IMG/VR virus record: IMGVR_UViG_3300031730_000001
Span: 1-64,000 of that record
From: a virus
Length of the DNA stretch: 64,000 nucleotides
Strand: one strand, 5' to 3'
Below the pieces are notes generated by a model. It saw nothing but the letters and a program-made list of their open reading frames with translations. It had not been told where the DNA came from and made no database searches. Position 1 is the stretch's first letter. Every line of letters begins with the position of its first letter. The position numbers and the translations under genes are program-made. Shown here piece after piece: positions 1 through 64,000 of this stretch.

Positions 1-2
1 AA

Positions 3-191
3 ACCGCAGTCGCCCTCAACGTTGAGTACGAGATGAGGCGACGCGCCGGAGCGCCCACCGACGACTTCCTCACCAAAACGGTCGTCCCCGCCACCAAGCG
101 GGCAGTCGCCGCCGGAGCCGACTTCGACACCATCCAGGCCGACGCCGACCGCGAGTTCGGGCAGTGGCTCATCGACAACGCCGGAAGGTAG
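3..191 (+). CDS. Hypothetical protein, 5' truncated by window edge
   Basis: Open frame with GC3-rich codons to TAG at 189-191. Confidence 0.6.
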   Translation, partial: TAVALNVEYEMRRRAGAPTDDFLTKTVVPATKRAVAAGADFDTIQADADREFGQWLIDNAGR

Positions 192-202
192 GGAGATTCG
201 TC

Positions 203-415
203 ATGGGATTCCTGGAACGCCGCGCCACCCGGGCCTGGCATGAAGCCAACGACGACCTTGAGGCATACGTCAGCGCCTATACCGCCGGCCAAAGCGGCAG
301 CCCGGTCGAGGAGACCATCCGCTTCCGCTACCTGCAGGGCGCCGTCAACGACGCCTACGACAAGATCCCCGCCCGGTACCGCGACCCGCGCGACCGGGAC
401 GACGAAGAGGAGTGA
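203..415 (+). CDS. Hypothetical phage protein
   Basis: RBS GGGAG before ATG 203; coupled to next gene. Confidence 0.7.
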   Translation: MGFLERRATRAWHEANDDLEAYVSAYTAGQSGSPVEETIRFRYLQGAVNDAYDKIPARYRDPRDRDDEEE

Positions 416-660
416 CCACCATGCGCATGACCCCAACGATCTGCGGCTACATGGAGCTGCACCCCGCCGACGAACTCGGCCACGATCTCGCCCCGGACTG
501 CTGCGGCAACGAGATGACCGGCAAGGACACCGACGACGGACACAAGGAGTACGTGTGCGGCGACTGCGGCACCGTGCTCGAAGTCGACGAGCTCGGGCTC
601 GTCTACGACATCCGGGAGAAGGTCCGGAAGGCCAGGAAGACGAAGAAGGCCGCCGCCTGA
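412..660 (+). CDS. Small Zn-ribbon protein
   Basis: CCG...CGDCG cysteine pairs; GTGA overlap. Confidence 0.7.
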   Translation: MTTMRMTPTICGYMELHPADELGHDLAPDCCGNEMTGKDTDDGHKEYVCGDCGTVLEVDELGLVYDIREKVRKARKTKKAAA

Positions 661-855
661 TCAGCCGGACACAGAAGGGCCCCGGCCTTCCCCGGCCGGG
701 GCTTTCGTCGTATCGGGTACGGCGCGCGCCATCCACCGCCCGTCGGTGAGGCATTTCGGCGGCATGCGGGGCGCGAGGCCCAGCGACAGCAGCAGCCGGT
801 AGCCCTCGGCCGTCTCCGCCTCATCATCACCCTGGACCGTGAACCGTAAAGCCAT
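661..855 (-). CDS. Hypothetical protein
   Basis: MALRFTVQGDD..., downstream of the GIY-YIG gene. Confidence 0.5.
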   Translation of the reverse strand: MALRFTVQGDDEAETAEGYRLLLSLGLAPRMPPKCLTDGRWMARAVPDTTKAPAGEGRGPSVSG

Positions 856-908
856 ACGGGCAGTGTGGCGCGGGCGGTGGGGGAGCGGGGCGGGAATCGG
901 GAAGCGGG

Positions 909-1268
909 CTACTCGGCTGGCGGGTCGGCCCATCCCGTGAAGCATCGGAGGCTGCGCGCGCGATGTTCTGGCGTGTGCGTCACGTTGTAGCGGGGCTGGA
1001 GTTCCTTGATGAGCCGTTCCTCGGCTCGCTGCGAGGCGGCCCGGTCCGAATGCCAGTCGACTTCATAGCGGGCGATCTCGTGACCCCAAGGCTTCTCTCG
1101 GCGCTGCACTTCGACCCGTATCGCAGGTTCGTAGCTCATGCCCACGTAGATGAGATCGCCGCCCGCGTTGTAGATGCGGTAGACCGCGCTCGCGTCGGAG
1201 GGGCCGTGGTGGCGGATGGCGCCGCGCTCGTTGACTCGGCGGACGCGCGATGAAGGGCCGAGGGTCAT
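909..1268 (-). CDS. GIY-YIG family endonuclease
   Basis: VYRIY...LIYVGMS, R, E..LIK...P.YN pattern; ATGA overlap with upstream HTH gene. Confidence 0.85.
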   Translation of the reverse strand: MTLGPSSRVRRVNERGAIRHHGPSDASAVYRIYNAGGDLIYVGMSYEPAIRVEVQRREKPWGHEIARYEVDWHSDRAASQRAEERLIKELQPRYNVTHTPEHRARSLRCFTGWADPPAE

Positions 1269-1492
1269 GACGGCTTCACCTTCCCGTCGCGGATGCGCGC
1301 AACGTATTCGCGGGTCCATCCGGTTGCCTCGACGACTTCGCTGAGTCGACCACGCGGGGTCGGGTCGGGGAAGAGCTGTGGGATGAGGGCGCGGATGCGG
1401 TCGCGGTCCTCGTCGTTCTTGCGGTCGCGGTCGCGGATCCGGCGCGCGATGGCGCGGACCTCTTCGAGCTGCTCTCGGTAGTCGTCTTCCAT
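1265..1492 (-). CDS. Small helix-turn-helix DNA-binding protein
   Basis: LSEVVEATGWTREYVARI; resembles 63323-63523. Confidence 0.75.
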   Translation of the reverse strand: MEDDYREQLEEVRAIARRIRDRDRKNDEDRDRIRALIPQLFPDPTPRGRLSEVVEATGWTREYVARIRDGKVKPS

Positions 1493-1499
1493 GACCTCA

Positions 1500-1570
1500 G
1501 TATGCCATCTCTGTAGGCGGACGCAATGTGCCTACCGTGTTGACATGAGAACTGTGTAGGCCTACTCTGT
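1500..1570 (+). promoter_or_regulatory. Divergent sigma70/HrdB-type promoter with palindromic operator
   Basis: TTGACA (1540-45)-17 bp-TACTCT (1563-68); palindrome GTAGGCCTAC (1556-65). Confidence 0.75.
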
Positions 1571-1606
1571 TTACATCAGCAAGGCGGCAAGCCAGGGGAG
1601 AACGAG

Positions 1607-2242
1607 ATGAACGCGACTACCGACAAGGCCCGCACCCCTTACGACGCCGAGCACGTCGCCATCGTCGACATGGGCCGCACCGTCACCGCCCTGTACATCC
1701 CTGACCCCGAGCAGGCTAAGGACCCGCAGGCGGTCGCCGACAACATCACGGCCCCCGAGTACGCGAACGTCGAAGTGGTCGCTACGGCCACACGGTGCTA
1801 CAAGACCGAGGGCGCCACGGCGTCCGGCTGGTTCATCCGCAGCGGACTCGACTCCGGCAGCGAGGGCTACCCCAACAAGCGCGCCATGCGCGAAGCCCTG
1901 CGTCTCACCATCAGCGGCTACTTCACCACCACCGAGCAGGAGACCAACGCCGTGACCGAAGCCCCCGCACCCTGCCCCAATCACCCGGCCGTCGCCGACG
2001 AGCGCGGCACTCACGCCGAAGCCCTCCCGGTTCCGCGCTGCCAGGACGGCACCGGATATGGCGTCTGGGATGAGGGTGACGGCGGCTTCACCCACGTCGT
2101 GGACTGCGCCATGAGCGCAGCCAACTGGGCCGCCGAGCAACTGGACGAGGACTCCGACTACGAGATGCACATCAAGGCCGTCTGCGGTGACCACCCGGAC
2201 CAGCCCGCCGACGGCTGTGAGGACTGCTTCGCCGACAGCTGA
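1607..2242 (+). CDS. Hypothetical protein with Cys/His clusters
   Basis: Strong RBS; followed by hairpin ~2248-2275. Confidence 0.7.
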   Translation: MNATTDKARTPYDAEHVAIVDMGRTVTALYIPDPEQAKDPQAVADNITAPEYANVEVVATATRCYKTEGATASGWFIRSGLDSGSEGYPNKRAMREALRLTISGYFTTTEQETNAVTEAPAPCPNHPAVADERGTHAEALPVPRCQDGTGYGVWDEGDGGFTHVVDCAMSAANWAAEQLDEDSDYEMHIKAVCGDHPDQPADGCEDCFADS

Positions 2243-2317
2243 CCCGCCCCGCCCGGCCTTTCGAGGCCGGGCTTCACCACCGAATTGCCGCCCGACTTGC
2301 CGCCGAAGGGAATCCCG

Positions 2318-2644
2318 ATGTCGCACTTCAGCTACTCGGAGGCCGTGGACCGTGCCGCCCGAGTCCTGTTCGCCAAGCACTCCCCGGCATTCTCCGACCA
2401 GTACGGGAAGTGCGAAGTCTCCGGCTACGTCGCATCGGAGGGGGTCGACGGAAAGGTCCGCGTCACTCACCAGATTCCCGAGCCGGACCTGCTGGACGAT
2501 GACCGGATGAGCGACGACGAGATGGCCGCCGAACGCCATCGCATGGTCGAGCTCTACGCGAAGACACTGGAAACCGCAGGCTGGACGGTGGCGCGACGAG
2601 GTCCTCACTCCCGGAAGCCGTACCTGCTGGCGAGCCGGCCGTGA
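2318..2644 (+). CDS. Hypothetical protein, paralog of 2908-3225
   Basis: Shared PDLLD.DR.SDD..AAERHRMV..YA.TL..AGW motif. Confidence 0.75.
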   Translation: MSHFSYSEAVDRAARVLFAKHSPAFSDQYGKCEVSGYVASEGVDGKVRVTHQIPEPDLLDDDRMSDDEMAAERHRMVELYAKTLETAGWTVARRGPHSRKPYLLASRP

Positions 2645-2898
2645 TCGCCCCACCGCGTCTCAACATCCCCGTCCCGCAGGCGGTCCTGGATGCGTTCCCT
2701 GCCCCGCCGTCCACGCCGGCGGAGGAGGCGCGGCTGGCGGGCGTGATGCTCGCCGCCCAAGCCCAACTCTGCGAGGACCCCGACGCCCGCGAGGAAGGCC
2801 GCCACCGCATGACCGCGCTGATCGCCGCCGCCAACAAGCAGCTGGCGCGCACCGGGGCCGTCTACGGCTGGGGCGACCTGCCCGGCCTCAACCGATAG
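2641..2898 (+). CDS. Hypothetical protein
   Basis: GTGA overlap, codon bias. Confidence 0.65.
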   Translation: MIAPPRLNIPVPQAVLDAFPAPPSTPAEEARLAGVMLAAQAQLCEDPDAREEGRHRMTALIAAANKQLARTGAVYGWGDLPGLNR

Positions 2899-2907
2899 GA
2901 GAACTGC

Positions 2908-3225
2908 ATGTCCGGCACGATCTATGAGGAAGTCGTCGAAGAACTCGGCCGCCATCACGCCCGCGTCGGCCAGACCGAGTACGGCGGCACCGTCACCCCC
3001 GGATTCGTCGTCTCTGCCGGACCCGAGGGCAAGGCGCGGATCTCCCACATGACCCCGTCGCCGGACCTGCTCGACCCGGACCGGACCAGCGACGACGACC
3101 TCGCAGCCGAGCGGCATCGGATGGTCGACGCCTACGCGGCCACGCTCGCGGCGGCCGGTTGGCGAGTCGAGCAGCGCGGACCGCGATCCCGCCACCCGTA
3201 CCTGCTGGTGGGGCGCGGACGATGA
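2908..3225 (+). CDS. Hypothetical protein, paralog of 2318-2644
   Basis: RBS AGGAG; shared motif. Confidence 0.75.
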   Translation: MSGTIYEEVVEELGRHHARVGQTEYGGTVTPGFVVSAGPEGKARISHMTPSPDLLDPDRTSDDDLAAERHRMVDAYAATLAAAGWRVEQRGPRSRHPYLLVGRGR

Positions 3226-3743
3226 CCGCCGCCTGGCCGTTCGGCGCCGATGCCGACGAACACGACCCGCTCACCAAGCTCCGCATCCCCGTCGTCAGCA
3301 GCTTCAACCCGGAATGGAAGTACATCGCCGCCTGGATCGGCGTCGACCGCAGTCGCTACAGCTGGGGCAGCGCCGAACGCCCCACCGACGCCGAAGCCGC
3401 CATGCTCGCCAGCTTCATCGACGAGTACAAACACCACTGGTTCAACGACGGCTACCAGGCGCGGCTACTGAAGCGGCCCCTCGACGTCGACTCCGGCTGC
3501 AACACCACCGTCTTCATCAAGTACGGCAACGACGACTGGGGCTACCGGCTGTGCTCGTGGATCTACGGGCCGACCTATCTTCCCGTCGGACCCAAACTGC
3601 GCGGCGGCGAATACGACGCAGGCGAACACCGAGGACCGCTCACCCTGGAACAGGTCATGGACCGGCGCCACACCATCGGCGACGAACCCATGGCGCACTG
3701 GGTGGACTGGAAGGCCGCGCGCCCGGAGGTGTTCCCGGCATGA
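3222..3743 (+). CDS. Hypothetical protein
   Basis: ATGA overlap, aromatic-rich globular sequence. Confidence 0.7.
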   Translation: MTAAWPFGADADEHDPLTKLRIPVVSSFNPEWKYIAAWIGVDRSRYSWGSAERPTDAEAAMLASFIDEYKHHWFNDGYQARLLKRPLDVDSGCNTTVFIKYGNDDWGYRLCSWIYGPTYLPVGPKLRGGEYDAGEHRGPLTLEQVMDRRHTIGDEPMAHWVDWKAARPEVFPA

Positions 3744-4036
3744 CCCGGCCCCTGTCCGCGAAGGCGGCCCGCGCCGTCATCGACGCCGCCACGATCGTGA
3801 AAGCGCCCGACCATCGCGACACCAACACGTGGAACGTCGTGGCCGCCGACGGCACGGTGCTCGTCGTCATCGAACCGTCCTACGGCGGGACGTCACGGAC
3901 AGGCCGCAACGGGTGGCTGTGGTGGCTCGCCGATGGTGGGCGCACCCGCAACCCGGTTGAAGCCACCCGGGAGAAAGCTGCTATTGCCGGGCTGCTCGCC
4001 TGGGAACGGCGGGCGACGGCGAGGCCACAGCCGTGA
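3740..4036 (+). CDS. Hypothetical protein
   Basis: ATGA overlap. Confidence 0.65.
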   Translation: MTRPLSAKAARAVIDAATIVKAPDHRDTNTWNVVAADGTVLVVIEPSYGGTSRTGRNGWLWWLADGGRTRNPVEATREKAAIAGLLAWERRATARPQP

Positions 4037-4284
4037 CCGCCCCGGCCCCGACGCTGGCCGACGAGTTCCCGATCCCGGGCGTCCGGTTCGAGAACGGACG
4101 CACCCGGCATCGCGTCCGCCGGCCCGAGGATCAGCGGTGGTGGGAGCTGCTGCACGCCGCCTGCGGGAAGAGCGGATACCGGGCGACCGGGTACGTCGTC
4201 GGGGCGGTTGGGGAATGCCGGGGATGCGCGCGGGCTGTAGGCGCCGAACAGACGAATCCATTGCCGACCGCTACGACAGGATGA
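4033..4284 (+). CDS. Small Cys-containing protein
   Basis: H...ACG...CRGC; coupled overlaps. Confidence 0.6.
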   Translation: MTAPAPTLADEFPIPGVRFENGRTRHRVRRPEDQRWWELLHAACGKSGYRATGYVVGAVGECRGCARAVGAEQTNPLPTATTG

Positions 4285-4577
4285 ACCTCATGGCCGACCT
4301 GCACCCCGATGCCTTCAAGCTCCGCACCGTCATCCGCGATCACGACGAACGCGGCGGCAACACCGAAGACGCCGAGGGCAAACTCGCAGGCGTTGACGCA
4401 TTCGCGTTCCTCGGTGCAGCCGCAGCCCGAGCCCGACTCATGACCGAAGGCTTCGGGACCCTCCGCCAGACCCTCAACCCGCGACAGCGGCAAGAGCTGG
4501 AGGAGCTACTCACCACCATGTGGCAGGACGGCTTCATCGTCGGCGCCAGCTACGAGGCGCAGCACCATACCGCTTGA
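4281..4577 (+). CDS. Hypothetical protein
   Basis: ATGA overlap; hairpin 4592-4623 follows. Confidence 0.65.
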   Translation: MNLMADLHPDAFKLRTVIRDHDERGGNTEDAEGKLAGVDAFAFLGAAAARARLMTEGFGTLRQTLNPRQRQELEELLTTMWQDGFIVGASYEAQHHTA

Positions 4578-4753
4578 CCCGCCGCACCCGAGAGCCCGCC
4601 TCCACCGTCTGGGGCGGGCTTTCGGCGTGCGGTGAGCCGTTTCTGTGTCCGGCACCTCACCCACTGTGCCATTGGCCCACCGTGTCAACCCGTAATGCCA
4701 CAATCGGCTCAGTAGTGCCCCTGTTTCTCGTACCACCGCCGAGGAGCTGCACC

Positions 4754-5461
4754 ATGCACGACCACACCCCCGACGACTCCGGCTACGAATGGCCGGTCTG
4801 CGTTACTCCCCGATGCGAACGCCGACTGTGGGTTGCCGAGGCCGACAGGTGGGCTTGCCGGCCCTGCGGCGACGTCACCTTGACCCGCATCGCCGAACTC
4901 CCTGCCCTCTTCCGCCAGCTGGACACAACCGCAACCCTGATGCGCGGCGCCCGCCGTCCAGGCGGTGGAGGATCCGGCAGTAGGACCCCGCCGATTCCGC
5001 CCCGGCTGGAAGTCCTGTCCCTGGTCGGTCCCGGCGGTGTCGCGGCCCGTCTGTCGGCGATTGAGGATGCGTGGCGGAAGGTGCTCGACTGGCCCATCGC
5101 CCCGTGGCGCGGCTCCCCGGCGCAGGCCGTGCCGCAGCTGGCTGGCTTCCTCGCCAACAACTTGCTGTGGGCGTGCGGCAGTTACGAGGAGGTCGGCCAG
5201 GACATCGACGACCTGCGCAGGCTGCACGGCGAGATGAAGGCCATCGTCGAGGATGAACGGCGGCCCGGGCGGGTGCAGATCGGTAACTGTCCTGTACGGC
5301 TCGACGACGGCCCGTGTTGGACGCCGCTCACTGCGTCCGCCGCCAGCCACCGGGTGCGATGCGGCGGCTGCAACGCGAAGTGGGAGACGATCGGGGAGTG
5401 GCGGGAATTGCGGGCCGCGCAAGAAGCCGTGCTCGCCGAAGCGGCAGGAGTCGCGGCGTGA
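4754..5461 (+). CDS. Zn-finger protein, possible late-transcription regulator
   Basis: RBS GAGGAG; N-terminal C...C/CxxC and C-terminal CP...C...CxxC; position at end of right arm (function inferred). Confidence 0.65.
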   Translation: MHDHTPDDSGYEWPVCVTPRCERRLWVAEADRWACRPCGDVTLTRIAELPALFRQLDTTATLMRGARRPGGGGSGSRTPPIPPRLEVLSLVGPGGVAARLSAIEDAWRKVLDWPIAPWRGSPAQAVPQLAGFLANNLLWACGSYEEVGQDIDDLRRLHGEMKAIVEDERRPGRVQIGNCPVRLDDGPCWTPLTASAASHRVRCGGCNAKWETIGEWRELRAAQEAVLAEAAGVAA

Positions 5462-5637
5462 ACTGCGCCTGCAAGCTCGCCAGTTGCGGCCCCGTCGTTG
5501 CCCGCTGGAGCCACCCCAGCGGAAGCGTCAGCTGGCTGTGCCGGAACTGCCTCGACTGCTGGTTCGACAACGCCGACGACGACCCCGACTTGGAGCCTGC
5601 CGCATGGCGGTGGATCGCAATAGGAGCGGCAGCGTGA
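5458..5637 (+). CDS. Small Cys-rich protein
   Basis: GTGA overlap; CACxxxxC...CRNC. Confidence 0.55.
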   Translation: MNCACKLASCGPVVARWSHPSGSVSWLCRNCLDCWFDNADDDPDLEPAAWRWIAIGAAA

Positions 5638-5648
5638 AGCGCCAACCC

Positions 5649-5936
5649 ATGACTCACGACTTCGGTCCCGACCGCCGAGGTTGGGGCCACGACTACTGCG
5701 TCGACAAGGTCGCCGACGGCGGCCAGCAGATACGCGCATCCGGATGGGGACATGACGGCAGGATGATCCAGGAAGGCGACTACCTGCTCCTGGCGGCCAA
5801 GGGCGGGCAGCGCACCACCCGCTACCAGGTGCAGACGATCGAACGCGTTATGGACCCGCCCGACATGTGGTTCGCGGACCTGACCTTCGCGCCCCGGCAG
5901 TACGCCACTCAGGAAGAGATGGACGCGACGCGATGA
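5649..5936 (+). CDS. Hypothetical protein
   Basis: Codon bias, coupled to next gene. Confidence 0.65.
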   Translation: MTHDFGPDRRGWGHDYCVDKVADGGQQIRASGWGHDGRMIQEGDYLLLAAKGGQRTTRYQVQTIERVMDPPDMWFADLTFAPRQYATQEEMDATR

Positions 5937-6241
5937 GCGATGAGAGACCGGCATCCGGCACGACCCGCTACCTGTGCCCCCTCGAATGCGGATGGCACCA
6001 CGACGAAGCACCCCCGAGCCTCGCCGACATCAACGGGGTCGCCCCAGACCCGACGGCCCGCGCCTTCCAGGATCTCTTCAACTCGATCGTCACCAACGCC
6101 TGCATGCGCCGCGCCGGGCGCACGGAGACTGCGCTGCGGGAGCACCTGGATACGCACACCACGCTGGAGTTCGCCACCGTCATCCACGGCCTGCGGGTTG
6201 AGGTCGCGCGCCTGAAGAGCAGCGAGGAACCGGCCGGATGA
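5933..6241 (+). CDS. Hypothetical protein with CPLECGW motif
   Basis: ATGA overlap. Confidence 0.65.
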   Translation: MSDERPASGTTRYLCPLECGWHHDEAPPSLADINGVAPDPTARAFQDLFNSIVTNACMRRAGRTETALREHLDTHTTLEFATVIHGLRVEVARLKSSEEPAG

Positions 6242-6552
6242 GCGACATCACTGACTTCCTCCGCACCCGCTACGTCGAGGATGCGGCTGCGATCCGGGCG
6301 AACTGGCACGGCAAGGGCATCACCTCCGAGCGGTACCACGGGACGCCCATCGACCCGGTACGCCTACTCGCCGACCTCGACGCCAAGCAGCAGATCCTGA
6401 AAGCGCACGAGCGGCTACCCGAGGGAGCCTTCTGCATCGCATGCGACGCCCCGACAGGCATTCCCGGCGAACCCGACGGCTGTGCGACCGTCCGCCTGCT
6501 GGCCGCGATGTACGCCAGCCACCCGGAATACCGCGACGAATGGCGGCCGTGA
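6238..6552 (+). CDS. DUF6221-like protein
   Basis: DP.RLLADLDAK..IL...VRLLA..YASHPEYRDEWRP. Confidence 0.75.
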   Translation: MSDITDFLRTRYVEDAAAIRANWHGKGITSERYHGTPIDPVRLLADLDAKQQILKAHERLPEGAFCIACDAPTGIPGEPDGCATVRLLAAMYASHPEYRDEWRP

Positions 6553-6559
6553 GCGGAGA

Positions 6560-6684
6560 GTAATCACCGCGCGACTCTTGACACCACTTCAATCACATAG
6601 CTTGCGCCCGTGACCAGGGCGAGCTTATCGTGTGATTCATTCGATCTAGCTGTCTGAAGGGCCGCCCACTGTGGTGGCCCTTTC
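6560..6684 (+). promoter_or_regulatory. Candidate late promoter followed at once by a terminator hairpin
   Basis: TTGCGC (6602)-18 bp-TATCGT (6626); AATCAC/GTGATT repeats; hairpin GAAGGGCC...GGCCCTTTC 6656-6684. Confidence 0.5.
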
Positions 6685-6704
6685 GCGTTACCGGGGGTGA
6701 TCGC

Positions 6705-6950
6705 ATGCCCGGTCTACTCATCCCCGTCGACCTCGCCGCCCACGTTGCCGGACACCCCGAAGCGACCATCCGGCGATGGGCCTGCGAAGGCCGCCTCACC
6801 CGGCACCCGGACTCGGGCCGCCGCAAGAACGGCGTGCTGTACGACATCGAGGAGATCCCCGAGGCGACCCGCGACAAAGACACGCTCAAGCTGATCGCCC
6901 CCGGCGCAACCCCGCCCGTCATCGGGCAGACATCCCAACTCGCCGCCTGA
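6705..6950 (+). CDS. Small HTH (MerR/Xis-like) DNA-binding protein
   Basis: LAAHVAGHPEATIRRWACEGRL...LYDI. Confidence 0.75.
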   Translation: MPGLLIPVDLAAHVAGHPEATIRRWACEGRLTRHPDSGRRKNGVLYDIEEIPEATRDKDTLKLIAPGATPPVIGQTSQLAA

Positions 6951-7071
6951 CGCCCCCCATCTCCTGCGCGCGGTGGCGCAGGCGGGCCTTGAAGCGCCCC
7001 GCGCTCGGCCCCACCGTCCGCCCGGCCCTGAGGGGGACCGGGCGGACGGCAAACTTCGGAGAGAGGCGACG

Positions 7072-7515
7072 ATGCCGCTGACGTTCCGCGTAACCACCCG
7101 TCACTCCGGCCGGAAGCGCGCCGTCACGGTCAAGGTGTACGACGACCTGGATGACATGCGGACCGCTGCGACCCGGTATGCCCGCCACAACGGCACCAGC
7201 GAACCAGGCAGCTTCGGCGACGCCCACGGCGTCACGCACGCCTTCCAGGTCATGACGATCGGCCCGGACGGCGAGGTGCAATCCTCCTCGGAGGCCGCCG
7301 CCCTGATTCGGTTCTGGCGCCAACGCCTCGGCACTGGCGTCGTCACGCACGAAGTGGCCCATGCAGCTGCGGCGATCTACGAGCAGGACTGGTTGCCGAA
7401 TCACGGGCCGATTCACGAGGGCCTCGCCAACGAAGAAGTGTTCTGCTACCTCGTCGGCGACCTGGCCAGCCGGATCGTCAAGCAGCTCTACCGCCACGGC
7501 ATGTACACCACCTGA
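7072..7515 (+). CDS. HEXXH zinc metallopeptidase-like protein
   Basis: VVTHEVAH plus downstream NEE. Confidence 0.6.
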   Translation: MPLTFRVTTRHSGRKRAVTVKVYDDLDDMRTAATRYARHNGTSEPGSFGDAHGVTHAFQVMTIGPDGEVQSSSEAAALIRFWRQRLGTGVVTHEVAHAAAAIYEQDWLPNHGPIHEGLANEEVFCYLVGDLASRIVKQLYRHGMYTT

Positions 7516-7607
7516 GCCCGGGGCTGGCCGCTCATCCGAGTCCCGGACGTTCCGTCGCCCGCGCCACCCCTGACGTGGGCGACGGAACAGCCAATCCGAG
7601 GAGCCGC

Positions 7608-7841
7608 ATGCGACGCCCCGTCATCACCGCCCTGTTCGTCGCCGCATGGATGGTCGGGCCGGTCGCCTGTACCCATGACGACCCGGCGCCCGAACCCAGC
7701 ACCACGCGGCCGACCGCGACCAGGACGCCCACCGTGACGCCGAGCCCGTCGCGCACACCGACCGCCCCACCAGCCAGTCCGACAACGGATCCGAGCCCAA
7801 GGGAATCGACGCTGGCGAGTTCGCCAACAGGAGCGTCATAG
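7608..7841 (+). CDS. Small Pro/Thr-rich putative lipoprotein
   Basis: RBS GAGGAG; signal-like N-terminus ending VAC. Confidence 0.5.
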   Translation: MRRPVITALFVAAWMVGPVACTHDDPAPEPSTTRPTATRTPTVTPSPSRTPTAPPASPTTDPSPRESTLASSPTGAS

Positions 7842-7853
7842 CGGGAGGCGGCC

Positions 7854-8054
7854 ATGGAGCCGAACGAACCTGACAGCGAAGGCCCGCAGCCGGCCGTGCA
7901 GGAACCCCCGATCACGGTCGACACCGCCCTCGCCAACGCGGCTCGTCTGCTCCACAACGCCGAGTTGGAGACGAACCTGCCGCTGATGGAGCGGCTGGAG
8001 CATCTCGCCGACTCGTGGATCGCCGTCGCCCGCACCCTCGCCGAACGGAACTAA
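7854..8054 (+). CDS. Hypothetical protein
   Basis: RBS GGAGG. Confidence 0.65.
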   Translation: MEPNEPDSEGPQPAVQEPPITVDTALANAARLLHNAELETNLPLMERLEHLADSWIAVARTLAERN

Positions 8055-8150
8055 CCAACCCACCCCATACGCCTGCGGCTTGATCACCGCAGGAAGGAAG
8101 CCCCGAGTTCCTGGCTCGGGGCTTCCGCACATCCAGGAAGGCCCGCACCC

Positions 8151-8528
8151 ATGACTCCGCCCGACACCGAACCGATGGCCGCCGACGACCTCTGTGAACA
8201 CTCCTGGTCGTACAACAAGCCAGCCCACGCCACGGCCTCGGTCCGGATCTGCTCCCTCTGTCATGCGATCGACGGCGAAGACCTGATGCGGACGCTCAAC
8301 GAGTACGCGCAGGAGTACGCCAAGCTGTACGCCCCGAAGCCTGTCAGTCTCATCTATGGGCACTCCGACGGGCAGACGATCAGCGTCGTGGATCAGGACG
8401 GCGGCATGCCCGAAGGCTCCCGCGAACGGGCCCTACTTCGCGCGCTGCTCATTCACACCCTGCGGGCAGTCGACGAGCGCGACCACCCGCTGCGGCTCGT
8501 CAGCCTCCCCGCGCCGACAGTCGACTGA
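8151..8528 (+). CDS. Hypothetical protein with Zn-ribbon
   Basis: CEH...ICSLC. Confidence 0.65.
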   Translation: MTPPDTEPMAADDLCEHSWSYNKPAHATASVRICSLCHAIDGEDLMRTLNEYAQEYAKLYAPKPVSLIYGHSDGQTISVVDQDGGMPEGSRERALLRALLIHTLRAVDERDHPLRLVSLPAPTVD

Positions 8529-8542
8529 GGGCGCGGGAACCT

Positions 8543-8899
8543 GTGGGTACCAACTACTACGTCAACACGCCGTCGTGCCCCAACGCCTGCGAGCACTGTG
8601 CGGAGTCGGAGCGCATCCACCTCGGCAAGTCGTCGGTGGGCTGGCGGTTCCTGTTCTACGCCGAGCCCGACTGGCCGCGCGACGAGGCCTTCGCGCACTG
8701 GGTGCGGCGCGCACTTTCCGGGCCGATCGTCGACGAGTACGGCGAAGAGATCACGCTCGCCGGACTGCTCGACCTGGCGCACGCCAAGGCCGACGGCATC
8801 GACCACCTCAACCGGCCACCCGGACGCGAGTACGGCATGGTGACCGTGAACGACTTCACATCCTGCGGCCACGACTTCAACGACCGCGAATTCAGCTAG
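8543..8899 (+). CDS. Conserved phage hypothetical protein
   Basis: MGTNYY...HLGKSSVGW.F.F...IVDEYG...FS pattern. Confidence 0.75.
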   Translation: MGTNYYVNTPSCPNACEHCAESERIHLGKSSVGWRFLFYAEPDWPRDEAFAHWVRRALSGPIVDEYGEEITLAGLLDLAHAKADGIDHLNRPPGREYGMVTVNDFTSCGHDFNDREFS

Positions 8900-9060
8900 G
8901 GAGACGAAGTGACGAGCGACCAGCGGATCAAGGTCTACGCTAGGCAGCGTGGACAAGACCCCTACGGCCAGGTCACGCTGACGGCCAAGCAGGCTCGGCG
9001 TTACGTGAAGAAGTGGCATCGCGAGTTCCCGGACCGGGCCTTCTTGAGCGCGGCGGTCAG

Positions 9061-9558
9061 CTAGCCGAGCGCCGCCGCGAACTCCCCGGCTTTCGCCTCA
9101 GCCGCCGTCACCGTGATCTGGCCCCGGTGGCTCACCTCGACCCGGTAGAACTTCGAGCCGCCCGGAACATCCGGTACCCGCACCGGGAACACGCACGCCG
9201 CCGACTTCGGCTTGCCCGTACCCAGCGCGCCGGTCGCCACAACCTTCCCCGCCGAGTCGTACACCGTCACGGACGCACCCGCTGCGAGGTCCTCGTAGCC
9301 GCTGTAGCCGGTGCAGTCCTCGGACGTGTCACCCGACGGGATGTTGTCCCCGGTCAACGTCATCGAGCCGGTGAGCGTGAACGACTTCGGCGTGCTCGAC
9401 CCACCGCCCGACAGACCCCACACGAGACCGACAGCGCTGGCTCCCACAGCGAGGCCAGCCAAGGCGGCAACGAGCGGATGCGGCCAGCGTCTTGGCCGGG
9501 CCGCCGGAGTCTCGGGCAGCGGCGGGACAGCGGGCTCTTCCCTCAGTTCGTCAGACAT
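9061..9558 (-). CDS. Membrane-anchored protein (moron; possible superinfection exclusion)
   Basis: N-terminal TM helix, extracellular domain with two Cys; opposite strand to neighbours. Confidence 0.7.
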   Translation of the reverse strand: MSDELREEPAVPPLPETPAARPRRWPHPLVAALAGLAVGASAVGLVWGLSGGGSSTPKSFTLTGSMTLTGDNIPSGDTSEDCTGYSGYEDLAAGASVTVYDSAGKVVATGALGTGKPKSAACVFPVRVPDVPGGSKFYRVEVSHRGQITVTAAEAKAGEFAAALG

Positions 9559-9736
9559 GCCGCGAATCATGACAGCGGCCAACCCGTCTGCATGCAGCCG
9601 TGCGCGGATCGTGACCGGCGACCGGCCTGCCGAACTCCGCCGCATCCGACCGCACCAGCGCCGCGCCCAGCCCCCCTCTCCCGCGCGGACCTCCTCAACG
9701 TCACCGAGCTGACCAAGTTCGAACCCTGGAGCCCCC

Positions 9737-9856
9737 GTGCCCGAACAGCACACCCTCGTGATCACCGTCGAAGCGTCCGGCGAAGTCACCCCCGCCAACC
9801 CCCAGCATCACTCGGGGTGCAAGCGGACTGACCCTGATGACGGGGTGGGCCCGTGA
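9737..9856 (+). CDS. 39-aa peptide heading the pre-terminase module
   Basis: RBS GGAG, GTG start, LVITVEASGEVTPA; GTGA overlap with 9853. Confidence 0.5.
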   Translation: MPEQHTLVITVEASGEVTPANPQHHSGCKRTDPDDGVGP

Positions 9857-10422
9857 CGACCTTCACCGACGACTTCAACCGGGCCAACGGCGCCCCGGGA
9901 GCCAACTGGGTAGACGCAACCGGCCTCTGGACGATCGTCTCCAACCAGCTCTCATCAGGGACCGCGGGCGGCACGATCGTCATCCGCGCCGCCACCGCGA
10001 TGGCCACCAACGACAACTCGGCGCAGGTGACGATCGCCTCCACCGGGGCCGTCTCCCACGGCGTGTGGTGCCGCGGCAACACCGGCTTCACGCAGGGCTA
10101 CCTGTGGCGCAACGACGGCACCTCGTGGGTGCTCTTCTCGAACGTCGGCGGCAGCTTCACCAGCCTCGGCAGCTACGCCGCAGCAGCCGTCGCCGGCGAC
10201 GTAGTGAAAGTCCAGGCTGTCGGATCGACGATCCAGGGCTTCGTCAACGGGATCTCGCGCGTCTCCGTCGCCAACACGGCCGTGGCAACCGGCACCAGTG
10301 TCGGTATCCGGGCCGAATCCACCAACCTCCTCAGATTCGACGACTTCACCGCCGCGGACGTGTCCGCCGGCACCGCCACCAAGACCCCCAGCACGCTCAG
10401 CCAATACGGCAGCTACTTCTAG
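9853..10422 (+). CDS. Beta-sandwich (ConA/lectin-like) putative virion protein
   Basis: FTDDFNRAN...W...FDDFTA signature; C-terminal QYGSYF. Confidence 0.7.
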   Translation: MTTFTDDFNRANGAPGANWVDATGLWTIVSNQLSSGTAGGTIVIRAATAMATNDNSAQVTIASTGAVSHGVWCRGNTGFTQGYLWRNDGTSWVLFSNVGGSFTSLGSYAAAAVAGDVVKVQAVGSTIQGFVNGISRVSVANTAVATGTSVGIRAESTNLLRFDDFTAADVSAGTATKTPSTLSQYGSYF

Positions 10423-10433
10423 AAGGGACCGCA

Positions 10434-10901
10434 ATGGCCCGCTACAACGCGCAGGTGACGTCCGCGGCGGCGCTCGCCGTCGACACGGCCTTCGCCGCTC
10501 TCGTGCCCGCCGCGGCCGTCGCCTGCAAGCTGCGGCGAGTCACCCTCGGTATCTCCGTCGCGTCCGGCTCGATCACCTCACAGCAGGTCGTGGTGGCCAT
10601 CAACCGCGGCACCGCCCGCGGCACCGCCACTACTACCGTCGCCGGGCAGCGGCTCGATCCCCGCTCCGCGGCGTCCGGCATCACCGGCATGGACACGGTC
10701 TGGTCCGCCGCCCCCACGCTCGCTGCCGCGGACGCCTTCCGGGTCGCGTTCAACAGCCAGAGCGGCGTCGACCTGCCGTGGGAACTGATGGAGGAGTTCC
10801 TCTCCGACGTCGGCACCGCCAACCCGCTCGTCTTCGTCAACCGGGTCACCGCGCTGCCCGCGAACCACTCCCTGGTCCTGGCCGTCGAGTACGAGGAGTA
10901 G
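10434..10901 (+). CDS. Putative virion decoration/fibre protein
   Basis: Ala/Thr/Val-rich beta-type sequence ending VEYEE. Confidence 0.65.
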   Translation: MARYNAQVTSAAALAVDTAFAALVPAAAVACKLRRVTLGISVASGSITSQQVVVAINRGTARGTATTTVAGQRLDPRSAASGITGMDTVWSAAPTLAAADAFRVAFNSQSGVDLPWELMEEFLSDVGTANPLVFVNRVTALPANHSLVLAVEYEE

Positions 10902-10908
10902 ATAACCC

Positions 10909-11889
10909 ATGTCGCGGCGGTGGCGCGGCCCTTATGTCCGCCGCGGCAGATTCCTGTACGCCCCTCCAGCCCAGCAGACGGCCCAGGTGCCGCCCTGGGC
11001 TCCAGCCTTCGTCGAGGGGCAACGCCCCCGGGCTCTGTGGCTCCGGCGAGGCCCCCTCTTCCCCACACCGCCCCCGCCAGCCGCCCCGGCTACGCCGGCC
11101 GCCGTCCCCGGCTTCATCCGGCGCGTAACGGTCCGGCTGGTCCAAGTCCGGCGCCGGGGCGAGTTCACCTGGACCCCGCCTCAGGCAGCAGCACCCGCCG
11201 CCCCGCCCTGGACACCCGGTACGGTCTCCCGGAGCCGCCTGCGTCCCGCAGGCGGACGCCGCGGCACGTTCCTGCCCGCGCCGCCCGCCGGCACGGCCCC
11301 GGTGCCCGGATACCTGTCCGCACGTCGCCCACGCCCCCCGCGCGGGCGACGCAGCGACTACTTCACCCCCACACCCGCCCCAACCGGTCCGGCACCGCTC
11401 GTGCAGGCGCCGTACAAGCAGCCGGCACGCCGCATGATCCCAGCACGCCGTGGCGTGTTCGCGAGGATCGCGCCCGCTGGCGTAGCGCCTACCGCACCCG
11501 CATGGGTGCCCGCGTGGCTGTCGCGGCGGGCAACCCGCGTGGCGGCTGTACGACGGGGCCGGATAGCCGCCCCCGCGCTTCAGCAGGCACAGGCGGCGGC
11601 GTGGCCCGTGCCGATCATCCAGCCGCGTCGGCGGCGCCTGCTGCCCATCCGCGGCGGGGGATTCACCACCACCGCACCGGCCGCTCATGCAGGGCCGCCG
11701 GTCATCGACGACATCACCGTCACCGTCGGCGCGCCCTACAGCCAGTGGGCTGTCGGCGCGCCCACCGGTACGCCCTACGCGGATTCGGCGCCACACGGCA
11801 GCGGGTGGACGATCGCCGAGCCCACCAGTACGCCGTACACGCCCCAGACGCCGCACGGGACCGGATGGGAGGTGGCCATACCGTGGTGA
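10909..11889 (+). CDS. Arg/Pro-rich repeat protein
   Basis: About 8 RRGxF-like units; fits exactly between neighbours with GTGA overlap. Confidence 0.7.
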   Translation: MSRRWRGPYVRRGRFLYAPPAQQTAQVPPWAPAFVEGQRPRALWLRRGPLFPTPPPPAAPATPAAVPGFIRRVTVRLVQVRRRGEFTWTPPQAAAPAAPPWTPGTVSRSRLRPAGGRRGTFLPAPPAGTAPVPGYLSARRPRPPRGRRSDYFTPTPAPTGPAPLVQAPYKQPARRMIPARRGVFARIAPAGVAPTAPAWVPAWLSRRATRVAAVRRGRIAAPALQQAQAAAWPVPIIQPRRRRLLPIRGGGFTTTAPAAHAGPPVIDDITVTVGAPYSQWAVGAPTGTPYADSAPHGSGWTIAEPTSTPYTPQTPHGTGWEVAIPW

Positions 11890-12182
11890 TCCCCGCCACC
11901 ACCACCGAGTTCATCCACGTCGCCGTCACCCCGCCCGCCGGAGTCGACATCACCGGCACCCCGCCGAAGCTCGCCTTCCTGCCCGTCGGCAACCGCAGCA
12001 ACCCGGCCGTCGCCGACTGGCACACCGGAACGTGGGGCAGCGGACCGGAAGCCCTGCTCCTTGTCGGCCCCGACGGCGGGGCCATCACGCTCACCCCAGG
12101 CGACTACCGCGTCTACGTATCCTTCGACCCGCCCGGCTCCGAGAACATCGTGCGGCTGTCCGGGTACCTCGGCATTACCTGA
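11886..12182 (+). CDS. Small Ig-like putative structural protein
   Basis: TEFIHVAV...W..GTW...LLVGP.GG..LTPGDY.VYV pattern. Confidence 0.7.
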   Translation: MIPATTTEFIHVAVTPPAGVDITGTPPKLAFLPVGNRSNPAVADWHTGTWGSGPEALLLVGPDGGAITLTPGDYRVYVSFDPPGSENIVRLSGYLGIT

Positions 12183-12193
12183 GGAGCGGTGGC

Positions 12194-12364
12194 GTGACAG
12201 ATCTACACGTCGTACCCATCGGCAACCTCATTGAGCACGACACCGGCGTCGACAGCTCCTGCGTCTGCATGCCGACGGACACGCCCGTCGAGCAGGAAGA
12301 CGGAACGATCCGCTGGCTCGCCGTCCACCACAGCCTCGACGGCCGTGAGCTGGAGGCGACGTGA
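12194..12364 (+). CDS. Small His/Cys protein
   Basis: HVVP..LIEH...CVC.P...HHSLDGRE. Confidence 0.65.
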   Translation: MTDLHVVPIGNLIEHDTGVDSSCVCMPTDTPVEQEDGTIRWLAVHHSLDGRELEAT

Positions 12365-12594
12365 AGAAGCACAAGGCACCCAACCGGCAGCCGCGCGGGG
12401 CACGCGCCACACTGCCCAAACCGATGTACCCGCCAGCGCCGCCGTGCGGACCCAACCCGTATCCCGAAGTCAGCAGCGACCCGTGGTGGGCGCACAACTG
12501 CCACGCCTGCGCCTGCTGGCATCAGTACGACGAATGCCCGTGCGACCTCGCCGCGCACGTGCCCTCGCATCCAGCGGCCGACTGTCCCTGCTGA
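12361..12594 (+). CDS. Small Cys-rich protein
   Basis: GTGA overlap; several CxC motifs. Confidence 0.5.
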   Translation: MKKHKAPNRQPRGARATLPKPMYPPAPPCGPNPYPEVSSDPWWAHNCHACACWHQYDECPCDLAAHVPSHPAADCPC

Positions 12595-12850
12595 ACAGAG
12601 CGAGGGAGGCAGGTGTGGTCGACGACCGAGCAAGGGGCAAGCTGCAACTCCGCACCGCCCCGAGCTCGACAGGCTGGTACCGACTGCGCAGCGAGTGCCG
12701 CACCGCCCTGGAGTACTGGCTTCGCTACGCCATCGGAGAGCCACGCGACTTCGCCTACTGCACCCCGCGACGCATCGCGTGCAGCCTCCTCGGATGGCAC
12801 AACACCACCTGCGTCGGACGGCCAGCGCCACATCCGCGGAGCTGGTGAGC

Positions 12851-13243
12851 ATGCCCAGACGGACAGGGTGGCGCGTCTGCTCGACACCCGGCTGCCCCGA
12901 GTTCAGCCAAGGCGGGAAGTGCGACGACCACCGGCGCGAGGCAGAGCAGCGGCGCGGCACCGCACGGCAACGCGGGTACGGCAAGCAGCACGAGCAGCGC
13001 TTCCGGCCTGGTGTCCTCACACGCAACCCAGCCTGCGTCTGCACAGACGAGACACACGGACATGGCACACCATGCGCCGAGCGATCCGTACACGCTGACC
13101 ACTGGCCACTCAGCCGGCGCCAACTCGTCGAGCAAGGGCTCGACCCCGACGACCCGAAGCACGGGCGCGGACTGTGCGGGCCATGCCACTCCAAAGAGAC
13201 GGCAGCCAACCCGGAGCAGCAAGGCGGATGGGCGCGACAGTGA
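12851..13243 (+). CDS. Terminase-associated HNH endonuclease
   Basis: C.TPGC...C..H, RGYG, ADH...GLCxxCHS.ET; upstream of terminase. Confidence 0.85.
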   Translation: MPRRTGWRVCSTPGCPEFSQGGKCDDHRREAEQRRGTARQRGYGKQHEQRFRPGVLTRNPACVCTDETHGHGTPCAERSVHADHWPLSRRQLVEQGLDPDDPKHGRGLCGPCHSKETAANPEQQGGWARQ

Positions 13244-13271
13244 GGCCCGACCAGCAGAAGGGTGGACGGTT

Positions 13272-13592
13272 GTGAGCGCGGACGGCAGCGGCACGCACAC
13301 AGTGCAGCTCGGCAGTGACGGCATGCATCACTCGCTCATCGTCGACGGCATCGACCTGTCGCGAGGCATGAGGTCGGCTCAACTGACGCTGGCATCGGGC
13401 ATGATGCCCACGCTCGTCCTCGACCCGATCATCTTCAACCTCGACGGCACCGACCTGGGTGACGCCCGCGTTGTGGTGGCAGACCAGGCAGCCGCAGCGC
13501 TCGTCGCGCTCGGATGGGCGCCGCCGGCGGAACAGCCTGTCGAGGTGAGTGCTGAGCGGAAGCGCGACCAGCCTGACCGTGACGGACGGTGA
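13272..13592 (+). CDS. Hypothetical protein
   Basis: Globular ORF with RBS. Confidence 0.55.
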   Translation: MSADGSGTHTVQLGSDGMHHSLIVDGIDLSRGMRSAQLTLASGMMPTLVLDPIIFNLDGTDLGDARVVVADQAAAALVALGWAPPAEQPVEVSAERKRDQPDRDGR

Positions 13593-13770
13593 CCAGACCC
13601 CAGGGGAGGGACCGCGATCGCCGTCGCGATCCGGACCGCCGGGGAGGGCTAGCTGCACCTCGGCAAATTCAAAACTTCCGAAGATCAACTTCCCCTTGAT
13701 CATTAGTCACAATGTGTGACTAGGATGCGCCCCGTTCGGGAACATCAGGCACCTCTGGAACGTTGAACAG
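13593..13770. other. Candidate cos / packaging region
   Basis: Non-coding gap between HNH and terminase genes; GGGGAGGG twice, AT-rich patch, palindrome TAGTCACA-ATG-TGTGACTA 13704-13722. Confidence 0.45.
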
Positions 13771-13772
13771 AT

Positions 13773-14465
13773 GTGACCAACTCCCGTCTCTGCCCCGGCT
13801 GTCGGCAGCCATTCCCTGTCAGCGCGCGCGAGGGGAATCCCCGCGTTTGGTGCAGCGGCTCGTGTCGCCGGTGGGCGGGTCTGCATCCCGGTGAGGTGCG
13901 GCCCGCGCAACGAGCGTGCATCGGATGTGCGGTCGACATCTCAACCAGGCCAATGCAGGCAAAGTGGTGTTCGAAGCGATGTTTCGAGACCGTCAAGGGG
14001 ACGCGGAGAAGCGGGCCTCTCGCGCTGGCGACCTGCGCTCTCGAAGAGTGCGGCACTTCCTTTCAGCCCAGGCGGGAGGGGCAGCGCTGCTGCTCGGAGA
14101 AGCATGGCAAGCTTCTGTACAACCGGGAGTCGCGGGCGGACGGTCGCCAGAAGTCATCGGTGTGGAACGACAAGCGCCGTGACAACTACCACCGCCGTCG
14201 GGCCTTGAAGAAGGCCACGTCGACTGGCGAACCGGTGTTGTTTGCGGAGATAGCGGAGCGGGACCGCTGGCGTTGCTCTCTCTGCAAGAAGGCCGTGGAT
14301 CCGTTGGTGAAGTGGCCGGACCCGAAAAGTCCGAGCCTTGACCACGTGGTGCCGCTCTCAAGGGGCGGCGCGCACGATCCATCGAACGTCGCCTTGGCGC
14401 ACCTGGGGTGCAACACGGCGAAGAACAATCGCGGTGGCGGCGAGCAGTTGATGCTGATCGGCTGA
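13773..14465 (+). CDS. HNH endonuclease with N-terminal Zn fingers
   Basis: Three CxxC...CS..C/H units, then RD.WRC.LC...SLDHVVPLSRGG.H...N..LAH..CN..K. Confidence 0.9.
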   Translation: MTNSRLCPGCRQPFPVSAREGNPRVWCSGSCRRWAGLHPGEVRPAQRACIGCAVDISTRPMQAKWCSKRCFETVKGTRRSGPLALATCALEECGTSFQPRREGQRCCSEKHGKLLYNRESRADGRQKSSVWNDKRRDNYHRRRALKKATSTGEPVLFAEIAERDRWRCSLCKKAVDPLVKWPDPKSPSLDHVVPLSRGGAHDPSNVALAHLGCNTAKNNRGGGEQLMLIG

Positions 14466-14664
14466 ACGCCGCCCACTGTCTGACGGCGGCACGGAAGAGC
14501 GGCTAGCGACCGGCTGGCGGCAGGAGACGCAGCCTGCCCGTGCCACCGCCTGTAGTACGGCCCAGAAACCCCCGCATCGCCGGGGGTTTCGCCATGTCTG
14601 GACCGGCTGCGCGCAATGCCAGCCGTGTACGAGGCGCCGCAATGGCGCATCGGAGGAGATCGAG

Positions 14665-15135
14665 ATGGCGAGTGGTGGAGCACGTGCACGCTCCGGTCCC
14701 GCCCCTGACCCGACGGCGCTTCGGCGCGACCGGGATGCCGGCGAGTGGACGGTGCTGCCCGCGGAGGGTCGCGAGGGCGCAATGCCTGAGTGGCCGTTGA
14801 CGGAGCAGTCGATCCGCGAGTTCGAGCTGTGGGAGACGCTGTGGCGTAAGCCGCAGGCGATCATGTGGGAGCGGTATGGCCAGGAGTTCGAGGTGGCGTT
14901 GTACGTCCGCCGCTTCTCTGAGGCCGAGTTGATGGACTCGCGGGTGAATCTGTCGACGCTGGTCCGTCAGATGGCGGACAGTCTGGGCCTGACGACGCCT
15001 GGGATGCGTGCGAACCGGTGGCGGATCGCTGCGGATGAGGTTGCGGAACGGCGCGAGAGCGCCGAGAAGCAGCAGCCGGTAAAGCGGCTCTCGGCCCGGG
15101 AGCGATTCAAGGTCGTTTCCGGTGATGGAGAATGA
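14665..15135 (+). CDS. terS: Terminase small subunit
   Basis: GGAR.RSGP.PDP...W..LW..PQA..W...LGLT..GM; RBS GGAGG. Confidence 0.85.
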   Translation: MASGGARARSGPAPDPTALRRDRDAGEWTVLPAEGREGAMPEWPLTEQSIREFELWETLWRKPQAIMWERYGQEFEVALYVRRFSEAELMDSRVNLSTLVRQMADSLGLTTPGMRANRWRIAADEVAERRESAEKQQPVKRLSARERFKVVSGDGE

Positions 15136-16771
15136 TCTGTGGCCCACGCTCGGCTTTCTCATTTCGGACTGGGTGGAGGCGCACTGCGTCATCCCGGACG
15201 GCTTCTCTGCTGGTAAGCCGTATGTTCTGACGCAGGAGATGCTCAGGTTCTACGTCCACCACTACCGTGTGAAGCCCGAGGCGACGCGTGAGCGGTCGAT
15301 GCTGTCGCCTGCGTCGGCGTTCCACTTCCGGCGTAGCCAGTTGGTGCGTCCGCAGAAGTGGGGCAAGGGCCCTCTAACGGCCTCGCAGGTGTGTGTGGAG
15401 GGTGTCGGACCGGCGGTTTTCGCCGGCTGGGCGTCCGGTGGCGAGGTGTACGACTGTCGGGATCACGGCTGTGGCTGCGGCTGGGGGACCTCTCGTCACG
15501 ATCAGGATCCGCACGTCTTCGAGCCTGGCGAGCCGATGGGCATGGCGTGGCCGACGCCGCTGATTCAGATCACGGCGTTCTCGGAGGAGCAGACCGACAA
15601 CATCTATGGCGCCCTCCGTCCGATGATCGACAAGGGTCCGTTGTCGGAGCTGATCCCAAAGACTGGCGAGGAGTTCATTCGCCTGCCAGGCGGGGGTCGT
15701 GTCGACACGGTCACCTCGTCAGCCCAGTCTCGCCTCGGTCAGCGCGTCACGTTCGTCCCCCAGGACGAGACGGGCATCTGGACGACCGAGAACAAGATGC
15801 AGAAGGTCGCCGACACGCAGCGGCGCGGTCTGGCGGGCATGGGCGGCCGGTCGACGGAGACGACGAACGGCTGGGACCCGTCGGAGAACTCGGTCGCGCA
15901 GCGGACGTTTGAGGCGAAGGTGCAGGACATCTTCCGCGACTTCCGTAAGGCGCCGGCGGACCTGAACTACGCCAAGAAGGCGGATCGCCGCAGAATCCAC
16001 AAGGCGGTGTACGGCGACTCCTGGTGGGTCGATCTGGACGCCATCGAGGCCGAGGCGGCGGAGCTGCTGGAGCGCGACCAGGCGCAGGCTGAACGCTTCT
16101 TCGGCAACCGCATCACGGCTGGCACCGGTACGTGGCTGGCACGGGACCGCTGGGACGGCCGGGCCGGATTCCGGGAAGTCCCGGACGGCACCACGATCGT
16201 GCTCGGCTTCGACGGCTCGGACATCGACGACTGGACGGGTATTCGCGCGGAGACGCTGGACGGCTACCAGTTCACGCCGGTGTACAGCTCGCTGGAGTTG
16301 CCGACGATCTGGGATCCGAAGGAGTGGGGCGGGCAGACGCCGCGTCTCGAAGTGGATGCCGCAGTCGACGAGCTGATGCGCCGCTACCAGGTGGTGCGCA
16401 TGTACTGCGATCCGCCGTACTGGGAGACGGAGATCGACGGCTGGGCGGACCGGCACGGCGAGAAGCGTGTGGTCCGCTGGTACACGCAGCGGGTCGTGCA
16501 GATGTACGCCGCCTGTGAGCGGCTGCTGACGGACGTGACGAAGGCTGGCAGCGGCTTCGCCCATGACGGCTGCGAGGACACGTCCGCACATGTGGGCCAT
16601 GCCCGCAAGGCGGCCAGGACTGCGGGCCGGTACGTGCTTCGCAAGGCCGCACCCCATCAAAAGATCGATATGGCCGTGGTGGCCGTTCTCGCACACGAGG
16701 CGGCCGGTGACGCGATTGCTGCGGGCCAGGCCCGTCCGAAGGTTTCCCGGAAAACGACTGTGATGCGCTGA
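15125..16771 (+). CDS. terL: Terminase large subunit
   Basis: Walker A-like RPQKWGKG, QDE, nuclease LGFDGS..DD.T, KIDMAVV. Confidence 0.92.
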   Translation: MENDLWPTLGFLISDWVEAHCVIPDGFSAGKPYVLTQEMLRFYVHHYRVKPEATRERSMLSPASAFHFRRSQLVRPQKWGKGPLTASQVCVEGVGPAVFAGWASGGEVYDCRDHGCGCGWGTSRHDQDPHVFEPGEPMGMAWPTPLIQITAFSEEQTDNIYGALRPMIDKGPLSELIPKTGEEFIRLPGGGRVDTVTSSAQSRLGQRVTFVPQDETGIWTTENKMQKVADTQRRGLAGMGGRSTETTNGWDPSENSVAQRTFEAKVQDIFRDFRKAPADLNYAKKADRRRIHKAVYGDSWWVDLDAIEAEAAELLERDQAQAERFFGNRITAGTGTWLARDRWDGRAGFREVPDGTTIVLGFDGSDIDDWTGIRAETLDGYQFTPVYSSLELPTIWDPKEWGGQTPRLEVDAAVDELMRRYQVVRMYCDPPYWETEIDGWADRHGEKRVVRWYTQRVVQMYAACERLLTDVTKAGSGFAHDGCEDTSAHVGHARKAARTAGRYVLRKAAPHQKIDMAVVAVLAHEAAGDAIAAGQARPKVSRKTTVMR

Positions 16772-16786
16772 CGACGGGGGTGACCT

Positions 16787-18172
16787 ATGGCCCTCGATCT
16801 CGAACCGGATGCGTGGCTGAAGCGGCTGATCCAGTGTCACGACAAGGATCTGCCGCAGCTCCGCCTGATGGACAGCTACTACGAGGGCACGCAGCCGCTG
16901 AGCTACCTGGCGCCGGAGATCCAGGCGGAGTTGTCGGACCGGATGCGCCAGTTGGTCATCAACTGGCCACAGCTGGTGGTGGACGCTCTGGACGAGCGGT
17001 TGGACGTCGAGGGCTTCCGGTACGCGGACTCGGAGACGACGGCCGACGACCTGTGGTCGGTATGGCAGGCCTCCGACATGGATGAGGGCTCCCAGCAGGC
17101 CCATGTCGATGCGTTGGCCCTGAAGCGGTCTTACGTGATCGTTGGCGCGAACGAGGATGACGAGTCGGCTCCGATCGTCACTGCGGAGAGCGCCCTGGAG
17201 GTGTTCGCGGAGCGGGATCCGCGAACGCGCCAGGTGGTCGCGGCGGTGAAGCGCTGGGACGAGCCGGCGCCGGCCGGGTCTGCGCCGGTGAAGTGGGCGA
17301 CGTTGTATCTGCCGAATGCGCGGATGACGTTCGAGCAGCAGAAGGGCGCTTGGGCCGAAGTCGACCGCGACGAGCACAACCTCGGTGAAGTGCTCGTCGT
17401 CCCGCTCGCCAACAGGCCGAGGCTGCGGCACGCGGACGGTACGTCCGAACTCCGCTCGATCATCCCGATCTCGGACGCGGCCTGCAAAATCGCCTCCGAC
17501 ATGATGGTGTCCGCCGAGTTTCACGCGATGCCGCGCCGTTGGGCGACAGGGATGTCCCGGGATGACTTCGCCGACGAGAACGGGCAGCCGCTGGGTGCAA
17601 TGTCGTCGCTGGCGGGCCGTCTGTGGGCGAACGAGAGCACCGAGGTGAAGTTCGGTCAGTTCCAGGAGGCCCAGCTCAGTAACTTCCACGAGACGCTCAA
17701 CACGCTCGCCCGCTTGGTGGCCGCACTGACTGGCCTGCCGCCCGCCTTCCTTGGCTTGGCGACTGATCAGCCGCCGTCGGCGGATGCGATCCGCGCGTCG
17801 GAGGCCCGGCTGGTGAAGCGTGCGGAGCGCCACCAGCGGGCCTTCGGTGAGGTCTGGGAGCGGGTTATGCGTCTCGTTCTGCTGGTCCGGGACGGTGAAC
17901 TCGACCCTCGAACCCGCAAGCTCGAAACGGTCTGGCGGGATCCGGCGACTCCGACCTACGCGCAGAAGGCCGACGCCGTGGTGAAACTGCACGCGTCCGG
18001 CATTCTGCCGACGGAGCAGGCGTGGGAGGACTTGGGCTACAGCGCGGTGCAGCGGGCCCGGATGCGGGGCATGCAGGACGATGCCTTGACCCGGATGACG
18101 GCCATGGATCTGCACCAGTTGTCGACGGCCCACGAGCCGACGCCTGTTGAGGCGCCTCCTGTCGGCGGCTGA
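16787..18172 (+). CDS. Portal protein (SPP1 gp6-like)
   Basis: YYEG.QPL, NW..LVVD...ERL, G.SEL, SADAI; position. Confidence 0.92.
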   Translation: MALDLEPDAWLKRLIQCHDKDLPQLRLMDSYYEGTQPLSYLAPEIQAELSDRMRQLVINWPQLVVDALDERLDVEGFRYADSETTADDLWSVWQASDMDEGSQQAHVDALALKRSYVIVGANEDDESAPIVTAESALEVFAERDPRTRQVVAAVKRWDEPAPAGSAPVKWATLYLPNARMTFEQQKGAWAEVDRDEHNLGEVLVVPLANRPRLRHADGTSELRSIIPISDAACKIASDMMVSAEFHAMPRRWATGMSRDDFADENGQPLGAMSSLAGRLWANESTEVKFGQFQEAQLSNFHETLNTLARLVAALTGLPPAFLGLATDQPPSADAIRASEARLVKRAERHQRAFGEVWERVMRLVLLVRDGELDPRTRKLETVWRDPATPTYAQKADAVVKLHASGILPTEQAWEDLGYSAVQRARMRGMQDDALTRMTAMDLHQLSTAHEPTPVEAPPVGG

Positions 18173-18174
18173 TC

Positions 18175-19212
18175 GTGGCCGTTGAGACGCAGGCGCATCA
18201 GGACATCATCGACGCCTATGGCCGGTCTCAGCAGCGGGCTGTCATTCAGACGACGGTGACGTTGCAGCGGCTGTGGAAGGAGCTCGCGGCCACGGATCTC
18301 TCACGGTCGTGGCTGGGCGGTCTGGGTGCGGCAATGGTGCGCGCGGTGGCGGCCGGCCAGTTGGTGGCGGCGTCGACGGGCCAGAAGTACATCGAGGCGA
18401 TGGTCCGCGGGGATGGGCTGGGCAACAACTACATGGAGCAGGCGTCGCACGTCGACACCCGCTCGTTTTCGGGGGCGGCGTCGGATGGTCGGGCCCTGGA
18501 TTCGCTGCTGTATCTGCCGGTGATCCATACGAAGACCCTGATCGGCAACGGCATGACGTTGCCGGAGTCGATGACGTCCGGCCTGTTCCAGCTGCAGCGG
18601 ATGGTGGCCTCGGAGGTCGCCGACGCCGGCCGGGGTGCGGCCAGTGTCGCGATGGTCGCGAACCGCACCGTGACCGGCTACGTGCGGCAGGTCCGGTCGG
18701 GCGCGTGCGCACGCTGTGCGATCCTGGCGGGCCGCTGGTATCGGTACAATGCGGACTTTCAGAGACATAAGCGCTGCCAGTGCTATGGGGTTCCCGCGAC
18801 CGATGCCCGTCCGGGCCGCCACACGAACCCGATGTCGTTCTTCCACGGCCTTTCCCGTGCCGAGCAGGATCGCCGGTTCACGATCGGTGGCGCGGAGGCG
18901 ATCCGCAATGGCGCCGACATCTATTCGGTGGTCAACGCGGGCCGGTCGACGATCACGTTGGACGCCTACGGCAAGAAGGTCGTGGCCACGCTTGAGGGCA
19001 CCACGAAGCGCGGGGCGTTCTACCAGCAGATGTTGCGTGAGGCCGAGCAGCGCACCGGGCAGCGGTTCGCGCGGAACGGCTACGACCTGGAACGCGGCCT
19101 GCCTCGCTTCCACTTGCGGACGCCGCGGCTGACGCCCGGCGAGATCCTGCGTCTCTCGGATGACCGCGACGAGCTGATCAGGCTCTTGAAGCGGTTCGGA
19201 TACCTGTCTTAG
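18175..19212 (+). CDS. Minor capsid / MuF-like head morphogenesis protein
   Basis: ACARCAILAG...FQRHKRCQC; after portal. Confidence 0.8.
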   Translation: MAVETQAHQDIIDAYGRSQQRAVIQTTVTLQRLWKELAATDLSRSWLGGLGAAMVRAVAAGQLVAASTGQKYIEAMVRGDGLGNNYMEQASHVDTRSFSGAASDGRALDSLLYLPVIHTKTLIGNGMTLPESMTSGLFQLQRMVASEVADAGRGAASVAMVANRTVTGYVRQVRSGACARCAILAGRWYRYNADFQRHKRCQCYGVPATDARPGRHTNPMSFFHGLSRAEQDRRFTIGGAEAIRNGADIYSVVNAGRSTITLDAYGKKVVATLEGTTKRGAFYQQMLREAEQRTGQRFARNGYDLERGLPRFHLRTPRLTPGEILRLSDDRDELIRLLKRFGYLS

Positions 19213-19291
19213 CCCGCGGGCCAGTTCCGCAGGCCTCAAGTTTGGCCGCGCGCAAGGCGCGGTCTCTGATCCCGCAATGGGAGTTCCATCC

Positions 19292-20068
19292 ATGAGTACG
19301 ACTCGTACCCGCTGGCTGCCTGCTGCTCAGAGCGTGGGCTGGTTCCGGCTCGACCGTCATGAAGACCCCGACCCCGCCGACCCGGAGCCTGCTCCGGACC
19401 CGGCAGCCGATCCGGCAGATCCGGATCCCGACCCCGAGCCTGATCCGGCAGGCGACCCGCCCGGCCCCGATCCTGAGGACGACCCGGAGGGCGCCGACGA
19501 GCTCGGCGAGGGTGGCAAGCGGGCCCTCGCCGCGATGAAGGCCGAGAAGGCGGCGGCGAAGAAGGAAGCCGCTGCCTCCAAGAAGCAGGCGGCCGAGGAG
19601 CGGCGCAAGGTCGCCGAGCTGGCCCGCAAGGTGGCCGAGTTCGAGGACCGCGATAAGTCGGAGCTGGAGAAGGCGCAGGCGAAGGCCGATCGCTCCGAGA
19701 AGCAGGCGACCGCGGCGGTCGCCCGTTCGGTGCGGTCCGAGATCAAGGTTGCGGCGAGCGACACGTTTGCCGACGCCTCGGACGCCATCGATGTTCTGAT
19801 GCGCGACCCCTCGAAGTACGTCGACGCCGACGGCGAGATCGACACCGACGCGATCGAAGCGGACCTCACGGATCTGCTGGAGCGGAAGCCGCATTGGGCC
19901 AAGCCTGAGCCGGCGGTCGTGGTGCCCGAGGGGGCGCCGAAGCAGAAGCTGAAGCCCGATCCGGGCCAGGGCAGTCGCGGCGGTAGCGCCAAGGTCGACT
20001 ACCGCACCGCCTCTGATGAGGACGTGCAGGCGGAGCTAACGAAGATCGGTTTCCGGAAGCGCTACTAG
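19292..20068 (+). CDS. Capsid scaffolding protein
   Basis: Acidic Pro-rich linker, coiled coil, DKSELEK; N-terminal WFRLDRH. Confidence 0.85.
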   Translation: MSTTRTRWLPAAQSVGWFRLDRHEDPDPADPEPAPDPAADPADPDPDPEPDPAGDPPGPDPEDDPEGADELGEGGKRALAAMKAEKAAAKKEAAASKKQAAEERRKVAELARKVAEFEDRDKSELEKAQAKADRSEKQATAAVARSVRSEIKVAASDTFADASDAIDVLMRDPSKYVDADGEIDTDAIEADLTDLLERKPHWAKPEPAVVVPEGAPKQKLKPDPGQGSRGGSAKVDYRTASDEDVQAELTKIGFRKRY

Positions 20069-20256
20069 TGATCAGGATTCGCGCCCGGTTGGGCGACGGG
20101 CGCACCTCGATCGAGGTGACTGGTCACGACGGGCCTGCCGTAGGGGGTCGCGCTTGCGCTGCCGTGTCGGCCATCACCCAAACCGCGCTGCTGGGCCTGG
20201 ATCAGGTCGCGCAGCAATACCCGGACGACGTGTCCGTAGAAATCACTGAGGAGTGA
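20068..20256 (+). CDS. prp: Prp-family (ribosomal-processing) cysteine protease, minimal
   Basis: IEVTGH...ACAAVSA...LLGL...YPD.V; His/Cys dyad pattern. Confidence 0.8.
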   Translation: MIRIRARLGDGRTSIEVTGHDGPAVGGRACAAVSAITQTALLGLDQVAQQYPDDVSVEITEE

Positions 20257-20259
20257 CGA

Positions 20260-21594
20260 ATGACCCCCACCATGTCCGCGGTCCGCCCGCGGCTCAACCG
20301 CATGCCGCGGCCGTGGTTCCGTATCGACCGGCACGCCGGCGTTCGGTCGTCCCTGCCCGCAGCCCTTCAGGCGATGCTGCAGAACGGCATGCTCGACAGG
20401 GTGTTCCGGGACGCGCTCGTGCCGCAGTTCCTGTTCCCGCAGATCGCCGACAGCGAGCCCTGGATGGGTGGTCTCGGCGACAAGAAGACCTTCACCCGCA
20501 AGGGCCTGCTGGCGCCGGTGACGACTCCGGTGACCGGCTCGGACCCGTCGGCGGCGACCTACAGTCTTGAGCAGTGGTCTGTCGTGATGGACCAGTACTC
20601 GAACTCGATGGACACGAACATGCTGGGCAGCGCGCTGGCGCTGGCGAACAAGTTCCTGTCGGACGCGGCGACGTTGGGCATCAACGCGGGCCAGACCGTC
20701 AACCAGGTGGCCCGGAACCGGCTGTTCACCGCTTACGCGGGCGGTCGTACCTGGTGCACCACGGCCGGTTCCTCGGACACGGCGATCATCGTGCAGTCGA
20801 CGAACGGCTTCGAGACCGTTCTGGTCAACGGTGTTCCGACGCCCGTCTCGGGCGCCACTCCGCTCACTGTCAGCATCGCCGGTTCGGCGAACACGGTCGT
20901 CGGCGTCACCCCGGGCACTCCGGGCACGCTGACGCTGGGCACTGCGCGCGCGGACGTGGTCGGCGACTACGTGGTGGCGGCGAATGCCCCCATCTCGGTG
21001 CGGGCGACCGGCAACTCCGCCTACGACCTCAGCAGCTCCAACGTGGTGACGTTCGCGAACTTCCGGTCGGCGGTGGCGCGCCTGCGGAAGATGAACGTCC
21101 CGACGCTGCCGGGCGGCTACTACGTCGCGCACATCGACGCGGACACCGAAGCCGAACTCTTCTCGGATGCCGACTTCAAGCAGGCCCTTCAGGGCCGTGT
21201 CGACTCCCCGATCTTCCGGGATCTGTCGATCGGCCGGTTCGGCGGCATCGACTGGGTGCGCAACATCGAGGCCCCGACGATCCTCGGCGGCTCCGCTGGC
21301 ACCCTCGCTGTGCACCGCCCGATCGTGCTGGGCGCGAACGCGCTGATGAACTCGCCACTGGAGGGCACGGGCAACCTCATCGCCGGGACCGGCGTCGAGG
21401 ACGTGCCGGAGATCCGCACCATCAACGCCGCGCCCGGCGTAGACGTCACCCTGCTGGTGCGTCCGCCCCAGGACCGCCTGCAGCAGGTCATCTCCACGAC
21501 CTGGTCGTGGGTGGGCGACTTCGGTGTTCCGTCCGACGCGGGCTCCGGCGATGCGGCGCTGTTCAAGCGCGGTGTCGTCATCGAGCACGCCTGA
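20260..21594 (+). CDS. Major capsid protein
   Basis: Size and position after scaffold; N-terminal WFRIDRH; hairpin follows. Confidence 0.9.
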   Translation: MTPTMSAVRPRLNRMPRPWFRIDRHAGVRSSLPAALQAMLQNGMLDRVFRDALVPQFLFPQIADSEPWMGGLGDKKTFTRKGLLAPVTTPVTGSDPSAATYSLEQWSVVMDQYSNSMDTNMLGSALALANKFLSDAATLGINAGQTVNQVARNRLFTAYAGGRTWCTTAGSSDTAIIVQSTNGFETVLVNGVPTPVSGATPLTVSIAGSANTVVGVTPGTPGTLTLGTARADVVGDYVVAANAPISVRATGNSAYDLSSSNVVTFANFRSAVARLRKMNVPTLPGGYYVAHIDADTEAELFSDADFKQALQGRVDSPIFRDLSIGRFGGIDWVRNIEAPTILGGSAGTLAVHRPIVLGANALMNSPLEGTGNLIAGTGVEDVPEIRTINAAPGVDVTLLVRPPQDRLQQVISTTWSWVGDFGVPSDAGSGDAALFKRGVVIEHA

Positions 21595-21663
21595 CCCCGT
21601 CTCCCGTCGGCGCGGGCAACCCTGTCCGCCCGCGCCGACGGGCCTTCACGAAGGAGGATCCAC

Positions 21664-22032
21664 ATGCGCGTGCGCATGCTGAAGGCGGCGAAGGGCTACT
21701 GGAACTACGCCGTGCAGGAGTTCAGGGAGGGCGAGGAGTTTTTCGGCGACCTCGCCCGGCACCTCACCGACAACACGCCGGAGGGCACGGTCGAGGTGCT
21801 GGAGGCTGATCCGGAACCCGAGCCCGAGCCGGAGACGGTCGACGAACCTCCCGAGGTGTCGGACCCGGACGGCGATGAGCCGCCGGTGGACGGCACCATC
21901 GACGACCTCATGGCGTGGGTGAACGACGACCGTGAGCGCGCCGCTGCGGCACTGGCGGCCGAGCAGGCGAAGGACAAGCCGCGCAGCACCGTGGTGAAGC
22001 GGCTGACGGTCCTGGTCGACACCGAGGAGTAG
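21664..22032 (+). CDS. Head-associated small acidic protein
   Basis: GTIDDLMAWV..D.ERA..AL.AE...KPRST. Confidence 0.7.
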   Translation: MRVRMLKAAKGYWNYAVQEFREGEEFFGDLARHLTDNTPEGTVEVLEADPEPEPEPETVDEPPEVSDPDGDEPPVDGTIDDLMAWVNDDRERAAAALAAEQAKDKPRSTVVKRLTVLVDTEE

Positions 22033-22042
22033 GGGGCCAACT

Positions 22043-22672
22043 GTGTCCCCGACCCCTCTGATCACCCAGGACGACCTGGAGGCCGCGCTACAGCGGACGC
22101 TGGACCCGGCGCAGGCGGCGATGGCGATCCGTCGGGCGTCGGCCCGGGTCCGCAAGCACTGCCGCCAGCAGTTCACTCTCGTCGAGAACGACACGATCAC
22201 CCTGCCGGGCAACGGCCGGATCCTGCGACTGCCGCAGCGCCCGGTCGTCGTCGATGACACGCATCCGCTGATGATCGTCGAACTGTTCGGGATCAGTAGC
22301 GAGGAGTACACGGCCCTGGAGGGCCGCGATTTCACCCGGATCGGCACCGAGCTGACCCGCGGCGAACAGTGGTGGGCGCCAACCCGCCTGATGGGCTGGC
22401 CGTGGCTGCGCCCGCAAGGCATCTGGGCCCAACGAGTCCGGGTTACCTACAGCCACGGCTACACCGAGATCCCGGACGACGTCGTCGATGTCGTGCTGGA
22501 TCTCGCACAGATGAACATGACCAACCCGCAGGGCCTGCGGTCGGAGTCGATCGACGACTACAGCCGCACGTTCGCCTCCGAGACCATCGGCGGCGCGCTG
22601 CTGACTGCAGAGCACAAGCAAGCGCTGCGGGAGTACCGCGGCGGCACGTTCTCCGTGGCGCCGGTGACGTGA
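22043..22672 (+). CDS. Head-to-tail adaptor
   Basis: VRVTYSHGY.EIPDD...NPQGLRSESIDDYS. Confidence 0.8.
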   Translation: MSPTPLITQDDLEAALQRTLDPAQAAMAIRRASARVRKHCRQQFTLVENDTITLPGNGRILRLPQRPVVVDDTHPLMIVELFGISSEEYTALEGRDFTRIGTELTRGEQWWAPTRLMGWPWLRPQGIWAQRVRVTYSHGYTEIPDDVVDVVLDLAQMNMTNPQGLRSESIDDYSRTFASETIGGALLTAEHKQALREYRGGTFSVAPVT

Positions 22673-23079
22673 TGACGTCCATCGACATCCAACCGCTGCT
22701 CGCCGCGGGGCGCGCCGCCCACAACCAGCTACTGGTGGACACCTGCACGATCAGCCGGCCCGGCACGCCGACGCTCAACCGCACCACGAGCGTTCTGACT
22801 CCGGGTTCGCCCACAGTCCTGTACTCGGGTGCCTGCCGGTTGAAGCCGCAGCGGGTTCCCCGCAACGAGGAGGCGGGGGAGCGGCTGACGGTGGTGGCCC
22901 GCTACGAGGTGGCTCTGCCGTTCGCTTCGCTGGCCACCGATTCGCTGCAGACCGGCGACACGGTGACGATCACCGCGTCCGGTGACACCCGACTCGTCGG
23001 CGAGGTGTTCGCGGTGATGGCTGTCGACTTCAGCAGCACGGCGACCGCCTGGCGGATCACCGTCGAGGCCGCCACGTGA
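22672..23079 (+). CDS. Head-tail stopper (DUF6093-like)
   Basis: L.DTCTISRP...LYSG.CRL. Confidence 0.8.
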   Translation: MTSIDIQPLLAAGRAAHNQLLVDTCTISRPGTPTLNRTTSVLTPGSPTVLYSGACRLKPQRVPRNEEAGERLTVVARYEVALPFASLATDSLQTGDTVTITASGDTRLVGEVFAVMAVDFSSTATAWRITVEAAT

Positions 23080-23092
23080 CGGGAGGCGGCCG

Positions 23093-23503
23093 ATGACGAC
23101 TCCTGCCGTCCTTCCTCACGTCGATGCGGTCACGGCCGCCCTCGAAACGGCCGGCCTGCTGGTCTACGTCGGCGGCGCGCCTCCGGGCGTCTCTCCGACG
23201 GCCAACACCCCGTATGTGGTGCTCTATCCGGAGCCGGGCCGGGCGATGACCGCGTCGCTCGGCGACAACCGGACTGACTTCTCTGCCGTCGTCCAGCTGA
23301 CGTGTGTGGGATTGACGGCGGCGCAGGCCATGTCGGTGTCCGACCGGGCCATCGCCGCTCTCGCCGTTGTTCTGACGGTCGCCGGGCGCGCATCCTGGAA
23401 ACCGGAGCCCCTCGACGGGCAGCCGGTACAGCGTGACGACGACGTAGTCCCGCCCAACTACTACGCCCCCAGTCGGTACCGGCTTCGCTCAATCCCCCTG
23501 TAG
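23093..23503 (+). CDS. Tail terminator (DUF3168-like)
   Basis: PYVVLY...QLTCVG. Confidence 0.75.
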   Translation: MTTPAVLPHVDAVTAALETAGLLVYVGGAPPGVSPTANTPYVVLYPEPGRAMTASLGDNRTDFSAVVQLTCVGLTAAQAMSVSDRAIAALAVVLTVAGRASWKPEPLDGQPVQRDDDVVPPNYYAPSRYRLRSIPL

Positions 23504-23515
23504 AGGAGTTCCTCC

Positions 23516-23845
23516 ATGGCAACCCTGACCACCCAGGTCATCAACCTGGCCGGCCTCGGCGTGACTTACGGCGCCGCCGCCGCATCAACGAAGATCGTGT
23601 GTGGCGAGCGGACGTTCTTGCACGTCAAGAACACTGCCGGTTCCAGCATGACCGTCACCCTGTCCTCGACCGCGAAGGTGCGCGGCCAGGCCGCGGCGGA
23701 CGTCGTCGTCACGGTCCCTGCGACCACCGGCGACATGATGATCGGCCCCGTCACTCAGGATCTGTTCGCCGGCGTCTCGGACGGTCTCGCCGCGGTCGCC
23801 TACTCGTCGACGACGTCGGTGACCGTCGCCGCTGTGCGCATCTGA
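23516..23845 (+). CDS. Small structural protein
   Basis: FLHVKN...TVT...IGP; RBS GAGGAG. Confidence 0.7.
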   Translation: MATLTTQVINLAGLGVTYGAAAASTKIVCGERTFLHVKNTAGSSMTVTLSSTAKVRGQAAADVVVTVPATTGDMMIGPVTQDLFAGVSDGLAAVAYSSTTSVTVAAVRI

Positions 23846-23870
23846 CTTTCGCCCGCCCCCGTCTTCGTCC

Positions 23871-23896
23871 GCCCCGCCCGCTCGGGGCTTTTTTTG
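23871..23896 (+). terminator. Intrinsic terminator
   Basis: GCCCCG...CGGGGC followed by T7. Confidence 0.7.
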
Positions 23897-23913
23897 TGCC
23901 CTGAGGAGGGTTC

Positions 23914-24393
23914 ATGTCTGACCTGATCAGCGATGGCAACACCAAGGTGAGCTGGGTGGGGTCCATCGCGAACATCAACGCCCCGACCACGACTGAGCTG
24001 AACGGCGGCTCCGACTGGACGCTGCGGATCACCCCGGACGGCCTGAAGACCGACCCGGCAACGGCGGACGTCGACACCAGCTCGCTGGGTTCGACGTTCA
24101 CCACGAACCAGCCGGGGCGTCGCTCGTACACGGTGGAGCTGACGTTCAAGCGCGGCTCGACCACGATCGAGGACCAGCCGTTCACGACGCTGACGTATGG
24201 GGCGTCCGGCTATCTGGTGGTGCGGCGCGGTACGGCGTTCACGACCGCCTACGCCTCTGCGGACAAGGTGGAGGTGTACCCGGTGACGGCGGGTGAGGCG
24301 CAGAACATCGCCCCGGCGGCGAACGAGATCAACAAGTTCATGTCGCCGCTCAAGGTCACGTCGGACCCGGCGACGAGGGCTGTCGTCGCCTGA
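23914..24393 (+). CDS. Major tail protein
   Basis: DG.TKV.WV.SIA...APT..EL...DKVEVYPV. Confidence 0.88.
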   Translation: MSDLISDGNTKVSWVGSIANINAPTTTELNGGSDWTLRITPDGLKTDPATADVDTSSLGSTFTTNQPGRRSYTVELTFKRGSTTIEDQPFTTLTYGASGYLVVRRGTAFTTAYASADKVEVYPVTAGEAQNIAPAANEINKFMSPLKVTSDPATRAVVA

Positions 24394-24869
24394 TGCCGGA
24401 CATTTCGGAGCTCTTGGCAGGGGCGTCGCCGCGCGAGGTCACCGTTCAGGTGTGTCTTGCGGGCGACGCGGGCGCCGAACTTCAGGCGCTGGAAGAGGAG
24501 TTGGGGCAGCTCGGCGAATGGCAGCCGACGTCGCTGGGCGAGGTCAATCCGGCGTTCGAGTTGCAGGAGCGCCTCACGGCGGCCCGGCGGCGGGCGCGGG
24601 ATGCGGCGGTCGAGTTCCGGTTCCGGGCGTTGGGGCATCGCGCCTACAGCAACCTGCTGGCCGCGCATCCGGCGCCGGAGGGTTCGAAGGAGCCGTATGA
24701 CGCGGGCACGTTCCTGCCCGCCGTCCTGGTGGCCTGCTGCGTCGAGCCATCGCTGACTTCGGCGCAGGTGGACCGGCTATTGGACGTCGTCAACGACGGC
24801 ACTGCGCGGACCCTGTTCGCCGCCGCGCTCGCGGTGAACGAGGAGCCCAGCCCGGTCCCTTTCTCGTAG
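24393..24869 (+). CDS. Tail assembly chaperone (gpG-like)
   Basis: After major tail gene; slippery heptamer before stop. Confidence 0.8.
   Translation: MPDISELLAGASPREVTVQVCLAGDAGAELQALEEELGQLGEWQPTSLGEVNPAFELQERLTAARRRARDAAVEFRFRALGHRAYSNLLAAHPAPEGSKEPYDAGTFLPAVLVACCVEPSLTSAQVDRLLDVVNDGTARTLFAAALAVNEEPSPVPFS
24857..24863 (+). other. -1 ribosomal frameshift slippery site C CCT TTC
   Basis: X XXY YYZ in frame; -1 frame open to 25222. Confidence 0.75.
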
Positions 24870-25222
24870 CCCGCCTGCGGGATCACAGGCTCCCGTACCG
24901 GCGGGAGGTGGAGGCGGCGCGGGCGTGGGGCATTCCCCGCAGCATTCTGCTCGGCCGCCCGCAGCCTGCGCCTGGTGAGCCGTTGTGGCTGCCGGAGGAC
25001 CGCTGGTGGGCGATGGCCCTGCTGGAGGCCGAGTCGGGTTTGTGCGGGGACTGTGGGCATTCGCTCGCGGAGTCGACGCATGCCGACAGCGAGTACGCCT
25101 ACGACGCGTCGATCACGAAATGCCATGCCTGCCTGGCGGGTGCGCGGCGGGTGGCAGCGCACCAGGAAGACGGCGGCAAGACCGACGGCTTGAAGGTCTC
25201 GGTGTTCCGGAAGGAGTCGTGA
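24860..25222 (+). CDS. Tail assembly chaperone frameshift extension (gpT-like)
   Basis: -1 frame FLVARLRDH...CGDCGH...CHAC. Confidence 0.75.
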   Translation, partial: FLVARLRDHRLPYRREVEAARAWGIPRSILLGRPQPAPGEPLWLPEDRWWAMALLEAESGLCGDCGHSLAESTHADSEYAYDASITKCHACLAGARRVAAHQEDGGKTDGLKVSVFRKES

Positions 25223-25599
25223 TGGCTGGTGTCGACGTGATCGGCCTCACCGTGGTCGTGGACGACCTTGGGGTCTTCGCGGAGCGGCTGAGGGTGAACG
25301 TCGGGAAGGCCGTGAAGGTGACCTCGCAGAAGGTGCGGGACGACGCCCGGAGCCGGATCCGGGGCCACAAGTATCTGCCCACCTACCCATATTCGATCAC
25401 CTACGACGTCAAGGTCACACCCATAGGCGTGGAGGGCGAGATCGGCCCGGACAAGGGTCTCGCGCAGGGCCCGCTCGGCAACATCATCGAGTACGGCACC
25501 AGCAAGAACGCCCCCATTCCACACCTCGGCCCAGCGCTCGACGCGAATGCCGACGACCTGGTTACCGGCATCGAAATCGCTGTGCATCAGGCCATGTAG
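25222..25599 (+). CDS. HK97 gp10-like neck/tail completion protein
   Basis: EIGP...LGNIIEYGTSKNAP.PHLGPA. Confidence 0.8.
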   Translation: MAGVDVIGLTVVVDDLGVFAERLRVNVGKAVKVTSQKVRDDARSRIRGHKYLPTYPYSITYDVKVTPIGVEGEIGPDKGLAQGPLGNIIEYGTSKNAPIPHLGPALDANADDLVTGIEIAVHQAM

Positions 25600-25626
25600 C
25601 AACTGCACTTGAAGGACAGGGAACCC

Positions 25627-26229
25627 ATGACCACTACCAGCAGGAAGCCGCCCGCACGCCGGGCGGCGAAGCCCGCGCTGACGTTCGCCGCCGTGCGGGC
25701 CAAGATTCAGCGACCCCGGCAGATCGTCGACATGGTGCTGGACGCTGAGGCCGCCGCCGAGATCGGCGCCCTTGAGCAGCTTCTCGAACGGGCGCAGCGG
25801 CACGACGAAGCCAACGGCGCGGAGACTGCGCGGGATGTTGCCAAGCATCTTCAGGAGGTGGAGGAGCAGGCGGAGGCGTCGAGGGTGCGGTTCGCACTGG
25901 AGGCCATCACGCACCGCGCCTACCAGGCGCTGCGGGCCGAGCATCCGCCGACGAAGGAGCAGATCGAGGCGGCGGCAAGGCGGGGCGGTGATGAGGAGCC
26001 GGCCTTCGACCCGGACGCGTTCGCCCCGGCGCTGGTTGAGGCTCAGTTGATCGAGCCGAAGCCGGAGACGAAGGAGGAGTTCGCCGCGTTCTGGGATGAC
26101 CTCTCCGACGGCCAGCTCGGGCAGCTGTGGCAGGCCGCGATCAGCATCCAGTTCCAGACCGGCGAACTTGGTCCGCCGTCACAGGCCGCCGCCGACATCC
26201 TGCGCTCCTTCGGGATGGCCACCGGCTGA
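25627..26229 (+). CDS. Second tail-assembly-chaperone paralog
   Basis: VRF.LEAI.HRAYQALRAEHP...FD.DAFAPALV aligns with 24393 protein. Confidence 0.7.
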   Translation: MTTTSRKPPARRAAKPALTFAAVRAKIQRPRQIVDMVLDAEAAAEIGALEQLLERAQRHDEANGAETARDVAKHLQEVEEQAEASRVRFALEAITHRAYQALRAEHPPTKEQIEAAARRGGDEEPAFDPDAFAPALVEAQLIEPKPETKEEFAAFWDDLSDGQLGQLWQAAISIQFQTGELGPPSQAAADILRSFGMATG

Positions 26230-26300
26230 CCGGCTGAAGTTCACCTCCCGCACCGCGCTCAGCGCGTGCACGTCTCCATAACTGAAGATCGGGGGCTGCC

Positions 26301-29300
26301 GTGGCCGACCGTACTGTGCGCGTCCGCGTCATCGCCGAGATGCCCGGCTTCGGCACCGTCATTCGCACCGGCACCGGCGAACTGATCGCCCTCGGGGAAG
26401 CCTCCCTGGTTGCCGGACGCGGAATCCGGGCGCTCGGCGCCGACGGCGCGGCGGCCCGCGCCGGGCTGACGGCCATGGGTGCGGGTGCGCGCGGCGGCGC
26501 GGCGGGCGTGCGGGAGGGCGAGGCCGCAGCACTGGCTGCCAGCCGTGGCACGCGAGCGATGCGAGACGAGACCGTGCTCGCGCCCGCAGCCTTCGGACGC
26601 ATGGGTACGGCGGCCCGCACCGGCATGGGATCGGTCCGCTCCGGCGTCGAATCCGTCCTCGGCCCCGTCAAACACCTCGGCGCCCTCCTCGCTGGCGGCG
26701 CGATCCTGTTCGGCCTGCACGACATCGTCCACGCAGGCAACGAATACACCGACGCGATGAACAAGTTCCTTGAGGTCACACGCGCCTCAGGGGCACAGAT
26801 GTCGTCGGCAGGCCGCGAAGCCCAGGCCCTCGGCGCCGACATGAAACTGCCGTCGGCGAACGCAGCTGAGGCCGCTGACGCGATGGTCGAGTTGGCCAAG
26901 GCGGGCCTGTCGGCGCAGGACGCCATCCGGGCAGCCCGAGGCACCATCCAGCTCTCCGCCGCCGCTCGAACCGACGTCGCAACCGCGGCGAAGATCGAGG
27001 GCGACATCATGGACCAGTTCGCCCTCAAGTCCACCGAGGCGACCCACGTAGCGGATGTCCTCGCCAACACGTCGAACTCGGCGTCCGGCGAACTCATGGA
27101 CATCTACTATGCGATGAAGTACGTGGGCCCGATCGCCCACACCATGGGCATCTCCATCAAGGACACGGCAACCGCGGTCGGCCTGCTCGGCAAGTCCGGC
27201 ATCATCGGCGAAACCGCCGGTACAGCCCTGCGGTCGGCACTGGTCAACATGGCGAAGCCCACGAAGCTGGCCTCGAAGGGCCTGCACGAACTCGGCATCG
27301 AAGCGTTCGACAGCCAGGGCAACTTCAAGGGCCTGCAGTACGTCATCACGAAGCTGGGCGATGCCTCCCACCACCTGACCACCCAGCAGTTCACCGCCGC
27401 CGCCGCGATGGCGTTCGGCAAGCCCGCCCTTGCGGGCATGGTGGCGCTCGCCCACCAGGGCGGGACTGCGTTCCAGCAGTTCGGTGTCCAGGTGGGCCGT
27501 GTGGGTGGCGCCGCAGCCTTGGCGGCGGCGGAGTCGAAGGGCCTGGGCGGCGCGATGCGCGGCCTGGGCAAGCAGCTCCAATCCGCCTTCTTGCAGGTGT
27601 ACTTGGGTGTCGCCCCCGGCCTGGAGAAGATCACCCGGTCGATGACGAAAGGCGTCTCGGACGCCATCCCCTACATCAAGAGCGGGATCCGTATCGCCGG
27701 AGACCTCTGGGACATCTACGGGCCATCGGTTGAGGCGAAACTCCACTCGGCGTCGAGCGGCATCGGCAAGGCTGCCGCGAGCCTGGCGAACCCGGTGAAG
27801 GCGGCACTCAGTGGGGCGCTCGTCGCCGCCGTGCCGCTGGCCATCACCTCCGTGCAGTCGCTGGAGAAGGTACTTTCCAACGCCGGTGCTGCAGCCGCAC
27901 CGCTCGTCGGCGGCATGCACGACCTGCTCACATCCGTCTCCTCGGGGGCGGGCGCCCTCGGCGTGGCCACAGGACGGCTACAGGTCGGCGTCGGCCTGAT
28001 CGGCGACATGTCCGGCATCCTGCGGCCGATCGGTGCCATCGTCGGCGGCATCGCGCACGCCTTCGCCGGACTGCCGGGCCCGATCCAACTGTCGATCCTC
28101 GCCATGCTCGCCATGCGCCCGTTTCGCGGCCAGATCCAGGGCATGCAGAGCGCGGTCGCCGGCTACGGCCGGTCGGCGGTCGCCTCGTTCAACGGGGTGC
28201 GCGGCGCCATGCAGACGCAGACGATGCTCGCCGCCCGGGCCGGGGTGTCGCTCGGCCGCTGGGGTGCCGGGCTCGCCTCGCTGGAAGCACGCTCCCCGAC
28301 GATCGCCGCAATGGGCAACAGCTTCCGCAGCGCCTCCACCGGCATTCAGGAAGCCGGTGGCCGCCTCGTAGGCTTCCGGTCCGCTGCGGGCGGCGCAATG
28401 GCCGCCATCGGTACCGGTGTCGGGCGCGGGCTCATGGGCGGCATGCGCGGACTGTACGGATTCCTCGGCGGCCCGTGGGGTATCGCCATCGCAGGCGCCA
28501 TGATCGGCTTGGACATGCTGGCCCGCAAGCAGCAGGAGGCTGCCGCTGCCGCCGCCGCGCACCAGCAGCGGATCTCCAGCCTCACCCAGGCGCTGGCAGC
28601 GTCCGCCGGCCTGGCGGACGGCTCGGTTCGTGCTGCCGCCGTACAGACGCTGGCTGACGCGAAGCTGAAGGACGGCAAAACCCAGCTCCTCAACGTGATG
28701 CATGAGGCGGGCGTGGGCACCAGCCAGCTCACAGACGCCTACCTGGGGCAGGGCACGAGCATCGACACGCTTCAGAAGAAGCTCCTTACCGCAGCCAACG
28801 CGAACCGGGAGTGGGTGGCGTCTGGCAAGAACGGCCGCAAGGTGGCGTTCACCGACCAGGGGCAGGCCTACAAGGACGCCGCTGATGCCCTCGGTAGCCT
28901 GTCCGGCGAGTTCGGCACGGCCAAGAAGAAGCAGGCCGACCTGGCCGCCGCAGTGAAGGGCTCGGGCGCTGCCGCGCTCGACGCAACAGACCCGACGGGT
29001 CGGCTACAGACCGCCATCAAGACACTCGGGGACAGCGCCAGCGATGCGGACACGAAGGCGCGCGCGTTGCACACCGCCCTCGACCTGCTCTCGGGCGGCG
29101 AGCTGGATGTTCAGGCGGCGGTCGCCACCATGAACCAGGCGCTCATCGACCTCAACGGCAGCTACAAGGACGGCCTCGACCACGCCAAGGGTTACGGCAA
29201 GGCTCTTCTCCAGGTCGACGGGTCGCTCAACACGACATCGGAGAACGGGCAGAGCCTGTGGACCAAGTTGCAGGCGCTGAACGAGCAGACGGCTGGCGCG

Positions 29301-31592
29301 GCGCAGTCGACCTACGATTTCGCGCGCGCCAACAATGAGGGCGTCGTCCCGGCCTTGAAGCAGGCCGAGGCCCGCATGGAGACGTCCTGGAAGGCCGCGG
29401 TCACTGCGGGGGAGAAGTTCGGGCTCACCGCGGACCAGGCGAAGGTGCTGGCGGCCCAGATGGGATTCATCCCGTCGTCGCTGGCCATCACCATGTCGAC
29501 GCCAGGTCTCAGCGAGACCCAGAAGCAGCTGCTGTATGTGCAGGGCCTCGCCGGGCACATGCCGAAGGGGTCCACGATCCGCGTGTCGGCACTCACCGCC
29601 GAGGCCAAGGCGGACATCGAGTCCGTCGGCTTCAAGGTGAAGACCCTGCCCGGCGGGCGCCAGATGGAAATCACCGCCCCGACAGGGAAGGCCGCCGCCG
29701 CCCTGGACGCGCTGATCGCCAAGAAGCTGCCCTCCAAGGCGGTGGGCGTCGACGCCAAGACCGCCAGCGCCATGGCGGCTCTGGAGGCCGTCAGGCGGAA
29801 GGTGGCAGGGACCAAGGGGAAGTCGATCACTGTTGGCGCGCTGACCGGTGCAGCACAGAGCGCCCTGACCAGCCTGGGCTTCAAGGTGCAGAGGCTCCCC
29901 AACCGTCAGGTCAGGGTGACGCTGCCGACCGGTGGTCCGGCAGCGGCAGCCGCCGCAATCCAGCGCTACATCAACAACCTGCACGGCAAGACCGTCACCA
30001 ACTACGTCAACTCGATCGTGACGACGACGAAGAAGTCCGTCCACGAGGTCGTCGGCAAAGCCGACGGCGGCATCGTCAGCTTCTACGCCGACGGCGGCAT
30101 GCACGAAAACCATGTCGCCCAGATCGCCCGCAAGGGCACGTACCGGGTGTGGGCGGAGGATGAGGCAGGGGACGAGGCCTACATCCCTCTCAACCCGGCG
30201 AAGCGTGGCCGCTCGCGGCAGATCGCCGCGCAGACGGTCAGCCGGCTCGGCGGGGCTGTCGCCTGGTACGCCAACGGCGGCCTGAGCGGATTCACGTACT
30301 CGCCGACCGGCCAGCCGGTGCTTGGCGGCCCGTCGGACGCCAAGTCGCGCTACGACCAGGACGTCCAGCGCCTGAAGGACGCCTGGTCGAAGCTCACCGC
30401 TGCGCTGGCGGACGCCAAGAAGAAGACCGACGCCCTCGGCGCCGCGGAGAAAAACCTCTCCCGGGTGCGCCACGAGCACCACACGGCAGCCCAGCTGCGG
30501 GCCGCCGAGGAGCGTGTCGACAAGGCCCGGTCAGCGAAGAAGGCGGCGGACAAGACGGTCTCCAAAGACCGGGCCGCCGTCAACGCGGCCGACAAGGATC
30601 TCGGACTGAAGAAGGGCGCCAAGGCTCCGACCGGGTTCAACCTGGCCGCCTACCAGGCCGAGCTGAACAAGTCGGTGGCGGCGACCGAGAAGTGGCGCGG
30701 CAACCTGTCGAAGATCTCCAAGCGGGGTGGCGCCGAAGTCGAATCCCTCCTGGAGAACATGGGCCAGGACGGCTACGCCCTCGTCAACTCGCTGGCCGGA
30801 GCATCCACGAAGCAGTTCAACGACATCGTCAAGAAGCTGCAGAAGACCGGCGACGTCGCGAAAGCCACCCTCGCCGACTTCGACAAGCAGCTCAACGCGA
30901 GCACGCAGCAGAACGCGCAGTTCGCCGCCGACCTGCAGAAACTGGCCGCCGAGGGCTATGGGGATCTCGCACAGGCCCTCGCCGCCCAGGGCGACTCCAA
31001 CGCGCAGGCCCTCGCCCATGAGGCGGCAGGCAACAGCAAGAGCGCCTCAGCGGCCAACAAGAACGTCGGGAAGGCGCAGGCCGCACTCACCGGCGACGAC
31101 CTGACGAACTCGCTGATCCTCCTGTCCACACTGCGCGGCGGCGCGGGCCGCGGCTATGCGGACCTGATCGCGGCGGGTCTAGGAACGGACGTCATCAAGG
31201 CCCTCGTGCCGAAAATGACGAAGCAGATCGCCGCGCTGCCCGACGCGAACAAAGCGGTGTTCGTCCGCCAGTGGGTGTCGCAGGGCGGCACGGCGATGGC
31301 GGCCGGCGGAATCCTCACCAAAGCCACCCCGGTTCTCGCCGGCGAGGCCGGCGTACCCGAGGCGTTCATCCCGCTCACCCAGACCTCCCGCAGCCGGGCA
31401 CTGCTTGCAGCCTCCGCCGCCGCGCTCGGCTACCACCTGGTGCCGGCGAGCCGGTATGCGAGCCACGGCTACAGCGACGGGCGGGCCGGATATGGGGGCG
31501 ACCGGATCAACAACATCACCCTCAACGGCGCCAAGCAGACCACCGCCGAACAGGCAATGGACATCGCCCGCCACATGGCGTTCGTCGGCTGA
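26301..31592 (+). CDS. Tape measure protein
   Basis: 1763 aa, Ala/Gly-rich helical, TP901-type core, GGPWG, EAYIPL motifs. Confidence 0.95.
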   Translation: MADRTVRVRVIAEMPGFGTVIRTGTGELIALGEASLVAGRGIRALGADGAAARAGLTAMGAGARGGAAGVREGEAAALAASRGTRAMRDETVLAPAAFGRMGTAARTGMGSVRSGVESVLGPVKHLGALLAGGAILFGLHDIVHAGNEYTDAMNKFLEVTRASGAQMSSAGREAQALGADMKLPSANAAEAADAMVELAKAGLSAQDAIRAARGTIQLSAAARTDVATAAKIEGDIMDQFALKSTEATHVADVLANTSNSASGELMDIYYAMKYVGPIAHTMGISIKDTATAVGLLGKSGIIGETAGTALRSALVNMAKPTKLASKGLHELGIEAFDSQGNFKGLQYVITKLGDASHHLTTQQFTAAAAMAFGKPALAGMVALAHQGGTAFQQFGVQVGRVGGAAALAAAESKGLGGAMRGLGKQLQSAFLQVYLGVAPGLEKITRSMTKGVSDAIPYIKSGIRIAGDLWDIYGPSVEAKLHSASSGIGKAAASLANPVKAALSGALVAAVPLAITSVQSLEKVLSNAGAAAAPLVGGMHDLLTSVSSGAGALGVATGRLQVGVGLIGDMSGILRPIGAIVGGIAHAFAGLPGPIQLSILAMLAMRPFRGQIQGMQSAVAGYGRSAVASFNGVRGAMQTQTMLAARAGVSLGRWGAGLASLEARSPTIAAMGNSFRSASTGIQEAGGRLVGFRSAAGGAMAAIGTGVGRGLMGGMRGLYGFLGGPWGIAIAGAMIGLDMLARKQQEAAAAAAAHQQRISSLTQALAASAGLADGSVRAAAVQTLADAKLKDGKTQLLNVMHEAGVGTSQLTDAYLGQGTSIDTLQKKLLTAANANREWVASGKNGRKVAFTDQGQAYKDAADALGSLSGEFGTAKKKQADLAAAVKGSGAAALDATDPTGRLQTAIKTLGDSASDADTKARALHTALDLLSGGELDVQAAVATMNQALIDLNGSYKDGLDHAKGYGKALLQVDGSLNTTSENGQSLWTKLQALNEQTAGAAQSTYDFARANNEGVVPALKQAEARMETSWKAAVTAGEKFGLTADQAKVLAAQMGFIPSSLAITMSTPGLSETQKQLLYVQGLAGHMPKGSTIRVSALTAEAKADIESVGFKVKTLPGGRQMEITAPTGKAAAALDALIAKKLPSKAVGVDAKTASAMAALEAVRRKVAGTKGKSITVGALTGAAQSALTSLGFKVQRLPNRQVRVTLPTGGPAAAAAAIQRYINNLHGKTVTNYVNSIVTTTKKSVHEVVGKADGGIVSFYADGGMHENHVAQIARKGTYRVWAEDEAGDEAYIPLNPAKRGRSRQIAAQTVSRLGGAVAWYANGGLSGFTYSPTGQPVLGGPSDAKSRYDQDVQRLKDAWSKLTAALADAKKKTDALGAAEKNLSRVRHEHHTAAQLRAAEERVDKARSAKKAADKTVSKDRAAVNAADKDLGLKKGAKAPTGFNLAAYQAELNKSVAATEKWRGNLSKISKRGGAEVESLLENMGQDGYALVNSLAGASTKQFNDIVKKLQKTGDVAKATLADFDKQLNASTQQNAQFAADLQKLAAEGYGDLAQALAAQGDSNAQALAHEAAGNSKSASAANKNVGKAQAALTGDDLTNSLILLSTLRGGAGRGYADLIAAGLGTDVIKALVPKMTKQIAALPDANKAVFVRQWVSQGGTAMAAGGILTKATPVLAGEAGVPEAFIPLTQTSRSRALLAASAAALGYHLVPASRYASHGYSDGRAGYGGDRINNITLNGAKQTTAEQAMDIARHMAFVG

Positions 31593-31607
31593 CGGGAAGG
31601 AGGCGCG

Positions 31608-32480
31608 GTGTCGTTGATGGCAGGGCAAGACCTCGGCGGAGTGTGGGTTGACCTCGGCGCCATCCCGCTCGGGCGGGTGGACTCCGTCGGGGTCGCCTGG
31701 GGGTTGCAGTCGTTCGACGGCTGGGACAGCGCCGAGGTCCGCAGCGAATACACCGACCGGGAGGCCGACCACGGATCGTGGGCATCCCCGGCCTATCTCG
31801 GCTCGCGGCCCATGACGCTGGCCGGGACGGTCACCGCCCCGGACCGGACAAGCCTTGAGGACGCCCTGGAGCGGCTGCGCACCGCGACAGCACTCACCGA
31901 CACCACGCTGGTGGTGTACGAGCTGGCGTCGCCGAAACAGGCGGTAGTACGCCGCTCCGGGAAGCCGCTGATGGCTTACGTCACCGACCGGATCGCCACC
32001 TACAGCGTGCTCGTCACCGCGGCCGATCCGCGCCGCTACAGCACCACCCTGCAGACCGGGACGACCGGCCTGCCTGCCACCACCGGCGGACTGACCTTCC
32101 CGATCACCTTCCCGGTCACGTTCTCGGCGACGACCGTGTCCGGGCAGATCGGCGCCGTCAACTCGGGCTCCATAGAGACCCGCCCGATCCTGACGATCGC
32201 CGGCCCCGTGGTCGCGCCCACCGTGTCCGCGCTCTATCCGGATGGCACGGTGCGACAGCTCATCTACTCGCTCGACCTGGCGTCCGGCGATGTCCTGACC
32301 GTCGACACCGACGCCCACACCGTGCTGCTCAACGGCTCCGTATCCCGGCGCCGCTTCATGTCGGTGCCGTCCGGATGGCCCACGATCCCGGCCGGGGCGT
32401 CCGTCAGCTACCAGTTCCAGAGCTCGACCTACAACGCGAGCGCAATGCTGACCGCCCAATGGCGCTCGGCGTGGATGTGA
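31608..32480 (+). CDS. Distal tail protein (Dit-like)
   Basis: A.DPRRYS...GLTFP.TFP.TF...N.G...TRP...I.GP. Confidence 0.85.
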   Translation: MSLMAGQDLGGVWVDLGAIPLGRVDSVGVAWGLQSFDGWDSAEVRSEYTDREADHGSWASPAYLGSRPMTLAGTVTAPDRTSLEDALERLRTATALTDTTLVVYELASPKQAVVRRSGKPLMAYVTDRIATYSVLVTAADPRRYSTTLQTGTTGLPATTGGLTFPITFPVTFSATTVSGQIGAVNSGSIETRPILTIAGPVVAPTVSALYPDGTVRQLIYSLDLASGDVLTVDTDAHTVLLNGSVSRRRFMSVPSGWPTIPAGASVSYQFQSSTYNASAMLTAQWRSAWM

Positions 32481-32490
32481 GGAGGCGTTC

Positions 32491-33519
32491 ATGCCAGTAG
32501 ACCCGTGGGCAATCGATGGCCTGGCGTTCTCGGGCCTCGAAGCCCGGCTCGTGGAATCCCTGGCCGTCATGGGCAACGGAAGCGCCCTGGGAGCCGTCTC
32601 GGGCGTCCGGCCCGGCGACCCCGGCCTGACCGTCACCCTGGCCGGTACCACCATCAACTGCTCGGCCGGGGTGGCAGCCGTCGCCTACAGCGGGCAAGGC
32701 GTCTACCGGTGCGCGTTCCCCTCGTCGGTGTCACCCGGCACCTACACGGCAGCCCACGCGACCCTGAACAGGATCGACCTCGTCTACCTGCGGGTGTGGG
32801 ACAACAGCGTGGACGCGTCCGGCCTCAACAAAGCGGACATCGTCTACCTGGCGGGCACCCCGTCGTCAACGCCGGTCGCCCCGACCCCGGCAGGTACGCA
32901 GATCTACCTGCCGCTCGCCACGATCACCGTGCTGTCCGTGTCCAACGGCGGCACCGCCTCCGTGAGCACGGCGATACGCCCGTACACGGTGGCGCCCGGC
33001 GGCATTCTGCCCGCCACCACCGCGCCGACCGGCCTGTACGTCGGCCAGTACTACGACAACGCCACCGGCCTGCTGCGCTGGAACGGCACCAACTGGCGGC
33101 AGGTCAGCCCCTACACACCACTCTCCCAGGCGCAGGTCAGCCAGCCCGGATCATTCACGGCCGGTACCTACACCGACTTCCCCTCCGGGAACTGGCCGAC
33201 ACTCGCCTTCACCGTGCCCCCCAGCGGCCTGGTGTGGATCAGCATCGGCGCAGCCATCCAGAACACCAACTCGGGTACATCCACGGGATGGGTTACATGG
33301 CGCGCCTCCGGAGGGGTGACCGAGGCGGGGTCCGAGGCCAACGGGGTGTCGACCTACGGCTCCCGCACCTACGCCACCCGCCGCGTCCTGCGCTCCTGGA
33401 CGCCCGGCGCAGCTGTCACACTCACCCCGCAGTACCTGTTCAGCTCCGTCGGCACTCTGACCTCCGTCACCCGGGCCGACAACGGGCTGCTCACCGTCGA
33501 ACCCGTCGCCGTCGCATGA
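32491..33519 (+). CDS. Minor tail / receptor-binding protein
   Basis: RIDLVYLRVWD...G.P...P..P baseplate-attachment N-terminus. Confidence 0.8.
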   Translation: MPVDPWAIDGLAFSGLEARLVESLAVMGNGSALGAVSGVRPGDPGLTVTLAGTTINCSAGVAAVAYSGQGVYRCAFPSSVSPGTYTAAHATLNRIDLVYLRVWDNSVDASGLNKADIVYLAGTPSSTPVAPTPAGTQIYLPLATITVLSVSNGGTASVSTAIRPYTVAPGGILPATTAPTGLYVGQYYDNATGLLRWNGTNWRQVSPYTPLSQAQVSQPGSFTAGTYTDFPSGNWPTLAFTVPPSGLVWISIGAAIQNTNSGTSTGWVTWRASGGVTEAGSEANGVSTYGSRTYATRRVLRSWTPGAAVTLTPQYLFSSVGTLTSVTRADNGLLTVEPVAVA

Positions 33520-34607
33520 CCGAGACCGCCTACCAGCTCGACTGGTACGGCTGCGACCTGCGCACGGGCGGCATCGTCGAAGACCTCCGCTCCATCAAAC
33601 CGACCGGGCCGCTCACCCGGAAACTCGGCGACTCGACCACCCTGCAGTTCGACCTCAGCCTGCCCGGCGCCCCCGGCGGATGGGACAGCGCCACCGCGCC
33701 CGGCCGGTCCATGCTCGTTGCTGTCGACGCCGCCACCAACACCCCGATCTGGGCAGGCGCCGTACTCCCCCGCAGCGGCGGCAGCTCACAGACCGTTTCG
33801 CTCGGCGCCGCCACCCTGGAGGCCTACTTCGACGCCCGCTTCCCCGGCGACCAGACCTTGGTCGGCGTCGACCAGGCCGCCGTGATTTCGGCGCTTGTCA
33901 CGCCGGCGCTCACCAGCGGGCCGCCGATCGTCATCGACGCGCCCAACACGGGCGTCGTCATGACCTACCTGACGCAGGACGGCGACGACAAGTCGATCCT
34001 GTCCTGCCTCAAAGAGGTCATGGCCCTCGATGGCGGCCCCGAGTGGACCATCGACGTCGCGTGGAACGCAGGGCACACAGGGTTTCAGTTTCCGCTGCGG
34101 GTCCGCCCCGCCATCGGCACTCAGGCCAGCCCGCCCGAAGGCACCTTCGATTTCCCGGGCTGCGTGGACAGCTACACGCTCGCCGAATCCTACGAGTCAG
34201 GCAAGGGCGCCACTCGTGTCATCGCCCGCGGTGAAGGCGAAGGCACCTCCCGGCTCACCTCCATCGTCCACGAGGCGACCGCACTGATCGCCAACGGCTG
34301 GCCCGCGTGGGAATACCGCTACACCCCCGCGACGGGCATCGACGACCCCGACCAGCTGGACGCGCACGCCACGCAGTCCCTGGCCCTCATGCAACTGGGC
34401 GCGCAGGTCTGGTCCGTTGAAGCGGTCGCCTCCCGCGCGCCACGACTCGGCCGGGACTGGGGCCTGGGCGACACCGTGCGTCTCGCCGTCGAAACCGGCA
34501 GATCACCCCGCCACCCGCAAGGCGCCGACATCACAGCACGCTGCTGGTCCTGGGAACTCGACCCCGGCGCCGACAAAATCCGGCCCATCCTCGTAGAGGA
34601 GAGCTGA
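33516..34607 (+). CDS. Minor tail (hub/Tal-like) protein
   Basis: DLRTG...IWAG...GPEW.ID...DWGLGD.V. Confidence 0.8.
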   Translation: MTETAYQLDWYGCDLRTGGIVEDLRSIKPTGPLTRKLGDSTTLQFDLSLPGAPGGWDSATAPGRSMLVAVDAATNTPIWAGAVLPRSGGSSQTVSLGAATLEAYFDARFPGDQTLVGVDQAAVISALVTPALTSGPPIVIDAPNTGVVMTYLTQDGDDKSILSCLKEVMALDGGPEWTIDVAWNAGHTGFQFPLRVRPAIGTQASPPEGTFDFPGCVDSYTLAESYESGKGATRVIARGEGEGTSRLTSIVHEATALIANGWPAWEYRYTPATGIDDPDQLDAHATQSLALMQLGAQVWSVEAVASRAPRLGRDWGLGDTVRLAVETGRSPRHPQGADITARCWSWELDPGADKIRPILVEES

Positions 34608-35416
34608 TGCCACGCCAGCTCGACCAACTGCCCACCGACGCCACCACGATGGCCCGGAAAATCGCCGCCCTGGAACGGCAGGTCAACGAGCTGCGGGCCG
34701 CCCGCCGCCTCGGCTCCGCAACCGCAGGGGTGATCCAAACTGCAGCCTCCGGCGCCCGCGTTGTGATGGACGGAGACAACCAGGCCGTCGACGTGTACGG
34801 GGCCGACGGCACGACTCTCCTGGCGGAGCTTGGCCCCGACGCCAGCGGCGGCGGCGGCCTGTGGACGCGCGGCCTGCAAGACCCCAACAACATCAGCTCC
34901 TACCTGGGCAGCGGAGAGCTGTCCTTCCGGCCTGTCGAAAACGGGCTCGTCCAGGTCCCGGCCAACATCTACTACGACACCGACGCCTTTCAGTACTCCG
35001 ACTTCACCCTCACCAGCGGCTCCGTCGGCGCGGCCGACCACCGGGCGCTGCTCATCCTGGAGTCCATCTACGCCGGCGCGACCCCGTATGTATACATCCA
35101 GGGCGAGAACGGCACCCAGTGCAACATGGACGTTCTCGGAGTCCTCACCGCGAGCAACCTGGCGTGGGGCAGCGTGGCCATCACGCCGAGCGCCGCGAAC
35201 ACCCCAACGAGCGCCACCGTCACGGGACTCAGCCTCAAGGGCAGCACGTTCATCGGCTTCTCCGGCGCCCAGACTGCCGCCCCCGGCTCGACAACCCTCA
35301 CGAACGGCGTCACTGGCACGAGCGCCATCTCCGCCACCTCAACTGGCCTGACGGTGTGGCTGACCCGGCAAAACACGAGCGCGACAACAGTGAACTGGCT
35401 GGTGATAGGCATATGA
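34607..35416 (+). CDS. Minor tail protein / central fibre
   Basis: N-terminal coiled coil, QTA.SG.RV, C-terminal H-lectin-like VNWLVIG. Confidence 0.75.
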   Translation: MPRQLDQLPTDATTMARKIAALERQVNELRAARRLGSATAGVIQTAASGARVVMDGDNQAVDVYGADGTTLLAELGPDASGGGGLWTRGLQDPNNISSYLGSGELSFRPVENGLVQVPANIYYDTDAFQYSDFTLTSGSVGAADHRALLILESIYAGATPYVYIQGENGTQCNMDVLGVLTASNLAWGSVAITPSAANTPTSATVTGLSLKGSTFIGFSGAQTAAPGSTTLTNGVTGTSAISATSTGLTVWLTRQNTSATTVNWLVIGI

Positions 35417-35622
35417 GCGATGTGACGTTCCAACCTGGCCTGTACTACGAGGTCACCGCGCGCGACAACAACGAGGCATGCGCGAATTACGGGCAGATCT
35501 TCGACGTTCCGCAGTTCTACAGCAACGCCGGAACGAACTGTTTCGTGCAGTGCGGGCTCTGCAGTCAGCACATGGAGATCCTCACAGCCACGCTCCTCGA
35601 CCCGCAGCCCGAAGTCACCTGA
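35413..35622 (+). CDS. Small Zn-binding tail-associated protein
   Basis: C.N...VQCGLC; ATGA overlap. Confidence 0.65.
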   Translation: MSDVTFQPGLYYEVTARDNNEACANYGQIFDVPQFYSNAGTNCFVQCGLCSQHMEILTATLLDPQPEVT

Positions 35623-35686
35623 ACCATCCACCGCACCACCCTGCCCGAGCCCTCCGGCCGGGCCTTTTTCATGCCCTGGAGGGCAC

Positions 35687-36535
35687 TTGAGCACGAACGT
35701 TTACACCTCGGGTGATCCGAGACTCGGCCGCCGCGTCGAACATGATCCCCGCAGCCTTGCCTACGCCCACGGGGTACTACCCAAGGCCGCCATCAAGTCC
35801 GTGGACTGGACACGCCGCGCACCGATCTTCGATCAGGGGCAGGTCGGAAGCTGCACCGGCAACGCAGCTGCCGGACTCGTCGCCACCGACAGCGCCGCCC
35901 GCGCCGGGCTGACCACTGTCCCCATCCCCGGCGACCCCAACTTGTGGCCCGTCGACGAAGAGTTGGCCGTCGAGGTCTACAAGCTCGCCACCACCCTCGA
36001 CAACATCACCGGCGCCTACCCGCCAGACGACACCGGCTCCTCCGGCATCGGCGCCGCCAAGGCCCTGAAGAAGCTCGGCCTCGCCACCAGCTACACCCAC
36101 GCCTTTAGCATCGACGCACTCAAGAGCGCACTCCAGACCGGGCCCGTCATGGTCGGCACCGTCTGGCTGGAGTCCATGTTCGACCCCACACCGGCGGGCA
36201 ACATCACCGTCGACCGGAAGTCCGCCGTGGCAGGCGGCCACGAGTACGTGCTCTCCGCCTACGACGCCAGCGCCCGCCAGTTCCGCATCGACAATTCGTG
36301 GTCAGAGTCGTGGGCCATACGCGGTTCGGCCTGGATCACCGAGGCGGACATGCAGTGGCTGCTGTCCCAGCAGGGTGACGTCACCGTCCCCGCCTGGACC
36401 ACGGCCCCGGTGCCGACCCCTCCTCCCGCGCCCACTCCTGCTCCGGATCCTCGACTGGCTGAGGCGGCTGTTGCTGCCCAGCAGGTGGCGGATCTGATGC
36501 GGCCGTGGGCGCCCAGCAAGACGACGGGAGCCTGA
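35687..36535 (+). CDS. Papain-like (C1) cysteine peptidase
   Basis: DQGQVGSCTGNA, GGHE, IDNSW catalytic Q/C/H/N. Confidence 0.88.
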   Translation: MSTNVYTSGDPRLGRRVEHDPRSLAYAHGVLPKAAIKSVDWTRRAPIFDQGQVGSCTGNAAAGLVATDSAARAGLTTVPIPGDPNLWPVDEELAVEVYKLATTLDNITGAYPPDDTGSSGIGAAKALKKLGLATSYTHAFSIDALKSALQTGPVMVGTVWLESMFDPTPAGNITVDRKSAVAGGHEYVLSAYDASARQFRIDNSWSESWAIRGSAWITEADMQWLLSQQGDVTVPAWTTAPVPTPPPAPTPAPDPRLAEAAVAAQQVADLMRPWAPSKTTGA

Positions 36536-36537
36536 CG

Positions 36538-37380
36538 ATGGTTGATCTCTGGATGCCTGGCGCGGCCCGGCACTCTCTCGGCAACACCGGCGCGATGTCC
36601 GGCGGGCCCGCGCGCGCGGTCTGGCACATCACCTCCAACGAGCACGACTGGACGTTCAAGAACGAGCTGGGTTGGTTCACCGGTGGCGGCGCCGACGTGG
36701 CACCGCACCTTCTGTGGGACCCGTTCACCGGCGAGATGGCGCAGTTCTTCCCCGCGGACTCGCGGTCGCTGTCTCTCCAGAACGACGGCGCGGTGAAGAC
36801 GAACCGGACCGGTAAGTACTGCATCCAGATCGAGACCGTCTTCACGCAGGGCGAGACCGTCGGCGGCAAGAAGTACAACGCGGTCAAGGACACCCCCTGC
36901 AAGGGCCTCGACCAGATCATGGACTGGCTGAGGAGCCTCGGCATACCCGACGTCTGGCCTGGGGGAGCCCCGACGGGCTTCGTCCGCGATACCGTCTCCG
37001 CCGGCATGTGGGCGAACGACGGCGGCCAGTACGGGCACCACCAGATCCGCGGCAACGCGCACGTCGATCCGGGCCCGATGCCGAACCTGGCCGCGTTCGG
37101 TACGACGCCGGTCAAGCCGAAACCCAAGCCCGCCGTGAAGTACGAGCCGTTCCCGGGCGCCGCCTGGTTCTCGATGGGCCGCACGTCGCCGATCGTCGCC
37201 GCCATGCACGACCGGCTCGTCGCCGTCGGCTGCAGCCGCTACAAGTCGTCGACGGGCAAGAGCACCATCGGCTCCGGCGACAAGGCCAGCTACGAGGCCT
37301 GGCAGGAGAAGTGCGGCTTCCCCGGCGACTGGCCGCCCGGCAAGACCACCTGGGACCTGCTCAAAGTCCCCAACGTCTGA
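36538..37380 (+). CDS. Endolysin: N-acetylmuramoyl-L-alanine amidase with cell-wall-binding domain
   Basis: AVWHIT, PHLLWDP, CIQIE, GH..I..N.H.DPG; C-terminal YEPFPG...PGKTTWD. Confidence 0.88.
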   Translation: MVDLWMPGAARHSLGNTGAMSGGPARAVWHITSNEHDWTFKNELGWFTGGGADVAPHLLWDPFTGEMAQFFPADSRSLSLQNDGAVKTNRTGKYCIQIETVFTQGETVGGKKYNAVKDTPCKGLDQIMDWLRSLGIPDVWPGGAPTGFVRDTVSAGMWANDGGQYGHHQIRGNAHVDPGPMPNLAAFGTTPVKPKPKPAVKYEPFPGAAWFSMGRTSPIVAAMHDRLVAVGCSRYKSSTGKSTIGSGDKASYEAWQEKCGFPGDWPPGKTTWDLLKVPNV

Positions 37381-37688
37381 TGGGCTACGACCGCGGCGTG
37401 CCGCCGTCTGACTGGCCGGGCATGGAGATGGTCGGCATGACCCGGCTGACTGACGAGATCTACTTCGGGTGGCTGGCCAAGGAGCCCAACCCGACGTTCT
37501 GGCATTGGTGCAGCGCGCTGGAGGGCGTACCCGCCGAGCGCAAGGTGCACGACGGCTGCTGGGTGGCCGCCGGAACGAGCAGCCACCAGCTGGTTTCGCG
37601 CGACCCGCTGCACCTCGAACCGTCCCTGCTGTGGCAGTGCTGCGGCACGCATGGTTTCGTCCGCGAGGGGAGGTGGGTGTCCGCGTGA
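37380..37688 (+). CDS. Cys/His protein resembling DUF6527
   Basis: L.PSL..C..HGFVR.G.W. Confidence 0.6.
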   Translation: MGYDRGVPPSDWPGMEMVGMTRLTDEIYFGWLAKEPNPTFWHWCSALEGVPAERKVHDGCWVAAGTSSHQLVSRDPLHLEPSLLWQCCGTHGFVREGRWVSA

Positions 37689-38263
37689 CCGACCTCTTCT
37701 ACGATCTCGAATTCCTGGAGGACGGCCGCACCATCGAGCTGATCTCGATCGGCATGGTGTGCGACGACGGCCGCGAGTACTACGCCGTCAACTCCGAGGC
37801 CCCCTGGGATCGCGTCCGGAAGCACGACTGGCTGATGCAAAACGTGTGGCCCCATCTTCCATTGCGCGGTCACAAGAGCGGCCTGGTCACTGTCGGCGGC
37901 AAGACGGAGGTCAGGCTCACGGAGCCCGGTGTCATCGACGCCAGCAACACCCAGGTCAAACCGCGCTGGGTCATCGCCAATGAGGTCCGCGACTTCATCC
38001 AGGCGGCGGACGACCCGCAGTTGTGGGCAAACTGCGGAGCCTACGACTTCGTTGCGTTCGCCCAACTGTGGGGCCCGCTCGTCCGCCGCCCCAAGGGCGT
38101 GCCAGTCCGAACCAACGACATCCAGCAGGAACGCGCCCGCCTCGGCATCGCCTGGGACCAACTCCCGAAGCAGGAGTCCGGCGAGCACAACGCGCTCGCC
38201 GACGCGAGACACAACCAGACCATCCGGCGCTGGCTCGCCGAACAGGAAACGAGAACCCCATGA
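37685..38263 (+). CDS. DEDDh 3'-5' exo(ribo)nuclease, RNase AS/DUF5051-like
   Basis: FYDLEF..DG.TIELISIGMV, AYD, HNALADA. Confidence 0.85.
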   Translation: MTDLFYDLEFLEDGRTIELISIGMVCDDGREYYAVNSEAPWDRVRKHDWLMQNVWPHLPLRGHKSGLVTVGGKTEVRLTEPGVIDASNTQVKPRWVIANEVRDFIQAADDPQLWANCGAYDFVAFAQLWGPLVRRPKGVPVRTNDIQQERARLGIAWDQLPKQESGEHNALADARHNQTIRRWLAEQETRTP

Positions 38264-38628
38264 AGATCTTCGGACGCGAACCGGCTGCGGTCCTGGCCTT
38301 CGTCAGCATCCTGGTGAAGCTCGGCTCGGCCTACGTATTCCACGCCACCCAGACTCAGCAGGCCACCGTCAACACGGCTGCCGCCTGCATCGTCGCCCTG
38401 GCGATCGCGTTCATGGCCCATGACGCCATCGGCGCGGCCGTGTTCAACCTGGCGCAGGCCCTCGTCGCCGCCGCAGTCGGCTTCGGGCTGAAGCTCGACG
38501 CCGATCACCAGGCGCTGTGGCTGTCGCTCGTGACCGTCGTCATCGGCCTGTGGAGCCGCACCCAGATCACCGCGAAGACGAAGGCGTCCGTGCCGCGATC
38601 CGCCCGGGCCGTACAGGACGTCGTCTGA
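38260..38628 (+). CDS. Holin
   Basis: MKIFGREPA, several TM segments. Confidence 0.8.
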   Translation: MKIFGREPAAVLAFVSILVKLGSAYVFHATQTQQATVNTAAACIVALAIAFMAHDAIGAAVFNLAQALVAAAVGFGLKLDADHQALWLSLVTVVIGLWSRTQITAKTKASVPRSARAVQDVV

Positions 38629-38645
38629 GCCAGCCGGAGTAGCAC

Positions 38646-38993
38646 GTGCCTCCCGAGCCGTCGAACGCAGAGCTCGCCCACCGCATCGAGGCCATGCGGT
38701 TGGACCTCAAGGAGGACTTCAGGGAGCTCGGCAAGCGGCTCGACGCCAAGGTGTCCGTCGAACGCTACGAGCTGGAACGGCGGGCCGCCGACGGGGTGCA
38801 CCGTGCGCTCATCGAACGCGTGGCGGCCATCGAGGCCGAGCGGGCATCGGAGAAGCGGGACACCGAGTTGGAGCGCCGGAAGCGGGAGGATGAGCGGCGC
38901 GCAGACAAGCGGCTCATCTTCTCCGCGCTGATCGTGCCGGTGCTGATCGTGCTGCTGCAGGTGTACCTCTCGTCACGGGGGGCCGGTTCGTGA
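38646..38993 (+). CDS. Coiled-coil membrane protein of lysis cassette
   Basis: Charged helix plus C-terminal TM. Confidence 0.75.
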   Translation: MPPEPSNAELAHRIEAMRLDLKEDFRELGKRLDAKVSVERYELERRAADGVHRALIERVAAIEAERASEKRDTELERRKREDERRADKRLIFSALIVPVLIVLLQVYLSSRGAGS

Positions 38994-39706
38994 GCGAACA
39001 CGCATCCCCGACGAAGGAACGGCGGCGCGCCGATGTGCGGTACATAGTCGTCGCAACTGGCGCCGTCGGCTCCTTCGCCGCCATGGCGATCTGGGTACAG
39101 GGCCTCTCGCACGACCTGCGCGTCTCCAACGACGCCCGCGACGCCCTGGCCCGGCAGGTGCAGTCCCTCGGCCACAAGCCGGTCGCCGGACCGCCCGGGT
39201 CGCGCGGCGAGGCAGGCGCATCAGTCGTCGGGCCCCGCGGACCTCAGGGCGTCGCCGGCTCGCCGGGCCCGACCGGATCACCCGGCAGTACGGGCAAGAC
39301 CGGGGCGACCGGCGCGCCAGGCGCCACCGGATCACCCGGAGTCGGCGTCACCGGGGCCGCCGGCAGCCCAGGCCCCGCTGGACCCCAAGGTGAGGCCGGG
39401 CCGGCAGGCCCCCAAGGCGACCAGGGTCCGAAGGGCGACACCGGGGACACGGGCGCGACCGGCCCAGCACCGTCCGGCTGGACGTTCACCGACGGCACCG
39501 GGGTCACCCAGGAGTGCGCACCTGACAGTGAAGGCTCCACCCACTACACGTGCACGCCCGCCCCGGCGAGCCCTTCGCCCACTCCGTCGAATCCGGAGTC
39601 CGCGGTGCTGGTGCTCAGTTCCGCGCTCGTCCGCAGGAGGATCGATGCCCCAAGCAGTACCCGCGGCCGACACCGGGCGGTCCGCCACCGCGGTGCCCAT
39701 CGCTGA
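38990..39706 (+). CDS. Membrane-anchored collagen-like protein
   Basis: TM, coiled coil, Gly-X-Y runs, Cys pair. Confidence 0.8.
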   Translation: MSEHASPTKERRRADVRYIVVATGAVGSFAAMAIWVQGLSHDLRVSNDARDALARQVQSLGHKPVAGPPGSRGEAGASVVGPRGPQGVAGSPGPTGSPGSTGKTGATGAPGATGSPGVGVTGAAGSPGPAGPQGEAGPAGPQGDQGPKGDTGDTGATGPAPSGWTFTDGTGVTQECAPDSEGSTHYTCTPAPASPSPTPSNPESAVLVLSSALVRRRIDAPSSTRGRHRAVRHRGAHR

Positions 39707-39863
39707 ACCGGCCCCGCGGACTCCCCGCCGCGACGACACTGCGGCCGACGCCGGGTCGCTGGAGCGCGCGGGCCGCCTCGACCCGCAGCCGGTCCCCGCG
39801 CCGTCGATCAGCCCGTTCCTGGCGCCCGACCTGCCGCCCTACGAGGAGGACAACGGGACCTAA
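39645..39863 (+). CDS. Small hypothetical protein
   Basis: RBS AGGAGG; ends just before tnpB element. Confidence 0.5.
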   Translation: MPQAVPAADTGRSATAVPIAEPAPRTPRRDDTAADAGSLERAGRLDPQPVPAPSISPFLAPDLPPYEEDNGT

Positions 39864-39864
39864 C

Positions 39865-41231
39865 CTTGTCGTTGACTCGCCAGAAGGGGGGCGACTAGCC
39901 GCCCAGTAAGTGCCTTGACCTGCACTTTTGATGCTAGAATGGGTCAACTTAGCTTCTGCTGGAGGGTGTTGCCTTGCTGACGGGTCGTCGCTACCGGCTC
40001 GCGCTCACGCCCGAGACAGGAGGCGCAGTGCGAGGAGTACGCCAACACCTGCCGCGCCGTATGGAACACCGGCCTCGAACAACGCCGGGAGTATCGGCGG
40101 CGCGGGGCGTGGATGAACTTCGTGCCACAGTGCGCCGAGCTCGCGGAGGCCAGGCAGGCGCTTGAGTGGCTGCGCGCCGCGCCTTCCTGCATTCATCAAC
40201 AGACGTTGCGGGACCTTGAACAAGCCTGCCGCGAGCGCGGCACGTGGAAAGTGCGATGGCGGTCGAAGGCGCGCTGGAGCCCGTCGTTTCGCTTTCCTGA
40301 CAGGAGATGGCTTCGCGTAGAGCGGCTTGGCCGCAAGTGGGGCCGGGTCAAGCTGCCAAAACTCGGATGGGTCCGCTTCCGTTGGTCGCGCCCCCCGGGC
40401 GGTGAGATCCACTCCGCCACGGTGTCCCGAAAAGGTGCGCACTGGTTCGTTTCCCTCCTGATAGACGACGGTCGGGAGGTGCCCGAGAAGCACGCCATGC
40501 CGAACACGGCGGTAGGCATAGATCGGGGCGTGAAGGTCGCCGCAGTCACCTCCGATGGCGCGTTCCATGACCGGGAGTTCATCACTGCTGGCGAGGCCGG
40601 CCGGTATCGACGGTTGCAGCAGAAGCTAGCCCGCTCCAGGCGTGGATCCGCGAACCGGCGCAAGACCATCACGGCCATGGGCCGAATCACGAGCCGAGCG
40701 TCAGACCGCCGTGGTGACTTCTGCGCCTTCACCGCGAACCGCATCACCGGGCGGAACGCCGTGGTGGTGCTGGAAGACCTCAAGATAAAAAACATGACCG
40801 CATCGGCGTCCAGAACTCTGGACGAGCCGGGTGAGCGAGTCGCTCAGAAGCGCGGCCTGAACCGCAGCATCCTCGACAAGGGGTGGAGCCGCCTTGGGCT
40901 CGCCCTTGCCAACGCCGCCCGATACACGGGCACCTCCGTGGTTCTGGTTAATCCCGCGTACACCTCGCAGCGTTGCCACGCCTGCGGGTTCGTCACTGAA
41001 GGCAACCGCGAGAGCCAAGCGGTCTTCGTGTGCAAGAACCCTGGGTGTGGCCACGCAGACCATGCCGACGTGAACGCCGCAAAGAACATCCTCAGCGCCG
41101 CAGGGCATGTGGTGCCAGCCTGTGGAGACCTCGCCGTTGGGCGGTCCGCGAAGCAGGAACCCGGAGGCCGGGCGACCGGCCGAACCCTTCGTTTGGGAAT
41201 CTCCGGCCTCCATGCCGGAGAGGAAGCCAAC
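39865..41231 (+). mobile_element. IS200/IS605-family solo-tnpB element (no tnpA); ends approximate
   Basis: tnpB; right-end hairpin CTCCGGC-CTCCAT-GCCGGAG then AGGAAGCCAA; left-end imperfect hairpin. Confidence 0.75.
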
Positions 41232-41267
41232 TGCTCGTCAGCCTGTCCACCCTCCCTCTGCCTCTGA
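39974..41267 (+). pseudogene. tnpB: RNA-guided endonuclease TnpB with N-terminal frameshift (~40016)
   Basis: MLTGRRYRLALTPE joins QEAQCEEYANTCRAVWN in +1 frame; RuvC GIDRG, LEDL, ADVNAA; Zn finger. Confidence 0.88.
41100..41250 (+). ncRNA. Predicted TnpB omega/reRNA (bounds approximate)
   Basis: Overlaps tnpB 3' end and right-end hairpin as in other TnpB systems. Confidence 0.55.
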
Positions 41268-41278
41268 CCGGCACGACT

Positions 41279-41312
41279 GCGCCCCCGCTGCCTTCGGGCG
41301 GTGGGGGCGCTT
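41279..41312. terminator. Terminator between convergent genes
   Basis: GCGCCCCCGCTGCC-TTCG-GGCGGTGGGGGCGC. Confidence 0.75.
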
Positions 41313-41314
41313 CC

Positions 41315-41923
41315 TCACGTCCCGTCGGTGAACGGCGGATTCTCCAGGTGCCGGGCGAGGATCCATTCCTCGTCGCCGCGGCGGCAGGTCAGGATGAGCC
41401 GGATCGGCTTGCCGACGTACTCGCCTTGCCACATGGCCTGGGACTTGCCCTCCATCCAGCGCCCGGGCCTGGTGCGCTGCATCGCGCGTTGCGTCCCAGT
41501 ACCCACGTCGAGCGGGAAGGCTTCGGGCCCGCGCCCGTGCTCGTCGGTTCCGTTGCTGCCGTGTGAGAAGCGGAAGGGCCCCCAGACGAAGGCGTCGACG
41601 TCGGCCTGCGTCACGTTCCTCTCCGGGTGGAGGACATTGCGTTCCTTGTCGTCGTCGCCGACGACTATGCGTACCTCGTCGAGGCGGCGCAGCGCGTCGG
41701 GCCCGCTGAGATGCACGTTGAGGAGGGCCTGGCCGTTGCCGGTATCTATCAGCTCAAGGTCGAACTGCGGCGTCAGCTCGGCGTGCCACCGGTCCTGCTC
41801 GATGTGGGTCATGGCGTCCGCGGTCTCCGCGGATCGGTGGGCGGCGAGCCATGCGCCGGCCGTCGCGACCGCACTGAGGGCGGCCGTAGAGAAGGTGGCG
41901 ACGTCGCCCCAATGGATGCTCAT
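41315..41923 (-). CDS. Protein with N-terminal membrane anchor (accessory)
   Basis: MSIHWGDVATFSTAALSAVATAGAWLAA then beta domain. Confidence 0.75.
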   Translation of the reverse strand: MSIHWGDVATFSTAALSAVATAGAWLAAHRSAETADAMTHIEQDRWHAELTPQFDLELIDTGNGQALLNVHLSGPDALRRLDEVRIVVGDDDKERNVLHPERNVTQADVDAFVWGPFRFSHGSNGTDEHGRGPEAFPLDVGTGTQRAMQRTRPGRWMEGKSQAMWQGEYVGKPIRLILTCRRGDEEWILARHLENPPFTDGT

Positions 41924-42036
41924 GCGGCGGGAGCGTAGCGGGAGTTGACCGCTGGCGAACCCGGCACGACAACGCCCCGCCCTCTCACTGCCTTCCGGCG
42001 GCGGGGGAGCGGGGCTTTTCTGTCGTTGCGGGAGGT

Positions 42037-42219
42037 CTACTCCCGTTCGCGGATCGCCTGCGCCAGGTCTCTGATCGCCGCCCCGACGGCTAGGAGGGCG
42101 TGCACCTGGGCCCTGGCAAGCAGCGCTGCCTGATCGCCGGAGCCGTCTTCTCTGGCGTGGCTGTCGTCCAGGTTGTTGAGTGCTCGCGCCTGTAGCTGGT
42201 CGTACCTTCGCTCTGTCAT
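42037..42219 (-). CDS. Small helical protein
   Basis: RBS GAGAGG; ARAQVHALLA. Confidence 0.6.
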   Translation of the reverse strand: MTERRYDQLQARALNNLDDSHAREDGSGDQAALLARAQVHALLAVGAAIRDLAQAIRERE

Positions 42220-42351
42220 GGCCGCCCTCTCGTCTACTACAGGGCGAGAGTCTGCCGAAGGTGGGCCCATCTGTCAGGAGGGCCTCGGCGACTTCATAGC
42301 GCATAACGCCTTGTGAAGCGCGCCGAGTTGACCGGGTTCGGCATTCTCCAC

Positions 42352-42383
42352 CGCTACAGAATAATGACCGTTATCCTGTAGCG
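42352..42383. other. dif/lox-like recombination site
   Basis: CGCTACAGAATAA-TGACCG-TTATCCTGTAGCG; 12/13 inverted arms, 6-bp spacer. Confidence 0.75.
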
Positions 42384-43424
42384 ATGAACACGCTTCCCGT
42401 CATCCGATCCACCGGGACCAGCCCCGACCGTCCAACCCAACGGGCCATCACGCTCCGCGGCAGGCCGCCCGCTTCGACCCCCGACGCACTGCTCGCGCTA
42501 CTCGCTGAGGCCGGCGCCGGGCCCACCGTCCTGAAGGCCACCCGATCGTGGCTCGCCAAGCGCCCGAGTGGGCACAGCAAGACCGCCTACGCCAAAGACG
42601 CCGCCTGGTGGCTCGCCTTCTGTGCCGCCAGTGACACCGACCCCACGCGCGCACGGGCCACCGACGCCGACGACTACGAAACGGCGCTCCGCGAGACAGG
42701 CCTGGCCAAGTCAACTCGTGGGCGCCGCCTGGCTGCCGCGTCGAGCTGGTACACCTACCTGATCCGCGCGGACGTCGCCGACCGGAACCCATTCGAGGGG
42801 ATGGAGCGACCCTCAGTCTCCGCCGACGACTCACCCACCCGCGGACTCACCGCCGACCAGCTCGGCAGGCTGCTCAACCACGCCCGCGCTCGCGAGTCGA
42901 CGCGCACCTATGCCCTGCTCGTCACGCTCGCCACCACCGCGGGTCGCATCGGCTCCGTCCTCGCTCTCACCGTAGGCAAGCTTGGCCACGACCAGGGTCA
43001 CCGCGTCGCCGACCTGATCGTGAAGGGCGACAAGACCAAGCGCGTCGTCCTGGTCCCGCTCGCCGTCGAGGCCATCGACCGCCACATGGACGGTCGACCC
43101 CTCCAGGACGACGACTATGTGTTCGCCACCAGTACCGGGCGGCCGATGGACGAACCGGCCGCCTTCCGTCTCGTTCGACGCGTAGCCGGGGCGGCAAGGC
43201 TTCCGCACGCCGACCAGTTGTCGCCCCACTCGCTGCGCCACTCCTACGCAACGGCGCTCCTGAGCAAGGGCGTCCCCCTCGCGGATGTGCAGGACGCCAT
43301 GGGGCACGCAGACCCGCGCACCACTCGCCGCTACGACCGGGCCGCCGGGGCACTCGACCGCTCGCCGTCATACAAGATGCAGGACGAGATCACGGCCGCG
43401 ATGCGGGCTGCGGAGGGTGAGTAA
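42384..43424 (+). CDS. Tyrosine recombinase, Xer/Cre-like resolvase
   Basis: SAM-like N domain; AGRI, VKG, HSLRH, MGH, RRY. Confidence 0.92.
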   Translation: MNTLPVIRSTGTSPDRPTQRAITLRGRPPASTPDALLALLAEAGAGPTVLKATRSWLAKRPSGHSKTAYAKDAAWWLAFCAASDTDPTRARATDADDYETALRETGLAKSTRGRRLAAASSWYTYLIRADVADRNPFEGMERPSVSADDSPTRGLTADQLGRLLNHARARESTRTYALLVTLATTAGRIGSVLALTVGKLGHDQGHRVADLIVKGDKTKRVVLVPLAVEAIDRHMDGRPLQDDDYVFATSTGRPMDEPAAFRLVRRVAGAARLPHADQLSPHSLRHSYATALLSKGVPLADVQDAMGHADPRTTRRYDRAAGALDRSPSYKMQDEITAAMRAAEGE

Positions 43425-43551
43425 CTGCCGCCCCGTTCTGTCATGCTGGGAGCAGCCCGCCTCGTCCCCCCGTCGAGGCGGGCGCTCGCGCGTTCACTCT
43501 TGGTTGAAGTTGACGCCCCGAATTTCAAGGTTGCGGCCCTACAGTTGAACT

Positions 43552-43684
43552 TGCGGCATCCGGGTGGAAGACCCGGCGCTCACGCCTCGCGCCGCTTGGG
43601 AGGTGGCCCGACTGCCCTCGTGGAGTCGGAGAACCCCTGTGCCGCATCGAGTGGCTGTCCGCGCCGACGCGCGGGCGGCCACTT
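43552..43684 (+). ncRNA. Candidate structured sRNA with terminator
   Basis: -10-like TACAGT 43540; closing stem plus three hairpins; long hairpin 43650-43683. Confidence 0.4.
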
Positions 43685-43689
43685 GCACG

Positions 43690-43875
43690 TCACCCCTTCG
43701 GTTCCGGCAACACCCCCGGCTTGACCGGCACGATCTCCACGTCGGTGGCGCCGCCCGTCTCCAGCTCCGCCTTCCGCTGCCCAGCGCTGGCTTGGTCGTA
43801 GGCGACAGCGGACGCGCGGTGCGCCCCGTCTGGGTCGGTCCAGGTGAGGGCGAAGCTCTTCATGGTGGTCGTCAT
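43690..43875 (-). CDS. Small hypothetical protein
   Basis: Codon bias; MKSFALTWTDPDG. Confidence 0.65.
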   Translation of the reverse strand: MTTTMKSFALTWTDPDGAHRASAVAYDQASAGQRKAELETGGATDVEIVPVKPGVLPEPKG

Positions 43876-43910
43876 GCGCTCATCATCGCTGCCGGGCCTG
43901 ACAGTCACCG

Positions 43911-44033
43911 TCAGACGAACCGGCGCATTCGCGGGTCGAGCTTTCCGAGGGTGCACATCCACACCATCATGTCCATCATCCCGAAGCTGAGCCGCAGCGA
44001 CAGCCGCACCAGCGAGATCGCCAATCCGATCAT
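43911..44033 (-). CDS. 40-aa hydrophobic peptide
   Basis: RBS AAGGGGG before ATG. Confidence 0.45.
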   Translation of the reverse strand: MIGLAISLVRLSLRLSFGMMDMMVWMCTLGKLDPRMRRFV

Positions 44034-44160
44034 TTCGTCCCCCTTCAATGCCGAAGCCAGGACTACACGTCGGGGCCCTGACCCCGCGTTGGCGGATCCC
44101 GGGATCTCGCCAGAACGGGCTGCCCAGTCCAGGTGGCTGGGATCGGCGTTCTGGCGCCGG

Positions 44161-44487
44161 CTAGTACTCGCTGAGCCCGAGTTCCCGGTCGGGCCGGCAG
44201 TGCTCGCACGGGTGCATGAACCCCTTGTCTTTGGCAAGGGCGAAGCGGGCTTCGGCTTCGGTGAGGGTGGCGGCGGGCGGTCCGATGTGGGTGCAGGTGG
44301 CGAGGTGGATGGTGGCGCCGACGGCCTGCCCGGCTTTGCGTTCCTGCTCGGTGATGTAGCCGCCTGCCGTTTTGGCCTGCTGCTCAGCCTGCTCGATCTT
44401 CCGCCTCGTATCCCGCAGCTGCCAGTCGAGCCACTCTTCGAGGGCGCGCAGTTTGGCGAGCCGCTCGGCTGGCGTTAGATCGGACAT
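44161..44487 (-). CDS. DUF6233-like protein, probably SOS-regulated
   Basis: IH...C...EAR.AL...C..CRPDRELG. Confidence 0.8.
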   Translation of the reverse strand: MSDLTPAERLAKLRALEEWLDWQLRDTRRKIEQAEQQAKTAGGYITEQERKAGQAVGATIHLATCTHIGPPAATLTEAEARFALAKDKGFMHPCEHCRPDRELGLSEY

Positions 44488-44495
44488 GTGTTCGA
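44480..44495 (-). promoter_or_regulatory. LexA (SOS) box
   Basis: TCGAACACATGTCCGA vs actinobacterial TCGAAC-N4-GTTCGA, 1 mismatch; overlaps start codon. Confidence 0.7.
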
Positions 44496-44532
44496 GTCTA
44501 GGGGTGGGGTCGCCGGCTGGCATCCTGGGGGT

Positions 44533-44730
44533 GTGACCACCCCGGACCGCTACCGCCTCACCCTGACCGTCGACGGCCGGCCCGTCGCGCACGGCTGGTG
44601 GCCGTCGGAGCAGGTGGCGCGCGACCGGCATACGGAGTGGGTGGGGGACTGGGGCAGGCCCGGCGCCAGCGTCGCGCTCGTCGACGAGGAGAGCGGCGAG
44701 ACGCTGACGAGCTGGCCGGACGAGGCGTGA
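44533..44730 (+). CDS. Small Streptomyces-type hypothetical protein
   Basis: RY.LTLT.DGRPV.HGWW...W.G..G...L.DE..G..L..WP. Confidence 0.75.
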   Translation: MTTPDRYRLTLTVDGRPVAHGWWPSEQVARDRHTEWVGDWGRPGASVALVDEESGETLTSWPDEA

Positions 44731-44743
44731 GGTCTGCCATCCT

Positions 44744-44977
44744 GTGCTCATGAATGCGATCCGTCGGGCGGCCGTCGCCTACTACCGGGCCAACGTGGAC
44801 GCCTGGGTGGCCCTGAAGCGTCTCCTGCCCCGCGACCCGGATCCGTGGGTTCTCTCCGGGCTGGCACAGTTCGGCGCGGTAATCACCCTGCTGGCGTCGG
44901 GCCACTCGGATGCGGCCCTCATCGTCGGCGCGTCCAGTCTGTGGCTGCTCGTCCTGCAGCGGGCCTTCGAACGCTGA
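44744..44977 (+). CDS. Small membrane protein
   Basis: Two hydrophobic segments. Confidence 0.55.
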   Translation: MLMNAIRRAAVAYYRANVDAWVALKRLLPRDPDPWVLSGLAQFGAVITLLASGHSDAALIVGASSLWLLVLQRAFER

Positions 44978-45091
44978 CCCCGCCCGCGTTGTCAGTGGCG
45001 CCCGCTACGCTGGTCCCACTATCCGGCATTGAGATCCAGTCGGGTTTGCTGCACCCCGTCGAGCGTGGAACCCCGACGGGGTGCGCTGCTG

Positions 45092-45295
45092 TCAGCCTTC
45101 GGCCGCCGGATGCCGCACGACCCGCTTCAGTTCCATCTCCACCTCGTACCGGTCGCGCCCGGCCTCCGCTGCGTACTCGCTGACCGCCTCATGCACGGCC
45201 TGCGCCGTCTCCACGGTGAGCTGCCCGGCCCGGATTTCAGCCCAGGCGCGGGACTCCAGGTCGAGCAGGTGCGGGGGGAAGTCGATGTCGGTCAC
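45092..45295 (-). CDS. Small hypothetical protein
   Basis: DRYEVEMELKR.VRHP. Confidence 0.7.
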   Translation of the reverse strand: MTDIDFPPHLLDLESRAWAEIRAGQLTVETAQAVHEAVSEYAAEAGRDRYEVEMELKRVVRHPAAEG

Positions 45296-45362
45296 TGGGG
45301 GATCTTAGATTGTTCACCGCTTCCCCTTGGGGGCGGTACTCCCCGTAGCGGACGCTGATCGC

Positions 45363-45584
45363 ATGGACATCATCGATCTGAACGAGAAGCGCCGTGAACG
45401 CGAGGAGCCCCAGCCGGAGCACGCGGCCTGCGAGTGCGGGGAGGCGTGGTTCGAACTGCGCGGCGGACCTACCGGGAACGGAGCGGTCTGCATGACGCCG
45501 GACGGCTGCATCACTGGATACGCAGGGACGCCGTGCTGCGTGAGCTGCGGGAAGCCCGTCACTTTGCGGGCCGCCGCAGAGTGA
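45363..45584 (+). CDS. Small Zn-binding protein
   Basis: CECG...C.SCG. Confidence 0.6.
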   Translation: MDIIDLNEKRREREEPQPEHAACECGEAWFELRGGPTGNGAVCMTPDGCITGYAGTPCCVSCGKPVTLRAAAE

Positions 45585-45622
45585 TCTACCAATCTGGGAC
45601 GGGCTGGTAGATCACTAGTAGT

Positions 45623-45817
45623 TCACGCCGCCTCGACGAGCCCGTCCCGCTCGGCCGCCACAGCCACGGTCCACTCATCCCGCAGCATCTCGTACCGCTG
45701 CCGCGTCTCCCCGTACAGCCAGCCGCCCGCCCGCGCGACGAGGGCACGGATCTCCTCATTCACCACAGCGGCAGGGCGCGGACGGCCCGAAGTGGGGGGA
45801 GTGGGGGGCATGGTCAA
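45623..45817 (-). CDS. Small hypothetical protein
   Basis: RPAAVVNEEIRALV...Y..L..EW. Confidence 0.65.
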   Translation of the reverse strand: MTMPPTPPTSGRPRPAAVVNEEIRALVARAGGWLYGETRQRYEMLRDEWTVAVAAERDGLVEAA

Positions 45818-45845
45818 AGTCTATCGGCGACCACTGTCAGAGCGT

Positions 45846-46061
45846 TTACTCCGCGGGCTCTTCGACCTCGACGACGACGGTCGTCGTCTTGCGGACGAGC
45901 CGGTAGGACACGGACGGTGCGGCGTTGTCGCGAAACCAGGCCAGGCGTTCCACGGCATGGGCGCGGTCCGGGTGCCATTTGGTGGCTAGGTGCTGCTGGC
46001 CGCCGCTGTCGGCCTGGACGGCCCATTCTGCCGTCACGTCCTCAGTCGGACGGCGCGTCAT
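45846..46061 (-). CDS. Small hypothetical protein
   Basis: EWAV...YRLVRKTTTVVVE. Confidence 0.6.
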   Translation of the reverse strand: MTRRPTEDVTAEWAVQADSGGQQHLATKWHPDRAHAVERLAWFRDNAAPSVSYRLVRKTTTVVVEVEEPAE

Positions 46062-46112
46062 GAGTCAAGCCCGATAGGCGGTAGAGCGCGGCGCGCCGGG
46101 CGATCATCGCGG

Positions 46113-46298
46113 TCACTGGATTGCACGTCCTTCTGCAGTGAGGCGGCGGCGTCGATTCACGTAGCGGTGCAGGTCGCCGACAATGACGTCGGTCAGCGTG
46201 CGGCCTTCCGCCTTCGCCTCGGCCATGGCTGCGCTCCAAAGCTCGTCGGGCACGCGGATGTTGCGGAGTTTCGTCTCTCCTGTTGCTGGCCTTGCCAT
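46113..46298 (-). CDS. Ribbon-helix-helix regulator
   Basis: RNIRVPDELW.AA...A..EGRTLTDVI. Confidence 0.85.
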   Translation of the reverse strand: MARPATGETKLRNIRVPDELWSAAMAEAKAEGRTLTDVIVGDLHRYVNRRRRLTAEGRAIQ

Positions 46299-46312
46299 CT
46301 CTCCCCCTCGGA

Positions 46313-46395
46313 TCTGTAGGTACAGAAACTAGCATCCATATCGGTAGACGACTTGACAAGGGGACGCCGTGAGCGCATTCTGTAGGTACAGAAAC
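46313..46395. promoter_or_regulatory. Divergent promoter bracketed by two identical 17-bp operators
   Basis: TCTGTAGGTACAGAAAC at 46313 and 46379; TTGACA (46353)-17 bp-CATTCT. Confidence 0.8.
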
Positions 46396-46417
46396 AGGAG
46401 CCCAGCAGGGAGAACGA

Positions 46418-46600
46418 ATGACCACCCACACTACCGCCCTCCAGCTGAAGCAGGGCGACGTCATCACCCTCTGCGGCCGTCGCGAGACCGTCACCCGGGT
46501 CGAAAACGCGGGTACCCACATCCACGTCTACGTGCCCGACGACCCGAGCGACCCGTACCTGCTCAAGCCCAACGAGATCGTCCCCATCCACGCCAGCTGA
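46418..46600 (+). CDS. Small beta-barrel (KOW/SH3-like) protein
   Basis: A.QLKQGDVI...GRRETVT.VE. Confidence 0.7.
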   Translation: MTTHTTALQLKQGDVITLCGRRETVTRVENAGTHIHVYVPDDPSDPYLLKPNEIVPIHAS

Positions 46601-46613
46601 TCAGGAGACGTCC

Positions 46614-46799
46614 ATGAGCGAGAAGCTCGCAGTCCAGCTTCGCCCCGGCGACCGGATCGTCATCGACGGCCGCACGGAGACCGTCACCGGCACCGAACTT
46701 TCCCCGTCCGGCAACTGCTGGGTCGCCACCAACGTCAGGGGCGAGGCGGACGCCCACAGCCTCGGCTCCTTCGAGCGAGTCACCGTCAGCAACCGCTGA
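46614..46799 (+). CDS. Small beta-barrel protein, paralog of 46418-46600
   Basis: A.QLRPGDRI...GRTETVT.TE. Confidence 0.7.
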   Translation: MSEKLAVQLRPGDRIVIDGRTETVTGTELSPSGNCWVATNVRGEADAHSLGSFERVTVSNR

Positions 46800-46838
46800 C
46801 CCGCCCACCGCCCCGCCACTGTGCGGGGCTTCGGCATG

Positions 46839-47093
46839 TCAGCTCTCGGCGGGCGGCTCGCTCCGGTCAACGACGTACAGGCCCATGCCCTGGATGGATT
46901 CGATGAGCCCTTCCTCCTTCAGGACTCTGGTCGCTTTGCGGAGGGTGTCGCGGGCGACCTCGTACTCCTGCTCCATCTCGACGGTGGAGGGGATGCGGCG
47001 GCCTGGGGGAATCGTGCCGTCCTTGATCTTCCGCCGGAGGTCGTCGGCGATCTGGAGGTACGGAGGTACAGGTCCCTCCCGGTCGATGATCAT
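46839..47093 (-). CDS. GntR-family winged-HTH regulator
   Basis: PYLQIADDLR..I..G...PG.RIPS...L.EEGLI...G.G.YV. Confidence 0.9.
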   Translation of the reverse strand: MIIDREGPVPPYLQIADDLRRKIKDGTIPPGRRIPSTVEMEQEYEVARDTLRKATRVLKEEGLIESIQGMGLYVVDRSEPPAES

Positions 47094-47238
47094 GCTTTGG
47101 ACGCTAGCCCGCCACCCCCGGCACGCCATAGCTACCCCCAGGGGTGGTATGGGGTAGTAAGGTCCAATGGCGTAATGGAAGAGCCCCCAGGCCGCAGCTC
47201 ACGCGACCCAGGGGCAAGCCGACGAACGGACCGTCGAC

Positions 47239-47430
47239 ATGCAGCAGCCTACGGACAGAGCAGCCCCCGAAACAGAACCCGAACCACCGGACGAACCACC
47301 GTGCCCCTGCGGCAGCCGCGACCACCCTCCGCTGCGCATCGGCGACCAGCTCTCACCCAGCGGCGGCACCATAGGCCCCGTCTACGTGTGCCCCGCCGAA
47401 TCCGCCAACGGGCTCCGAGGTGTGCTGTGA
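47239..47430 (+). CDS. Small Cys protein
   Basis: CPCG...VYVCP; divergent from GntR gene. Confidence 0.5.
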   Translation: MQQPTDRAAPETEPEPPDEPPCPCGSRDHPPLRIGDQLSPSGGTIGPVYVCPAESANGLRGVL

Positions 47431-47606
47431 CCGCGCCCAAGCCGGGAGCCGACCGCGACGACATGTCCGGCGCCTGCCAGCTCGACGAGCACGGCTACTG
47501 CCACGGCAACATCGACCTCGCATCCGGGCCGGGGTCGGCCGTGCCGCTCCTGCGCTGCGGATGCCCCTGCCACCGTGACCGGATACGGATCGAACGGCAG
47601 CAGTGA
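47427..47606 (+). CDS. Small Cys/His protein
   Basis: MSGAC...H..C.G...CGCPCH. Confidence 0.5.
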   Translation: MTAPKPGADRDDMSGACQLDEHGYCHGNIDLASGPGSAVPLLRCGCPCHRDRIRIERQQ

Positions 47607-47787
47607 ACTCCCGGCCGCCGTGGACGGTGCGGCGGCCGGGGCTATGGCCAGAGGATCACAGCGGGCTAGATGTTCACACAGCTCACGAAGCCTCCGCAGA
47701 TATATGCAGTGGGCACACTTCCGCTACCGGTGGTTCGGTTGTTGACTCGGATTCAGCACCACGGCGCAGCCCTCGCCGAGCAGCGCC

Positions 47788-48033
47788 TTAGCTGGCCTTG
47801 AGGAGGTCGGAGATGGTCACGCCGATGACTCGCGCGATACGAAGCAGCATCTCCAGTGAAGGGTTCGCCCGGCCGGCTTCGATCTCCTGATAGAAGCTCC
47901 GGGCTGCGGGGACCGCCAAGTACACCTGCTCTTGGGTGAGGTCGTGGTCCATGCGGGCATCCCGGATGCACTTGCCGATGCGCCGGCGTTCGCGTTGGAG
48001 CCAGGCGTCGTCGCTGGGGGGATCGGGAAGCAC
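47788..48033 (-). CDS. XRE-family HTH regulator
   Basis: IG..IR.AR...LTQE...IEAG.ANPSL.MLLRIA. Confidence 0.85.
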   Translation of the reverse strand: MLPDPPSDDAWLQRERRRIGKCIRDARMDHDLTQEQVYLAVPAARSFYQEIEAGRANPSLEMLLRIARVIGVTISDLLKAS

Positions 48034-48198
48034 TCGACAAACGCTCTGACCTGCTTGATTATTAGTCAGCCCGGTGACACCGGGCATTTTATGATCTTGA
48101 GATGGAGTCCGATCCCCGCGCCGCTCCGTCGCGCCACCCCCCACCGGCAGCCCTGTGGTCCTGGCATATGCCGCAGGGCTTCAGGTAGTGTCCGAGAA

Positions 48199-48214
48199 TC
48201 GAACGCATGTTCAC
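48199..48214 (+). promoter_or_regulatory. Possible LexA box
   Basis: TCGAACGCATGTTCAC, 2 mismatches. Confidence 0.55.
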
Positions 48215-48371
48215 TCGAATGAGTGAACAACCGCATTGACCTGCAACCGTTAGGCAATACGGAAGGTCAGGCACCCAAGAACGTGCCGACGGGCCATAGA
48301 GGGGCGCCCTCCGTTGTGGTCGCCGGCGCGAGCGCACCCCCAGCCCAGTGGGCTGGGGGTGCGTGCTCATT

Positions 48372-48675
48372 TCTGGGAGTCTGGGAGACGGATTGGGAGA
48401 CGATCACACTGGCGGAACCCAACGAAACACCCAACGAATCCGACGGTAGCCAGAGAGAAATGGGCTCTATGCTGGAGAGACGCCAGATCGTCGCAGGTAA
48501 GGAAGGCTCAACGAAGAGTCTGGGGCGACGCGGGGGATCGTCTCAGGCGGGCGGCGTGAGGGCCAGCGGACGGTCACGCGGCCCCACTTCCCGCCCAGCA
48601 GGACACGCGTAGAGGACTGATCCCGGAGTCGTCAGAGTGATCTTCATTCTTGGGCTTGGGAGATTTCTGGGAGAT
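48372..48675. other. attP-like region with arm-type repeats on both sides
   Basis: TGGGAG(A) at 48374, 48382, 48394 and 48657, 48668; abuts integrase 3' end. Confidence 0.65.
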
Positions 48676-49948
48676 CCACTTGCGGTCCGCGCTCCGACCG
48701 GCGCGGGCGGGGCTCCTCCCACTCCCGGTGGTGGTCCCTCACGCCCGCCGAGGCCTCCCACAGCTTCTGCAGATCCGCCGCGATGTCCAGCTCCATCGGC
48801 AGCGTCGTGTGGCTGTAGGTCCCCTCAACTCCAGGGATAACGTGCCGCATCCGCTCCTCGACCGCAACCCGCGGGTGCTTCAGCTCATCGAGCCACACCT
48901 TCATGCTGTGGCGCAGCCCGTGCGGCACGATGTCCTCGATCCCCGCCACGGCCCTCATGTCCGGCAGTCGCGCAGGGCGGCCGAGCTTGTCCGGCGTCGC
49001 CGTGTGGCCGTCCACCCAGCGGCGCCAGATGTCCGTGTAGAAGTAGGCGCTCGTCGACATCTTCTTGCCGTTGGCCGAGGGGAACACCCAAGGCGACTTG
49101 TGCGAGGCCAGCACCTCTCCCAGTAGTTCGGCGAGGAACGGAGGGATGATCAGGCTTCCCGAGCTGCCGTACTTCGGATCCACCTGCGCCGGCTTGCCGC
49201 CCACGTACTGGTGCTGTTCCTCCACCAGCAGCCGGAAACCCTGCCCGTGGTCTTCGAGGATGAGGTGTTCGCGGCGCAGGCCGGCCGCCTCGGATATCCG
49301 GAGCCCGCAGTAGGCGATCGTGAGAACCAGGGCGTAGCCGACGATGCCGCGCATGGCGCGGGCGTTGCGGGCCAGCAGCAGGGCCTGGCGCGGGGTAGCA
49401 AGGACTGTGTCGTCCTTCTTCGGCTTGCCCTTGTACTTGCCGCGCCGACGGGCCTTCAGTGTGGGCACCGGGTTGTCGCCGATCACCTTCGAGGTGACGG
49501 CGTCGTCGAACATGACCCGCATCACCGACATGACGCTCTTTACGTACCGGGGCTTGTAGCGCTTGCGCAGCTGCTGCTCCCACGTCTTCACAGCGACCGT
49601 GGACACATCGGCCATGGCGGTCGGCTCCCACCTGGGGAGGATCACGGACCGGAGGCGTTGCCGGTACGTCTTGTCGCTGCGGTTGGCGAGCTCCACCGAC
49701 TCGATCCACAGTTCGGACCAGTCGCCGACCGTGATGCGGCCGTCCTTCGGGTTGATGAACTTCTTGCGGCGCACGTCGGTTTCGAGGCCGGCCGCATACT
49801 TCGTGGCGGCGTTGGCGCTGTAGAAGGGCTGCCCGAGATCGTCACGACTGACGGAGCCGTAGTTGATGCCGTCGGGCAGCAGGTAGCGCCCGCGGTATCG
49901 GTACTTGCGAGCCTTCTTGTCGTAGCCGCGCTTCTCTGGGTACGCCAT
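48644..49948 (-). CDS. int: Tyrosine integrase
   Basis: Arm-binding N-terminus; GLRISE, HGLRHS, MRH, GTYSH. Confidence 0.95.
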   Translation of the reverse strand: MAYPEKRGYDKKARKYRYRGRYLLPDGINYGSVSRDDLGQPFYSANAATKYAAGLETDVRRKKFINPKDGRITVGDWSELWIESVELANRSDKTYRQRLRSVILPRWEPTAMADVSTVAVKTWEQQLRKRYKPRYVKSVMSVMRVMFDDAVTSKVIGDNPVPTLKARRRGKYKGKPKKDDTVLATPRQALLLARNARAMRGIVGYALVLTIAYCGLRISEAAGLRREHLILEDHGQGFRLLVEEQHQYVGGKPAQVDPKYGSSGSLIIPPFLAELLGEVLASHKSPWVFPSANGKKMSTSAYFYTDIWRRWVDGHTATPDKLGRPARLPDMRAVAGIEDIVPHGLRHSMKVWLDELKHPRVAVEERMRHVIPGVEGTYSHTTLPMELDIAADLQKLWEASAGVRDHHREWEEPRPRRSERGPQVDLPEISQAQE

Positions 49949-50013
49949 CGGTCACCTCGCGCGTCGATCACTCGGATGGCAGAACTGTGGCATGGCGTGG
50001 GGGATGTTGACCA

Positions 50014-50229
50014 TCAGCCGGTGACTGCTCTGAGGGTGCGCAGGACTATGTCCTCGTCGACACGCCGCCAGCCTGCGGCGGTGGTGCGCAGTATCCGCTC
50101 CAGCGCACTCGCGCCGCGCTCGGTGATCAGCTTTTTGTCGATGTAGATCGTGAAGCAGTCGAGGCCGTCATCGATCCAGATCTCGACGTTGCACGGCATT
50201 CCGGAAACGCGCAGCACCCGCACAGGCAT
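50014..50229 (-). CDS. Small hypothetical protein between repressor and integrase
   Basis: RBS GGGGGA; globular ORF. Confidence 0.6.
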   Translation of the reverse strand: MPVRVLRVSGMPCNVEIWIDDGLDCFTIYIDKKLITERGASALERILRTTAAGWRRVDEDIVLRTLRAVTG

Positions 50230-50333
50230 AGGTCCCCCAAGACCACTGCGGGCGCCCTCCGTTGCGGATCCGCATATGACACCACACGTTTGAGTGGTGC
50301 GGGAGGGGATGTGCGCAATCCGTGTGCAGGCCG

Positions 50334-50891
50334 TTACGAACCGTTGGCAGCCTGAGGCTCGCCGTTGTCATCGTCGTCATCGGGAAGGCGACGCAGATTC
50401 TCTTCTGTCCGGCGCCAGGCGAGCAGCGCGTCCTGGATCTGCTGCGGCGTGGCGTCGGGGCTGCCGTGCACGACCACGGTCATGCGGGCGCCGTTGGCGC
50501 CGGGCAGCTGGATGACGGTGGAATCGACCAGGGGGTCGTCGGACTCCAGTTCGTCCACGATCCGCAGCGAGTACTTCCGCCGCAGCTTGTCCGCTTCCGC
50601 TCCGCCGCGGTCACCGGCCGGGACGTCCGAGGCGGGGATGGGCTCGCCGCCGTCGAGGACCAGGCGGCCCGACCCGGCTTCCCATCCAAGATGTGGCTCG
50701 ATCTTGGCCAGGGTTTGGGGCATACGGCCGCGCGGCTTGCCGGCTTCGAGGTTTTGGACGCTGCCCTCGCTGACGCCGGCGCGTTCGGCGAGCTGAGGCT
50801 GTGTGAGACCACGGCCTTCGCGTGCCGCCCGGATGGCGGTTCCGAGTGCGGCCCAGTGCAGCTTGGTCCGGTCCTCTGTCATGGCCCTCAT
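50334..50891 (-). CDS. Immunity repressor (XRE HTH)
   Basis: LG.AIR.ARE.RGLTQ.QLAERAGVS..SVQNLEAG; divergent from cro. Confidence 0.85.
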   Translation of the reverse strand: MRAMTEDRTKLHWAALGTAIRAAREGRGLTQPQLAERAGVSEGSVQNLEAGKPRGRMPQTLAKIEPHLGWEAGSGRLVLDGGEPIPASDVPAGDRGGAEADKLRRKYSLRIVDELESDDPLVDSTVIQLPGANGARMTVVVHGSPDATPQQIQDALLAWRRTEENLRRLPDDDDDNGEPQAANGS

Positions 50892-50949
50892 GATGCACCA
50901 CGGCTAGGCAACACGCACCCACTGAATCCCCTAATTGACCAGGATTGAT

Positions 50950-51166
50950 CGGTCTTTGGGTGGCTTTTTTGTTGCCTCGTTAGCGCCTCCTTGCGCTTGC
51001 GCCCCGCCTTCACTCCGACGCACTGCGTACATCTCTGGCCACAGCTCTTGACTGATGGCGACACCCGCCACCCAACGAGGCCAAAGAAAGACCCAACGAA
51101 ACCAACGGAACGCCTTGCGGATATCGCTTCGATGGGTCTACGTTGTGGCTCGTGAGACCCAATGGA
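50950..51166. promoter_or_regulatory. Lysis/lysogeny switch region with ACCCAACGAA-like repeats
   Basis: Copies at 51070, 51091, 51101, inverted at 50953 and 51128; TTGCGG-18 bp-TACGTT. Confidence 0.65.
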
Positions 51167-51406
51167 GCCGCAATGAAGGCCATCCGCGAGGCACGGGGGA
51201 TCAGCCTTCAGCGGCTCGCGAAAGACATCGGCAGAGACGTCGGCTTCCTCTCCAAGGTCGAGAACGACCAGCAGGGAGCGGGAGACGAAACCCTCCACCG
51301 CTACGCCGAACGCCTGAACGTGCCAGTCAGAGCCATCACCCACAAGGAGACACCCCGTGACCAGGAACGACCTGGCTCCCCCCACCCCGGAGACGAACCC
51401 GACTGA
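51152..51406 (+). CDS. Cro-like HTH protein
   Basis: AIREARGISLQRLA..IG...GFLSKVEN. Confidence 0.85.
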   Translation: MRPNGAAMKAIREARGISLQRLAKDIGRDVGFLSKVENDQQGAGDETLHRYAERLNVPVRAITHKETPRDQERPGSPHPGDEPD

Positions 51407-51695
51407 CCGCCCCGAGGTCGACGAAGCAACGCTCACACTCCGCCTCGCCGAGGCCGTAGAGCAGCTCACCGTCAGGCAGACGGCCGCCGACCTGGAACTC
51501 CGCTGCTTCACCCCCGCACAGGCCGCCGACATCCTCGGCAAGGGCGAGTGGTGGGTCCGCGAGGCCATCCGAGACGGCCGAATCCCGTACACCACCGTCG
51601 GCAAGTCGCCGCGACTCACCGCCGCCCACATCCGCTGGATCCAGGCGAACGGCGAGCGAGTGCCCAACCAGTACGCCAAGCCCATCACCGCCTGA
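51357..51695 (+). CDS. xis: Excisionase-like HTH protein
   Basis: FTPAQAADILG...WVR.AIRDGRIP...VG...R. Confidence 0.8.
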   Translation: MTRNDLAPPTPETNPTDRPEVDEATLTLRLAEAVEQLTVRQTAADLELRCFTPAQAADILGKGEWWVREAIRDGRIPYTTVGKSPRLTAAHIRWIQANGERVPNQYAKPITA

Positions 51696-51799
51696 GACGG
51701 CAAGCGGCCCCTTCGCCGGTGGATCAGACCGGCAGCCGGGGCCAGCGGCCAAAGGCCGCGCGATCCACCCACACCAACCATGAACAGAAGGGCGAACCG

Positions 51800-52240
51800 T
51801 TGCCTGACATCGTCTCATCCGCCCCCGAGGTCAAGCGAACCTCACCCGTAGTTGAGCTGCGGGATGCGGCGGCGAAGCTCCGCAAGCACGTGAAGCACGC
51901 GACCGAGGGCCCGTGGGTCACCAGTTCCGTCTGGTCGCCGCGAGCCACCTCGACGAGCGCCGTCTACTCCCACGCCCACCTGGCTGGGTCGATCGAGTCC
52001 GAGGTTGTGGCTTCGGGTCGGATCCGGTCGGGCTACGGCGGGATCCGTGAGCCGTGGAACGCCGAGTACATCGCCCTCATGCAGCCAACTGTCGGTGCTG
52101 CGCTGGCCGACCTGTTGGAGCTGGAGGCCGACGTCATCGAGGCGCGGATCGTCGAGGAAGGCTCGGACGAGTTCGCGGTCGACCTCGGCGGCGACCACGC
52201 GCTGACCATCGCCCGCCTCATCAACGGCGGTGCCAAGTGA
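51800..52240 (+). CDS. Hypothetical protein (ATxGPW...NAEYIA family)
   Basis: Resembles 59260-59664. Confidence 0.7.
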   Translation: MPDIVSSAPEVKRTSPVVELRDAAAKLRKHVKHATEGPWVTSSVWSPRATSTSAVYSHAHLAGSIESEVVASGRIRSGYGGIREPWNAEYIALMQPTVGAALADLLELEADVIEARIVEEGSDEFAVDLGGDHALTIARLINGGAK

Positions 52241-53055
52241 CAACGCCGATCGTGTTCACCTTCCCTGAGACCGCACAGCACGTGCGGTCCGTGATGGTCG
52301 ACGGCGAGCCGTGGTTCGTCGGCAAGGACGCCTGCGATGGCGTCGGCATCGTCAAGTATCGCGACGCTCTCGTTCAGCTCGATGAGGACGAGAGGGTGTC
52401 CATGGCCGTGGACACCCCTGGCGGCGCCCAGCAGATGGTGCTCGTATCCGAGGCCGGCGTGTACGCCCTGCTGCTCATCTCTCGCTCGCCGAAGGTGAAG
52501 CCGTTCCGCCGCTGGCTCACGCACGAGGTGCTGCCCGCGCTCCGCCGGACCGGCTCGTACTCGGTTGAGGTGGCCCCCGCCTTCCCGGTGCCGCGCACTC
52601 TGCCGGAGGCGCTGCGGGCCTTCGCCAACGAGGTCGAGGCCCACGACGAGACGAAGCAGCGCGTCGCCGAGCTGGAGCCGGCTGCTGCCGCGTGGGACAA
52701 GCTCGCCGCCGCCGATCAGGACTTCTCGGTCCGGGAGGCCGCGCACATCCTCAACCGCGACCCGCACATCGAGACCGGGGAGCGTCGCCTGTTCGCGGTG
52801 CTGCGCGGCATGGGCCTGGTCGACAAGACGGACCGCCCGTACCAGAAGCACACCGCGCACGTCCGCCTTCGCCCGCGCTCGTACACGAACCCGGTCACGG
52901 ATGAAGAGACCCCGGCGAAGCCGCAGGTCCGCGTGACATTGCAGGGCATCGCCTACCTCCACAAGCGGCTCGGCGGCGCGGTCAACGTGCACCGCCTGGT
53001 CGCCGAGGAGCAGCTGGCCCTGCCCGCCTCGACCGGAGCGGAGATCACCCGATGA
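52237..53055 (+). CDS. Antirepressor, BRO-N plus KilA-C/ANT domains
   Basis: DGEPWFV.KD.C...VSEAG.Y.L...SR.P...FRRW.T.EVLP; VT..G. Confidence 0.9.
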   Translation: MTTPIVFTFPETAQHVRSVMVDGEPWFVGKDACDGVGIVKYRDALVQLDEDERVSMAVDTPGGAQQMVLVSEAGVYALLLISRSPKVKPFRRWLTHEVLPALRRTGSYSVEVAPAFPVPRTLPEALRAFANEVEAHDETKQRVAELEPAAAAWDKLAAADQDFSVREAAHILNRDPHIETGERRLFAVLRGMGLVDKTDRPYQKHTAHVRLRPRSYTNPVTDEETPAKPQVRVTLQGIAYLHKRLGGAVNVHRLVAEEQLALPASTGAEITR

Positions 53056-53206
53056 GCGACTACCCGAATTCCGACATGGACCCGTTCTGGGTCGAGCAGC
53101 GCACCAGGTTCCTTGCCGAGCGGAGCACTTGCGCCGAGCCGAACGCGTGCCACGCAGCCGTGTGGGCCATCGGCCAGTACGACGCCGCCCGTCAGGCGGT
53201 GTCGGT

Positions 53207-53476
53207 ATGACGGGGCGCCGCGAGGTCCGTGTGGTCCTCCACCAGCCCGCCGGGTCCGTCCCGCACGAGTCGGCCTTCAAGCACACCGACATTGACGGCG
53301 ACCGGCTCCTGATCAGCACCGCGCTGTTCGACGACGGCACGCCCGGCATCTACTTCCGCACCGACCCCAACGGGTCGTCCATCACGTTGGCCGAACTCCC
53401 GGGTCTCATCGCCCAGTTGCAGGTCATCGCCGACGCCTCCCAGGCGGAAGCGGACGAGGCGGAGGCCACGTCATGA
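53207..53476 (+). CDS. Hypothetical protein
   Basis: Coupled overlaps, codon bias. Confidence 0.6.
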   Translation: MTGRREVRVVLHQPAGSVPHESAFKHTDIDGDRLLISTALFDDGTPGIYFRTDPNGSSITLAELPGLIAQLQVIADASQAEADEAEATS

Positions 53477-53682
53477 CCCGCCCGGTCGGCCGCCTCGACG
53501 TCCCGCTGCCGACGCTGACCGAGCGCCTGAACCTACTGCTGGCCGACCCGCTGGCCGGTGTCCACGGCCAGCACGCCACATCCGGCGAGGGCGCCGAGAT
53601 GCGGCATCTGCTCTACGACGCCGACGACGACGCATCGACCCCCGCCTTCCCGTATCCGACCGCCCAGGAGGCGTCGAAGTGA
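53473..53682 (+). CDS. Hypothetical protein
   Basis: ATGA overlap. Confidence 0.6.
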   Translation: MTRPVGRLDVPLPTLTERLNLLLADPLAGVHGQHATSGEGAEMRHLLYDADDDASTPAFPYPTAQEASK

Positions 53683-53888
53683 CTGCGATCTCGCTCCTCT
53701 CCATCAAGGTCGACTCACCGCCCGAGCAGCTCAGCCTCGACCCCGAGTACGGGCTGCTGCTGCGCCTCGAAGTCGGCGTCCACCTCGACCTGTCGGACGC
53801 ATCGGAAGCGACCTGCCGCGCCATGGCCCGGCTCCTCATGCAGGCGGCCCGCATCAAGGCCAGCCAGACGCTGAAGCAGGTGGCGTGA
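53679..53888 (+). CDS. Hypothetical protein
   Basis: GTGA overlap, RBS. Confidence 0.6.
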   Translation: MTAISLLSIKVDSPPEQLSLDPEYGLLLRLEVGVHLDLSDASEATCRAMARLLMQAARIKASQTLKQVA

Positions 53889-54082
53889 TGGCGACCGCCG
53901 TAGACCCCCGCCCGCTGGCCGATCTGGCGATGGACGCCCTCGTCCGCGTCGAGAAGGAGATGGAACGCCGTGCGCACGGTGTCCGACCGTGGCCGATCGC
54001 CGACATGCTCGACCAGAACGCTGCTGAGCACGCCCGGTTCGAGATCGCGCGCCGAGTCCGGCTCGGGCGGGTGGCGGCGTGA
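53888..54082 (+). CDS. Hypothetical protein
   Basis: TGATG overlap. Confidence 0.6.
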   Translation: MATAVDPRPLADLAMDALVRVEKEMERRAHGVRPWPIADMLDQNAAEHARFEIARRVRLGRVAA

Positions 54083-54324
54083 CCATTCTCCTCGACGGCA
54101 CCGCCATCGACCTCGACCGCGTACAGGTCGCGTTGGATGGCTCCCGCTGGCTGTGGACGTGCGAGCACAGCGAGTCCGGTCAGCCGCTCATGCAGCGCAT
54201 CGACCGGCCGCACACCGTGCCCGCCCCGCTCGCCGACGTGTACCAGGCGCACGGGCCACTCGCCGCACAGGCCGCACCCACCACCGCCGCCATGTACCGG
54301 CAAGTCATGGAGGCCGCCTCGTGA
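54079..54324 (+). CDS. phiSA1p31-like small protein
   Basis: DLDR...DG..W.W.....GQPLM...L.DVY..HGPL. Confidence 0.65.
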   Translation: MTILLDGTAIDLDRVQVALDGSRWLWTCEHSESGQPLMQRIDRPHTVPAPLADVYQAHGPLAAQAAPTTAAMYRQVMEAAS

Positions 54325-54572
54325 GCGGCGGAGAACTGGGCCAGTCCGTAGGGGCGGTTAGTGCGCCCACCGCCCGGCAGGCCCGCGCTGCGGCCGTGCA
54401 CTGCGCGGACCGGATCGCCGCCGAACACCGGCACCCGCTCGACGACGTCATGCCGAAGCGCGCCGGCCGGACGCTCGCCCAGGACCCGGCCATCGCCGCT
54501 GGGGTCCTCGAACTCCTCAACGTGCTCGGGCTCGTCACCACCAAGCGGCAGCCGGAAGGAGCCGAGTCGTGA
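54321..54572 (+). CDS. Hypothetical protein
   Basis: GTGA overlaps. Confidence 0.55.
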   Translation: MSGGELGQSVGAVSAPTARQARAAAVHCADRIAAEHRHPLDDVMPKRAGRTLAQDPAIAAGVLELLNVLGLVTTKRQPEGAES

Positions 54573-54793
54573 TCGGCAACATCATCCTCGGGCTCGCCCT
54601 CGGAGTCCTCGTCACCTCCGCAGTCAGCTTCGGGCGCTGGACGGCCCGCCGCGACATCCGCCGCCAGGACGCCCGCGAAGCGGCAGCCGACGCCACCGAG
54701 GTCAGCATCGCCGAAGCCACCGCCCGGGACTTCGCCGACAGCGACGCCGCCGGATACATCGACCGCACCGGACTGGAGAACGACCGTGCCTGA
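54569..54793 (+). CDS. Small membrane protein
   Basis: N-terminal TM. Confidence 0.6.
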   Translation: MIGNIILGLALGVLVTSAVSFGRWTARRDIRRQDAREAAADATEVSIAEATARDFADSDAAGYIDRTGLENDRA

Positions 54794-55151
54794 CACCGCC
54801 ACCGGACCGACCGATACCGAGATCGCCGAACTGTGCGACCAGGCCGCCAACGTCATCGACGCCAACGGCCACTGCAAGCGGGACCTATACGACCACAAGC
54901 AGGCTGCGGGCGGCACCAGGCTCGCCGACTGCCGGGTCGACATCATCGGCGCCCTCAACATCGCCGCCCACGACACACCCGTCTACACCGGCCGCGACCT
55001 GCGCGTGTGGGCGGCAGAGCAGGCCATCCTCGCCCGGATCCCGGAGGCGGCGATCGTCACCTGGAACGACGCCCGCGGCCACGGCAAACGGGAAGCGATG
55101 AAGCTGCTCCGCGACACCGCGGCCGGCCTGCGTGCGGGGGTGGCCGCGTGA
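54786..55151 (+). CDS. DUF6197-like protein
   Basis: AA.VI...G...IIGAL...WND..G. Confidence 0.7.
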   Translation: MPDTATGPTDTEIAELCDQAANVIDANGHCKRDLYDHKQAAGGTRLADCRVDIIGALNIAAHDTPVYTGRDLRVWAAEQAILARIPEAAIVTWNDARGHGKREAMKLLRDTAAGLRAGVAA

Positions 55152-55660
55152 TGGCGCTCCTGCAAGACGTGCGCACAAAGGCGAAGCACCGCGGCCTCAC
55201 CCCGTGGCAGCTGGTGCAGAAGATCCGGCGGATCGAAGGCGAACTCGACGAGACCACCTGCAAGAACATCGAGCTGGCCACCGAGAACGACGAGCTGAAG
55301 GCCGAACGCAACCAGCTGGAAGGCGACTTCGATCAGGCCGCCATCGACCTGTCCGGCTGCCGCGAAGACCTTCAGGCCGCCGAGGCGGAGATCGACTACC
55401 TGCGGAAGCGACTCGCCCCGTTCCTGGCGGCCGACGCCAACGAGAACGCGGTCACCGTGCCGCCGATGGTGCGCGACACCGCGGCGATCGAGGACCAGGC
55501 GACCGGGCCGATCTACGTGCAGACGCTGTGGGACGCCCTCGGGGTCGGGCCGACCGCCGCAGTCACCGACCCCGGGCGCCTGGCGCCGGCTTGGGCGCGC
55601 AGCGAGGACGACACCGCGCCCGTGCCCGTCGTCGAGCCGGACCCGGCCACCACCCCCTGA
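55151..55660 (+). CDS. Coiled-coil hypothetical protein
   Basis: Heptad helix, TGATG overlap. Confidence 0.7.
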   Translation: MALLQDVRTKAKHRGLTPWQLVQKIRRIEGELDETTCKNIELATENDELKAERNQLEGDFDQAAIDLSGCREDLQAAEAEIDYLRKRLAPFLAADANENAVTVPPMVRDTAAIEDQATGPIYVQTLWDALGVGPTAAVTDPGRLAPAWARSEDDTAPVPVVEPDPATTP

Positions 55661-55764
55661 TCGTCCGGCTGGCCGGTGCACCCTCCCGGCCAGCCGGCGC
55701 CCAACGCAAGAACCCCGCCGAGGTGAAGTCGGCGGGAGTCCACCACCAAGTCTGAGAGCAAGCG

Positions 55765-56409
55765 ATGACGACGACAAAGCCACCGTGCGTCGAGTGCGGC
55801 GCGCGCATCACCGGAAAGCGAGCCCGCGGGCGATGCCGCCCTTGCTATAAGCGCCTCTACAAAAGGCTCAAGCGTGAAGGGACCTTCACCTCTTTGGCGG
55901 GCGCACCTCGCCCCGGCGCTCCGCTACGTGAGCGCCTGCTGTCCAACATCGACAAGACGGACACCTGCTGGTGGTGGACCGGTCACGTGGCACCCAAGGG
56001 GTACGGCGTGATCTACCTGAAGGGCAAGTCCCTCTATGCGCACCGGGTTTCCTACGAGACCCATATCGGCCCCATACCTGAGGGGCTCGTGATCGACCAC
56101 GCCTGCCACAACCGCGACGAGCAGTGCGCTGGGGGATTCGGCTGCGTCCACCGCCGTTGCGTAAACCCTGGGCATCTCGACCCCGTTACCGACGAGGTCA
56201 ACCGGCAACGGGGTCGCGGAGGGGGAGCGGCTAACCGAACCAAAACGCACTGCATTCGCGGCCATGCATTCACTCCGGAGAACACCGAGCGCCAGGCGCC
56301 GAGCAAGCCGGGCGGCCGTGAGCGCCGGCGCTGCCGCACCTGCACCCGAGCAAACAAAGACCGTCGTCGTCGTGCGAAAGCAGCCCAGAAGGCCTCGGCC
56401 ACCGCCTGA
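55765..56409 (+). CDS. HNH homing-type endonuclease
   Basis: CW.WTG...GYG...AHRVSY...IDH.C...CVNP.HL...THC..GH. Confidence 0.9.
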   Translation: MTTTKPPCVECGARITGKRARGRCRPCYKRLYKRLKREGTFTSLAGAPRPGAPLRERLLSNIDKTDTCWWWTGHVAPKGYGVIYLKGKSLYAHRVSYETHIGPIPEGLVIDHACHNRDEQCAGGFGCVHRRCVNPGHLDPVTDEVNRQRGRGGGAANRTKTHCIRGHAFTPENTERQAPSKPGGRERRRCRTCTRANKDRRRRAKAAQKASATA

Positions 56410-56566
56410 CCAACAACCCCATAGCTGGCCGCCGGAGTCCCCCCAACTCCGCGGCCTCCCAGGGTCGCCAGCCCTGCACCACCCCCCGGTCGGGGCTGGC
56501 GACCCGCCCTCAGTGCACCCATTTCACGCAGAACACGCAGCTCAGAAGCGAACAGGAGCACCAGAA

Positions 56567-57679
56567 GTGAGCACCGATCTCATCAAGGCCGGCGGGGCGC
56601 TCGCCATCCGACCGGACCAGACCGACTGGACGCCCGCACAGCAGGCCGTGCTCCAGCAGTCCGGCATCGACAACCAGGTGACCGCAGCGGAACTGTCTGC
56701 ATTCCTCCACCTCTGCCAGCGCACCCGCCTCGACCCGTTCTCCCGGCAGATCTACCTGATCGGCCGTTGGGACAGCAGGCAGCAGCGCAAGGTGTACACG
56801 CCGCAGACCAGCATCGACGGATACCGCGTCGTCGCACATCGGGTCGTCGCCGAGCAGAACGTAAACCTCGGTTACGAGGACACCCTCTGGTGCGACCAGA
56901 ACGGCCAGTGGCGGGACGTGTGGCTGTCCGATGCGCCGCCGTCCGGTGTGAAGGTCACGGTGGTCCGGAACGGCCAGCGGTTCCCCGCGGTGGCGCTGTT
57001 CCGCGAGTACGTCCAGACCGGCAAGGAGAACAAGCCGATCGGCCTGTGGGGCAAGATGCCCGCCGGCCAGCTCGCGAAATGCGCCGAGGCGCTGGCGCTC
57101 CGGAAGGCGTTTCCCCAGGACCTGGCGGGCGTGTACACGGCCGAGGAGATGGCACAGGCCGACAACCCAGCCGACGAGCGGCACCTGCGTTCCGTGCAGC
57201 CGGGCGAGAGCGACCCGTGGGCCACGCCTGCACCGGAGCAAGGCGCCGAGTTCGAGCCGCACACCGAGGCGCAGGCCCTCGCGAAGCGCGCCGCAGCAGC
57301 TCAGGACCGCTTCATCATGAGCGCCCTCATCGACGAGGCGAAGCGGCACCTGCCTGCGGACGCCCAGATCCTCGCGCCCGACACGGAGAAGCCGGACACC
57401 CTGCGCGACTACCTGGGGCGCCGCTGGGCGGTTCTGCCGAAGCCGAGCGGGCAGGGCGGCGGCGAGCAGCGCGAGGACGACATCCCGGATGCCGTGACTG
57501 TCCCTGAGGGTGAGACCGAGGCCGACATCGCCGAGCGTCACCTGCGCTCCGCAGCGGCGGCGGCCGGACTCACCGAACTGGACACCGAGTTCGAGCGCTC
57601 CTACGGCCTGCCCATCCGTGAGGCCGGCGCACAGCAGATGCGCGAAATGACCCGCATCCTCACCGGCTCCGCCGCCTGA
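56567..57679 (+). CDS. bet: Single-strand annealing recombinase (Bet/RecT)
   Basis: LDPFSRQIYLI, SIDGYR, W.KMP...LAKCAEALALRKAFP, VYT.EEM. Confidence 0.92.
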   Translation: MSTDLIKAGGALAIRPDQTDWTPAQQAVLQQSGIDNQVTAAELSAFLHLCQRTRLDPFSRQIYLIGRWDSRQQRKVYTPQTSIDGYRVVAHRVVAEQNVNLGYEDTLWCDQNGQWRDVWLSDAPPSGVKVTVVRNGQRFPAVALFREYVQTGKENKPIGLWGKMPAGQLAKCAEALALRKAFPQDLAGVYTAEEMAQADNPADERHLRSVQPGESDPWATPAPEQGAEFEPHTEAQALAKRAAAAQDRFIMSALIDEAKRHLPADAQILAPDTEKPDTLRDYLGRRWAVLPKPSGQGGGEQREDDIPDAVTVPEGETEADIAERHLRSAAAAAGLTELDTEFERSYGLPIREAGAQQMREMTRILTGSAA

Positions 57680-57755
57680 CCCACCACCAGCACGGGGCCG
57701 CCCTGCCCGTCGACAGCAGGCAGGTCGGCCCCACATCCCAAGGAGACCACGAACC

Positions 57756-58286
57756 ATGAGCCTGAAAGAGGCAGCAGCCCGCGAGGCCTACCTCAAGACC
57801 CTCCTCGACGTCGTCGACGGCGCCTACAAGGCCGCCCGCGTCGAGACTCAGCAGCACCTGGACGAGGCCGCCCGAGAGAGTGGCACCCGGCAAGTCGCCG
57901 TCACGCTGCCCGACGGCCCGGACATCGCCACCGTCAGCCTCTCCGCAGGTGAAGGAGCGGCGAAGGTCACCGACTCGGAGAAGTTCAAGGCCTGGGTGCT
58001 GGAGAACTACGGCAGCGAGATCAAGCGCGAGTTCGTCACCACCGTGCAGCCCGCGTTCGAGAAGAAGCTCCTCGCCGAGATGACGGCCTCCAACTCCACC
58101 GAGTGGGCCGACATGGAGACCGGCGTCGTGCACGAGGTGCCGGGGGTCGAGATCGCCCCCGCCCGGGCGCGCACCCACAACGTCCGCTTCAAGACGGGTG
58201 GCCGCGACCAGGTGATGGCCGCCTGGCGTGACGGGCGACTCGTGAACGTCGCGCTGCCGGAGCTCACCGCCGGGGGTGCCGAATGA
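57756..58286 (+). CDS. Conserved phage protein of recombination module
   Basis: RBS AAGGAG; TG..HEVPGV. Confidence 0.75.
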   Translation: MSLKEAAAREAYLKTLLDVVDGAYKAARVETQQHLDEAARESGTRQVAVTLPDGPDIATVSLSAGEGAAKVTDSEKFKAWVLENYGSEIKREFVTTVQPAFEKKLLAEMTASNSTEWADMETGVVHEVPGVEIAPARARTHNVRFKTGGRDQVMAAWRDGRLVNVALPELTAGGAE

Positions 58287-59263
58287 GCTGGCACACCGAA
58301 CCCCTGCTCGGCTTTGATCTTGAGACAACCGGGATCAACGTCGAGACCGCGCGCATCGTCACCGCGGCGGCCGTCGACTGGAAGCCCGGCGACAACCTCG
58401 ACACCCTCCCGGACCGCGCCCGCCTGTGGCTGGCCAACCCGGGCGTCCCGATCCCCGACGAGGCTGTGGCGGTCCACGGAGTCACGAACGAGATTGCCCG
58501 CGCCAACGGCCGGCCCGCCGCCGACGTAGCCGATGAGATCGCGGACGTGCTCGCCGCAACCCTGGCCACCGGCATCCCCGTCGTCGCCATGAACGGCCGC
58601 TACGACTTCACCGTCCTCGACCGCGAACTCCGCCGCTACGGCCTGCGCACCTTGTGGGAACGCCTCGGCAGCGAGGTCACGCCCGGCCCGGTCATCGACC
58701 CCTACATCCTCGACAAGCAGGCCGACAAGTGGCGGCGCGGCTCCCGCAAGCTGGAAGCGCTCGCCGTTCACTACGGGGTCACCCTTGCCGCCGCGCACTG
58801 TGCGGACGCCGACGCGCTCGCCGCCGTCGAAGTAGCCGTCGCCATCGGCGAGAAGTACCCGCAACTCCAGGTGGCCGCCGAGCAGTTGCACGTGTGGCAG
58901 ATCTGGTGGGCGCGCCAGCAGGCCGCCGACTTCCAGCAGCACCTGCGGAAGACCGACCCCTACGCCGTCATCGAGGGCGAGTGGCCGCTCATCCAGCTCA
59001 CCGAGGAGCGGAAGCTGCGGGCGGCCTTCGATCTCCTCGCCGAGCGGTACGAGCACCTGGCCGAGGCCGCCCCCGACCTGGGCAGCGAACTGCTCATCGA
59101 CGAGCCCACCCCCCTCCAGCAGTGCCAGGTCGAGCGCGCCCACGCCTACCTCACGGCCGCGACCGACGTCCGCGAAGTGCTGCGCACCAGTCGGCCGCCC
59201 CACGCCCTGATGACCGACGCCGAGCTGGAGCAGTACGGCGCACCCGAGGAGGCCGGGCGATGA
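58283..59263 (+). CDS. DnaQ-like 3'-5' exonuclease
   Basis: FDLETTG, N..YD, AH.A.ADA. Confidence 0.9.
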   Translation: MSWHTEPLLGFDLETTGINVETARIVTAAAVDWKPGDNLDTLPDRARLWLANPGVPIPDEAVAVHGVTNEIARANGRPAADVADEIADVLAATLATGIPVVAMNGRYDFTVLDRELRRYGLRTLWERLGSEVTPGPVIDPYILDKQADKWRRGSRKLEALAVHYGVTLAAAHCADADALAAVEVAVAIGEKYPQLQVAAEQLHVWQIWWARQQAADFQQHLRKTDPYAVIEGEWPLIQLTEERKLRAAFDLLAERYEHLAEAAPDLGSELLIDEPTPLQQCQVERAHAYLTAATDVREVLRTSRPPHALMTDAELEQYGAPEEAGR

Positions 59264-59664
59264 CCGAGACCCATTCCGCCACGATCCTCCGCGCCGCCGA
59301 CCTGATGCGGCGCCGGGCCCTCGCCGCAACCGCCAGCCCATGGCAAGCCAGTTGGCGCGGCCAGGAGTACCAACTCGACGGCAACACCGATAACGACCTC
59401 AGCCCGATCGCCGAGTGGACCTACGCCATCGTCACCACCGAGCCGAAGGCCGCAGAGCAGCGCGCCGAATGCGACACGGCGAACGCCGACTACATCGCCG
59501 GAATGCAGCCCTCCGTCGCCCTGACCGTCGCCAAGTTCCTGGAGTCCAGCGGCAAGCAACTGGCGAACACGGGTGAGCGCTACGGCACCTGCGACGAGCC
59601 GGCCGCCATCGAGTCGGCATACGAGATCGCCGTCACCTACCTCGCCGAGGAGGCCACCTCATGA
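59260..59664 (+). CDS. Hypothetical protein (AT.SPW...NADYIA)
   Basis: Resembles 51800-52240. Confidence 0.7.
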   Translation: MTETHSATILRAADLMRRRALAATASPWQASWRGQEYQLDGNTDNDLSPIAEWTYAIVTTEPKAAEQRAECDTANADYIAGMQPSVALTVAKFLESSGKQLANTGERYGTCDEPAAIESAYEIAVTYLAEEATS

Positions 59665-60068
59665 GCAACATCCAGCCCGCCTTCGACGGCAGCCAGCTCA
59701 CCGCCGCGGCCCCCGCCACCCGCCGCATCGTCGACGACTACGAGGCGTGGGTCGACGAGGTCACACCGTTCTACGAGGCCGCCGCCGACACCCGGCTGCC
59801 GTTCACGATCGACGAGGTCGCGAGCCGCCACCACCTGCCGGATCCGCCCAAGCCGAAGAGCATGTGGGGATCGTTGCCCCGCCGCCTCCTCGACGCCGGA
59901 ATCATCCAGCACGCCGGCGCCTCCACCTCCGCCCGCGCCGGCTACTCCATGGTCCACCGCTGGATCGGGGTGCCCGCCGCCCACCGCGAAGCCGTCGCCC
60001 GCATGCGGAAAGAGCAGCGGAAGGCCGCCCGGAGCGCGCGCATGGACGGGCGGAGGGCCGCCGCATGA
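59661..60068 (+). CDS. Hypothetical winged-helix-like protein
   Basis: FT.DEV...WG...GII...S.V..W.G. Confidence 0.7.
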   Translation: MSNIQPAFDGSQLTAAAPATRRIVDDYEAWVDEVTPFYEAAADTRLPFTIDEVASRHHLPDPPKPKSMWGSLPRRLLDAGIIQHAGASTSARAGYSMVHRWIGVPAAHREAVARMRKEQRKAARSARMDGRRAAA

Positions 60069-60326
60069 TCTCCGCTGCCGCCGCCGCCTTCCTCGCCTGC
60101 CTGGGCCTCACCGTCGGTGTCGCCGCCGTCGTGTACTCGCTCATCGTCCGCCGCGCACAACCCGACGCGGGGAGGCGGACGTGAGCCACAACGGCACCCT
60201 CCCCGTCGTCGCCAACTGGTACATCAACCAGCTCGCCACCTACGGCTGGCCCGTCCTCGCCGTCACCGCCATCGCCTGCACCGCCGCATGGTGCGGCATC
60301 AGTGTCCTCCTCAACCGGGGGCGGTC

Positions 60327-60629
60327 ATGAACCCCGACCTGTACGGCGCGTGGCTCACCGCCGGCAACAACCTGCAACCCGTCGGGGACTGGCTCGCCGG
60401 CAACTGGATCTGGCTCACCGCCGTAGTCGTGGCTGCCGGATTCGCCTGGTGGGCGCTGCGGCGGGAACTCCGGGCCGCCGGCGAACACGTCACCGCCATC
60501 CTCACCGACCAGCGGCAGCCCGGCACCGACAGCGGGCTGTACCTCGACTGCATCGCCATCTACGGCGACTGCGACGAACTCGACCGACTCCGCGACGCCA
60601 TCGAACAACACCGGAAGGAGAAGCCGTGA
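60327..60629 (+). CDS. Small membrane protein
   Basis: Central TM. Confidence 0.6.
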   Translation: MNPDLYGAWLTAGNNLQPVGDWLAGNWIWLTAVVVAAGFAWWALRRELRAAGEHVTAILTDQRQPGTDSGLYLDCIAIYGDCDELDRLRDAIEQHRKEKP

Positions 60630-61009
60630 GCCGCTACGACTGGATGGACAGCGCGGCCTGCGCGCAAGTCGACCCCGAAATCTTCCACCCCACCGGCAAC
60701 CCCACCCGCCAGGCCAAAGACGTGTGCGCCCGCTGCCCCGTCCAACGCCAGTGCGCAAGCTTCGCCCACGCCGTCGAAGGCGAAGTCAGCCACCCCCACC
60801 GGCACGGACTGTGGGCCGGAATGTCCGCCCGCGACCGGGCCGGCCGAGCCGTCGAAGACGCCCGGCTCAAGCGCGACGACACCATCTGGCGCCTCCACAC
60901 CCGCGGCGGCATGACCGCCGACGAAATCGGGGTGGCTGTCGGCTGCGACGCACGCACCGTCTACCGCGTCCTCAAGCAGAACCGCGGCTCCTACAAGGAG
61001 GCCGCGTGA
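60626..61009 (+). CDS. WhiB-family regulator with C-terminal HTH
   Basis: AACAQVDPEIF...C..CPV...C...GLWAG; EIG..VGC..RTVYR. Confidence 0.88.
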   Translation: MSRYDWMDSAACAQVDPEIFHPTGNPTRQAKDVCARCPVQRQCASFAHAVEGEVSHPHRHGLWAGMSARDRAGRAVEDARLKRDDTIWRLHTRGGMTADEIGVAVGCDARTVYRVLKQNRGSYKEAA

Positions 61010-61389
61010 TCGTCACCGACTGGCGCCACCTCGCGGGCTGCCTCGACGAGGACCCCGAACTCTTCTTCCCCGTCGGCGACTCCGACCGCGCCCGCCGGCA
61101 AGCCGAGGACGCCAAACGGATCTGCCACACCTGCCCGGTCATCGAGCAGTGCGCCCAGTGGGCCATCGACAACCGCATGGAAGCCGGCGTGTGGGGCGGC
61201 CTCGACGAAAACCAGCTTCGCAACACCCGCCGCCACCGCACCCCGTCACGGCGCACACCCGCCCGCTGCGGCACCCGCCCCGGCTACAAACGCCACCACC
61301 GCGAAGGCACCCCCGTCTGCCAGCCCTGCAACGACGCCAACCGCGACTACGCCACCCAACGACTCAACAACCTCAAGGAAGCCGCCTGA
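61006..61389 (+). CDS. WhiB-family regulator with C-terminal Zn finger
   Basis: C.DEDPELFFP...C..CPV...C...GVWGG; CGT..GY.RH...C..C. Confidence 0.9.
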   Translation: MIVTDWRHLAGCLDEDPELFFPVGDSDRARRQAEDAKRICHTCPVIEQCAQWAIDNRMEAGVWGGLDENQLRNTRRHRTPSRRTPARCGTRPGYKRHHREGTPVCQPCNDANRDYATQRLNNLKEAA

Positions 61390-63194
61390 TGGCCCGCAAC
61401 GACAACGACGCGCTCACGGTCATGGACTGGTTCTGCGGTGCCGGCGGCTCCAGCCAGGGCATGCACTCCATCCCGAGCGTCCGCATGGAACGGGCAGCGA
61501 ACCACTGGGAGCGGGCGATCGAGTCGCACGCCGCGAACTTCCCCACCGTCGACCACTACCGCGGCGACATCCGCGAAGCGCCGGTTGAGACGTGGCCCGT
61601 CACCGACATCTTCTGGGCCTCCCCGGAGTGCCCACAGTGGTCCAACGCCCGCGGCAAGAAGCGGGACTTCGACGCCTCCCTCCAAGGCGACCTCTTCGAC
61701 GGCTTCGGCCCGTCCGATGAAGTCGAGCGGTCCCGGGCGCTGATGGAGGAAGTCCCCATGTACCTACGCGGTGTTCAGGCGCGCGGTGGCCTCGTCAAGG
61801 CTGGCGTGGTCGAGAACGTGGTGGACGTCCGCGCCTGGGACCAGTGGGACCGGTGGATCGGCGAGATCAAGAAACTCGGCTACGAGACCCGGGTCATCGC
61901 CCTCAACTCCATGCACGCCGACCCGCGCACCGTCCACAAGGCGCCGCAGAGCAGGGATCGCCTGTACGTGGCGTACTGGCACAAGAGCCTGGGCCGGACG
62001 CCCGACTGGGACAAGTGGCTCCGGCCGCGCGCCTGGTGCACCGGCTGCGACACCTGGGTGCAGGCCGTCCAGCGATTCAAGCAGCCCGGCCGGGACATGG
62101 GCCGCTACCGCCAGCAGTACGTGTACCGGTGCCCGAACGTGGCCTGCCGCAACCAGATCGTCGAGCCGGAGACCCTGCCCGCCGCAGTCGCGATCGACTG
62201 GAACCTGCCCGGCCAGCGCATCGGCGACCGGACCAAGCCCCTCGCCGACAAGACGCTCGCCCGCATCCAGGCCGGCCTCGACAAGTTCGCCCGCCCGATC
62301 ACGCTGGAGGCTGCGGGCAACACCTTCGAGCGGCGCCCCGGTGTCCGTACATGGCCGGTGGATGCTCCGCTGACCACACAGACGACGACACCCACCAAGG
62401 CCGTGGCCTACGAGCCGTTCATGGTCCCCGCCGGTGGAACCTGGCGGAACGACCCGGTGAGCGTCATGGACCCGATGGCGTGCCGGACGACGCGCGAGAA
62501 CGACGGCCTGGCGATACCGCCGCTGCTCATCCCCGTCGAAGGCAGGGATGGTAAGGAGCCCGCCTCGGCGAACAACCCGCTGCGGACGCAGACCGCACGG
62601 AACGAGACCGGGCTGGCGTGGCTGCCGTTCATGGTGACGATGCGCGGCGGCGGCGACCAGCTCCGCGGCCGCTCCATCGGCGAGCCGGTCGGCACTGTGT
62701 CCGCCAACGGCAACCACCACGGTCTGGTCACCCCGAACCTGCCCGCCTTCCTCATGCGGAACAACACCCCGCGCGGCAACCCGGCCCAACTGTGCACGGG
62801 GGTCGACGAACCAGCGCGCACGCTGACCGCGGCCGGCCATCAGTCGCTGGTGACGTGGGAGCACCTGCTGGTCCCGTACTACGGCAAGGGCAACGCGCGC
62901 ACGGTGTCCGAGCCGGTCGGCACCATGATGCCGACCGACAAGTACGCCCTCGTGCAGGGCGACGTCGACATCAACGACGTGCTGTTCCGCATGTTGGAGC
63001 CCCACGAGATCGGCCGGGCGATGAGCTTCGCCGACGCGTACATCGTCCTCGGCTCGAAGCGCGAGCGCGTCCGCCAGTACGGCAACGCCGTCACCCCCAA
63101 CTGCGCCGAGGTCATCGTCTCCGCCCTCGTCGAAGCGATCACCGGCGACGACATCGACCGGCATGCCGAGCCCGAAACGGCCCTCGCCGCGTGA
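61389..63194 (+). CDS. DNA (cytosine-5) methyltransferase, orphan
   Basis: DWFCGAGG, ASPEC, ENV, QSRDR, GNAV. Confidence 0.92.
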   Translation: MARNDNDALTVMDWFCGAGGSSQGMHSIPSVRMERAANHWERAIESHAANFPTVDHYRGDIREAPVETWPVTDIFWASPECPQWSNARGKKRDFDASLQGDLFDGFGPSDEVERSRALMEEVPMYLRGVQARGGLVKAGVVENVVDVRAWDQWDRWIGEIKKLGYETRVIALNSMHADPRTVHKAPQSRDRLYVAYWHKSLGRTPDWDKWLRPRAWCTGCDTWVQAVQRFKQPGRDMGRYRQQYVYRCPNVACRNQIVEPETLPAAVAIDWNLPGQRIGDRTKPLADKTLARIQAGLDKFARPITLEAAGNTFERRPGVRTWPVDAPLTTQTTTPTKAVAYEPFMVPAGGTWRNDPVSVMDPMACRTTRENDGLAIPPLLIPVEGRDGKEPASANNPLRTQTARNETGLAWLPFMVTMRGGGDQLRGRSIGEPVGTVSANGNHHGLVTPNLPAFLMRNNTPRGNPAQLCTGVDEPARTLTAAGHQSLVTWEHLLVPYYGKGNARTVSEPVGTMMPTDKYALVQGDVDINDVLFRMLEPHEIGRAMSFADAYIVLGSKRERVRQYGNAVTPNCAEVIVSALVEAITGDDIDRHAEPETALAA

Positions 63195-63322
63195 CCGCCC
63201 GCCACCGCCCGCGCGCCGGGCCCTGACACCCATCCCGCATACCAGCCGGACATGCACCCCAAGGCAGACATAGCGAAGCCCCGCACATGGCGGGGCTGGG
63301 AGGAGACGAGGACGTGCAGCAG

Positions 63323-63523
63323 CTAGGACTTCGGCGCCGGCGCGATGCGGGCGACCCACTCGCGGGTGAAGCCGGTCAGCTTCGCCATGTGCGACGGGCC
63401 CTTGCCTTCTGCGCGTCCCTTCACGAGGAGGTCGCGCAGCTCGGCGTCGGCGTCGTTGAAGGCCTTCTCGGCCCGAGCGCGCTTCTTCGCTGCGGCCTGA
63501 ATCTCCGTGTCGAGGGTGTCCAT
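63323..63523 (-). CDS. Small HTH protein, related to 1265-1492
   Basis: GPSHMAKLTGFTREWVARI. Confidence 0.8.
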   Translation of the reverse strand: MDTLDTEIQAAAKKRARAEKAFNDADAELRDLLVKGRAEGKGPSHMAKLTGFTREWVARIAPAPKS

Positions 63524-63608
63524 GAAGCACATGGTGACACAGCGTGTCGTGGTCGCGCTATGCCTCCGCGCATTGTGAACGCGATGCGCGAACGCTATTC
63601 TCATATGC

Positions 63609-64000
63609 ATGACGAGGGAGCCCTTGATTACGCCCAACAGGCGTACCGAAACGCGCCATGCCACACCAGGCAACGCCTGCAATCACTTCCAGAAGTACGG
63701 GATGACCTGCGACGACTTCGACCGGTTGCTTGCCCGTGCAGCTGGCCGGTGCGAACTCTGCGAGACGCCCGAGGGGGAGACGCGACGCGGCGGCCTCGTC
63801 ATCGATCACTTCGAAGGTGGCGGACTGTTCTTCGTCCGCGGACTGATCTGCGACCGCTGCAACTCGGTCATGTCGCGACACGACAGGTCGGCAGCGTGGG
63901 GGCCCTCTTCGCTGCCGTGGGCGGACAGGGCGCGCAGCTACCACCTCGCCGCGTTCGAGCAGCCCACGGCGGAGGAGTTCGAGCAGGCCGACCGGTACAT
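63609..64000 (+). CDS. Endonuclease VII-domain protein, 3' truncated by window edge
   Basis: KYGMT.DDF..L...GRCELC...LVIDH...VRGLIC.RCN. Confidence 0.85.
   Translation, partial: MTREPLITPNRRTETRHATPGNACNHFQKYGMTCDDFDRLLARAAGRCELCETPEGETRRGGLVIDHFEGGGLFFVRGLICDRCNSVMSRHDRSAAWGPSSLPWADRARSYHLAAFEQPTAEEFEQADRY

What the first reader, a model, noticed from the sequence alone, without database searches (positions are those of the whole stretch)
19292..21594. Phage-encoded mini-Prp protease with a shared candidate cleavage motif (WFR[L/I]DRH) on scaffold and capsid
Seen: a 62-aa ORF (20068-20256) between scaffold and capsid has the Prp pattern GH...CAAVSA. Both neighbours carry an N-terminal extension ending in the same motif: scaffold GWFRLDRH-EDP, capsid PWFRIDRH-AGV. 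Known: in Firmicutes, Prp trims the L27 extension and also phage 80alpha scaffold and capsid at a shared motif; from memory, pneumococcal phage Cp-1 encodes its own Prp that cuts after a His. Inference: actinobacterial L27 lacks that extension, so this phage brings a much shortened protease with its own recognition motif to mature its head.
Basis: partly seen in the sequence, partly recalled or inferred. Interest (0 to 1): 0.8.

Follow-up and report, generated by a model that had tools for sequence, protein, structure and literature searches.

The report
Half-size Prp protease for phage heads
A Streptomyces-type phage encodes a 62-residue, half-length relative of the bacterial protease Prp between its scaffold and coat genes, and both proteins start with the same short tag that this enzyme most likely cuts off; the scheme is known from other phages, but the tiny enzyme and its altered tag are untested new variants.

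Summary

- **The gene.** ORF 20068-20256 (62 aa) passes Pfam Peptidase_Prp at 28 bits against a cut-off of 27. It keeps the G-H...C-A-A-V-S catalytic core.
- **The motif.** Scaffold and capsid both start with a leader ending in W-F-x-[L/I]-x-R-H. These are the only two six-frame hits in the 64-kb window; shuffled copies average 0.07.
- **Co-occurrence.** In related viral and prophage loci that carry the mini-Prp, the leader is on the scaffold in 164 of 164 and on the capsid in 172 of 175. The 3 misses are motif variants. In 15 of 15 more distant capsid relatives without Prp, the leader is absent and the capsid starts about 3 residues after the predicted cut.
- **Hosts.** Five of 5 host genomes have no Prp of their own and have a short L27.
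- **New here.** The enzyme is not C-terminally truncated. It has an internal deletion that joins helix 1 to the end of helix 2, leaving a single beta-beta-alpha unit.
- **Precedent.** Cleavage after His matches Cp-1 (His48|Ala49).
- **Rival protease.** The neighbouring VG15-like "maturation protease" separates from the leader in both directions.

No cleavage has been shown. The fold match to solved Prps is weak, and an Asp needed by the S. aureus enzyme is missing. One earlier first-reader note in this scan described the same thing on other DNA. Verdict: a new variant of a known kind.

The parts
19292..20068 (+). Head scaffolding protein (258 aa from ATG 19292; a longer ORF starts at ATG 19277)
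   Evidence: PHROG 4708 'head scaffolding protein', E 7.4e-23. 56% identical to Kromp gp5 scaffolding protein. GGGAG lies 8 nt upstream of 19292 (read).
19292..19360 (+). Scaffold leader (23 aa) ending in W-F-R-L-D-R-H (19340-19360). Predicted cut after His, so the new N-terminus would be E-D-P-D-P...
   Evidence: Motif hit. Conserved in 164 of 164 mini-Prp loci with enough upstream flank. Absent from the scaffolds of Prp-less relatives.
20068..20256 (+). Mini-Prp, a 62-aa Prp-family cysteine protease (predicted). G19-H20 at 20122-20127, C30 at 20155-20157, S34 at 20167-20169.
   Evidence: Pfam PF04327, 28 bits against cut-off 27. H20 and C30 are invariant in 48 close homologs and 35 distant ones. 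Median dN/dS 0.28. AF2 model pLDDT 83.6.
20260..21594 (+). Major capsid protein (444 aa)
   Evidence: PHROG 1357 'major head protein', E 4.6e-20. 56% identical to Kromp gp7. 33-35% identical to the capsids of Ralstonia and Komagataeibacter phages.
20260..20334 (+). Capsid leader (25 aa) ending in W-F-R-I-D-R-H (20314-20334). Predicted cut after His25, so the mature protein would start A-G-V-R-S-S at 20335.
   Evidence: F20, R24 and H25 are the only invariant columns in the first 30 residues of 41 capsids. Prp-less homologs begin at the position aligned to residues 27-30.
18175..19212 (+). VG15-like protein (345 aa), annotated elsewhere as 'capsid maturation protease'. A neighbour and rival candidate, probably not the enzyme acting on the leaders.
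   Evidence: Pfam PF25310 VG15 and PHROG 1522. AF2 pLDDT 87, mostly helical, no protease-fold match. Separates from the leader in both directions.

Best explanation
The 62-aa gene encodes a phage-borne head-maturation protease of the Prp family (MEROPS C108, His/Cys dyad). It removes an N-terminal leader from both the scaffolding protein and the major capsid protein. It recognises the non-prime side W(P7)-F(P6)-x-L(P4)-x-R(P2)-H(P1) and cuts between His and the next residue (Asp or Ala). The hosts are actinobacteria with no Prp and a short L27, so the phage has to bring the enzyme itself.

The enzyme is a single beta-hairpin/helix/strand unit. It looks like the product of a deletion between the two similar helices of full-length Prp. 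I infer that it must form homo-oligomers to rebuild the Prp sheet and the substrate groove at a subunit interface.

Shown here: family membership by profile; conservation of the dyad; purifying selection; strict co-occurrence of enzyme and leaders; absence of host Prp and long L27.

Inferred: catalysis, the exact scissile bond, and the oligomeric state.
For: **Family.** Pfam PF04327 scores 28 bits against a cut-off of 27. Four of 5 prophage copies score over the cut-off. hhalign of the mini-Prp profile against full-length Prps gives probability 99.7%, E 1.3e-25.

**Catalytic residues.** G19, H20, G27 and C30 are invariant in 48 homologs. H20 and C30 are the only invariant columns across 35 short and full-length forms. 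All 92 distinct 62-codon genes have G-H at 19-20 and C at 30, and median dN/dS is 0.28 over 599 pairs.

**Leaders.**
- The window has only 2 motif sites, against 0.07 expected.
- Across mini-Prp loci the motif is on the scaffold in 121/121 viral and 43/43 prophage loci, and on the capsid in 128/130 and 44/45. The 3 misses are variants.
- In 96 distinct capsid contexts, P6 is F in 95, P4 is L in 92, P2 is R in 96 and P1 is H in 96.
- In 114 distinct scaffold contexts, P6 is F in 113, P4 is L in 108, P2 is R in 113, and P1 is H in 105 and F in 9.
- Similarity between scaffold and capsid stops at P1/P1'.

**Retrieval independent of Prp.** Of 67 capsid relatives at 55% identity or more, 65 have the mini-Prp directly upstream; the other 2 have no upstream DNA. 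All 15 relatives at 33-37% identity lack Prp and leader, and their capsids start at the position aligned to residues 21-31.

**Register.** Hydrophobic P6 and P4 and an aromatic P1 match the S. aureus Prp-L27 complex as described in PMC9405229, section 3.4.1.

**P1 His precedent.** Cp-1 has His48|Ala49, and Cp-1 orf13 matches the Prp profile over positions 1-89 of 90.

**Hosts.** Five of 5 have no other Prp match and an L27 starting MAHKK.
Against: - No experiment shows cleavage.
- The Pfam score clears the cut-off by only 1 bit, and the six-frame piece scored 24.7 bits.
- NCBIfam Prp equivalog models score 15-21 bits against cut-offs of 133-225.
- About 40 residues of the parent fold are missing (strands 3-4 and part of helix 2).
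- Foldseek finds no Prp match. VIA-align places 3 solved Prps at ranks 3, 4 and 6 of 48,161 chains, but at Z 3.7-3.9, level with unrelated chains.
- The residue corresponding to S. aureus Asp31 (Cys minus 3) is Gly in this clade. The D31A mutant of the S. aureus enzyme is inactive (PMC9405229, section 3.4.1).
- In phage 80alpha the equivalent cleavages are dispensable, and the scaffold leader is needed for assembly rather than for being cut (PMC5744158, passages). The leader's main role here could likewise be something other than removal.
Confidence: 0.7

Rival explanations
1. The mini-Prp binds the leaders but no longer cuts them. It would act as a small chaperone or adaptor that coordinates folding or co-assembly of scaffold and capsid through their common N-terminal tag, and the tag would stay on or be removed by something else.
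For: A third of the parent fold is missing, and the Asp31 equivalent that S. aureus Prp needs is absent (PMC9405229 section 3.4.1). In 80alpha the scaffold leader is needed for assembly while its cleavage is dispensable, and the authors suggest association with a common chaperone (PMC5744158 discussion). [quoted passage not shown]
Against: His20 and Cys30 are the only invariant residues across all short and long forms, which is hard to explain without catalysis. G19 and S34, which support catalysis in S. aureus Prp, are also kept. Prp-less capsid homologs begin right after the predicted cut, so the mature capsid does not need the leader.
Confidence: 0.12
2. The mini-Prp is the protease, but it cuts elsewhere in the motif. 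The cut could fall after W-F, by analogy with the F-F|A site of L27 and 80alpha, leaving R-x-D-R-H on the mature proteins.
For: Known Prp substrates have two aromatic residues at P2-P1 (PMC9405229 section 3.4.1; PMC5744158). W-F is the most Prp-like dipeptide in the motif.
Against: - Known substrates have a small P1' residue (Ala or Ser); here it would be Arg, Asp, Gln or Asn.
- R and H are the most invariant positions and end the shared block.
- His is replaced by Phe in 9 scaffold contexts and one capsid, as expected of an aromatic P1.
- W is sometimes displaced by one residue or replaced.
- Cp-1 cuts after His.
Confidence: 0.1
3. The upstream VG15-like protein (18175-19212), annotated 'capsid maturation protease' in Kromp and other actinophages, is the enzyme that processes the leaders. 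The 62-aa gene would then be a decaying remnant.
For: PHROG 1522 and the GenBank annotations call this family a head or capsid maturation protease. It co-occurs with the mini-Prp in most loci with enough upstream DNA.
Against: - It has no protease family hit in Pfam or NCBIfam and no PDB sequence hit.
- A confident model (pLDDT 87) is mostly helical and gave only generic helical-bundle matches. Residues 166-345 were barely tested.
- Arthrobacter phage Isolde has a clear homolog (37% identity, E 9e-47) but no Prp, no motif and no shared leader.
- L137 has Prp and both leaders but no VG15-like gene in its contiguous portal-scaffold-Prp-capsid block, nor elsewhere in its 37.5-kb record, which is about 54% complete.
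- The mini-Prp is under purifying selection, so it is not decaying.
Confidence: 0.04

Closest known systems
Staphylococcus aureus Prp acting on ribosomal protein L27 and on phage 80alpha scaffold and capsid (Wall et al. 2015, not held; seen through PMC5744158 passages and PMC9405229 sections 1.1, 3.2 and 3.4.1)
   Same: His/Cys protease with G-H...C-A-A-V-S. One short N-terminal tag is shared by scaffold and capsid and removed from both. Recognition is on the non-prime side, with hydrophobic P6 and P4 and an aromatic P1.
   Different: - There the enzyme is host-encoded, about 106 aa, and its main substrate is L27. Here it is phage-encoded, 62 aa, and the hosts have neither Prp nor a long L27.
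- The tag is W-F-x-L-x-R-H|D/A rather than L-x-L-Q-F-F|A.
- The Asp31 equivalent is absent.
Streptococcus phage Cp-1 protease (orf13), placed in MEROPS C108 with Prp (PMC12445089 and PMC9405229 passages; Martin et al. 1998 not held)
   Same: A phage-encoded Prp-family protease that trims the N-terminus of the major head protein. The cut falls after His and before Ala (His48|Ala49), the same P1/P1' as this window's capsid.
   Different: - Cp-1 orf13 is full length: 104 aa, matching Prp profile positions 1-89 of 90.
- It lies far from the head gene.
- It infects a Firmicute that has its own Prp (recalled).
- The removed piece is 48 residues, and I saw no W-F-x-L-x-R motif before the His.
Full-length Prp genes of Firmicutes phages with L27-like leaders
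   Same: A phage carries its own Prp next to its head genes and puts a matching tag on its structural proteins.
   Different: Those are about 100-115 aa with both repeats, and per the earlier notes (unchecked by me) their tags copy the host L27 leader. Here the enzyme is one repeat long and the tag is unlike L27.
Streptomyces phage Kromp gp6 'protease' (MH744420) and proteins that NCBI names 'ribosomal-processing cysteine protease Prp' in Streptomyces, Kitasatospora and Nonomuraea genomes
   Same: The same 62-aa family (71% identity to Kromp gp6; up to 92% to prophage copies) in the same gene order.
   Different: These are database labels only. I found no paper on them. The 'ribosomal-processing' name does not fit hosts whose L27 has nothing to process.

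Membership tests
Prp peptidase (Pfam PF04327 / MEROPS C108) | Significant match to the family profile | tested here: met
   28.0 bits against a gathering cut-off of 27, E 2.6e-6. Four of 5 prophage copies score over the cut-off. hhalign against 100 full-length Prps gives E 1.3e-25. The margin in Pfam is only 1 bit, and the six-frame piece scored 24.7 bits.
Prp peptidase (Pfam PF04327 / MEROPS C108) | Catalytic His/Cys dyad in the G-H ... C-A-A-V-S arrangement, with Ser at Cys+4 | tested here: met
   G19-H20, C30 and S34 are present. H20 and C30 are invariant in alignments A6 (48 sequences) and A8 (35 sequences) and in 92 of 92 distinct genes.
Prp peptidase (Pfam PF04327 / MEROPS C108) | Asp at Cys-3 (Asp31 of S. 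aureus Prp; the D31A mutant is inactive according to PMC9405229 section 3.4.1) | tested here: not met
   This clade has G27-R28 before C30. Some more distant short forms keep G-x-D-I-V-C.
Prp peptidase (Pfam PF04327 / MEROPS C108) | Complete two-part fold (beta1-beta2-alpha1-beta3-beta4-alpha2-beta5, about 90 profile positions) | tested here: not met
   - The Pfam match covers profile positions 1-56 of 90.
- PDB Prps match in two pieces: query 14-46 to residues 49-83, and query 39-61 to residues 122-144 of 2g0i. 1s12 and 2idl behave likewise.
- Most full-length representatives match in 2 stretches, while short ones match in 1.
- The alignment shows a gap of about 40 residues.
Prp peptidase (Pfam PF04327 / MEROPS C108) | Structural similarity of a model to solved Prps (4PEO, 1S12, 2IDL) | tested here: inconclusive
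   Foldseek gave no match at E <= 0.001. VIA-align gave 1s12 Z 3.9 (rmsd 2.5, 53 aligned), 2idl Z 3.9 (2.6, 59) and 4peo Z 3.7 (2.5, 50), at ranks 3, 4 and 6 of 48,161 but level with unrelated chains. All three align to the second half of Prp.
Prp peptidase (Pfam PF04327 / MEROPS C108) | Proteolytic activity on an N-terminal leader | not testable with these tools
   Indirect evidence only: leaders co-occur with the gene and are absent without it.
NCBIfam 'ribosomal-processing cysteine protease Prp' equivalogs (NF011128 and others) | Score over the equivalog cut-off, and an L27 with an N-terminal extension as substrate | tested here: not met
   Scores are 15-21 bits against cut-offs of 133-225. 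L27 starts MAHKKGASS in 5 of 5 host genomes, with a stop 2-3 codons upstream in 4 of them.
80alpha-type head maturation (one tag on scaffold and capsid, removed by Prp) | The same N-terminal tag on both scaffold and capsid | tested here: met
80alpha-type head maturation (one tag on scaffold and capsid, removed by Prp) | The protease is supplied by the host | tested here: not met
   In 5 of 5 host genomes the only Prp match is the prophage copy. The gene lies between scaffold and capsid in the phage.

The most novel reading that the evidence does not exclude
The 62-aa protein is an active protease and one of the smallest protease subunits known. It would be a single beta-beta-alpha-beta unit of a fold that, in ordinary Prp, is an internal duplication. 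It would have arisen by recombination between the two similar helices (both contain ...T-x-x-L-G-L...). It would then work only as a homo-oligomer that rebuilds the Prp sheet, with twice the usual number of active sites, and with a private specificity (R-H|D/A) matching nothing in the host. That would make it a natural minimal, orthogonal tag-removal enzyme and a window on how the Prp fold evolved.
Probability: 0.4. Interest if true: 0.8.

Novelty: new variant of a known kind. Interest (0 to 1): 0.6.

Why it matters
Phage-encoded Prp proteases with matching tags on head proteins are known (Cp-1) or widely predicted. Three things stand out here.

1. **Size.** The enzyme is about half the size of any studied Prp and keeps only one of the fold's two repeats. 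If it is active, it sets a lower size limit for this protease class and suggests how the fold arose or can be pared down.
2. **Hosts.** It operates in actinobacteria, which lack both Prp and the long L27. The system is therefore fully phage-private. That gives a clean setting for studying what leader removal does for capsid assembly, a question still open for 80alpha.
3. **The tag.** W-F-x-L-x-R-H|D/A is sharply defined by more than 90 distinct capsid and more than 110 distinct scaffold examples. This gives a ready hypothesis about specificity, including apparent co-variation in one lineage.

There is also an annotation point. The name 'ribosomal-processing cysteine protease Prp' for these prophage genes is misleading, and I found no support for the 'capsid maturation protease' label on the neighbouring VG15-like gene.

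Tried and rejected
**Complex prediction.** I ran complex prediction with two copies of mini-Prp (alignment A6) and capsid residues 1-50 (alignment A7) as the partner. The verdict was 'no answer': scores 0.02 and 0.01 against a mark of 0.32, and the controls were not run.

**Fold searches.** Foldseek of the mini-Prp model against the PDB gave no match at E <= 0.001. Foldseek and VIA-align of the VG15-like model gave only helical bundles, and the C-terminal half of that model was barely tested.

**Context of more distant short Prps (58-83 aa, some apparently low-GC).** This remains undetermined.
- tblastn of P0162 and P0152 against 'phages' found only Kromp as a short form.
- Two viral-contig scans found nothing.
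- Cluster membership gave no organism names.

**Read-through fusion of Prp to capsid.** In the window the two genes share a frame, separated only by TGA-CGA. I rejected a conserved fusion because the frame relation varies across loci: 19 in the same frame, 6 and 45 in the other two.

**C-terminal truncation.** Rejected in favour of an internal deletion.

**My first locus survey** picked ORFs by length and mis-assigned several in this high-GC DNA. I replaced it with frame-independent scans.

**Literature.** Searches found no paper on a short Prp, on Prp in actinophages, or on virion proteomics of Kromp-like phages. The one paper that uses Kromp (bioRxiv 10.1101/2025.09.03.674096, passages) does not analyse its capsid. 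Wall et al. 2015 (PMC4418427) and Martin et al. 1998 (PMC109866) are not held. What I say about them comes from reviews and from the Cp-1 genome record. I opened no supplementary files; those of the 80alpha and Prp papers may list phage Prp homologs that I could not see.
Full report
**What is there.** The window belongs to an 89.9-kb IMG/VR viral record that CheckV rates about 95% complete. Between 16.8 and 21.6 kb, on the + strand, it carries a standard head module:
- portal, 16787-18172 (Pfam SPP1_portal, E 1e-48);
- a VG15-like protein, 18175-19212;
- scaffold, 19277/19292-20068 (PHROG 4708);
- a 62-aa ORF, 20068-20256;
- major capsid protein, 20260-21594 (PHROG 1357).

The genes are tightly coupled. 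The GTG of the 62-aa ORF overlaps the scaffold's TAG by one base, and the capsid ATG follows the ORF's TGA by three bases, with GGAG 6 nt upstream. The scaffold reads ...S-V-G-W-F-R-L-D-R-H-E-D-P and the capsid ...R-P-W-F-R-I-D-R-H-A-G-V, exactly as reported. A six-frame scan of all 64 kb for W[FYL]x[LIVM]xRH finds only these two sites, while 30 shuffles averaged 0.07 hits.

**Family of the 62-aa protein.** Pfam Peptidase_Prp matches at 28.0 bits (cut-off 27), but only over profile positions 1-56 of 90. PHROG 4478 'peptidase' also matches. The word-indexed search found 365 homologs. Of the 120 listed, 101 are 62 aa, 12 are 63, 4 are 64, 2 are 65 and 1 is 80. Many come from Streptomyces, Kitasatospora, Nonomuraea and Streptosporangium genomes, where NCBI names them 'ribosomal-processing cysteine protease Prp'. 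The closest prophage copy is 92% identical, so the phage most likely infects Streptomyces.

Among 50,697 deposited phage genomes only Streptomyces phage Kromp has this form. Its gp6 is labelled 'protease', is 71% identical, and sits in the same gene order. G19, H20, G27 and C30 are invariant in 48 homologs. Across 35 sequences that include distant short forms and full-length Prps, H20 and C30 are the only invariant columns. All 92 distinct 62-codon genes keep G-H at 19-20 and C at 30, and median dN/dS is 0.28 over 599 pairs. This is a maintained gene with a maintained dyad.

**It is internally deleted, not truncated.** Against solved Prps, the profile of the short form matches in two pieces. 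Positions 14-46 align to the catalytic loop and helix 1 (residues 49-83 of 2g0i). Positions 39-61 align to the end of helix 2 and the last strand (residues 122-144). 1s12 and 2idl show the same split. In the exhaustive search there were 683 hits at E <= 0.001. Of the best 150, 39 are 58-83 aa and 100 are 97-125 aa. The short ones match end to end in one stretch, and most full-length ones match in two stretches. The alignment shows a gap of about 40 residues between ...Q-T-A-x-L-G-L of helix 1 and the matching ...T-M-x-L-G-L...Y-P-x-x-V of helix 2.

Profile-profile comparison supports an internal repeat. The N- and C-halves of 100 full-length Prps align over the helix (19 columns, probability 83%, E 9e-6). 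The short form aligns nearly end to end with either half: E 1.5e-25 over 51 columns against the N-half, and E 2.5e-14 over 64 columns against the C-half.

The AF2 model (pLDDT 83.6) is a hairpin (residues 2-7 and 14-19), one long helix (28-50) and an extended tail. VIA-align superposes it on the second half of 1s12, 2idl and 4peo. Those rank 3, 4 and 6 of 48,161 chains, but at Z of only 3.7-3.9, level with unrelated chains, and Foldseek finds nothing. I read the protein as a single hybrid repeat, of the kind that recombination between the two similar helices would leave. Such a unit presumably has to oligomerise to rebuild the sheet. That last step is inference.

**The leaders go with the enzyme.** I retrieved loci in two independent ways.

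*Through the mini-Prp* (76 viral loci; 45 actinobacterial prophage loci among the 65). The strict motif was on the scaffold side in 62 of 70 loci and on the capsid side in 66 of 73 loci with enough flank. It occurred nowhere else in any locus. With a pattern that admits the variants seen, the counts are as follows:

| Side | Viral loci | Prophage loci |
|---|---|---|
| Scaffold | 121 of 121 | 43 of 43 |
| Capsid | 128 of 130 | 44 of 45 |

The viral set includes contigs retrieved twice, so the independent measure is 114 distinct scaffold contexts and 96 distinct capsid contexts. Five listed loci were dropped before these counts because my G-H...C pattern did not find a Prp. Two have no upstream DNA (L101, L136). 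Two have a variant helix (L095, seen, and L096). One has only a partial tblastn match (L124). The three capsid misses are variants that keep the last two positions: V-F-R-L-D-R-F in L126, W-F-Q-A-D-R-H in L167 and W-L-V-N-D-R-H in L076. The relaxed pattern is rare by chance, with 4 hits in six frames of 123 kb of Prp-less loci, none in register with a capsid.

*Through the capsid, without reference to Prp* (scored). Of 67 relatives at 55% identity or more, 65 have the mini-Prp immediately upstream, and the other two have no upstream DNA. All 15 relatives at 33-37% identity have no Prp, no motif and no VG15-like gene, and align only from query residues 21-31. These are 13 viral contigs plus Ralstonia phage Hyacinthe and Komagataeibacter phage phiKX1. 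In the two named phages the capsid begins M-P-I-S-N-F-P-A-A-L-Q or M-A-I-A-N-F-P-A-S-L-Q, aligned to V-R-S-S-L-P-A-A-L-Q here. The scaffold also lacks the N-terminal extension.

**Where the cut falls.** Position by position:

| Position | Capsid (96 contexts) | Scaffold (114 contexts) |
|---|---|---|
| P7 | W 87 | W 99 |
| P6 | F 95 | F 113 |
| P4 | L 92, I 4 | L 108 |
| P2 | R 96 | R 113 |
| P1 | H 96 | H 105, F 9 |
| P1' | D 66, A 26 | D 98 |

After P1/P1' the two proteins diverge completely: capsid D-V-R-S-T-L-P-A, scaffold D-D-P-D-P. Before P7 they vary freely.

Hydrophobic P6 and P4 with an aromatic P1 is the register described for L27 in the S. aureus Prp complex. There, L27's Leu4 and Leu6 lie at the dimer interface and the P1 Phe stacks on the catalytic His (PMC9405229 section 3.4.1). 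Replacement of His by Phe in some leaders fits an aromatic P1.

The remembered Cp-1 precedent also holds up. Reviews say the Cp-1 protease belongs with Prp and removes the first 48 residues of the head protein (PMC12445089); PMC9405229 says 'about 40'. The Cp-1 sequence has His48-Ala49, and Cp-1 orf13 (104 aa) matches the Prp profile over positions 1-89 of 90, at a sub-threshold 18.5 bits. A cut after W-F cannot be excluded, but it would put Arg, Asp, Gln or Asn at P1', where known substrates have Ala or Ser.

**Hosts.** I checked five genomes that carry the prophage: three Streptomyces, one Streptomycetaceae and one Microbispora, going by the record titles. In each, the only Prp-family match is the prophage locus itself. 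L27 starts MAHKKGASS in all five, with a stop codon 2-3 codons upstream in four. The phage therefore cannot borrow a host Prp as 80alpha does, and the database name 'ribosomal-processing' does not describe these genes.

**The rival protease.** The VG15-like gene is labelled 'capsid maturation protease' in Kromp and Isolde and by PHROG 1522. I found no protease family or PDB hit by sequence. A confident, mostly helical model (pLDDT 87) gave only generic helical-bundle matches; its C-terminal half, which has four invariant Cys, was barely tested.

The gene also separates from the leaders in both directions. Arthrobacter phage Isolde has a clear homolog (37% identity, E 9e-47) but no Prp and no motif, and its scaffold starts directly with the acidic, Pro-rich segment. 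L137 has Prp and both leaders, with the portal directly followed by the scaffold and no VG15-like match in its 37.5-kb record. That record is only about 54% complete, so this direction is weaker.

**What argues against.**
- Nothing here shows cleavage.
- The Pfam margin is 1 bit, and NCBIfam equivalog scores are far below their cut-offs.
- A third of the parent fold is gone, and the fold comparison is inconclusive.
- The counterpart of S. aureus Asp31, whose Ala mutant is inactive, is Gly in this clade.
- In 80alpha the capsid and scaffold cleavages are dispensable, and it is the scaffold leader itself that is needed (PMC5744158). Removal may not be the leader's main purpose here either.

**Comparison and novelty.** It works like the 80alpha/Prp scheme and like Cp-1. 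It is a member of the Prp family by profile and dyad, but it fails two family features (the complete fold and the Asp).

Earlier notes of this scan (AI notes, which I did not check) report many full-length phage Prps with L27-like tags in Firmicutes phages. One first-reader note describes the same 62-aa form with W-F-x-L-x-R-H in another genome and shows no follow-up (e1-3641116).

I found no paper on a short Prp or on Prp in actinophages. I therefore rate it a new variant of a known kind. The new elements are the single-repeat enzyme, the Prp-less hosts and the R-H|D/A tag.

Noticed in passing
L033:4192-4431 and L034:4192-4431 (capsid N-termini): Two related viral contigs have capsids with two leader motifs in tandem (W-F-R-L-D-R-H-D-G-L-R..., then W-F-D-L-G-R-H-D-V-R-S-T-L-P-A). 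This looks like a duplicated leader offering two candidate cut sites.
   Followed up: partly
L076:4001-4300 and its scaffold about 626 nt upstream of the Prp gene: In this lineage both leaders have Leu instead of Phe at P6 (W-L-T-M-L-R-H in the scaffold, W-L-V-N-D-R-H in the capsid). Its mini-Prp has A-A-V-T-W instead of A-A-V-S-A in the active-site helix. This may be enzyme-substrate co-variation. P0121 shows the same helix.
   Followed up: partly
window 20254-20262: The mini-Prp and capsid genes are in the same frame, separated only by TGA-CGA, so TGA read-through would fuse them. The frame relation is not conserved across loci (19, 6 and 45 in the three frames), so this is probably coincidence.
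   Followed up: yes
window 18175-19212: The VG15-like protein, widely annotated 'capsid maturation protease', shows no protease signature. Its model is mostly helical, and C178, C181, C201 and C203 are invariant (a possible zinc site). The family's label may rest on gene position alone.
   Followed up: partly
P0132-P0259 (representatives): There are 39 short (58-83 aa) Prp-like representatives among the best 150 hits, and 37 of them have an H...C pair in the first 50 residues. Some look low-GC, so the short form may not be confined to actinophages. Their gene context could not be retrieved.
   Followed up: partly
window 19277-19294: The scaffold ORF can start at ATG 19277 or ATG 19292. GGGAG lies 8 nt before 19292, and Kromp's annotated start aligns with it, so 19292 is the likelier start.
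   Followed up: partly
window 20260-21594: The capsid weakly matches the N4-gp56 major capsid family (TIGR04387, E 5e-10, 39 bits against a cut-off of 60). Its nearest isolated relatives outside actinophages are in Ralstonia and Komagataeibacter phages that have neither a protease nor a VG15-like gene in the head module.
   Followed up: no
L232:4859-4930 (Arthrobacter phage Isolde): A tRNA-Trp gene is annotated between the VG15-like gene and the scaffold gene of Isolde.
   Followed up: no

What the first reader, a model, noticed from the sequence alone, without database searches (positions are those of the whole stretch)
42352..43424. Second tyrosine recombinase sitting on its own dif/loxP-like site
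Seen: directly before the ATG lies CGCTACAGAATAA-TGACCG-TTATCCTGTAGCG, with 12/13 matching arms, a 6-bp asymmetric spacer and the ATAA-N6-TTAT core of dif. The enzyme has a full R-K-HxxR-H-Y set and no arm-binding domain. A -10-like TATCCT lies inside the right arm. The phage also has a separate integrase and attP. Inference: a single-enzyme, autoregulated Cre/lox-like dimer-resolution module, implying a circular extrachromosomal state or control of tandem copies. It could be a new orthogonal recombinase/site pair. I saw no second copy of the site in the window.
Basis: partly seen in the sequence, partly recalled or inferred. Interest (0 to 1): 0.78.

Follow-up and report, generated by a model that had tools for sequence, protein, structure and literature searches.

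The report
Xer-like recombinase with promoter-embedded target site
A Streptomyces phage carries, besides its normal integrase, a small DNA recombinase gene that starts right behind the enzyme's own probable target site; the same unit occurs on many actinobacterial plasmids and most likely separates joined copies of circular DNA, so it is a new, untested member of a known kind.

Summary
CTACAGAATAATGACCGTTATCCTGTAG (42354-42381, 11-6-11; 12/13 if the arms are extended) lies 2 nt before the ATG of a 346-aa Xer-like tyrosine recombinase and occurs once in the 89.9-kb phage record.

Homologues keep it. The motif TAA-N6-TTA occurs 35 times in 49 related viral loci, 20 of them at the recombinase start. 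The two arms change together (8 of 11 positions). In 21 of 29 loci an ATG/GTG sits exactly 2 nt after the right arm, which places TATCCT at -12..-7 of a leaderless start.

The same unit is found on:
- a 13.5-kb TraB plasmid (71% identity, same arms);
- a circular 37-kb conjugative plasmid;
- six further circular actinobacterial plasmids.

No twin site was found in host genomes. In two related provirus records the site is intact and internal, so it is not the attachment site.

Best reading (0.58): an autoregulated, single-enzyme multimer-resolution unit of the Cre/loxP, MrpA/mrpS and XerS/difSL kind. An extrachromosomal prophage is not supported: no ParA/ParB was found and a separate integrase is present. 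This scan has noted the same kind of unit before on other DNA. It is a new member of a known kind. Nothing was tested at the bench.

The parts
42354..42381 (.). dif-like core site, 11-6-11: left arm 42354-42364, asymmetric spacer 42365-42370, right arm 42371-42381. The palindrome extends imperfectly to 42349-42386.
   Evidence: Unique in window and record. Conserved next to homologous genes. Arms co-vary.
42372..42377 (+). -10-like hexamer TATCCT inside the right arm, at -12..-7 relative to the A of the ATG. This is the candidate promoter of a leaderless mRNA (inferred).
   Evidence: Sequence. An ATG/GTG lies exactly 2 nt after the right arm in 21 of 29 loci, and 20 of those 21 have TANNNT at this place. 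No transcript data are available.
42338..42365 (+). Alternative promoter-like match TCGGCA-16-AATAAT. Its second hexamer lies on the left arm and first spacer base, so it would give an 11-12 nt leader without a Shine-Dalgarno sequence.
   Evidence: the only promoter-like site in 41900-43800, with 0.1 expected in shuffles. Its first hexamer is not conserved in L012.
42384..43424 (+). Xer-like tyrosine recombinase of 346 aa. It has a SAM-like core-binding domain plus a catalytic domain (R188, K214, H282, R285, H308, Y317) and about 50 extra N-terminal residues of unknown role.
48644..49948 (-). Context, not part of the unit: the separate, conventional phage integrase (434 aa).
   Evidence: Pfam PF00589 and a sub-threshold PF22022 central-domain match (18.5 bits, cut-off 27). 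PHROG 1 integrase. Second PF00589 match in the record.
40113..41267 (+). Context, not part of the unit: a TnpB (IS605 OrfB) gene with an HgcC-like RNA match at 41122-41243. It ends more than 1 kb before the site.
   Evidence: Homologous recombinase loci lack it.

Best explanation
The gene 42384-43424 encodes a single-subunit, Xer-like tyrosine recombinase. The 28-bp site directly in front of it (42354-42381) is its own crossover site. Two monomers bind the two 11-bp arms, and strand exchange takes place across the asymmetric 6-bp spacer, which gives the site a direction.

Each replicon copy has one site. Recombination between directly repeated sites therefore turns head-to-tail dimers or tandem copies of the circular phage or plasmid DNA into monomers. 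This is what Cre/loxP does for P1 and what MrpA/mrpS does for the Streptomyces plasmid SCP2*.

The -10 element and the start of a probably leaderless mRNA lie inside and 2 nt behind the right arm. Bound recombinase should therefore shut off its own gene. The unit is a portable cassette shared by actinobacterial plasmids and phages.

Shown:
- the site and the catalytic residues;
- conservation of the site next to homologues, and co-variation of its arms;
- the fixed geometry between site and start codon;
- single copy per replicon;
- presence on circular plasmids;
- absence of a twin site in the hosts searched.

Inferred:
- binding, recombination and resolution as the role;
- the leaderless start and autorepression.
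For: (1) Cognate site.
- Seven close viral homologues (66-78% identity) carry the same site. Nucleotide similarity to the window begins at 42354-42356 in 4 of them and ends at the gene's end.
- In 49 viral loci (578,504 nt), TAA-N6-TTA occurs 35 times. Twenty of these lie in the 300-nt windows around the recombinase starts, which total 14,700 nt.
- In 24 distinct sites, 84.1% of arm positions are complementary, against 71.5 +/- 1.6% in shuffles (0 of 500 shuffles reach the observed value).
- 8 of 11 arm pairs show changes on both sides, and 35 such cells occur against 12.7 +/- 2.7 in shuffles. Slid controls give 28-45%.
- Examples with other arms: L022 ATGCATGATAATTACCCTTATCATGCAT and L033 CTACACCATAATGCACGTTATGGTGTAG.

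(2) Enzyme.
- The catalytic residues are invariant or nearly invariant.
- The best solved relative is XerD 1a0p (E 1.5e-36), followed by XerA and XerH.

(3) One site per replicon.
- G000, G402, G403 and G404 each have exactly one TAA-N6-TTA.
- 4 of 5 distant records have one ATAA-N6-TTAT.
- In IMG/VR the pattern hits 9 contigs. Seven are the high-GC loci next to the gene; two are AT-rich, and I found no homologue in the fetched stretches.

(4) Plasmids.
- NZ_CP108534.1 has a 13,482-bp unit with TraA/TraB and prim-pol. Its recombinase is 71.3% identical, and its site CTACAGAATAATGACTGTTATCCTGTAG lies 2 nt before the ATG.
- G146:C4 is a circular 37,165-bp TrwC/T4CP plasmid with one site heading an operon that ends in a 36.6%-identical recombinase.
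- 6 of 8 further plasmid records examined have a dif-like site within the fetched flanks.
- 44 plasmid records hold a homologue at E<=1e-12.

(5) Not an att site.
- No twin was found in S. prasinopilosus.
- In 401 Streptomyces genomes, 8 have an exact match, and every exact match I inspected heads an ORF or a recombinase operon.
- ATAA-N6-TTAT occurs only 1-5 times per genome in 5 genomes.
- In proviruses G402 and G404 the site is intact, about 10 kb and 2.8 kb from the record end.

(6) Geometry.
- An ATG/GTG lies 2 nt after the arm in 21 of 29 loci.
- It is in frame with the recombinase in 16 of these.

(7) Precedent.
- MrpA of SCP2* resolves plasmid multimers (passage in PMC3218068).
- mrpS fits an oligonucleotide pair, and MrpA acts on it in E. 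coli (passage in PMC4685060).
- XerS is genetically linked to difSL (abstract of PMC2731167, as shown in the search listing).
Against: - No experiment or read evidence shows recombination. The only strong holder of this DNA is the probable source metagenome, kept as contigs, and these show nothing at the site.
- The phage shows no plasmid-maintenance genes. PF13614, PF01656 and PF02195 gave no match over the cut-off in G000 and G402-G405. It also has its own integrase, so it is unclear when a resolution function would be needed.
- G402 and G404, both classed as proviruses, hold no other tyrosine or serine recombinase in the record.
- Arthrobacter and Gordonia phage genes at 28-35% identity are annotated as integrases.
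- Two plasmid homologues (pSLE1, pSAM1) have no such site within 3 kb.
- 8 of 29 sites are not followed by a start codon at +2. In L042 and L097 that start codon is not in frame with the recombinase match.
- The plasmid site searches had no shuffled control.
Confidence: 0.58

Rival explanations
1. Integration module. The Xer-like enzyme is a simple-site integrase (no arm sites), the palindrome is attP, and it inserts the phage or plasmid into a similar site in the host or in another replicon.
For: - G402 and G404 are classed as proviruses, and this is their only tyrosine or serine recombinase in the record.
- Related genes in Arthrobacter and Gordonia phages are annotated as integrases.
- The gene lies in the lysogeny region, about 5 kb from the integrase.
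- Simple-site recombinases also fuse molecules (MrpA multimerises a plasmid; passage in PMC4685060).
Against: - In G402 and G404 the full palindrome is internal, at 9963 and 2839, with phage-homologous genes between it and the record end.
- Both records end where G000 and G403 carry their conventional integrase, so its absence may be a boundary effect.
- No second copy or half-copy was found in the four 87-92-kb records. None was found in the S. prasinopilosus genome either.
- G048 has a single ATAA-N6-TTAT in 6.8 Mb.
- The unit sits on free circular plasmids.
- This phage has another integrase.
Confidence: 0.15
2. Inter-replicon fusion or genome cyclisation. Phages and plasmids share the same arms, so the enzyme fuses a phage with a co-resident plasmid. 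That would allow transfer of phage DNA by conjugation or of plasmid DNA in capsids. Alternatively it circularises terminally redundant infecting DNA. Different spacers would then act as natural compatibility barriers.
For: - The arms are identical in ~90-kb phages and in a 13.5-kb TraB plasmid, while the spacers differ (TGACCG, TGACCC, TGACTG).
- A second subfamily at 31-40% identity keeps the arms with spacers TTACGG, TTACCG, TTACAG and TGACCG.
- The phage encodes an FtsK/SpoIIIE-like protein (PHROG 1358, E 3.6e-31).
Against: - No cointegrate or hybrid junction was seen in any record.
- The site is 26 kb from the terminase gene, so it is unlikely to lie in a terminal redundancy.
- Spacer variety is equally expected from drift.
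Confidence: 0.1
3. Operator only. The palindrome is a repressor-binding site for the recombinase or another protein, and the real crossover site lies elsewhere or the enzyme has another substrate.
For: - It overlaps both candidate -10 elements and abuts the start codon.
- The fixed spacing to the start codon points to a constraint from expression.
Against: - The 11-6-11 layout, with invariant TAA/TTA next to an asymmetric 6-bp spacer, is that of a tyrosine-recombinase core site.
- In several relatives the site lies 0.3-2.4 kb from the gene, or downstream of it, so it is kept without a promoter role.
- No other conserved repeat was seen near the gene.
Confidence: 0.05
4. Nucleic-acid hairpin. 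The inverted repeat acts as an RNA or single-strand DNA stem-loop (attenuator, terminator of the upstream unit, or transposon end of the neighbouring TnpB element).
For: Compensatory changes keep the arms complementary. A TnpB gene lies upstream.
Against: - The invariant, weak A-T pairs lie next to the loop.
- There is no T-run after the repeat.
- The site is more than 1 kb from the TnpB/HgcC-like RNA end.
- It travels with the recombinase in loci without TnpB.
Confidence: 0.03

Closest known systems
MrpA/mrpS of Streptomyces coelicolor plasmid SCP2* (Warth, Haug & Altenbuchner 2011; I saw only the citation and passages in PMC3218068 and PMC4685060)
   Same: Both are tyrosine recombinases of a Streptomyces replicon that act alone on a short site. 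MrpA resolves plasmid multimers and works in E. coli without host-specific factors.
   Different: Neither the MrpA sequence nor the mrpS sequence was available here (SCP2 is not in the plasmid collection; the paper is not held). Homology and site similarity are therefore untested. This copy sits in a tailed phage that also has an integrase.
XerS/difSL of streptococci and lactococci (abstract of PMC2731167 and listing of PMC2965235)
   Same: [quoted passage not shown]
   Different: XerS is a chromosomal housekeeping system controlled by FtsK. The NCBIfam XerS model scores 33.8 bits here against a cut-off of 267. This unit is on mobile elements.
XerC/XerD with dif
   Same: XerD is the best sequence and structure relative (1a0p, E 1.5e-36). 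The site has the same 11-6-11 layout with an ATAA-N6-TTAT core.
   Different: This is one enzyme with near-symmetric arms instead of two enzymes with different arms. The equivalog scores are 116.6 and 114.5 bits against cut-offs of 335 and 330. It is not a chromosomal site.
Cre/loxP of phage P1 and other Cre-type pairs (PMC10250229, passages only)
   Same: Both are phage-borne, single-enzyme systems with a simple inverted-repeat site, one site per genome and a role in dimer resolution. Both are potential genome-engineering tools.
   Different: The sequence link to Cre is only faint (7rhz, E 3.7e-4 over residues 62-209). That loxP is 13-8-13 is recalled. P1 is a plasmid prophage with a partition system, and none was found here.

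Membership tests
Tyrosine recombinases (Pfam PF00589) | Catalytic residues R, K, H-x-x-R, H/W and Y in the C-terminal domain | tested here: met
   R188, K214, H282, R285, H308 and Y317 are present. All are invariant in 29 homologues except H282, which is nearly invariant (at least 90%). PF00589 scores E 2.2e-26.
Simple (Xer/Cre-like) recombinases without arm-binding domain | Only a core-binding (SAM-like) domain plus a catalytic domain, with no arm-type DNA-binding domain | tested here: inconclusive
   Pfam finds only PF02899 and PF00589. XerD aligns from residue 54. That leaves about 50 N-terminal residues, partly conserved, of unknown fold.
XerC / XerD orthologues | Score over the NCBIfam equivalog cut-off; chromosomal, paired enzymes | tested here: not met
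   TIGR02224 scores 116.6 against 335.15 and TIGR02225 scores 114.5 against 329.6. Only 3 of 401 Streptomyces genomes have a homologue at E<=1e-60, with 5 candidates scored per genome. The gene is therefore accessory, not housekeeping.
XerS/difSL | Membership of the XerS equivalog; site adjacent to the gene | tested here: not met
   NF003462 scores 33.8 bits against a cut-off of 267. Only the adjacency of site and gene is shared.
Core-type recombination site (dif/lox/FRT kind) | Two inverted 11-13-bp arms around an asymmetric 6-8-bp spacer, cognate to the enzyme | tested here: met
   The layout is shown. Conservation and arm co-variation with the adjacent gene are shown. Actual cleavage and exchange are not testable here.
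Multimer-resolution system of a replicon | One site per replicon copy, and presence on autonomously replicating circular DNA | tested here: met
   The site is single in 4 of 4 full records. It is present on a circular 37-kb plasmid, on a 13.5-kb plasmid unit, and on the circular plasmids.
Multimer-resolution system of a replicon | Loss of the system raises multimers and lowers stability | not testable with these tools
   This needs a deletion and plasmid or phage stability assays.
Phage integrase/attP | The site recombines with a host attB, so in a lysogen it is split into attL and attR at the prophage ends | tested here: not met
   The site is intact and internal in proviruses G402 and G404. 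No twin was found in host genomes. The host flanks of those proviruses were not available.
MrpA/mrpS family | Sequence homology to MrpA and similarity of the site to mrpS | not tested
   Neither sequence could be obtained.

The most novel reading that the evidence does not exclude
The unit is a widely shared, portable 'monomerisation and compatibility' cassette of actinobacterial phages and plasmids. The promoter is built into the crossover site, so the enzyme's level is set by site occupancy. Replicons that share the same arms are kept from fusing by different 6-bp spacers. Where spacers match, the enzyme would fuse a tailed phage with a conjugative plasmid. Together with the phage's FtsK/SpoIIIE-like protein, that would let phage DNA move by Streptomyces-type conjugation, or plasmids move in capsids. 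The family would also supply a set of naturally orthogonal recombinase/site pairs that work in high-GC hosts.
Probability: 0.12. Interest if true: 0.7.

Novelty: new member of a known kind. Interest (0 to 1): 0.42.

Why it matters
If the reading holds, integrating tailed phages of Streptomyces carry the same plasmid-type resolution cassette as small conjugative plasmids. That is a concrete link between the phage and plasmid gene pools of actinomycetes.

The fixed design, with the crossover site on a leaderless promoter and the start codon 2 nt behind the arm, is a compact self-limiting switch that could be tested directly.

The family shows many arm and spacer variants with matched enzymes. 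It is therefore a ready source of candidate orthogonal, accessory-factor-free recombinase/site pairs for engineering Streptomyces and other high-GC bacteria.

It does not open a long-standing question. The kind of system is known, and this scan has met it before on other DNA.

Tried and rejected
- TnpB link, rejected. The upstream TnpB (40113-41267) and its HgcC-like RNA match (41122-41243; 34 bits, below the gathering score of 50) end more than 1 kb before the site. The homologue in phage PIS 136 sits in an unrelated context, and related recombinase loci lack TnpB.
- Invertible or excisable segment, rejected. There is no second site or half-site in G000, G402, G403 or G404.
- Host dif twin, not found. 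ATAA-N6-TTAT is rare in 5 Streptomyces genomes (2, 2, 1, 3 and 5 places), and no common chromosomal site emerged.
- pZL12-like phage-plasmid identity, not supported. The large terminase finds only a 30.5% match in the plasmid collection. pSLE1 and pSAM1 carry a 39-42% homologue, but I found no site within 3 kb of it. The size of pZL12 is recalled only.
- TraB identity of the 853-aa ORF (85041-87602 of the record), partly supported. There was no Pfam or NCBIfam hit and no similarity to the plasmid TraB. PF01580 scored 18.4 bits, below its cut-off. PHROG 1358, an FtsK/SpoIIIE-like protein, scored E 3.6e-31.
- Expression: no RNA holder listed. The laid contigs only reproduced the assembly. One 151-nt contig of the source run matches from 42354 onward.
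- Generic inverted-repeat scoring was uninformative in this GC-rich DNA, because control regions reached 8-11 of 11. I replaced it with the AT-core motif count.
- Literature. Searches found no paper on this family in phages. I read passages only (PMC4487206, PMC3218068, PMC4685060, PMC10250229, PMC3414803, PMC12260392) and abstracts in listings. Supplements were not opened. Absence in print is claimed only for these searches.
- Count correction. In one search the reversed-pattern control hit 7 genomes; my note says 8.
Full report
**What is there**

The window is the first 64 kb of an 89,873-bp IMG/VR virus record (linear, estimated 95% complete) with about 68% G+C. It is a tailed phage. PHROGs finds a large terminase, portal, major head protein and tape measure, a collagen-like tail fibre at 38990-39706, and antirepressor, RecT and repressor-like HTH genes.

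The arms match 12 of 13, and the repeat finder extends them to 16 nt at 88%. I describe the site as 11-6-11, 42354-42381: CTACAGAATAATGACCGTTATCCTGTAG.

It is not a chance feature.
- The 32-mer, with up to 3 mismatches, is unique in the window, and no shuffle gave a match.
- The half-site occurs only as the two arms.
- The AT-rich core TAA-N6-TTA occurs once in the whole record.

**The enzyme**

Pfam finds the catalytic domain and the SAM-like core-binding domain only. NCBIfam places it near XerC, XerD and XerA but far below every equivalog cut-off. It is therefore Xer-like, not an XerC, XerD or XerS orthologue.

A profile of 29 homologues finds XerD (1a0p, E 1.5e-36, query 54-322), then a chain deposited as ribosome-associated translation inhibitor RaiA (9i5v, E 1.6e-25), then XerA, XerH, integron and other integrases. 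Cre appears only faintly.

R188, K214, R285, H308 and Y317 are invariant and H282 is nearly so. The N-terminus (M-D/S-x-L-P) is conserved among homologues, which supports the ATG at 42384 as the start. About 50 residues precede the part that aligns with XerD.

**Homologues keep the site**

A protein search gave 2265 hits at E<=0.001 among 8000 scored candidates. The best 120 are mostly from Streptomyces, at 47-87% identity.

Seven viral contigs with 66-78% identical genes carry the same site at the same place. In four of them, nucleotide similarity to the window starts at 42354-42356, the outer edge of the left arm, and ends at the end of the gene. Site plus gene therefore behave as one module.

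Across 49 viral loci (578,504 nt), TAA-N6-TTA occurs 35 times. Twenty of these lie in the 300-nt windows around the predicted recombinase starts, which make up 2.5% of the sequence. Several of the remaining 15 have 10-11 of 11 complementary arm positions and lie 0.4-2.4 kb from the gene.

The arms differ between subfamilies but stay complementary. In 24 distinct sites:
- 84.1% of arm cells pair, against 71.5 +/- 1.6% after shuffling (0 of 500 shuffles reach it);
- 8 of 11 positions show changes on both sides;
- 35 cells show such changes, against 12.7 +/- 2.7 in shuffles;
- registers slid by 1-3 columns give 28-45%.

The inner TAA/TTA and the first spacer base T are invariant or nearly so. The site therefore has a fixed direction relative to the gene. 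This is what one expects of the cognate core site of the adjacent enzyme. The relatedness of the sequences inflates such statistics somewhat, as the tool warns.

**Fixed geometry with the start codon**

In 21 of 29 sites an ATG or GTG lies exactly 2 nt after the 11-bp right arm.
- In 16 of these it is in frame with the recombinase. These are the window, L012-L018, L103, L021, L022, L024, L026 and L034, plus L098 and L095 by arithmetic.
- In L042 and L097 it is not in frame with the recombinase match.
- In L092, L094 and L096 I could not tell.

With this spacing, the hexamer at -12..-7 of the start codon is TATCCT here, and it fits TANNNT in 20 of the 21. That is the geometry of leaderless actinobacterial genes. 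This rule is from my own knowledge and was not tested here.

The consensus scan instead picks TCGGCA-16-AATAAT (42338-42365). Its second hexamer also lies in the site. Either way, a recombinase bound to the site would cover its own promoter. The start site and the repression are inferred. No RNA data exist for this DNA.

**Where else the unit occurs**

- *Streptomyces sp. NBC_01220 plasmid unnamed3.* The 26,964-bp record is a perfect head-to-tail dimer of a 13,482-bp unit, with 0 differences. The unit carries prim-pol, primase, TraA, TraB and a GntR regulator. Each unit has a 71.3%-identical recombinase with CTACAGAATAATGACTGTTATCCTGTAG 2 nt before its ATG. The dimer may be an assembly artefact, so I draw nothing from it.
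- *Contig C4 of Streptomyces genome G146.* This contig has identical 15,002-bp ends, so it is a circle of 37,165 bp. It carries a TrwC relaxase and a coupling protein. Its single site has the same inner arms and heads an operon of a 344-aa ORF and a 36.6%-identical recombinase.
- *Eight further plasmid records.* Six have a dif-like site within the fetched flanks: Micromonospora 77 kb, Kocuria 27 kb and 4.4 kb, Pseudonocardia 289 kb, Streptosporangium 358 kb (1 kb downstream of the gene), and Streptomyces NBC_01259 36.7 kb (next to ParA). pSLE1 and pSAM1 do not. These two scripts had no shuffled control.
- *Collection-wide counts.* 44 plasmid records hold a homologue at E<=1e-12, 28 of them from Streptomyces.
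- *S. prasinopilosus copy.* It lies on a 38-kb contig beside a divergent ParA-like ATPase and a lysin-type amidase.

**Is it the attachment site?**

In 401 Streptomyces genomes, the pattern with up to 2 mismatches hit 9 genomes, 8 of them exactly. The reversed-pattern control hit 7 genomes. Every exact hit that I inspected heads an ORF or a recombinase operon, so none is a naked attB.

Further points against an att role:
- S. prasinopilosus has only the one copy.
- ATAA-N6-TTAT occurs 1-5 times per genome in five genomes, with no shared chromosomal site.
- Only 3 of 401 genomes have a close homologue, so the gene is accessory.

G402 and G404 are classed as proviruses and hold no other tyrosine or serine recombinase. 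That is the best argument for an integrase role. But protein synteny shows that both records are circular permutations of this phage's gene order. Their ends map to about 45-47 kb of this record, just before the place where this phage (48644-49948) and G403 carry a conventional integrase. The site itself is intact inside them, at 2839 and 9963. The missing integrase may therefore be a boundary effect. I could not see the host flanks.

**Is the prophage a plasmid?**

This is not supported. No ParA (PF13614, PF01656) or ParB (PF02195) match over the cut-off was found in this record or in G402-G405. The terminase is not close to anything in the plasmid collection. The phage does encode an FtsK/SpoIIIE-like protein (85041-87602 of the record; PHROG 1358, E 3.6e-31), which is 70.7% identical in G402.

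**Reading**

The most likely function is resolution of head-to-tail multimers of the circular replicating form, or of tandem copies, by one enzyme at one simple site. Self-limited expression would come from the site lying on the promoter.

Known parallels are:
- MrpA/mrpS of SCP2* (passages in PMC3218068 and PMC4685060; the original paper is not held);
- XerS/difSL (abstract of PMC2731167);
- Cre/loxP.

Because such sites carry no accessory sequences, the enzyme should also fuse molecules. Upstream conservation stops at the arm in 4 of 7 close loci. This leaves room for phage-plasmid cointegration, on which the observed spacer variety could bear.

I found no paper describing this family in phages in the searches.

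**Earlier notes of this scan**

Notes e1-5849404, e1-5753777, e1-6109655, e1-6022706 and e1-3061435 report the same kind of unit on other DNA and reach the same reading. They are not independent evidence.

**Verdict**

- This is a new, untested member of a known kind.
- Interest is moderate.

Noticed in passing
window 40113-41267 (+) and 41122-41243 (+): There is a TnpB (IS605 OrfB, Cas12f-like TNB domain) gene without a TnpA. An HgcC-family RNA match covers its 3' end (34 bits, below the gathering score of 50; E 9.1e-05) and is probably its guide (omega) RNA. The nearest phage relative of the gene is in Saccharomonospora phage PIS 136, where a Y1 TnpA precedes it.
   Followed up: partly
window 41253-42015: A roughly 760-bp segment just after the TnpB element recurs, with 31-37 differing letters over about 750, on contigs of three other rhizosphere metagenomes. 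The breakpoints are sharp at both ends. ORFs here (41315-42304 minus strand, 41301-41948 plus strand) have no Pfam or PHROG match.
   Followed up: no
L103 (NZ_CP108534.1, whole record): The deposited 26,964-bp 'linear' plasmid is an exact tandem dimer of a 13,482-bp unit, with 0 differences. It is either an assembly artefact of a small circular plasmid or a real dimer.
   Followed up: partly
L100-L102 (G146:C4, 52,167 bp): The contig has identical 15,002-bp ends, so it is a circular 37,165-bp conjugative plasmid (TrwC relaxase, T4 coupling protein, DnaB-like protein, C5 methylase) in a Streptomyces genome.
   Followed up: yes
L018 3463-5169 and L014 7492-9171: TROVE (Ro60-like) plus VWA proteins are encoded next to the recombinase module in two related ~90-kb phages.
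   Followed up: no
record 85041-87602 (L118 5041-7602), beyond the window: An 853-aa ORF matches PHROG 1358, an FtsK/SpoIIIE-like protein (E 3.6e-31). It fails the Pfam and NCBIfam thresholds and shows no similarity to the plasmid TraB. It is 70.7% identical in G402.
   Followed up: partly
record 68706-69878 and 74717-75541 (L117), beyond the window: DpdA (deazapurine-in-DNA) and Thg1-like (tRNA-His guanylyltransferase family) genes lie in the phage's late part.
   Followed up: no
G403 versus window: In the related 91.6-kb phage G403 the recombinase module has the opposite orientation relative to the structural genes, although it sits at the same place behind the tail genes.
   Followed up: no
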